28,948 nucleotides of DNA from Sulfurospirillum sp. (GTDB lineage Bacteria; Campylobacterota; Campylobacteria; Campylobacterales; Sulfurospirillaceae), in NCBI GenBank assembly GCA_045047115.1, contig JASFYR010000007.1, positions 1 through 28,948 of the forward strand, read 5' to 3'. The position numbers and the translations under genes are program-made. Below, in pieces: positions 1 through 28,948 of this stretch. Every line of letters starts with the position of its first letter. Position 1 is the stretch's first letter. The notes beneath the pieces were generated by a model. The model worked only from the letters and a program-made list of their open reading frames with translations, had not been told where the DNA came from and searched no databases.

Positions 1-1
1 A

Positions 2-922
2 CTTTTAGTTCTTGTCATCGGAGAGAGTGCCAGAGCGGATCATTTTTCACTCAACGGCTACAAAAAAGATACAAACCCATATCTTAAAAATGAAAATATC
101 ATAAACTTTTCTCAAATGTATTCTTGCGGAACAGAGACTGTTACATCAGTGACTTGCATGTTTTCTACTCTTAATAGAAGTAAGTTTAGTATTAGAGCGG
201 CACTTGGACATGAAAATCTACTTGATATCGCCAAGAGAGCAGGTGTAAAAATCAAGTGGATAGACAATAACTCAGATTCCAAGGGCGTAGCAACTAGAAT
301 CAAAGATGTAGTAAATATAAGAAATGAAAAGATAGAGCATTTTTGTGATAGTGGTGAATGCAGAGATGAAGCTATGCTGGTAGGATTGCAAAAATATATA
401 AACAAAGACATAAAAGATACTATTATAGTGTTGCATCAGATGGGAAACCATGGACCTGAATACTATAAAAGATATCCAAAAAAGTTTGAAAAATTTAAGC
501 CTGTATGCAAAAGCAACCAGCTCCAAAAGTGTACCAAAGAAGAGATCAAAAACGCTTATGATAACGCCATACTGTACACAGACTATTTTTTGAGTAAAAC
601 TATAAATTTGTTAAAGCAAAATGAAAATAAATATGAAACAGCACTCCTGTATCTTTCTGATCATGGAGAGTCTTTAGGAGAAAATGGTGTTTATCTTCAT
701 GCTATGCCTTATTTTATAGCACCAGTTGCTCAAAGGCATATAGCTTCTATTGCTTGGTTTGGAAAGAATTTTGATCACTTAAATCAGCAGTGTATAAAAG
801 ATAGTGAGAACAAGCACTATTCGCAAGATAATTATTTTAGTACGGTTTTAGGTTTGATGGGTATAAAGACAAAAGTTTACAATAAAAAAGAAGATATATT
901 TGCCAAGTGCAGAAAAAAATAG
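2..922 (+). CDS. eptA: Phosphoethanolamine transferase (EptA/EptC family), C-terminal catalytic domain; 5'-truncated by window edge
   Basis: Frame open from position 2 (LLVLVIGESARADHFSLNGY); SCGTET with catalytic Thr; LHQMGNHGPEYYKRYP, YDNAILYTD and LSDHGESLGENGVYLH motifs. Confidence 0.93.
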   Translation, partial: LLVLVIGESARADHFSLNGYKKDTNPYLKNENIINFSQMYSCGTETVTSVTCMFSTLNRSKFSIRAALGHENLLDIAKRAGVKIKWIDNNSDSKGVATRIKDVVNIRNEKIEHFCDSGECRDEAMLVGLQKYINKDIKDTIIVLHQMGNHGPEYYKRYPKKFEKFKPVCKSNQLQKCTKEEIKNAYDNAILYTDYFLSKTINLLKQNENKYETALLYLSDHGESLGENGVYLHAMPYFIAPVAQRHIASIAWFGKNFDHLNQQCIKDSENKHYSQDNYFSTVLGLMGIKTKVYNKKEDIFAKCRKK

Positions 923-933
923 AGGGTAGAATT

Positions 934-1647
934 TTGGAAGAGAATAAACAACAAAAAATTGTAGAGATGTTCGATGAGATAGCTCCAACTTATGACAAAG
1001 CAAATAGAGTTTTAAGTATGGGTGTTGATATTCAGTGGAGAAAGAAAGCTTGTGATGAGACATTCGCAAGATATGCCAAACCGATAGATTTGATAGTCGA
1101 TGTTGCTTGCGGAACAGGTGATATGATGGGTTATTGGAAAAAAAGAGCAGAAAAAACAGGGATTAAGGTAGAGAAGATATTAGGTGTTGATCCTTCGGTA
1201 GGAATGGTAGAGGTAGGAAAAGAGAAATTCCCTGATTTTGAATTTGTCATAAGTGATGCTACAAACTTACCACTTCCTGATAATAGCGCGGATATACTAA
1301 GTATCAGCTATGGGATAAGAAATGTTGTGAAGAGACAAGAGGCTTTTTTAGAGTTTGCAAGAGTTTTGAAGAAGGGTGGTTATGTGGTAATCTTGGAATT
1401 CACAAAAGATGACAAAAAAAGCTCTCTACATGCCATAAAAGACTTTTATATGAATAGAGTTTTGCCAAAAATTGGAGGATTTATCTCTAAGAACAAAGAA
1501 GCTTATGAGTATCTTCCAAATTCGATAGAGGGTTTTTTGACTTCCAAAATGCTTCAGTTTGAGCTTGATAAGGCCGGTTTTACCACTGAATTTTCAAAAA
1601 GTTTTTCTATGGACATATCTACTTTGGTGATTGCTAAAAAAAGATGA
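934..1647 (+). CDS. ubiE: Demethylmenaquinone/ubiquinone methyltransferase UbiE/MenG
   Basis: MFDEIAPTYDKANRVLSMG, SAM motif DVACGTGD, SYGIRNV, AYEYLPNSI; TTG start at 934 chosen because GAGGG RBS is at 922-926. Confidence 0.93.
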   Translation: MEENKQQKIVEMFDEIAPTYDKANRVLSMGVDIQWRKKACDETFARYAKPIDLIVDVACGTGDMMGYWKKRAEKTGIKVEKILGVDPSVGMVEVGKEKFPDFEFVISDATNLPLPDNSADILSISYGIRNVVKRQEAFLEFARVLKKGGYVVILEFTKDDKKSSLHAIKDFYMNRVLPKIGGFISKNKEAYEYLPNSIEGFLTSKMLQFELDKAGFTTEFSKSFSMDISTLVIAKKR

Positions 1648-2900
1648 GTACCATACAAACTGTAAGTAGTTTAAACAATCAGATAAAATCTCTTTTAGAG
1701 AGTACATTTTTACATATACATGTAGAGGGTGAAGTCTCAAGATTTACCTACCATGGTTCGGGGCATCTATATTTTACTCTTAAAGATGAGAGTTCCTCAA
1801 TATCTTGTGTGATGTTTAGAGGAAACAATGCAAAGATGAAATTTCGTCTCGAAGAGGGTATGCAAGTTATCATTCACGGCTCTATATCTTTGTATGTTCC
1901 AAGAGGATCTTACCAGCTTAATTGTGTGAGTATTGAGCCTGCCGGAAGTGGAGCTTTGGCAAAAGCTTATGAACAGCTTAAAGTTAAATTAAAAGCCCTG
2001 GGTTATTTTGATGAAGCAAATAAAAAAAAGATACCAAGATATATAAAGAGTGTTGCATTGGTGACTTCTGGCACAGGAGCAGCTCTTCAAGATATGCTAA
2101 GAGTTGCCAAAAAGAGATGGCCTTTGATTAAGCTTAAAGTTATAGATACGATAGTTCAGGGTGAAAACAGCGCCTCAAATATAGCACAAAATATAAAATT
2201 TGCGGACTCTTTGGGGGTTGAGGTGATAGTCATAGGCAGAGGCGGCGGAAGTATAGAGGATTTGTGGGGATTTAATGAAGAAGTGGTGGCAAATGCTGTG
2301 TATAAAGCAAAAACACCGATAGTCTCGGCTGTTGGACATGAGATAGATTATGTCATCAGTGATTTTGTCGCAGACTTGCGAGCTCCTACACCATCAGCTG
2401 CTATGGAGATGATACTACCAGACAGTGTAGAGATTTTGATGAGTATAGATGGCTTGATTGACAATATGAATTATGCCTGTAAAAGGATGATTGCACATAA
2501 GCAGAGTGAAATAAAAAGTTTTAAAAGTGAATTTAAAAGATACTCTTTTGAGCAAAAAATTGATCTGATTTTAAAAGAGGTAAGATTTCTAAAAGCAAGA
2601 TTTAAAGCAAGATTTAGCCAGATTATTCAAGAGAGTGAACAAAATCTATCTTTTACAAAAGAGAACTTATCCTTTATATGCATACAAAATATCATTAAAA
2701 AAGAGCAGTCTTTGCAAAACATAAGCTCAATACTCAAATCTAAGGATCCCAGAAAAGGATTGAATGAGAACTATGCTCAGGTAGTTCAAAACGGACATAC
2801 AATCAAACCGGAAAATCTCCACATTAATGATCTTTATGAGCTTCAGACAAAAGATAAAATCATAAATTCAAAAGTATTAAATATCGAGTTGATCAATTAG
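1644..2900 (+). CDS. xseA: Exodeoxyribonuclease VII large subunit
   Basis: N-terminal OB fold (SGHLYFTLKD), GRGGGSIEDLWGFNEE, SAVGHEIDYVISDFVADLRAPTPSAA; ATGA overlap with ubiE. Confidence 0.97.
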   Translation: MSTIQTVSSLNNQIKSLLESTFLHIHVEGEVSRFTYHGSGHLYFTLKDESSSISCVMFRGNNAKMKFRLEEGMQVIIHGSISLYVPRGSYQLNCVSIEPAGSGALAKAYEQLKVKLKALGYFDEANKKKIPRYIKSVALVTSGTGAALQDMLRVAKKRWPLIKLKVIDTIVQGENSASNIAQNIKFADSLGVEVIVIGRGGGSIEDLWGFNEEVVANAVYKAKTPIVSAVGHEIDYVISDFVADLRAPTPSAAMEMILPDSVEILMSIDGLIDNMNYACKRMIAHKQSEIKSFKSEFKRYSFEQKIDLILKEVRFLKARFKARFSQIIQESEQNLSFTKENLSFICIQNIIKKEQSLQNISSILKSKDPRKGLNENYAQVVQNGHTIKPENLHINDLYELQTKDKIINSKVLNIELIN

Positions 2901-2912
2901 CCAATCGATCAA
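2889..2912. terminator. Possible hairpin between convergent xseA and mqnF
   Basis: TTGATCAATT-agcc-AATCGATCAA, 9/10 stem (mismatch is G.U on minus strand); AT-rich with no clear U-tract. Confidence 0.3.
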
Positions 2913-2925
2913 AATTATCATATTA

Positions 2926-4146
2926 TCATAAAATTTTCTCTCCATTTATATAGATCTTTTCTGCTTTTTTTGTGTGCAATATAAGTTGTGTTGCTAAATC
3001 ATCACCAATCAATTTATTCGGTAGTTTTACAGCTAGTATATCGGCATCTTTGCCTGCTTCTAATACCCCATTGTTTAGGCCTAGTGCATTGGCCGCATTT
3101 ATTGTGCTCATTGAAATCAGTCTTTTTGAGAGTTTGTCTACGTCGGTTTTAAAGTGCATCATTAAAGCACCTCTCATCTCATCCCAAAGGCTAAGGGATA
3201 TGTTTGAACTTAATCCGTCAGTTGCAAGGTTTAGCATCTCTTTATCTATCTTTTCTATCTCTAATCTTCCCGAGTTTAAAAGGCGATTTGAGACAGGGCA
3301 GTGTGTTATAAAGCCATTTAACTCTTTTATCTTCTCTAGTTCTTCCTTGGTTGCTTTTGTGCAGTGTGTAAAGAGTGCAAAGGTATCGTGAAAAAGTTCA
3401 AGATACTCTAAAGCACTATTCAATGGTCTTGTATTTGGAGCAAAAGAGTTAAAAAACTTCACAAAATCTCCACTCCCGCTATCTAGCCACTTTCTTTCAG
3501 CCTGAGATTCCATAAAGTGTGTGGAGACTTGGTAGTCCTGATCCCTGGCAATATCAAGTACATTTTTTGTAAGTATCGGATGTGTAGAATAGGGTGAATG
3601 TACAGATATGGCGGGGATAAATTTTTCACTCCTCTTATCTTCGCTTTGATGCAGTCTTGACTTGAAATTATCAAAGAGAATATCTACCGCATCAGGGCTG
3701 GAGCCTAAGATTTCATTGAAATACACCACCTTTTGAGGAGTATTTATGCAAGGTTCAAAATCATCCCCAAAACTACTAATTTCCCCTAAAGTTGTTGTAC
3801 CGCTATGGAGCATATTTTTTAATTCTGCTTCTATGCATTTAGCTCCGCCGTTTTGCAATATATCTTCTCTGTTTTTTATAACACTGTTCAACCAAGGTAT
3901 AAAATTTCCATATTTAAGAGATGTTCTATTTGCGCTAAATTCTAAATGTACATGTGGATTTATAAGTCCGGGCATTAATACAGTATTTTTTCCATAATCA
4001 ATTATTTTTATATCTTTATATCTATTTTTAATCTCTTTTGCTTTTCCTATATCGATTATCTTTTTATCAAAACAGATAGCTCCATTTTCGATAATTTTAA
4101 AATCACCTCTACATGTAAGAATGAAATCAGCTTTAATTATCTTCAT
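2926..4146 (-). CDS. mqnF: Metal-dependent amidohydrolase, aminofutalosine deaminase family (futalosine menaquinone pathway)
   Basis: MPGLINPHVHLEFS (HxH), SVHSPYSTHP, THFMES, HCPVSN, ATDGLSSN; lies divergent from aroQ as in other Campylobacterota. Confidence 0.8.
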   Translation of the reverse strand: MKIIKADFILTCRGDFKIIENGAICFDKKIIDIGKAKEIKNRYKDIKIIDYGKNTVLMPGLINPHVHLEFSANRTSLKYGNFIPWLNSVIKNREDILQNGGAKCIEAELKNMLHSGTTTLGEISSFGDDFEPCINTPQKVVYFNEILGSSPDAVDILFDNFKSRLHQSEDKRSEKFIPAISVHSPYSTHPILTKNVLDIARDQDYQVSTHFMESQAERKWLDSGSGDFVKFFNSFAPNTRPLNSALEYLELFHDTFALFTHCTKATKEELEKIKELNGFITHCPVSNRLLNSGRLEIEKIDKEMLNLATDGLSSNISLSLWDEMRGALMMHFKTDVDKLSKRLISMSTINAANALGLNNGVLEAGKDADILAVKLPNKLIGDDLATQLILHTKKAEKIYINGEKIL

Positions 4147-4172
4147 CTTGTATCCCCATTTTATTGTTAAAA

Positions 4173-4196
4173 TATTTTAGCAATTTATTTTAGCAA
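4173..4196 (-). promoter_or_regulatory. Two tandem extended -10 elements (TGCTAAAAT) upstream of mqnF
   Basis: TATTTTAGCAA at 4173-4183 and 4186-4196 on + strand; each reads TGnTAAAAT on minus, about 30-50 nt upstream of the start. Confidence 0.6.
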
Positions 4197-4337
4197 AATA
4201 ACCTTTGTTTTTGTGATAGGTCAAATCATAGATGTTTATCCTTGCCGGTAATGATAGTAAAAAACAGAACAGCAAGCTTATAAATGTTGTTTGGAAATTG
4301 AGTTCTTTCACAGTCTCAAAGAATCTAAAAGTTTTCA

Positions 4338-4364
4338 GGGTTAGGCTTTATATATACCTAACCC
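4338..4364 (-). terminator. Hairpin immediately downstream of pfpI stop
   Basis: GGGTTAGG-N11-CCTAACCC, perfect 8-bp stem 6 nt after the stop; U-tract weak. Confidence 0.55.
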
Positions 4365-4370
4365 AAAGTT

Positions 4371-4946
4371 TTAAAGAGTTATTTTTGTACCAAGCACACT
4401 TAAAAATTGGGCTATCCATGCAGGATGAGCCGGCCATGCAGGAGCAGTTACAAGGTTGCCGTCTGTAAAAGCATCTGTTATCTCTATGTCTTGATAAAAA
4501 CCACCGGCTTCTCTAACTTCCGGACCACAAGCAGGGTAGGCTGAACATTTTTTGTCTCTCAGCAGATTTGCGGCAGCGAGTATTTGTGCTCCGTGACAGA
4601 TGGCTGCTATCGGTTTGTTCGCATTGGCAAAATGCTCTACCAACTCTAAAACCCTCTCATCAAGTCTTAGGTACTCCGGTGCTCTGCCTCCTGGAATCAC
4701 AAGTGCATCAAAACTATCTAAATCCAAATCTTCAAAATCACCATTTAGAGTAAAATTATGACCAGGTTTTTCAGTATATGTCTGATCTCCCTCAAAGTCA
4801 TGTATAGCAGTTCTGACAAAGTCACCGGCTTTTTTATCAGGACATACAGCTACACTCTCATGGCCGACAGCTGCCAAAGCTTGAAAAGGCACCATAATCT
4901 CATAATCTTCTACAAAATCACCAATGATAAACAGTATCTTGCTCAT
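4371..4946 (-). CDS. pfpI: DJ-1/PfpI family protein (glyoxalase III/deglycase or intracellular protease-like)
   Basis: [37 protein letters not shown], nucleophile [17 protein letters not shown]; start at 4946 supported by GAGGAG RBS (4953-4958). Confidence 0.92.
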
Positions 4947-4972
4947 GTTAAACTCCTCGCTATTTTTATTTG

Positions 4973-4981
4973 AGTATATCA
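4973..4981 (-). promoter_or_regulatory. Extended -10 (TGaTATACT) for pfpI
   Basis: Minus-strand TGATATACT 26 nt upstream of the ATG. Confidence 0.55.
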
Positions 4982-5150
4982 CAATTCAGTAAATGGGCTC
5001 TAAATGTAATTTTTCAAAAGATACAGACCATCACAAATTTTTTCAATGAATTAGTGGAGTGATAATTTTGGATTAGTCTGTCCTTGCAACTAAGCAAACA
5101 GGAGGAATAAGCATAATCTAGAAATTTTAATAAAATATTTTACAACATAT

Positions 5151-5159
5151 TGATATAAT
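5151..5159 (+). promoter_or_regulatory. Extended -10 (TGaTATAAT) for the aroQ-flhF-fliA operon
   Basis: TGATATAAT 31 nt upstream of the GTG start; AAGGAAG RBS between. Confidence 0.7.
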
Positions 5160-5190
5160 AAATAAAATTTTTAATTAAAGGAAGCCAAAA

Positions 5191-5676
5191 GTGAAAATAG
5201 TTGTTATTCAAGGACCAAATTTAAATATGTTAGGACATAGAGAGCAAAATATCTATGGACCGATGAAACTAGAGCAGATTCATGAGCAGATGAGTGCAGT
5301 TGCAAAAGAGAATAAAGTTGAGATAGAGTTTTTTCAATCAAATCTTGAGGGTGAAATCGTAGACAAGATTCAAGAGTGTCTTGGAGATGCTGATGGTATC
5401 ATCATCAATCCTGCTGCCTATTCACATACCTCTATAGCTATCAGAGATGCCATCAGCGCAGTTGCTTTGCCTACTATAGAGGTACACATCAGCAATATTT
5501 TTAGAAGAGAAGAGTTTAGGGCGACAAGCATGACTGCACCCGTAGTTACAGGAGTAATAAGTGGTTTTGGGCCATTTGGTTATCACTTGGCTACTATTTC
5601 TTTATTGCAAATTTTAGGTGAAATGGAAGCGATGAAGCAAACTGAAGCTCAGCAAGTGCAAACACAAAGTAATTAA
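5191..5676 (+). CDS. aroQ: Type II 3-dehydroquinate dehydratase
   Basis: [40 protein letters not shown]. Confidence 0.98.
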
Positions 5677-6704
5677 TGGACTATATACTAAAAGATGAGA
5701 ATGCCGTCTATTATGAGTGCGGCTTCTCGTGTGATAATGAGATATTTCTGAGATTTGGAAACGAGTCGTTTTTCTTGACAGATTCGAGATATCTAACAGA
5801 GGCAAAAGAGTCTGTAAGTAATGCAGAAGTTATTCTGATGGACAGAAGAGATCCCTTGAGGGTTGCAAGAGAATTGATTAGAAAATCGGCAATAAAATCT
5901 TTGGTTTACAATCCTCTTGAGTGGAGTGTGGACGAGTTTGAAAAACTTAGCTCAAAACTCTCTATATATTTTAAAAAAAGTATCAACTTTTCACAGAAAA
6001 AGCGGATAATTAAGAGTGATTTAGAACTTGAGATTTTGCGAAAATCTTCAAGTCTCGGAGCAACTGCATTTGATGATTTTGCTACTTTTGTGATGAAGAG
6101 TGGTCTTGGCTTAAGTGAAAAAAGACTCTTTAATGTTGCAGAAAATATATTTAAAAATTATGGAGAACTGGAGCTTAGTTTTGCCCCAATCGTAGCACTT
6201 GAAGAAAACTCGGCAAAACCTCACTCACTGCCTACGAAAAAGCTACTAAAAAAAGAGATGTTGCTTCTTGTGGATGCGGGAGTCAAGTATAAAAGATATT
6301 GCTCTGATCGAACCAGAACAGCGCGCGTAGATATAGGTATGAATTTTTCCAAAAATCAGAAATTTAAAGATAAAAAGAGACAAAAGATATACGATATCGT
6401 GTTAAAAGCCCAGGAAACAGCCATCAAGAAGGCAAGAGCCGGCGTGAGTGCAAGCGACATAGACAAAGCGGGTCGTGATGTGATAGAAAAGGCAGGATAC
6501 GGTAAATATTTTATACACTCAACAGGACATGGAGTTGGTTTGGATATACATGAATTGCCCGTTATCGGAGCTAGAAGTAAAGATATTATAGAAGAAAATA
6601 TGGTCTTTACAATAGAGCCTGGTATCTATCTGCCAGGTGTTTTTGGAGTTAGGATAGAAGATACGGTTATTGCAAAAAGCGATTGTGTTGAGGTGATTGG
6701 TTGA
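5676..6704 (+). CDS. pepP: Xaa-Pro aminopeptidase (M24 family)
   Basis: LLVDAG, YCSDRTRT, HSTGHGVGLDIHE, FTIEPGIY, GVRIED. Confidence 0.9.
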   Translation: MDYILKDENAVYYECGFSCDNEIFLRFGNESFFLTDSRYLTEAKESVSNAEVILMDRRDPLRVARELIRKSAIKSLVYNPLEWSVDEFEKLSSKLSIYFKKSINFSQKKRIIKSDLELEILRKSSSLGATAFDDFATFVMKSGLGLSEKRLFNVAENIFKNYGELELSFAPIVALEENSAKPHSLPTKKLLKKEMLLLVDAGVKYKRYCSDRTRTARVDIGMNFSKNQKFKDKKRQKIYDIVLKAQETAIKKARAGVSASDIDKAGRDVIEKAGYGKYFIHSTGHGVGLDIHELPVIGARSKDIIEENMVFTIEPGIYLPGVFGVRIEDTVIAKSDCVEVIG

Positions 6705-7195
6705 AAGAGATCAGTTTAAGTGAAGAGTTAACACTCATCTTTGAGAGCTGTTTTCCTGTCAAAAATAGAAAAAGAGCAAATTTTAAACATATGGCTATAG
6801 TCGGTATAGGCGGAAATATAGGAGATGTAAAAAAGAGATTTAGAGCAGTGTATAGATACTTTCTGAAAGATAGAAGATTTTGGGTTTTACAAACATCGCC
6901 TATTTTGAAAAATCCACCTTTTGGATATAAGGAACAAAATTATTTTTTAAATGCTGTTTTGGTTTTGCAGACAAGTATAAGTGCGCAAGAGCTTTTAAAA
7001 AATCTTTTACATGTAGAGAAGCTTCATAAGCGAAAAAGAAGTTTCAAAAATGCACCAAGGAGCCTGGATTTGGATATAATATTTTTTGATAACTTGAATA
7101 TCAAGACAAAAAATCTAAAAGTTCCTCACCCTGGTTGGCATGATAGAGTGAGTGTAACCATACCTCTTGGTTTTATAGAAAGGATTGCTCAGTGA
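6701..7195 (+). CDS. folK: 2-amino-4-hydroxy-6-hydroxymethyldihydropteridine diphosphokinase
   Basis: VGIGGNIG, FLNAV, NAPRSLDLDII, VPHP; TTG start overlapping pepP stop. Confidence 0.95.
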   Translation: MKEISLSEELTLIFESCFPVKNRKRANFKHMAIVGIGGNIGDVKKRFRAVYRYFLKDRRFWVLQTSPILKNPPFGYKEQNYFLNAVLVLQTSISAQELLKNLLHVEKLHKRKRSFKNAPRSLDLDIIFFDNLNIKTKNLKVPHPGWHDRVSVTIPLGFIERIAQ

Positions 7196-8463
7196 AATTT
7201 TTGACTTTCAGTGGTGAAACTCCATCAGCTGCTTTGAAATTGGCTCAACAGGAGTGTGGAGAAAATGCTCTTGTAGTCAGCACAAAACAGATACGAAAAA
7301 AAACTATAAATACAAGCTCTTTATATGAAGTTGTTGTTGCAGTTGAAGAGGCAGAAGAGAAGTATGCGAAACCAAAGCCAAAACCTCTGAAAAAGAGTAG
7401 CGAAGATGTACTCTTAAATATATCCGAAGCCGCTAAACAAATTTCTCAAATTACACAAGTGACAAATGAAGGCTTTGAAATACGCAAGAAAAATAAAAAA
7501 AATATACCACAAAAGGCAAATGAGGATTTAGGAGATATAAAGGAAGAGATAACCAAGTTGACCGATAAAATCAAGCTTATACAAGAGATGTTTTGGGAGG
7601 AAAAGGCGCCAAACCGAAATAATCTTCAGATTCCGCCTGAGTTTTCGGAGATATATAAATTGGCAAGAAAGAGTGGTATGGGTGAAGATCATCTTGAAAA
7701 TATTATGAATCTGACTTTAGAGCATATGCCATCCCGTATGAGAAGTAGCAGCGCTACTATAAAGAGGTACTTTCAAGTGCTTCTTCGCAAACTAATTCCT
7801 ATAAGAGTAGAGTCGCAAATAACAAAAAGATCAAAAAGAGTGATGATGTTCGTGGGGCCTACTGGTGTTGGAAAAACTACCACTATAGCAAAACTGGCAG
7901 CTAGATACTCCTATATACAAGAGAAGAGAAGCAAAGTAGGGATAATCACTCTCGATACTTACAGAATCGGTGCGGTTGAGCAGCTTTTTCAATATGCAAA
8001 GATGATGCGTTTACCAATAGAAGATGTTGTTGATCCAAATGATTTTAACAATGCTCTGAATTCTTTAAATCATTGTGATATCATACTTATAGATACTGTC
8101 GGCAGTTCGCAGTATGATAGAGAAAAGCTAAAAAAATTAGAAAAATTCATAAATAGAAGCGATTTTAAGATAGATGTAAATTTGGTACTTTCGGCTGGAT
8201 GCAAACTTGAAGATTTGGAAGAGATATATAAGAATTTTGCATTTTTAGATATAGACACTCTGGTTTTTACAAAATTTGATGAAACAAAGGCATTTGGAAC
8301 AGTTTTTTCTCTGATTTACAATACAGACAAACCGGTGAGTTACTTTTCTATAGGGCAAGAGGTGCCCGATGATATAGTAGTGGCATCGAGTGATTTTCTC
8401 GTAAATTGCATACTTGAAGGTTTTAATGCAAAAAAGGAAGAGCATGCAAAGCCAAGCAAATAA
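7192..8463 (+). CDS. flhF: Flagellar biosynthesis SRP-family GTPase FlhF
   Basis: GPTGVGKTTTIAKLAA, DTYRIGAVEQL, IDTVG, TKFDET, GQEVPDD. Confidence 0.97.
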   Translation: MKFLTFSGETPSAALKLAQQECGENALVVSTKQIRKKTINTSSLYEVVVAVEEAEEKYAKPKPKPLKKSSEDVLLNISEAAKQISQITQVTNEGFEIRKKNKKNIPQKANEDLGDIKEEITKLTDKIKLIQEMFWEEKAPNRNNLQIPPEFSEIYKLARKSGMGEDHLENIMNLTLEHMPSRMRSSSATIKRYFQVLLRKLIPIRVESQITKRSKRVMMFVGPTGVGKTTTIAKLAARYSYIQEKRSKVGIITLDTYRIGAVEQLFQYAKMMRLPIEDVVDPNDFNNALNSLNHCDIILIDTVGSSQYDREKLKKLEKFINRSDFKIDVNLVLSAGCKLEDLEEIYKNFAFLDIDTLVFTKFDETKAFGTVFSLIYNTDKPVSYFSIGQEVPDDIVVASSDFLVNCILEGFNAKKEEHAKPSK

Positions 8464-9319
8464 ACTCAAAGAGATTGTTGAGCAAAACAGTCCAAAAAAA
8501 AGAGATACAAATATAAAATTTATAGCAGTTACAAGTGGAAAAGGGGGAGTAGGTAAGAGTACGATTAGTGCAAATATGGCAAATATATTAGCTAAAAACG
8601 GCTATAAAGTAGCGCTTTTTGATGCAGATATTGGATTGGCAAACTTAGATGTTATACTCAAGGTCAGCATAGATAAAAATATTTTACATGTCCTCAAAGG
8701 TGAATGCTCACTTAAGGATATTATCATAGAAGTCAGTAAAAATCTCATTTTAATTCCCGGTGAAAGTGGCGATGAAATACTCAAATACAGTGACCAATTT
8801 ATATTCGAGAGATTTTTTGATGAGACGGCTATGCTTGATGATTTGGATTTTGTGATAATAGATACAGGTGCGGGGATAGGAGGACACATACAGCTCTTTT
8901 TGGAGGCAGCTGATGAAGTTATAGTCGTCACTGTGCCTGATCCTGCTGCTATAACTGATGCTTATGCTACTATAAAAGTTACAAGCAAGATAAAATCATC
9001 GCTATACATGCTTTTGAATATGACTAAAAACGAAAAAGAGGCAAAGCTTATATTTGATAAAATTAAAAAAGTAGCTTTAGCAAATATAGGTAATGATTTA
9101 GAGTTGAATCTGATAGGAAAATTGCCTGAAGACAAACTTATCGCAAGGAGCGTAAAGCAAAGAACACTTTTTACGAACGACTCTCCAAACTCTTATGCGT
9201 CTATGGATTTGAAAAATATCGTAAACAACTTGGTTTACAAGCTGGAACGAAAAGTGCTTAAGGATGGTGAGCGAAGAAGTTTTGGTAGTTTTTTCAAGAG
9301 ATTGATAGAACAATTTTAA
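8444..9319 (+). CDS. flhG: Flagellar number regulator, MinD-like ATPase FlhG
   Basis: TSGKGGVGKST, DADIGLANLD, IDTGAGI, PDPAAITDAY; follows flhF; ATG 8444 after AAGGAAG. Confidence 0.95.
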   Translation: MQSQANKLKEIVEQNSPKKRDTNIKFIAVTSGKGGVGKSTISANMANILAKNGYKVALFDADIGLANLDVILKVSIDKNILHVLKGECSLKDIIIEVSKNLILIPGESGDEILKYSDQFIFERFFDETAMLDDLDFVIIDTGAGIGGHIQLFLEAADEVIVVTVPDPAAITDAYATIKVTSKIKSSLYMLLNMTKNEKEAKLIFDKIKKVALANIGNDLELNLIGKLPEDKLIARSVKQRTLFTNDSPNSYASMDLKNIVNNLVYKLERKVLKDGERRSFGSFFKRLIEQF

Positions 9320-9350
9320 TAGGTCAATTAAAAAATACAGGGAAGAAGAA

Positions 9351-9722
9351 GTGTTGCAAACAGAGAATTTTATATACTTTTTTACAGTGTGTGGGTTTTT
9401 TATAGGTATTATATTTTCTATACTAAATTTTTCCTCTCCCGGTGATATTTTATTATATACGAGCGGAATTACACTCTTTTTTTATCTGTTTGTTCATATA
9501 GTAGCTATAAATTTTGTTGATTTCTCCAGATTTGGTAGAATGATTTTTGATAAAAAAGAGCACGAAGAGATAAGCGATTATTTTATAAAAGAGCTTGATG
9601 CAAGAGAAAATAGACTTGATTCTATGTTGTTGGATTTAGAGAAGATGAATAGAAACTATAAAAAACATATATATTCAAACAGCATAGGTGAAAATGGAGA
9701 TGGCTATAAAAAGGCAGCATAA
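9351..9722 (+). CDS. Two-TM membrane protein conserved between flhG and fliA in Campylobacterota (Cj0062c-like)
   Basis: ENFIYFFTVCGFFIG N-terminus, two hydrophobic segments, coiled C-terminus; syntenic position. Confidence 0.75.
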   Translation: MLQTENFIYFFTVCGFFIGIIFSILNFSSPGDILLYTSGITLFFYLFVHIVAINFVDFSRFGRMIFDKKEHEEISDYFIKELDARENRLDSMLLDLEKMNRNYKKHIYSNSIGENGDGYKKAA

Positions 9723-10407
9723 TCCATACGCAAGTAGTATAAAAAAAGAACAGGATGAGTTGGTTATACAATACTTGCCTGCTGTGCGTGCTATGGCATA
9801 TAGATTGAGAGAGAGACTACCATCCTCCATAGATGTGGATGATTTGATTTCCATTGGTACTGAAGAGATGATAAAGCTCTCAAGAAGATATGATAAGTTG
9901 AAAAATGACTCATTTTGGGGGTATGGAAAAAAGAGAGTTTATGGTTCCATGCTTGATTATCTTCGCTCTTTGGATGTGATGAGCAGAGCAAACAGAAGGC
10001 TTGTTAAATTGGTTAACAAAGAGATAGAGAAGTATCTTGCGATTTACGAAGAAGAGCCAAGTGATGAGTATATTTGTGAAGTTACCGGTGAAGATATAGA
10101 AAAAATAAAAGAGGCAAGAGATGGTACGAAGATTATCTCCGTTATGCCAATCAATGAGCAAATAACGATATTTTCAGGTGAAAACACACCAGAACTTGTC
10201 GAAAAAGAGCAGTTGCTTGAGGTTGTCAAGGAGATTTTACTTAGTTTTCAACAGAGAGAACAGATGATAATACAACTCTACTATTTTGAAGAGTTGAACT
10301 TAAAAGAGATTAGCGAGATTTTAGATATAAGTGAATCAAGAATCTCTCAAATTCATAAAAAACTTTTAAGTAAAATAAGAAACCAACTAGGAAGTTATGA
10401 TGGCTGA
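9700..10407 (+). CDS. fliA: Flagellar sigma factor sigma-28
   Basis: RLPSSIDVDDLISIG, GSMLDYLRSLD, region 4 ELNLKEISEILDISESRISQIH; start uncertain (9688/9694/9700). Confidence 0.96.
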   Translation: MAIKRQHNPYASSIKKEQDELVIQYLPAVRAMAYRLRERLPSSIDVDDLISIGTEEMIKLSRRYDKLKNDSFWGYGKKRVYGSMLDYLRSLDVMSRANRRLVKLVNKEIEKYLAIYEEEPSDEYICEVTGEDIEKIKEARDGTKIISVMPINEQITIFSGENTPELVEKEQLLEVVKEILLSFQQREQMIIQLYYFEELNLKEISEILDISESRISQIHKKLLSKIRNQLGSYDG

Positions 10408-11443
10408 TATACTTAGTCAAGAAGAGATTGACGCTTTACTTGAAGTAGTAGATGAAGAGGCTGAGTCAAGTGAATCAGTGGCATCTGGCAATACCGAAGA
10501 GCGGCAAATAATTCTCTATGACTTTAAACGACCAAACAGGGTATCAAAAGAGCAACTCCGTGCTGTAAAAGGCATCCACGATAAGATGGCTAGAAACTTG
10601 GCTTCACAGGTCTCTTCTATCATGAGAAGTATAGTAGAGATACAGCTTCATTCAGTGGATCAGATGACTTATGGTGAATTTTTGATGTCTTTGCCTATTC
10701 CTACAAGTTTTAATGTTTTTTCTATAAAACCACTTGATGGAAGCTGTGTCATAGAGATAAATCCTTCTATTGCATTTCCTATGATAGACAGATTGTTGGG
10801 GGGCGTGGGAGAGTCGTTTGAGGCTACAAGAGAGTTGACTGATATAGAGTTAAATCTGCTAGATGCGATTTTGAGAATAGTTATGCAAAGATTGAAAGAA
10901 GCCTGGGCTCCTGTGACCGACATGTATCCTGTGGTTGAAGCAAAAGAGTCTAGTCCGAATGTTGTGCAAATTGTATCTCAAAACGAGATAGTCATAATGG
11001 TAGTTATGGAGATAATTATAGGAAATTCCAGTGGCATGATAAATATCTGTTATCCTGTCATACACCTTGAGCCGATACTCTCAAGACTTGCCAACAGAGA
11101 TATAATGCTGGGTGAAACAAGTGCAAAAAAGAGTAGAAACAAAGAGTTAAACGCTCTCATAGGCAGAGCAGAAGTCTTTTCCGAAGCAATTTTAGGTAAA
11201 ACAACACTAAGCGTCGGAGAGCTTTTGGATTTAACAAAAGGCGATATAGTAAGACTCGACAGACCTGCAGATGATCGTGCAATTGTTTCAATAGATAAAA
11301 AAGATCTGTTTATGGGTGAAATAGGCTTGCATAGATTTAGAAAGTCTGTTAAAATAGAAAAGCTTATAAAAAGTGATAAAGATGAGATAAAAAAAGCACT
11401 TGAGGATTTAGAAAACAGAAGAAGGCAAAAAGTATCGTCATGA
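10400..11443 (+). CDS. fliM: Flagellar motor switch protein FliM
   Basis: CheY-binding MADILSQEEIDALL, YDFKRPNRVSKEQLR, IDRLLGG, C-terminal SpoA domain. Confidence 0.98.
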   Translation: MADILSQEEIDALLEVVDEEAESSESVASGNTEERQIILYDFKRPNRVSKEQLRAVKGIHDKMARNLASQVSSIMRSIVEIQLHSVDQMTYGEFLMSLPIPTSFNVFSIKPLDGSCVIEINPSIAFPMIDRLLGGVGESFEATRELTDIELNLLDAILRIVMQRLKEAWAPVTDMYPVVEAKESSPNVVQIVSQNEIVIMVVMEIIIGNSSGMINICYPVIHLEPILSRLANRDIMLGETSAKKSRNKELNALIGRAEVFSEAILGKTTLSVGELLDLTKGDIVRLDRPADDRAIVSIDKKDLFMGEIGLHRFRKSVKIEKLIKSDKDEIKKALEDLENRRRQKVSS

Positions 11444-11485
11444 CCTCTCTTGCATACCATATCAAACTCTTGACAAATGAGAAAA

Positions 11486-11494
11486 TGGTATAAT
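11486..11494 (+). promoter_or_regulatory. Extended -10 (TGgTATAAT), candidate internal promoter for fliY-mnmA
   Basis: Consensus TGnTATAAT 32 nt upstream of fliY ATG. Confidence 0.6.
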
Positions 11495-11526
11495 GCATAA
11501 GGTCAGCTAATAAGAATGGGGTTAAA

Positions 11527-12387
11527 ATGGCAGAATTTGTAGAGTTATTAAAAAATGAGATAGTGTCAACCATAGAGGGTTTGACTGGGGTAGCACCTAA
11601 AGTAGACTTTCAGGGCGATATAAAAATTGATGATAAAACAACACTTACTCCCCCGCTTGCTATCTTACATGTAGAGATAGGCGGTGATATAGAGACCCAC
11701 GTAAGTATAAGTATATCCGCAAATGTAGCTACTGCAATCGGCGATATGATGCTTGGTGGCGAGGGAATAGAAAAAGAGGAGATGGATGCTGATGACTTGG
11801 ATGCAACAAAAGAGATAATTTCAAATATCCTAGGATCTTTGTCAACATCTTTAAGCGCACAAAAAGATATGCCAAAACTCAATTTTAGTGTCAAATCCAT
11901 AGAGTTTAAAGATGCAACATCCAATGTAACATTTAACGGCTACTCTCATCTAATAATATACAATGTAAGTATCCAGAGTAGTATGGATAATATATCTTTT
12001 GCATTAAATGATGATTTTTATAAAAAAATCAACGGTATCGATGATCCACAAGAGATTTTAAGCAGTGAAGAGGTGAATTATAAGCCGGAAAAATTGAAAC
12101 ATGAGACATCTTTAAACGGTGAAGATATAAAAAATATAGAGTTGATAAAAGATGTAACTTTGCCATTGAGAGTCAGAATAGGCTACAAAAAAATGCTTTT
12201 AAAAGATGTGCTTTCCATGGATATAGGTTCGGTTATAGAGCTAGATCAGCTTGCCAATGATCCTCTGGAGATTTTGGTAGGGGACAAGGTTATAGCCATC
12301 GGTGAGGTTGTTATAGTTGATGGAAACTTTGGCATCCAGATAAGTGATATCGGCACAAAAAGAGAAAGACTCGAAAAACTCAGATAA
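11527..12387 (+). CDS. fliY: Flagellar motor switch protein FliY
   Basis: [28 protein letters not shown] (CheC-like), FliN-like C-terminus [17 protein letters not shown]. Confidence 0.95.
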
Positions 12388-12421
12388 TATAATAATGAAA
12401 AAATCACAAAAAGAAGCAGTA

Positions 12422-13438
12422 ATGTCAAAAATATTGGTAGCCATGAGCGGTGGAGTTGATTCTACGGTAACAGCATATAAATTAAAAGAACTTGGGCATG
12501 AGGTAGAAGGTGTTTATATGAGGTTGCATATTGATGAAAAATCTCATATAGAAAATTTAAGAAGAATCGAAAAAGTGGCAAAATTTTTAGGTATAAAATA
12601 CCATGTTTTGGATATAAAAGACAGATTTGACGAGTTTGTATATATGCCTTTTGTGGAGCAGTATAAAAAAGGACTTACGCCAAATCCTTGTGCCTTATGC
12701 AATAGGAATATAAAATTTGGAGCACTTATAGAGTTCACCAAAGAGTTGGGGTTTGAAAAGTTGGCAACCGGTCACTATGTAAGACTTCAAAACGGTTTTA
12801 TTAAAGAGGCGGTTGATAAGAGTAAGGATCAGAGTTATTTTCTAGCAAATGTAAAAAAAGAAAACCTGGATTTTGTCATTTTTCCACTTGGAGAGATGTA
12901 TAAAACAGATGTAAAAAAGTTCGCATCCAATATAGAGATACTAAAAGAGTTCTCAACCCAAAAAGAGAGTAGCGAGATTTGCTTTGTAGATACGACATAT
13001 TTGGATGTTTTAAAACAGTATATAGACATAGATAAGCCGGGCAAGGTTTTAAATACAAAAGGTGAAGTAGTTGGTGAGCATAAAGGATATATGCACTATA
13101 CGATAGGAAAAAGAAGAGGTTTTAGCGTAAGAGGAGCTCTTACACCACACTATGTGACATCTACAAATCCGCAGACAAATGAAATTATTGTAGGCGACAA
13201 AGAGGACTTGAAAGTAAAAGAGTTTTTTGTCAAAGAGTTAAATATGTTTGAGGATTTGGAGAATTTTGAGTGCAGTGTCAAGATAAGATATAGAAGCCCG
13301 AAAAGCAAATGTAGAGTAATACTGGAAAATGATGGGGCGAAAGTAATTATTGATGATGTTGTCGAAGGCATAGCAGCTGGACAAATGGCAGCATTTTACA
13401 GAGATGACATAGTTGTTGGATGTGGTTGGATTGTATAA
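12422..13438 (+). CDS. mnmA: tRNA 2-thiouridine(34) synthase
   Basis: [48 protein letters not shown] 12422 avoids overlap with fliY. Confidence 0.97.
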
Positions 13439-13560
13439 TTATGAGAGATTAAATTTCTTGCAAACTATAAATTTTTTTAACAATAAAAACTCCTTTTGTA
13501 TTTAAATTTTTTATAGGAAAATAGTAGTAAAATATAGTCCTTAAAATTTGGAGTATGGAT

Positions 13561-15462
13561 ATGAAAATAGGGTTTAAAAATAAGATATATATTGCAGTCA
13601 GTTTTATGCTGATACTTAGTCTGCTTTCTAGTAATTTATTTAGTTATCTATCATCAAAAAATATAATCAAAAAAGATATTGAAACAAATCTCCAAAATTT
13701 GGCAAGTTCAAACTCAATGGCGATAAATATGTTTTTGTCTTTTAAGCAGGATGTTTTGAAAAATATGTCAAAAGACATAAAAAATCCTGACAATATTAGA
13801 GATAGCAAATTGATAAAAAAATTTAGAAATATTCAAAAAATTATGAAGGCAGATGATGTTTATGCAGGCTTTGAAGAGGATGGCAGATTTGTCAGCTCAT
13901 CACTTGCAAAAGTTCAAAATGGTTATGATCCAAGAAAACAGGCTTGGTATCAAGCAGTAAAGCAATCAAAAAGAGATATGATTTCAGATGTATATAAAAA
14001 TGAAACTACACATAATAAATCTTTTGCCTTTGTATCAAAAATGAAAAATAATGATAGTGATTTTATAGGTGTTTTAGCTTCGGTGTCGAATTTTAAAGAA
14101 CTTGATAAAATGCTAAAAGATATTAAAATAGAAGGCGGATACGCCTTTTTATTAAGTAGAAATTCCAAGTTGATATCTTATCCAAAAGCAAAATATATAG
14201 GAAAAAAGCTCTCTGAAATTAACAACTCTTTATCTAAACTTGAGAAAATAGTATCAAAAACAAATAAAGGTATATCAGAATACGAATATAATTCTAATGA
14301 AAATATAGTTGCCTTTGATACAATAAAAACTACAGGATGGAAGCTTGTTGTAGTAAAAAATAAAAAAGTTGCATATAAAGAGTTGAATGAGCAGTTGATA
14401 AAAAGCATAATTGTAACTATCTGTTTTACAATTATCGGAACTTTAATGATTATCTTCATGTTGGCAAGACTATTTATTCCAATAGAAAAGCTAAAAGAGA
14501 TGGTGAATGATTTAGCAACCAAGGATGCTAATTTGACTTCAAGAATTGAGACAAAAGGTGATGATATTTTAGCTCAAATTGGTAAAGGATTTAACCTTTT
14601 TATAGATAAAATTCAAAATCTTTTGATTGAGACCAAAAATGATAGCAATGAAAACTCTGCCATCTCTGAGGAATTGAGCACAACTGCATTGGAAGTTGGA
14701 AAAAGAGTAGATGAAGAGAGTATAACCATAAGTAAAATAAGTGAAAATGGAGAAAACTTACACTCAAAATTGAGTAATTCAGTAGATATTGCAAAGAAAG
14801 CAGGAGAATATCTAGAGCAATCTAATGGTGTACTTATGGATGTAAAAAAGGATATTAAAGCTCTACATGTAAAGCTTAATGAAACATCATCCAGAGATGT
14901 GGAATTAGCTGATAAATTAAACAAAACAAGTCAAAATACGGGTGAAATCAAAGAAGTTCTGGGTGTGATAAATGATATAGCAGACCAAACAAATCTTTTA
15001 GCACTAAATGCGGCCATAGAGGCAGCTCGCGCTGGAGAACATGGTAGAGGATTTGCTGTGGTGGCTGATGAGGTACGAAAACTAGCAGAAAAAACCCAAA
15101 AATCTCTAATAGAGATTAATTCTACGATAAATGTAGTAGTCCAATCTGTTCAAGAAGTCAGCCAAGAGATGGATAATTCATCAAAAGAGATTTTAGAAAT
15201 TTCATTAAATGGAGAGGCTTTAAATAAAAAAGTCGAAGAGACAGTAGAAAATATGCAAGAGACTACTTTGATCACAAAGCAGACTATCAGTGACTATCTT
15301 GGAGCTGCAGAAAGTTTGAAAAACATAGTAAATGATTTAAAGCATATAGATGAACTCTCAAGCACAAATGCAAGAAGTGTAGAGGAGCTTGCAAGCGCAA
15401 GCAAATATCTTAATACACTTACCGAGAAACTAAATTTCGAACTAAAAAGATACAATACTTAG
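13561..15462 (+). CDS. Methyl-accepting chemotaxis protein with periplasmic dCache sensor, HAMP and signalling domains
   Basis: Two TM segments, YDPRKQAWY Cache motif, [45 protein letters not shown] 7 nt before ATG 13561. Confidence 0.95.
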
Positions 15463-15971
15463 AAATTACTTATAAGTCTTAACTTGCCTTGATTATTTTG
15501 ATATGTGGTACTGATATAATCTTGATAGAATTCTTCAAAATGACTTTTTGCTCCATTTAAGCAGAGTTTAAAATATTTGGGATTTGGAAAAATAGTACTG
15601 TTTTGTTTACCATTTTTACCTATGTAGATAAAGCAGTTTTTAACTATTTTATCATTTGAATAGTATCTTACATATCCATCCTCTAGGTTTAGTCTGTCAT
15701 AGCCAATTTCTCTTTCATTCAGTTCTTTAAGTGAATTTTCAGATATGTTTTTAATGAGTAGCGCATTAAACCAGGATAAACTATCTGCTTCTATATTTAA
15801 AACAGCTCTGTTTATAGAATCTACTTTTCTTATGGATGGTTCTTGATTAAAAACTCTTTTAAAGTTTTTTACCTTTACAAACTCCACCATATCCATGTTT
15901 ATGCTATGTTTTTTAAGCTCTTTTGGATGCAGTAGACTACCATATACTATTTGGTTATAACTATTTTGCAT
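15459..15971 (-). CDS. Gamma-glutamylcyclotransferase-like (GGCT/AIG2 fold) protein
   Basis: N-terminal [31 protein letters not shown]; 4-nt convergent stop overlap with the MCP. Confidence 0.7.
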
Positions 15972-16255
15972 GGTTTAAAGATTTGATCCAGCTTGTGATA
16001 CTCTCCAATTCAGTATCTGTAAAGTATAAAAACTCAGGCATTATATTTTGAGTATTTGCCTTGAGATCCTCTTTTTATACTCTCTTTTATGCGTACTTTT
16101 TTGGCAGATTTTGCTATATCTACAAAGGCAGGTGCAGTCCGGCCTTTTTTTATGCCGTGACACTCCATGCAACCGTATTGATTGACAATATTTTCACCGG
16201 ACATTGCCAGTGAAAAATTGTATATTATGCTAATTAAAATTAATATCTTTTTCAT
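15961..16255 (-). pseudogene. Frameshifted monoheme class I cytochrome c
   Basis: Signal peptide MKKILILISII, CMECH, APAF; frame stops at 16034, but the missing C-terminus [26 protein letters not shown] (16041-15961) lies in the next frame; removing one base near 16046-16049 gives a 97-aa protein. Confidence 0.82.
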
Positions 16256-16392
16256 TGTTGTTTCCAAAAAAAATATTTTGGAATTATAATACAATTAACC
16301 AAAATATGTTTTTAAGTCCTTATTTAGTAAAATATCATCACTATAATATAGTGTACAAGGCCAACTAAAATCTTCCAAAGGAAAAATATATC

Positions 16393-17322
16393 ATGAGAGG
16401 CTATAAAGTCTTTTCGGGGACAGCTAACCCGGAGTTTTCAAAAAAAGTTGCTAAATACTTATCTCTACCGCTTTCACCAGCTGTAATCAAGAGATTTAGT
16501 GATGGCGAGATAAGTGTGCAGATAAGTGAAAGCGTCAGAGGAAAAGATGTTTTTATTATCCAGTCAACCTGTGCTCCTGCAAATGTCAATTTGATGGAGT
16601 TATTGATTTTAACTGATGCCCTCAAAAGAAGCTCGGCTAGCTCAATCACAGCTATCGTGCCATATTTTGGTTATGCCAGACAAGACAGAAAAGCAGCCCC
16701 GCGAGTGCCTATAACTGCAAAGTTGGTGGCAAATATGATTGAGACTGCCGGAGTTGACAGGGTCGTGACAATAGACCTGCATGCCGGTCAAATTCAAGGT
16801 TTTTTCGATATTCCTGTCGATAATCTGTATGGTTCTATCATCTTCCATGAGTATGTAAAAAACAAAAATCTTAAAAATCCCATCATCGCAAGCCCCGATA
16901 TAGGCGGAGTTGCAAGAGCGAGAAGCTTTGCAAAAAAATTAGGAACCGAGATGGTAATAGTTGACAAAAGAAGAGAAAAGGCAAACGAATCAGAGGTGAT
17001 GAATATCATAGGTGATGTTGAGGACAAAGATGTTATTTTGGTAGATGATATGATTGATACCGCCGGTACTATTGTAAAAGCAGCCAAAGTATTAAAAGCA
17101 AAAGGTGCGACAAGTGTGATGGCATGTTGTACTCATCCAGTTCTCAGTGGACCGGCTTATGAGCGTATAAAGAGCGGTGAACTAGACGAATTGATAGTTT
17201 CGGATACAATACCTCTAAAAGACAGTTGTGATAAAATAAAAGTTCTCTCTGTTGCTCCGACTTTTGCTGAAGTCATCAGAAGAGTCTATCATAATGAAAG
17301 TGTAAATGGATTGTTTATTTGA
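16393..17322 (+). CDS. prs: Ribose-phosphate pyrophosphokinase
   Basis: [40 protein letters not shown]. Confidence 0.99.
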
Positions 17323-19121
17323 TGAATGACCAATCCAAGATAAGAAACTTCTCCATCATAGCACATATTGATCATGGCAAAAGTACACTAGCAGATCGCC
17401 TCATACAGGAGTGCGGTGCAGTCAGTGAAAGAGAGCTAGGGGCTCAAATGATGGATACTATGGATATAGAAAAAAAGAGAGGTATCACTATAAAAGCCCA
17501 AAGTGTCAGGCTTGATTATGTCAAAAACGGTGAGCACTACATACTTAATCTCATAGACACTCCTGGACACGTTGATTTTTCCTATGAAGTTTCAAGATCA
17601 TTAGCTTCTAGTGACGGAGCACTTTTGATAGTTGATGCTTCTCAGGGTGTTGAAGCCCAAACCATAGCAAATGTCTATATAGCTCTGGAAAATGACTTAG
17701 AACTCATACCCGTCATCAACAAGATTGACCTACCCGCATCCGATCCGGACAAGGTAAAAGAGGAGATAGAGCATACTATAGGGCTTGATTGCAGCGAGGC
17801 TCTTGAAGTTAGTGCAAAAAGCGGAATAGGTGTAAAAGAGCTCTTGGCTACTATCATAGAAAAAATCCCAGCTCCACAAGGTGATAAAAACGCTCCCACA
17901 AAAGCTATTATATATGACAGTTGGTTTGATAACTATCTAGGAGCCCTTGCGCTTGTGAGAGTCTATGACGGGGAGATATATAAAGGCCAAGAGATATACG
18001 TTATGGGTACGAAGAAAAAACATGAAGTTTTAAATCTTATGTATCCTCACCCTTTAGCTCTTATAAAGACCAACCATATAAAGACAGGTGAAGTGGGTAT
18101 CGTGGTTCTTGGTCTTAAAAATATAGGCGATGTTCAAGTCGGCGATACCATAACAGACAATAAAAATAAGACAGTTCATGCCATAGAGGGTTTGGAGGAG
18201 GTAAAATCCTTTGTTTTTGCGGGATTGTATCCGATAGAGACAGATAAATTTGAAGATTTAAGAGATGCACTGGATAAACTAAAGCTAAATGACTCAAGCA
18301 TCTCTTATGAACCGGAGACTTCAGTAGCACTTGGTTTTGGTTTTCGTGTAGGTTTTCTTGGGCTCTTGCATATGGAAGTTGTAAAAGAGAGACTGGAGAG
18401 AGAGTTTGGACTTGATCTTATAGCAACGGCTCCCACAGTAACATATAGAGTTATCAAAAGTGATGGTGAAGTTTTGGAGATACAAAATCCAAGCCAGTTA
18501 CCACCGGTAAACGAGATAGAGAAGATTACAGAGCCTTATGTAAAAGCCACTATACTGACACCGACCGAATTTTTGGGCAATGTGATAACTTTGCTAAATA
18601 CTAAAAGAGCTATACAGGAGAAGATGGACTATCTAAGTGTTGATAGAGTCCTTTTGGAGTATGCCATACCCATGAATGAGATTGTTATGGACTTTTATGA
18701 CAAACTAAAATCCGTCACAAAAGGGTATGCTAGTTTTGATTATGATCAGAGTGGTTATAAAGAGGGTGATCTTGTTAAGCTGGATGTTTTAGTAGCGGGC
18801 GAGGTTGTCGATGCCCTCTCAATCATAGTTCCAAAACAAAATGCTACAAGCAGGGGTAGAGAGTTTGTAAAAGCGATGAAAGAGATAGTGCCAAGACAAC
18901 TCTTTGAAGTGGCTATTCAAGCCAGCATCGGCAATAAGGTTATAGCCAGAGAGACCGTAAAGTCTATGGGTAAAAATGTGACTGCCAAATGTTACGGTGG
19001 CGATATAACAAGAAAAAGAAAACTCTTGGAAAAACAAAAAGCGGGTAAAAAAAGGATGAAATCCATTGGAAAAGTCCAGCTTCCTCAAGAGGCCTTTTTG
19101 ACTGTTCTGAAACTAGACTAA
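17322..19121 (+). CDS. lepA: Elongation factor 4 (LepA)
   Basis: [64 protein letters not shown]. Confidence 0.99.
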
Positions 19122-19122
19122 G

Positions 19123-19689
19123 ATGCGTTGCCAGCTCTGTTTAAATTTTAGTTGGCAACCAATTTGCAAAAATTGTCTAAAATTATTTTTGATTCCCACT
19201 TTACATAAAAGGGTACTCGAAGATGGTTTGGTGGTTTACTCTTTCTACGGATATAGTGAAATCTCAAAATTACTACATACAAAACACACCTATATGGGTG
19301 CTAAAATCTTTATGCAGCTAAGTCAATACGCTATTTTACCCTTTGTGGAGCAATTCAAAGACAAAAATATTTTTGCTCTGCCGATTGATGATCATGTGAG
19401 GAGTGGTTATTCGCACTCTGCTGTGCTGGCAAAAGGAATCAGCAGGCACATAAAACCATTATACAGATCACTAAGAGCAAAAAATAAGGTAAGATATTCA
19501 GGTCAAAAAAAGGCTCTAAGGCAGAGCCAAAAGAGAAACTTTAAGCTTGCATGTAGAGGCGGCATAAATGCTGTACTTATAGACGACATAGTAACAACAG
19601 GAAATACCCTGATGGAAGCTAAGAAAATATGCGAACAAGGAGATATAAACATACTCTTTGCCATAACCCTGGCAGATGCCCGAGAATAA
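19123..19689 (+). CDS. comF: ComF/CtsW-family phosphoribosyltransferase (natural transformation)
   Basis: N-terminal CxxC..CxxC zinc finger, GYSHSAVLA, PRT loop LIDDIVTTGNTL; located between lepA and gyrA. Confidence 0.88.
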   Translation: MRCQLCLNFSWQPICKNCLKLFLIPTLHKRVLEDGLVVYSFYGYSEISKLLHTKHTYMGAKIFMQLSQYAILPFVEQFKDKNIFALPIDDHVRSGYSHSAVLAKGISRHIKPLYRSLRAKNKVRYSGQKKALRQSQKRNFKLACRGGINAVLIDDIVTTGNTLMEAKKICEQGDINILFAITLADARE

Positions 19690-19719
19690 AAAAGAAAAAA
19701 GAAGAAAAAAAGAAAAAAG
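19688..19719 (+). repeat. Purine-only tract of A6G-type units abutting the left TIR
   Basis: AAAAAAG AAAAAAG AAG AAAAAAAG AAAAAAG; the last G is the first base of the TIR. Confidence 0.85.
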
Positions 19720-19746
19720 GGGTCAGGGTTAAACTTTAAACTTTTT
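19719..19746 (+). repeat. Left terminal inverted repeat
   Basis: GGGGTCAGGGTTAAACTTTAAACTTTTT, exact reverse complement of 20526-20553. Confidence 0.97.
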
Positions 19747-19747
19747 A

Positions 19748-19756
19748 TGTTAAAAT
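19748..19756 (+). promoter_or_regulatory. Extended -10 (TGtTAAAAT) for the transposase, abutting the left TIR
   Basis: TGTTAAAAT 22 nt upstream of ATG 19779; AGAGGT RBS at 19768-19773. Confidence 0.65.
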
Positions 19757-19778
19757 GTATAAAAAACAGAGGTATATT

Positions 19779-20543
19779 ATGTCAAGAAGAGCCAGAGTAT
19801 CTATTTGTGGTTATCATCATGTTTATAATCGTGGTGTTGCAAGAAACAAGATCTTTCTCAATGATTCTGATAAAGAGAAGTTTTTAGAGTTGTTGGCTGA
19901 AGTTTCAAGAGAATATAAGTTTAATATTCACTCATTTTGCCTGATGAACAACCACTACCATCTTCTAATAGAAAATAAAAAAGAGAATTTATCTGATGGT
20001 ATGAGGCAGTTAAATGCAAAATATGCCACCTATTTTAATCATAAGTACAAAAGAATCGGTCATCTTTGGCAAGATAGATTTAAGTCTTGGTATATTGCAA
20101 ATGAGGACTATCTCTTCATCCTTTTTAAATACATAGAAGCAAATCCCATTAAAGCAAACTTAGCAAAAAGAGTGGGTGAATATAGATACAGTGCAACTTA
20201 TAGCATTCTTAAAGACGGTGTTCCCTCTTTTTTGCGAAATTCATTTGTATTGCGTGATTATCATACTCAAGAACTTTTTGAAGCACTCAATATACCTTTA
20301 GGAAAGCAAGAGATAGAGAGTCTTGAAAAACTAAAAAAAATCAAATATAAATCAGATGATAAAAAAATAGTAAGAGAGCGAGTAAGTATGGATGATATAT
20401 TTATAGGTATAGATGACAGGCAAGAGAGAAACAGAGCAATACAGAAAGCCTATGAAGAAGACTATACAAAAAGTGAAATTGCAAGAAAACTCAATCTAAG
20501 TGCCACTGCGATAGGAAAAATCATAAAAAAGTTTAAAGTTTAA
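19779..20543 (+). CDS. RAYT-like Y1 HUH transposase with C-terminal helix-turn-helix (254 aa)
   Basis: YHHVYNRG, HUH motif LMNNHYHLL, GHLWQDRFKS, catalytic Tyr in YIEANP, YRYSA, C-terminal YTKSEIARKLNLSATAIGKIIKK. Confidence 0.92.
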   Translation: MSRRARVSICGYHHVYNRGVARNKIFLNDSDKEKFLELLAEVSREYKFNIHSFCLMNNHYHLLIENKKENLSDGMRQLNAKYATYFNHKYKRIGHLWQDRFKSWYIANEDYLFILFKYIEANPIKANLAKRVGEYRYSATYSILKDGVPSFLRNSFVLRDYHTQELFEALNIPLGKQEIESLEKLKKIKYKSDDKKIVRERVSMDDIFIGIDDRQERNRAIQKAYEEDYTKSEIARKLNLSATAIGKIIKKFKV

Positions 20544-20553
20544 CCCTGACCCC
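20526..20553 (-). repeat. Right terminal inverted repeat, overlapping last codons and stop of the transposase
   Basis: AAAAAGTTTAAAGTTTAACCCTGACCCC; contains TAA stop 20541-20543. Confidence 0.97.
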
Positions 20554-20583
20554 TATAAGGATTTCTGACCCCTATAAGGATTT
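20546..20583 (+). repeat. Exact 19-bp tandem duplication spanning the right element junction
   Basis: CTGACCCCTATAAGGATTT at 20546-20564 and 20565-20583. Confidence 0.97.
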
Positions 20584-20597
20584 AATGTTTATTTGGA

Positions 20598-20603
20598 TAA
20601 AAT
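20598..20603 (+). promoter_or_regulatory. Candidate -10 (TAAAAT) for gyrA
   Basis: TGGA-TAAAAT 31 nt upstream of the ATG; AGAGGG RBS follows. Confidence 0.5.
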
Positions 20604-20634
20604 AAATACAAATTTATATTAAAGAGGGTGATGA

Positions 20635-23127
20635 ATGGAAAATCTTTTTAACGATAATCAGGATATACAAGAGATAAATATAGAAGACTCTATAAAGACC
20701 AGTTATCTTGACTACTCGATGAGTGTTATAATCGGTAGGGCATTACCGGACGCAAGAGATGGTTTGAAGCCGGTGCATAGAAGAATTTTATATGCTATGA
20801 ATGACCTCTCTATCAGCTCCAGGAGTCCGTATAAGAAGTCAGCCCGTATAGTCGGTGATGTTATTGGTAAGTACCATCCACATGGTGATACAGCGGTGTA
20901 TGATGCGCTTGTTCGTATGGCCCAGCCATTTTCTATGAGGATTCCATCGGTTGACGGACAGGGAAACTTCGGTTCTATTGATGGTGACAATGCAGCTGCT
21001 ATGCGTTATACTGAAGCTCGTATGACACCTCTTTCAGAGGAGCTGCTTAAAGATTTGGATAAAGATACGGTTGATTTTATACCAAACTATGATGACAGTA
21101 TGAGTGAGCCCGATGTGCTCCCGAGTCGTGTGCCAAATCTACTTTTAAACGGCTCAAGCGGTATAGCAGTTGGTATGGCCACAAATATACCCCCTCACTG
21201 CTTAGATGAACTCATAGATGGACTTTTGTTGCTTATAGACAATCCTGAAGCACAGCTTGATGAGGTGATGGAATTTATAAAAGGACCTGATTTTCCAACC
21301 AAAGGTATCATTTTTGGAAAGAAGGGTATTTTAGATGCATATAAGACTGGTCGTGGCCGCATAAAGATAAGAGCTAAAATTCATATAGAGAAAAAAGGTA
21401 ACAAAGATGTAATTATCATAGATGAGTTGCCATATCAGGTAAACAAATCAAGGCTCATCGAGCAGATTGTTGCGCTTGTAAAAGAGAAGCAGGTTGAAGG
21501 AATCAGCGAGATAAGAGATGAAAGCGACAGAGATGGAATAAGAGTTGTTATAGAGCTCAAAAGAGATGCCATGAGTGAGATAGTTCTTAACAACTTATAT
21601 AAATCCACAAATCTTGAAGTAACTTTTGGTGTGATTTTGTTAGCAATTGAAAACAAAGAGCCAAAAGTATTTACTCTTATTGAGCTTTTGCAACTATTTT
21701 TAAAGCATAGAAAAACTGTCATCATAAGAAGAACAATATATGAGCTTGAAAAGGCAAAAGCCAGAGCCCATATCTTAGAGGGTCTCAAAATTGCACTTGA
21801 TAATATAGACGATGTCATCAAGCTTATCAAAGCAAGTGCAGATGCAAAAGAGGCAAGAGAGGGTTTAGTCTCTGCATTTGGACTAAGCGAGATTCAAGCA
21901 AATGCTATTTTAGATATGAAACTCCAAAGACTTACAGGGCTTGAGAGAGAAAAGATAGAGAATGAACTTGAAGCTCTTAGAAAAGAGATGGAGAGACTCA
22001 ATGCAATTTTGAAGAGTGAATCTATACTGAATGATTTGATAAAAAAAGAGCTTATAGAGATAAAAGACAAATTCAAATCCCCTCGTATCACAGATATTGA
22101 AGATAATTATGATGATATAGATATAGAAGATTTGATACCAAATGAGCCGATGGTTGTTACTATAACCCATAGAGGCTACATCAAAAGAGTTCCGCTAAAA
22201 TCTTATGAAAAGCAAAAAAGAGGTGGTAAAGGGAAAACAGCTATAACTACCTATGATGATGATTTTATAGAGAACTTTTTTGTTTCAAATACTCATGACA
22301 CTCTTATGTTTGTGACTGATCGCGGACAACTTTACTGGCTGAAAGTATATAGAATTCCAGAGGGTAGCAGAACAGCAAAAGGCAAAGCAGTAGTAAATCT
22401 AATTCAACTTCAGCCTAATGAGAAAATCATGGAGATTATCCCGACAACTGATTTTAGTGAAGATAAGTCTTTGGCATTTTTTACCAGGAACGGCATAGTT
22501 AAAAGAACAAATCTCGCAGAGTTTAAAAATATAAGATCGGTTGGTGTCAGAGCAATTACACTAGATGAGAGTGATGAGCTGGTAACTGCTAAAATAGCAA
22601 CTCCTGAAATTAAAAATCTTTTTATAGTGACAAAAAAAGGCATGTGCATAAGATTTGATATCGAAGATACAAGAGAGCTTGGCAGAACTGCCCGTGGTGT
22701 TGCTGGTATCCGCTTTAAAGAGGAGGGGGATGAAGTTGTTGGAGCTGTTACAATTTCAAGTGACCAAGAGGAGCTTTTAACTGTAAGTGAAAAAGGTATC
22801 GGGAAGAGAACCACAGCTGAAGAATATCGCCTTCAAAAAAGAGGCGGTAAAGGTGTGATTGCTATGAAGCTTACCACAAAAACAAAAGATTTGGTGGGCG
22901 TTGTCATAGTAGAAGAAAGCAAAGATTTGATGGCACTTGGAAGTAGCGGAAAGATGATAAGAGTTGATATGCAAACTATCAGAAAAGCAGGTAGAAATAC
23001 AAGTGGTGTTAAAGTTGTCAGCGTTTCGGGCGATGATATAGTGGCAAGTATTGCAAGGTGTCCAAAAGAGGAGCCTGAAGAGATAGATGTAATAAGTGAG
23101 GTTGAAACTCCTTCTAGTGATGGCTGA
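20635..23127 (+). CDS. gyrA: DNA gyrase subunit A
   Basis: [29 protein letters not shown] (Thr86/Asp90), AAMRYTEAR, GyrA-box QKRGGKG. Confidence 0.99.
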
Positions 23128-23129
23128 TG

Positions 23130-23146
23130 TGGAATAGGAGTTGCTT
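23130..23146 (+). promoter_or_regulatory. Sigma-54 (-24/-12) promoter upstream of flgP
   Basis: TGGAATAGGAGTTGCTT: GG (23131-32) and GC (23143-44) separated by exactly 10 nt. Confidence 0.75.
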
Positions 23147-23176
23147 ATATATTTAAAATTTTTTAAAAGGTGCGTT

Positions 23177-23689
23177 ATGAAGAAAATTGTCTATATGGTT
23201 ACAGTTAGCATAGGAGCATTATTGGTATTTTCGGGTTGTAATGGCATGGTGCCACAAGCTCAATCCCAAAAGCCAAAGGTTATCGAGAAGGTGATTATTC
23301 AAAAGGTCAGCAAAGAACAAGTTGCACAGATTATCAGAGATGAAAAATTGATAAAGATTAATTCTATGCCTCAAAAGCAGTTTGTGGTTTATGGAGAGGG
23401 AATAGCGCCTATGAATACAATCTCACCCGCTCAAGCGATAGCGCTTGCAAAAAGAGCGGCTGTCACCGATGCTTACCGTCAATTGGGTGAAAAACTATAT
23501 GGAATCAGAGTAAATGCCAAAGAGACAGTTAAAGACGCAGCTCTTAAGGACTCCCGTATAGTAACTCAGGTAAATGGATTGATTAAAAATGCAACTATAA
23601 CCGAATCAAAATACAAAGATGGTCTTTTTACTGTCAGAATGGAATTAAACATGAACGGAGCCAGGTGGAAAGAAATTTTCTCCTACTAA
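23177..23689 (+). CDS. flgP: Flagellar basal-disk lipoprotein FlgP (LPP20 family)
   Basis: Lipobox VFSGC; GEGIAP, AKRAAVTDAYRQLGEKLYGIRVNAKETVKD; gyrA-flgP-flgQ-flgR-asd synteny. Confidence 0.88.
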   Translation: MKKIVYMVTVSIGALLVFSGCNGMVPQAQSQKPKVIEKVIIQKVSKEQVAQIIRDEKLIKINSMPQKQFVVYGEGIAPMNTISPAQAIALAKRAAVTDAYRQLGEKLYGIRVNAKETVKDAALKDSRIVTQVNGLIKNATITESKYKDGLFTVRMELNMNGARWKEIFSY

Positions 23690-24054
23690 CTCTGCTTTTA
23701 AGTCTAACATGCGGAAGTGACACTTTTTGGTTTTCATATAGAAGTGTCACTTTAAACAAAACATTGATATATGAGCAGAAGCATATATCTCCGCTTACTG
23801 TTCCGTATTCTGGAAAAAGTGTCTCTACATGTAGAATAAAGATAGAGGACAAAAAGTGTAATTCCAAGCTAAATTGCTTAAATTTGAACTTCTATAAAAT
23901 TTTGCCCTGTTTCTATAAATCAACCGCCAAGATAACCTCTCAAAGCCAAGTTACGCTTAAGGGTATAAAGGATGAGACAGAGCTTATAATAGTTCCAACC
24001 AGATTTATAGTAGATTTTAAAGATGATTTTGCTAATATAACTATCCTTAAATAA
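23665..24054 (+). CDS. flgQ: Secreted motility protein FlgQ
   Basis: Signal peptide, FWFSYR, cysteines, PTRFIVDFKDDFA; sits between flgP and flgR. Confidence 0.7.
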   Translation: MERNFLLLTLLLSLTCGSDTFWFSYRSVTLNKTLIYEQKHISPLTVPYSGKSVSTCRIKIEDKKCNSKLNCLNLNFYKILPCFYKSTAKITSQSQVTLKGIKDETELIIVPTRFIVDFKDDFANITILK

Positions 24055-24069
24055 AGAGGCAGGTATATT

Positions 24070-25362
24070 ATGAATATAGCTATTGTTGAAGACGATATAA
24101 ATATGAGAAAATCGCTAGAATTTGCACTAAAAGAGTATAGCGAATTTAGAGTAGTATGCTATAAAAATGCCATTGAAGCTTTAAAGAAGATAGATGACAG
24201 TGTGGAATTGATTATCACAGATATAAATATGCCAGGTATGGACGGAATAGAGTTTGTTAAGAAATTGGATGGTAGGTTTGATATAATAGTTATCACAGGA
24301 AATGCCACATTAAATCGAGCTATCGAGTCTGTTCGCTTGGGTGTTAAGGATTTTTTAACCAAACCTTTTGAAACTGATACTTTGGTTGACGCAATCAAAA
24401 GAAATGTCAAGATAAGAGCAAAAGTATCAAAAAATAAAATAAAAAATAATCCGGGAAGTGATGATTTTTTAGGAACTTCAAGGGAGCTTGAAGCCTCTTT
24501 GGCCCTGGCAAAAAAAGCAGCTAAGACTGATGCCAGTGTGATGTTGCTTGGTCAAAGCGGAGTTGGAAAAGAGTTGTTTGCAAAGTTCGTGCATAAAAAC
24601 TCAAATAGAGTAAACAATGAATTTATCGCTATAAATATGGCAGCTATCCCAGAAAATTTGCTTGAGAGCGAACTGTTCGGATATGTTAAAGGTGCATTTA
24701 CAGATGCTATAAATGACAAAAAAGGTTACTTTGAATTAGCTCACAAAGGAACTATTTTCTTAGATGAAATAGCGGAGATGTCGGTTGCACTTCAGAGTAA
24801 ACTTTTGAGGGTTTTGCAAGAAAGGGTAGTTTACAGAGTTGGAGGAGTGAAACCAGTTCCTGTTGATGTTAGGATAATATCAGCTACAAATGCAAATATA
24901 CAAGAGGCGATAAGGGATGGAAAGTTCAGAGAGGACTTATACTTTAGATTAAATACAATTCCCATAAAAATAGCTCCGCTTAAAGATAGAAAAGAAGAGA
25001 TTCTTGAGATTGCAAGAAAGACTCTCGAAGATGTAAAAAAGAGATATGATTTAGAGCACAGATCTTTTTCTAACGAAGCAAAAGATGCTCTTTTAGCTTA
25101 CGATTGGCCGGGAAATATACGAGAGCTTATATCTGTAGTTGAGAGAGCAGCAATATTAAGTGAAGATGAAGAGATAAGCAAAGAAGATCTTTTTTTAGAG
25201 AGCAGAAGTAGCAAAAAGAGTATAAAAAATATGGAAAAAGAGTTGATACAAGAGGTGCTTCAAAGTACAAAAAACGACATAAATGAAGCGTGTGAGATTT
25301 TAGCTATGAGTAAAAATGCTTTTAAAAGCAAAATTGATAAATACAATATAGAGGTAGGATAA
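24070..25362 (+). CDS. flgR: Sigma-54-dependent flagellar response regulator FlgR (NtrC family)
   Basis: Receiver IAIVEDD..ITDINMP, Walker A GQSGVGKE, ESELFG..GAFTDA, FLDEIAE, WPGNIREL; synteny. Confidence 0.92.
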   Translation: MNIAIVEDDINMRKSLEFALKEYSEFRVVCYKNAIEALKKIDDSVELIITDINMPGMDGIEFVKKLDGRFDIIVITGNATLNRAIESVRLGVKDFLTKPFETDTLVDAIKRNVKIRAKVSKNKIKNNPGSDDFLGTSRELEASLALAKKAAKTDASVMLLGQSGVGKELFAKFVHKNSNRVNNEFIAINMAAIPENLLESELFGYVKGAFTDAINDKKGYFELAHKGTIFLDEIAEMSVALQSKLLRVLQERVVYRVGGVKPVPVDVRIISATNANIQEAIRDGKFREDLYFRLNTIPIKIAPLKDRKEEILEIARKTLEDVKKRYDLEHRSFSNEAKDALLAYDWPGNIRELISVVERAAILSEDEEISKEDLFLESRSSKKSIKNMEKELIQEVLQSTKNDINEACEILAMSKNAFKSKIDKYNIEVG

Positions 25363-26387
25363 TGAGAAAGTATAATGTAGCCATAGCAGGTGCTACAGGA
25401 GCGGTAGGCGAAGAGTTGTGCAGAGTTTTAGAAGATTTGGATTTTCCTGTAGGTGAGCTTTTCCCGCTTGCAAGTGCAAAGAGTGTTGGCTTGGATGTAG
25501 AGTATAAGGGTAAAAATTATAAAGTTAGAGAGCTTACTCAAACTGTTTTTGATGAGTGCGAGATAGATATAGCATTTTTTAGTGCAGGCGGGAGTGTATC
25601 GGCCAAGTTTGCCCCGTTTGCAGCAGAAGCCGGAGCAGTAGTGATAGACAATACTAGTCATTTCAGAATGGATAGTGATGTGCCTTTGGTAGTTCCTGAG
25701 TGCAATCCTGCTGATATAGCCCAATGGAAAAATAAAGGCATCATAGCAAATCCAAACTGTTCAACCATACAGATGGTGCAAGTCCTAAAGCCACTTGATG
25801 ATGTTTTTGATATAAAGAGAGTGGATGTAAGTACCTATCAGGCAGTAAGCGGAGCAGGTAAAGAGGGAATGACAGAGTTGGTAAATCAAATGCAGGACTT
25901 TTTTGCATTTAAACTAGATGAGAGTAAAGTTGAGAAGTTTCAACACAGAATTGCATTGAATGTCATACCTCATATAGATGTTTTTGGAGATAATGACTAC
26001 ACAAAAGAGGAGATGAAGATGGTCAATGAGACTCAAAAAATTCTCCACAAAGATATGGAAGTTAGTGCAACTTGTGTAAGAGTTCCAATCCTAAGAAGTC
26101 ATAGTGAGGCTATAACTGTGCATTTTGCAAATGCGGTTGATGCAAATCGTGCAAGAGATATACTTAAAAATGCACCAAGTATAGTAGTTGTTGATGAACC
26201 AAGTAAAAATGAGTATCCTATGCCTATAATCTCTACTGATATGGATGAGACTTATGTAGGAAGAATCAGGCAAGATATCTATAGAGACAATGTGCTTCAT
26301 CTTTGGTGTTGTGCTGACCAGATAAGAGTAGGTGCTGCCACAAATGCGGTGAGAATAGCTCTTAAATGGATAGAGTTAGAAGAGTAA
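25362..26387 (+). CDS. asd: Aspartate-semialdehyde dehydrogenase
   Basis: GATGAVG, IIANPNCSTIQM, YQAVSGAG, ATCVRVP, DQIRVGAATNA. Confidence 0.99.
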   Translation: MRKYNVAIAGATGAVGEELCRVLEDLDFPVGELFPLASAKSVGLDVEYKGKNYKVRELTQTVFDECEIDIAFFSAGGSVSAKFAPFAAEAGAVVIDNTSHFRMDSDVPLVVPECNPADIAQWKNKGIIANPNCSTIQMVQVLKPLDDVFDIKRVDVSTYQAVSGAGKEGMTELVNQMQDFFAFKLDESKVEKFQHRIALNVIPHIDVFGDNDYTKEEMKMVNETQKILHKDMEVSATCVRVPILRSHSEAITVHFANAVDANRARDILKNAPSIVVVDEPSKNEYPMPIISTDMDETYVGRIRQDIYRDNVLHLWCCADQIRVGAATNAVRIALKWIELEE

Positions 26388-26389
26388 AT

Positions 26390-26893
26390 ATGATAGAGAA
26401 GATATTTGAAGCGGGACTTTGGTCGAGTAGATTTATAACACTTTTAGCAGTTATTTTTGGAGTGTTAGGGGCTGTAGTTTTATTTATTGTGGCAAGTGCT
26501 GATATATATCATATATGCATATCTGCGTATAACTACTATTTTAGAGGTATTCATTTAGAAGATTTTCATACTCTTGTAGTTAGTCAAATAATTGGAGCAG
26601 TTGATTTATATTTGATAGGAGTTGTGCTTTTGATATTTGGTTTTGGTATATATGAATTGTTTATTTCAGAGATAGACATAGCAAGTGAAAAGGGTAAAAT
26701 TTTAAATATAACTAGTCTGGATCAGCTCAAGGATAAAATAGCAAAAGTTATAGTTATGGTCCTTGTTGTAAACTTTTTTCAAAGAGTCTTACATACAAAT
26801 TACAACGGTGCCCAGGAAATGTTGTATTTTGCAGCTTCAATCATGGGGCTTGCAATCGGATTATATTTTTTAGGAAAGGTTGGAAAACATTGA
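26390..26893 (+). CDS. YqhA/UPF0114 family membrane protein
   Basis: Multiple TM segments, [25 protein letters not shown]. Confidence 0.85.
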
Positions 26894-27924
26894 TGAGTAA
26901 AATATTTGTAGATGCGTGTAAAGGCAAAAAAACTCCTTATACACCGGTATGGATGATGAGGCAAGCAGGTAGGTATTTGCCGGAGTATATGGAAGTTAGA
27001 GAAAAAGCAGGAGATTTTCTATCTTTGTGCAAAGATCCGCAAAAAGCTTGCGAAGTTTCTCTTCAGCCGGTTGATATCGTAGGGGTTGATGCTTCTATTA
27101 TGTTTAGTGACATACTCGTTGTGCCACTAGAGATGGGAATGGAGTTAAAATTTGTCAAAGGTGAAGGTCCCATTTTTCCAAACCCAATCACTTCAATTGA
27201 AGATATAGAGAAGCTGGATATTCAAAAAGCTGCTCAAAATTTAAAATATGTATATGATACTATCAAGCTTATAAGAGGACAATTGGCAGCCAATAAGGCG
27301 CTGATTGGTTTTTGTGGTGCTCCTTGGACGCTTGCAACTTATATGATAGAAGGACAAGGCACCAAAACATATGCAAAAGTAAAGAAGATGATATACTCAA
27401 AGCCTGAGCTTATGCATGCATTGCTTGCTAAGGTGACTGAGGCTTTAAAGCTCTACATGTCAAACCAAATTAAAAGTGGCGCAGATGTAGTGATGATATT
27501 TGACTCATGGGCTGCGGCTCTTGAGGAGAGTGCTTATTTCGAGTTTAGCTGGAATTATATAAAAGAGTTAACAAGCTTTTTAAAAATAAATTATCCTGAC
27601 GCCCCTATCATTGTATTTCCAAAAGGAATTAGTGGCTATCTTGATAAGATAGATGGAGATTTTGATGTTTTTGGTGTGGACTGGTCAACTCCTATAGAGC
27701 TTGCAAAAGAGAAATTGGGCGATAGGTATGTTCTCCAGGGAAATATGGAGCCGACAAGATTGTATGATAAAAAAGCTATAGATGAAGGTATCGATAAAGT
27801 TATCAATGTAATGAAAAATGAAAGACATATCTTTAATCTAGGACATGGAATTTTACCCGATATCCCGGTAGAAAATGCAAAATATTTTGTGAAATCTGTC
27901 CAGGAAAAAACAAAAAATCTATGA
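26893..27924 (+). CDS. hemE: Uroporphyrinogen decarboxylase
   Basis: [45 protein letters not shown]. Confidence 0.99.
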
Positions 27925-28841
27925 GTGATATAATCTTTGGCCCGATCAATTCTAGAAGATTTGGCAGATCTTTGGGGATTGATCTCTCTCCTGCTTTGAA
28001 ACAATGCAATTTTGACTGTGTCTATTGTGAATTAAAAGGTGCTAAAACCGTAGATCAAATGCGTGATATTGTGAGCGTGCGAAAGGTTATAGACGCACTA
28101 AAACTCGCTTTGGAGAAACATAAAAATATAGATGTCATAACAATAACAGCAAATGGAGAGCCGACTCTGTATCCCTATTTGGATGAGTTGGTGGATGAGA
28201 TAAACAAAATCAAACAAAATCATAAACTGCTCATCTTGAGTAACGGAGCAAATATAGTCAAAAAAGATGTTGAGGATGCTTTAAGAAAAATTGACATAGT
28301 AAAACTTTCACTCGATTGTGCTACAAAAAAATGCTTTAAAAAGATAGACAGACCATACAACAGCATAGATTTGGATACAATTATTAAGGCTATGAAAAGT
28401 TTCTCAAAGAGTTATAAGGGTTCTTTGGTGATAGAGGTTTTAGTGGTTAAGGGTATAAATGACAAAGATGATGAGTTTGAAAGATTAAATACTATACTAA
28501 ATGAGATAAAACCAGATAGAGTAGATATAAGCACTATAGACAGGCCACCTGCATATAGAGTCCATAGAGTTAGTATGTCAAGGCTCAAAGAGCTCTCAGG
28601 TTTCTTGGAAAATCTACATGTAAGTATCGCTTACAGAAAAGACTACAAAGGCGAAAAAGAGAGTTTTAGCGAAGATGAAATCCTATATCTAATCTCAAGA
28701 AGGCCACAAAGTGAAGCTGATATAGAACTTGGTTTTGATGATGACTCAAAAATAAGATTTGAAAAGCTGCTGGAGAAAGAAAATATATATCAGGTTGAAA
28801 TTGCAGGTGCAAAGTTTTTTAAAATAGGTGAGCGAAAATAA
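27921..28841 (+). CDS. Radical SAM protein (wyosine-synthase-like family, function unknown)
   Basis: [41 protein letters not shown]. Confidence 0.9.
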
Positions 28842-28849
28842 TCGCCCAC
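28828..28849 (-). terminator. Hairpin, likely terminator for a minus-strand transcript
   Basis: Minus strand GTGGGCGA-ttattt-TCGCTCAC (8 bp with one G.U) followed by CTATTTT. Confidence 0.5.
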
Positions 28850-28948
28850 GAGACCGTTCAAAAATCTGTGTCAATTAGGTAAAATAACAAATACCCAAGG
28901 AGACACAGATGAACATAAAGATAGATGTAGAGCAATTTGCTCGTGATA
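28850..28948 (+). mobile_element. Probable left end of an IS256-family insertion sequence (truncated by window)
   Basis: GAGACCGTTCAAAAATCTGTGTCAA resembles IS256-family ends; TAAAAT 28880-28885, AAGGAG RBS, ORF start MNIKIDVEQFARD. Confidence 0.65.
28909..28948 (+). CDS. N-terminus of probable IS256-family transposase (partial, 13 codons)
   Basis: AAGGAG RBS 28897-28902 and ATG 28909; peptide resembles N-termini of Campylobacterota IS256 transposases as I recall them; only 13 aa visible. Confidence 0.55.
   Translation, partial: MNIKIDVEQFARD

Follow-up and report, generated by a model that had tools for sequence, protein, structure and literature searches.

Architecture of the locus

The window, that is the whole stretch of 28,948 nucleotides of a Sulfurospirillum genome (G000) that was analysed, carries a TIRYT gene of the Y1 HUH type enclosed by terminal inverted repeats (Table 1). 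Its left neighbour is taken to be comF, the name given by an earlier reader, and a comF-like gene also lies left of the variable region in relatives. The right neighbour is named gyrA by recognition of its sequence. The inverted repeat is exact over 29 nt (19718-19746 / 20526-20554), corresponding to 28 nt plus the flanking A/T, and one indel in a T run lengthens it to about 31. A list of 47 pairs was made for the 28,948-nt window, and of its 25 longest only the 28-bp repeat is 100% identical. The last TIRYT residues and the stop codon are encoded by the right repeat, and the duplicated unit at the right tip combines 8 nt from the outer edge of the repeat with 11 flanking nt and has no microhomology at its junction. 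The flanks of the element are not direct repeats, no tnpB-sized ORF adjoins the TIRYT gene in the ORF list, and single-stranded ends show no folding (z -0.08 to 1.69). The exact repeats, the non-repeat flanks and the lack of tnpB and of REP hairpins had been described in the earlier note, and the repeat search, the flank check, the ORF list and the folding all bear out that description. It did not mention the exact duplication at the right tip, the nested duplications of the left flank or the overlap of the right repeat with the gene end. Rfam gave no match anywhere in the window (1-28948); a hairpin or RNA role of the ends was rejected on this result and the lack of folding.

Table 1. Features of the gyrA-linked element and its flanks, in window coordinates.
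Feature	Position	Strand	Remarks
comF-like gene, phosphoribosyltransferase fold	19123..19689	+	left neighbour; Pribosyltran E 7e-4
A-rich left flank, nested 7-8-nt tandem duplications up to the repeat tip	19690..19718	.	
Left terminal inverted repeat, 28 bp, begins GGGGTCAG	19719..19746	+	
Extended -10-like motif TG-n-TAAAAT, just inside the left repeat	19748..19756	+	putative promoter of the TIRYT gene
TIRYT gene, 254 aa	19779..20543	+	ORF list, profile search, alignment, structure model
HUH H59/H61 codons	19953-19961	+	within the TIRYT gene
Y118 codon, predicted catalytic	20130-20132	+	within the TIRYT gene
C-terminal HTH of TIRYT	about 20418-20537	+	
Right terminal inverted repeat, 28 bp	20526..20553	-	
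Exact 19-nt tandem duplication at the right tip	20546..20583 (20546-20564 / 20565-20583)	+	
-10-like hexamer of the putative gyrA promoter	20598..20603	+	
gyrA, 830 aa	20635..23127	+	fixed right neighbour; ORF and neighbour comparison in relatives

TGnTAnAAT-like motifs are found by eye in relatives at the same place as the extended -10-like motif. Because this motif lies directly inside the repeat, the left repeat would cover the -35 region of the TIRYT gene. The motif is absent from the four sites returned by a generic promoter scan, and since that scan gave 4 sites against 5.2 expected, the promoter calls are taken from comparison only. The other window genes are ordinary where scanned (an MCP with a Cache domain at 13555-15462, an amidohydrolase at 2926-4146 and a DJ-1/PfpI gene at 4371-4982), and the ORFs at 15459-15971, 16034-16294, 23141-23689 and 23665-24054 have no Pfam match.

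The enzyme and its class

The ATG at 19779 gives a protein of 254 aa. An alternative start at 19755 (262 aa) is unused by the homologues, which begin MxR. The motifs NHYH (residues 58-61), WQ (97-98) and YIEANP (118-123) are present, with an HUH-to-Y spacing of 57-59 residues, and His59, His61, Tyr118 and Pro123 are invariant in 57 of 57 aligned sequences. Pfam Y1_Tnp matches with an E value of 1e-16. HTH families match residues 214-253 weakly (E 0.002-0.03, all under the Pfam cut-offs), and the AlphaFold model (57 aligned sequences, mean pLDDT 89) has C-terminal helices at 214-226, 231-238 and 242-253. The earlier reading of a 254-aa ORF with HYH, YIEANP and a C-terminal HTH is borne out by these matches and by the three-helix model. 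The best solved structural match of the model is TnpAREP (PDB entry 4ER8, E 6.5e-8). The NCBIfam RAYT model NF047646 scores 78.2 bits, under its cut-off of 80, and the IS200 model 28.2 bits. Named homologues come from Sulfurospirillum and relatives, which makes Sulfurospirillaceae the likely host family.

Di Nocera, De Gregorio and Rocco (2013; PMC3733652) named TIRtrons, with enzymes called TIRYT, a GGGGWSAS motif in the repeats and end sequences that also lie scattered, alone, in dimers or in groups. Quentin et al. (2018; PMC6006769) equated TIRYT with TnpAY1 subclass 2.1, for which they describe NH[YF]H, W[EQ] and YIELNP-like motifs, a C-terminal HTH and a median length of 238 aa. This subclass is the second-largest Y1 HUH group, found in 14.9% of strains and prevalent in epsilon-proteobacteria (PMC6006769). 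The class with GGGGWSAS ends that the earlier note had named is in print and equals subclass 2.1. Like the TIRtrons of PMC3733652, the element here has a RAYT-like Y1 gene, with HUH and Tyr, between inverted repeats that are not REPs, that carry GGGGWSAS in GGGGTCAG and that overlap the gene end; its end sequences are also dispersed. With subclass 2.1, alias RAYT group 1, it has in common a length of about 240-250 aa, NH[YF]H (here NHYH), W[EQ] (WQ), YIExNP (YIEANP), an uninterrupted core, the lack of REP hairpins, few divergent copies per genome and prevalence in epsilon-proteobacteria (PMC6006769, PMC5581495). The C-terminal HTH of the subclass is represented by the sub-cut-off Pfam matches and the modelled helices. 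Every subclass 2.1 feature that was tested is present in the sequence, the assignment being made from published feature descriptions. Judged by its sequence, the element is a real and intact TIRtron, a member of a known and named class.

Residence upstream of gyrA

At a clade threshold of at least 54% protein identity, the TIRYT clade is present in 43 of 61 Sulfurospirillaceae genomes examined, in 41 of them as one copy; the genome of this window has a single copy. The fetched loci hold 44 distinct proteins, 38 of which lie upstream of gyrA in the same orientation, one is inverted (G005, an 85%-complete draft genome) and five have no gyrA match in the locus. The gyrA-linked proteins span five genera with 54-79% identity. 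In one of the 38 (G009), 9.8 kb lie between the element and gyrA and end in a second co-oriented end. The distance from the right tip to a TANAAT hexamer before gyrA is 24-25 nt in 38 of the 45 loci having an end. Here the duplicated tip keeps a distance of 25 nt to the hexamer, and the full repeat, pushed away by the 19-nt duplication, is at 44 nt. The spacing would mostly be that imposed by a -35/-10 promoter. Sixteen gyrA upstream regions in the fetched loci have no end.

Trees of the enzyme and of gyrA (29 of 34 taxa) are in broad agreement, with a patristic correlation of 0.83, and recover the same-genus and g3 groups. Only 7 of 26 splits are common and three within-genus conflicts are well supported, which points to some replacement or recombination. 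The TIRYT gene is under purifying selection, with a median dN/dS of 0.11 in 26 unsaturated pairs. In 33 elements, the two ends of one element differ by 0.6 mismatches per 27 nt and ends of different genomes by about 3.0; the left and right ends of each element evolve together. Dispersed ends follow the end variant of the local element, and the end motif has no match in G007, G012 and G013, three same-genus genomes without the clade.

The proposal that an autonomous insertion sequence recently jumped between comF and gyrA could draw on the intact gene and perfect ends, the gyrA upstream regions without an end and the varying loci of paralogues. It is highly improbable given the one copy here, the same site in most of the family at such divergence, the low dN/dS and a GC content of 31.7% (34.8% for the genome); and among 72,556 plasmid records only four partial matches were found, none covering 80% of the protein. 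Copy number, shared locus and trees already largely refute it. The words "probably recently active" of the earlier note, if they mean a recent move of the gene, do not stand, since the gene is single-copy and lies upstream of gyrA across five genera. That note had also named, as grounds for refuting its reading, a gene fixed at this locus throughout the genus with decayed ends. Half of this is borne out: the residence is found, even family-wide, but the ends are homogenised. The alignment of the comF-gyrA region of relatives, by which it hoped to define the empty site, gave no clean empty site. In relatives without the element, the gyrA promoter is kept but the sequence before it is different, and comF is separated from the element or gyrA by unrelated genes over 0.6-28 kb, so no insertion junction is readable. 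Viral contigs gave one end match. Among 301 genomes of the order, a continuous element-plus-gyrA match was found in this family only, at a strict threshold that missed known carriers. A long-resident element resembling a domesticated RAYT, not a fresh insertion, fits the data when compared with PMC5581495. In that paper (Bertels et al. 2017), RAYT group 1, the equivalent of subclass 2.1, is described as the most mobile RAYT group, with 6.2% duplicated and some on plasmids, whereas the clade here behaves as a resident gene.

In the complete genome G049 (C1:338460-339173), the gyrA-clade enzyme gene is apparently truncated by stops near residue 237 and both ends are kept. In G004 (C170:765-1481; L095), comF is immediately followed by another TIRYT paralogue (40%), so the comF region has been colonised more than once.

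Dispersed ends and mini-elements

The scan of G000 for further copies of the end sequence, which the earlier note had proposed, was fruitful. Eleven ends of this family were found: two at gyrA, those of three fused-end minis (56-61 nt) and three solo ends; one mini is apparently split over two contig ends (C10/C31). Ends of at least four further families are present in the same genome, as is a second, divergent TIRtron on C3. The full end set, drawn from genomes and metagenome contigs, comprises 376 raw and 214 dereplicated ends. The latter are 140 solo ends (including ends of 125-175-nt MITEs), 41 ends flanking an enzyme gene, 29 mini ends and 4 touching contig ends. No target duplication was found in 23 minis/MITEs or in 29 gene-size elements. 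Offset target duplications were also considered and rejected, the longest common word being 5.2 nt against 5.0 in mismatched pairs. For two minis, empty sites were sought in relatives of 72-86% identity, whose intergenic gaps contain other hairpins or toxin-antitoxin modules, and a target duplication could not be established. Empty sites in genus g3 gave no informative junction. The priA-ispG site holds a TIRtron mini in G000 and G002; in G001:C142, G003:C37 and G004:C18 (L377, L376, L374) its place is taken by a palindrome of about 120 nt with long inverted arms, unrelated to the mini.

The second TIRtron of G000 (C3:14274-15084; L353:1774-2586) encodes 215 aa, is 41% identical over the core and has GGGGACAGG ends. 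Long stacks of nested tip duplications lie on both of its sides, with ParE/YoeB genes adjoining. Solo ends of the GGGGTCAGGGACC family in G000 (C21:32561-32660 and C34:27040-27140; L351, L352) have three to four stacked tip duplications, and an enzyme gene with GGGGTCAGGGACC ends was not found in the G000 assembly. In several records, MITEs of 125-175 nt with ends of the gyrA-linked family have related internal sequences (L179, L191, L215, L229, L306, L330). In G016 (C35:81-1470; L161), a Fic/DUF4172 gene lies between inverted ends of the local family, possibly a non-autonomous composite element. A perfect palindrome with 3458-nt arms and a mini at its centre is found in G006 (C44:3000-10000; L552) and reaches the edge of the fetched stretch. 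It is probably an assembly artefact, possibly an inverted duplication.

Duplications at the tips

Perfect tandem duplications of at least 7 nt, with the inner end allowed at -1 to +13 of the repeat, are found at 33 of the 214 dereplicated ends; among these, dereplication left one site counted twice, and another two form a single cluster. This is far above chance: 100 shuffles, with composition and the last five bases of the flank preserved, give 0.5 ± 0.7, pseudo-tips 12 in 3148 and a 30-nt shift two. The boundaries are clustered. In the 19 junctions without microhomology, the inner end is at +1 (9), +8 (5), +2 (2), +7 (2) or +4 (1). The outer start is mostly 6-7 nt outside the repeat; 9 of 21 start at -6, others tail off as far as -12, and this edge is sharp at -6/-7 for inner ends +1 and +8 alike. 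The smallest duplicated unit is 7 nt. A perfect duplication is lacking at 181 of the 214 ends, and G000 is unusually rich (6 of 11). When 401 genomes of the phylum were searched with a pattern for duplicated tips, 20 of them yielded 35 matches, the reversed control yielding 7, and 24 of the 28 inspected matches have a duplicated flank. With seven end families pooled, 58 of 326 ends have a tip duplication, though the choice of some of these ends by a pattern of this kind skews the set towards +7/+8.

Our preferred explanation, that the duplications are scars of nicking by the resident enzyme, has to be weighed against three others. The first is that host replication slips at the A-rich flank beside the G run or a bound protein, with no enzyme nick. 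The flanks are indeed A/T-rich at -1 to -4, and 14 of the 33 duplications have microhomology or several copies. Slippage is nonetheless quite improbable, since the composition-keeping shuffles do not come near 33, the 19 remaining junctions have no microhomology and the inner ends cluster at two positions seven bases apart.

The second is an artefact of assembly around palindromic repeats. Most genomes are drafts, contigs break inside minis (G000 C10/C31) and the 3458-nt palindrome is centred on a mini in one G006 contig. Yet the same end is found without (G046) and with (G045) a 17-nt duplication in two complete single-contig genomes, a before/after pair; the same tip duplication recurs in separate records; and solo ends, which do not fold, carry such duplications too. 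This origin is extremely improbable.

The third involves cutting at two places, either a staggered two-strand cut (at about -6/-7 on the entering strand and +1 or +8 on the other) or two cuts on one strand, with fill-in and rejoining. It would account for an outer boundary that is fixed at -6/-7 independent of the inner one and for the 7-nt minimum, and a two-nick model was already proposed for TnpAREP amplification (PMC3333891). Against it, the outer boundary has no consensus beyond A/T, and a stagger predicts target duplications around minis, found in 0 of 23, though these copies are old and common to several species. We regard double cutting as possible, though unlikely.

A model for the resident enzyme

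The reading that we favour is that of a resident TIRtron whose HUH enzyme likely binds its own end and nicks the tip, the tip duplications being likely scars of nicking, fill-in and rejoining. We consider it probable, with some reservation, each step being drawn from footprints. The HTH would hold the protein on the double-stranded repeat, which from its position appears to cover its own promoter, so that autorepression may result. The HUH domain would then nick the element-leaving strand at CC^CT, 1 or 8 nt inside the tip, and CC^CT is present twice in the end, at +1 and +8. After the nick, the element side would end in a 3'-OH, with the enzyme attached to the strand made of tip plus flank. 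A host polymerase would extend the 3'-OH outward, usually to 6-7 nt past the tip, and the extended new end would attack the phosphotyrosine, with one copy added. IS608-type excision is same-strand. With inverted ends, the two nicks would be on opposite strands and same-strand excision would be unavailable, so that inversion and conversion of one end by the other would be the sole reactions left to the gene. Its residence, flipping and homogenised ends would be explained in this way. Lone ends and minis would be spread in trans, again with no target duplication.

Cleavage by HUH enzymes yields a 5'-phosphotyrosine and a 3'-OH (PMC3333891, PMC8266576). For TnpAREP of E. coli, addition of units by nicking, priming and rejoining has been proposed, together with a two-nick version (PMC3333891). 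The characterised RAYTs of PMC8266576 cut at C^T or C^A. Such cuts would place the endpoints at 0 and +7, a base away from the observed modes. A single nick does not explain the sharp -6/-7 outer edge well. The nick near CTGACCCC that the earlier note had predicted is indirectly backed by tip duplications ending at +1 and +8 of the repeat. By eye, the residues of the recognition helix show no clear tracking of the end variants.

Several known systems can be compared with the element. REPtrons, with TnpAREP of groups 2/3 in E. coli, S. maltophilia and Marinomonas (PMC3333891, PMC8266576), likewise have a domesticated single-copy HUH gene and dispersed non-autonomous repeats matching the local gene, and 4ER8 is the closest fold. 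Unlike REPtrons, the element has no GTAG-tagged hairpin; its ends are non-folding, the enzyme has an extra HTH and scores below the NF047646 cut-off, and the footprints lie one base from C^T. IS200/IS605 TnpA (IS608, ISDra2) shares the Y1 HUH fold and the lack of target duplication; unlike it, the element has symmetric inverted ends and a single resident copy. An assignment to IS200/IS605 was rejected, since subterminal hairpins, YxxxQ, tnpB, a short core-only protein and many near-identical copies were not found. A DDE insertion sequence with terminal inverted repeats was rejected because of the HUH fold and the lack of target duplication in 52 elements. No mechanism, tip duplications, family-wide fixed locus or toxin-antitoxin link was found in the description of TIRtrons in PMC3733652.

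Our literature search, with subscription papers outside its scope, found no TIRYT mechanism beyond the papers cited, no paper on tip duplications or gyrA residence of TIRtrons and none linking TIRYT ends to cassettes; the literature found reports no biochemistry for subclass 2.1. The host benefit of domesticated RAYTs is named as an open question in PMC5581495. The chemistry of the enzyme is directly testable, thanks to its family-wide residence at gyrA, the joint evolution of the ends and the mapped tip duplications. The locus offers a defined substrate of a 28-bp end plus flank, with predicted nick coordinates at +1/+8 inside and -6/-7 outside, as well as natural end variants travelling with their enzyme, an inverted allele and a before/after pair. 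The host family includes named cultured Sulfurospirillum species. If true, an HTH-steered HUH enzyme that rejoins DNA at a non-hairpin site would extend the known HUH chemistry.

Toxin-antitoxin genes at the ends

Some co-oriented ends lie beside toxin-antitoxin genes. A reading that can hold together with the nick scars is that the sedentary enzyme acts in trans on co-oriented ends and excises, amplifies and replaces small, mostly toxin-antitoxin cassettes, much as an integron does. Pfam scans of 108 small neighbours of solo ends show a toxin-antitoxin gene adjoining 20 of the 140 solo ends (13 loci), and the other 120 have no recognised one. Co-oriented ends enclose PemK/Phd in G000 and RelE in G001 at one orthologous site. 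G003 holds three 96-98% identical end-plus-YafQ/Phd units, as well as a TIRYT paralogue between co-oriented ends, and eight co-oriented ends of other families punctuate a toxin-antitoxin cluster on C8 of G000. Four of the six co-oriented pairs at least 400 nt apart enclose toxin-antitoxin genes, yet for 113 of the 140 solo ends the 1.5 kb on the inner side contain no further end. In G000, 9 of 43 core words lie at most 700 nt from the 17 toxin-antitoxin hits (1.0% of the genome), against 0 of 28-55 for three control words; this enrichment comes from 3-4 loci, and 7 of 11 toxin-antitoxin loci have no nearby end. Further evidence against the cassette reading is that at the priA-ispG site five relatives carry different modules without ends of this family and that the module replacement between G045 and G046 has one boundary only at an end. 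The data would equally suit ends and modules that both gather at variable sites, or addictive modules that selectively survive between direct repeats prone to deletion, and overall we find cassette exchange unlikely.

Integrons have a tyrosine recombinase, IntI, and folded attC sites, neither of which is found here. The element shares with them a sedentary enzyme gene and, at some loci, co-oriented sites punctuating toxin-antitoxin modules. Unlike integrons, it has an HUH enzyme and no attC-like hairpins at solo ends, and most ends bracket nothing. It is distinctly doubtful that TIRYT is an HUH counterpart of the integron, in which toxin-antitoxin cassettes would be swapped as single strands, tip duplications would be abortive products and the right end, which in most of the family lies just before the gyrA -35 position, may let the protein tune gyrase expression.

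Two toxin-antitoxin regions merit description. In G003 (C20:172500-175300; L484), and also in G002:C31 and G011:C50, a TIRYT paralogue (38-39%) lies between co-oriented ends within a toxin-antitoxin array, and a motif search found no matching inverted right end for it. In G000 (C8:132075-137812; L354), about five toxin-antitoxin modules and an AAA gene lie beside manC, punctuated by the eight co-oriented ends, which belong to two other end families.
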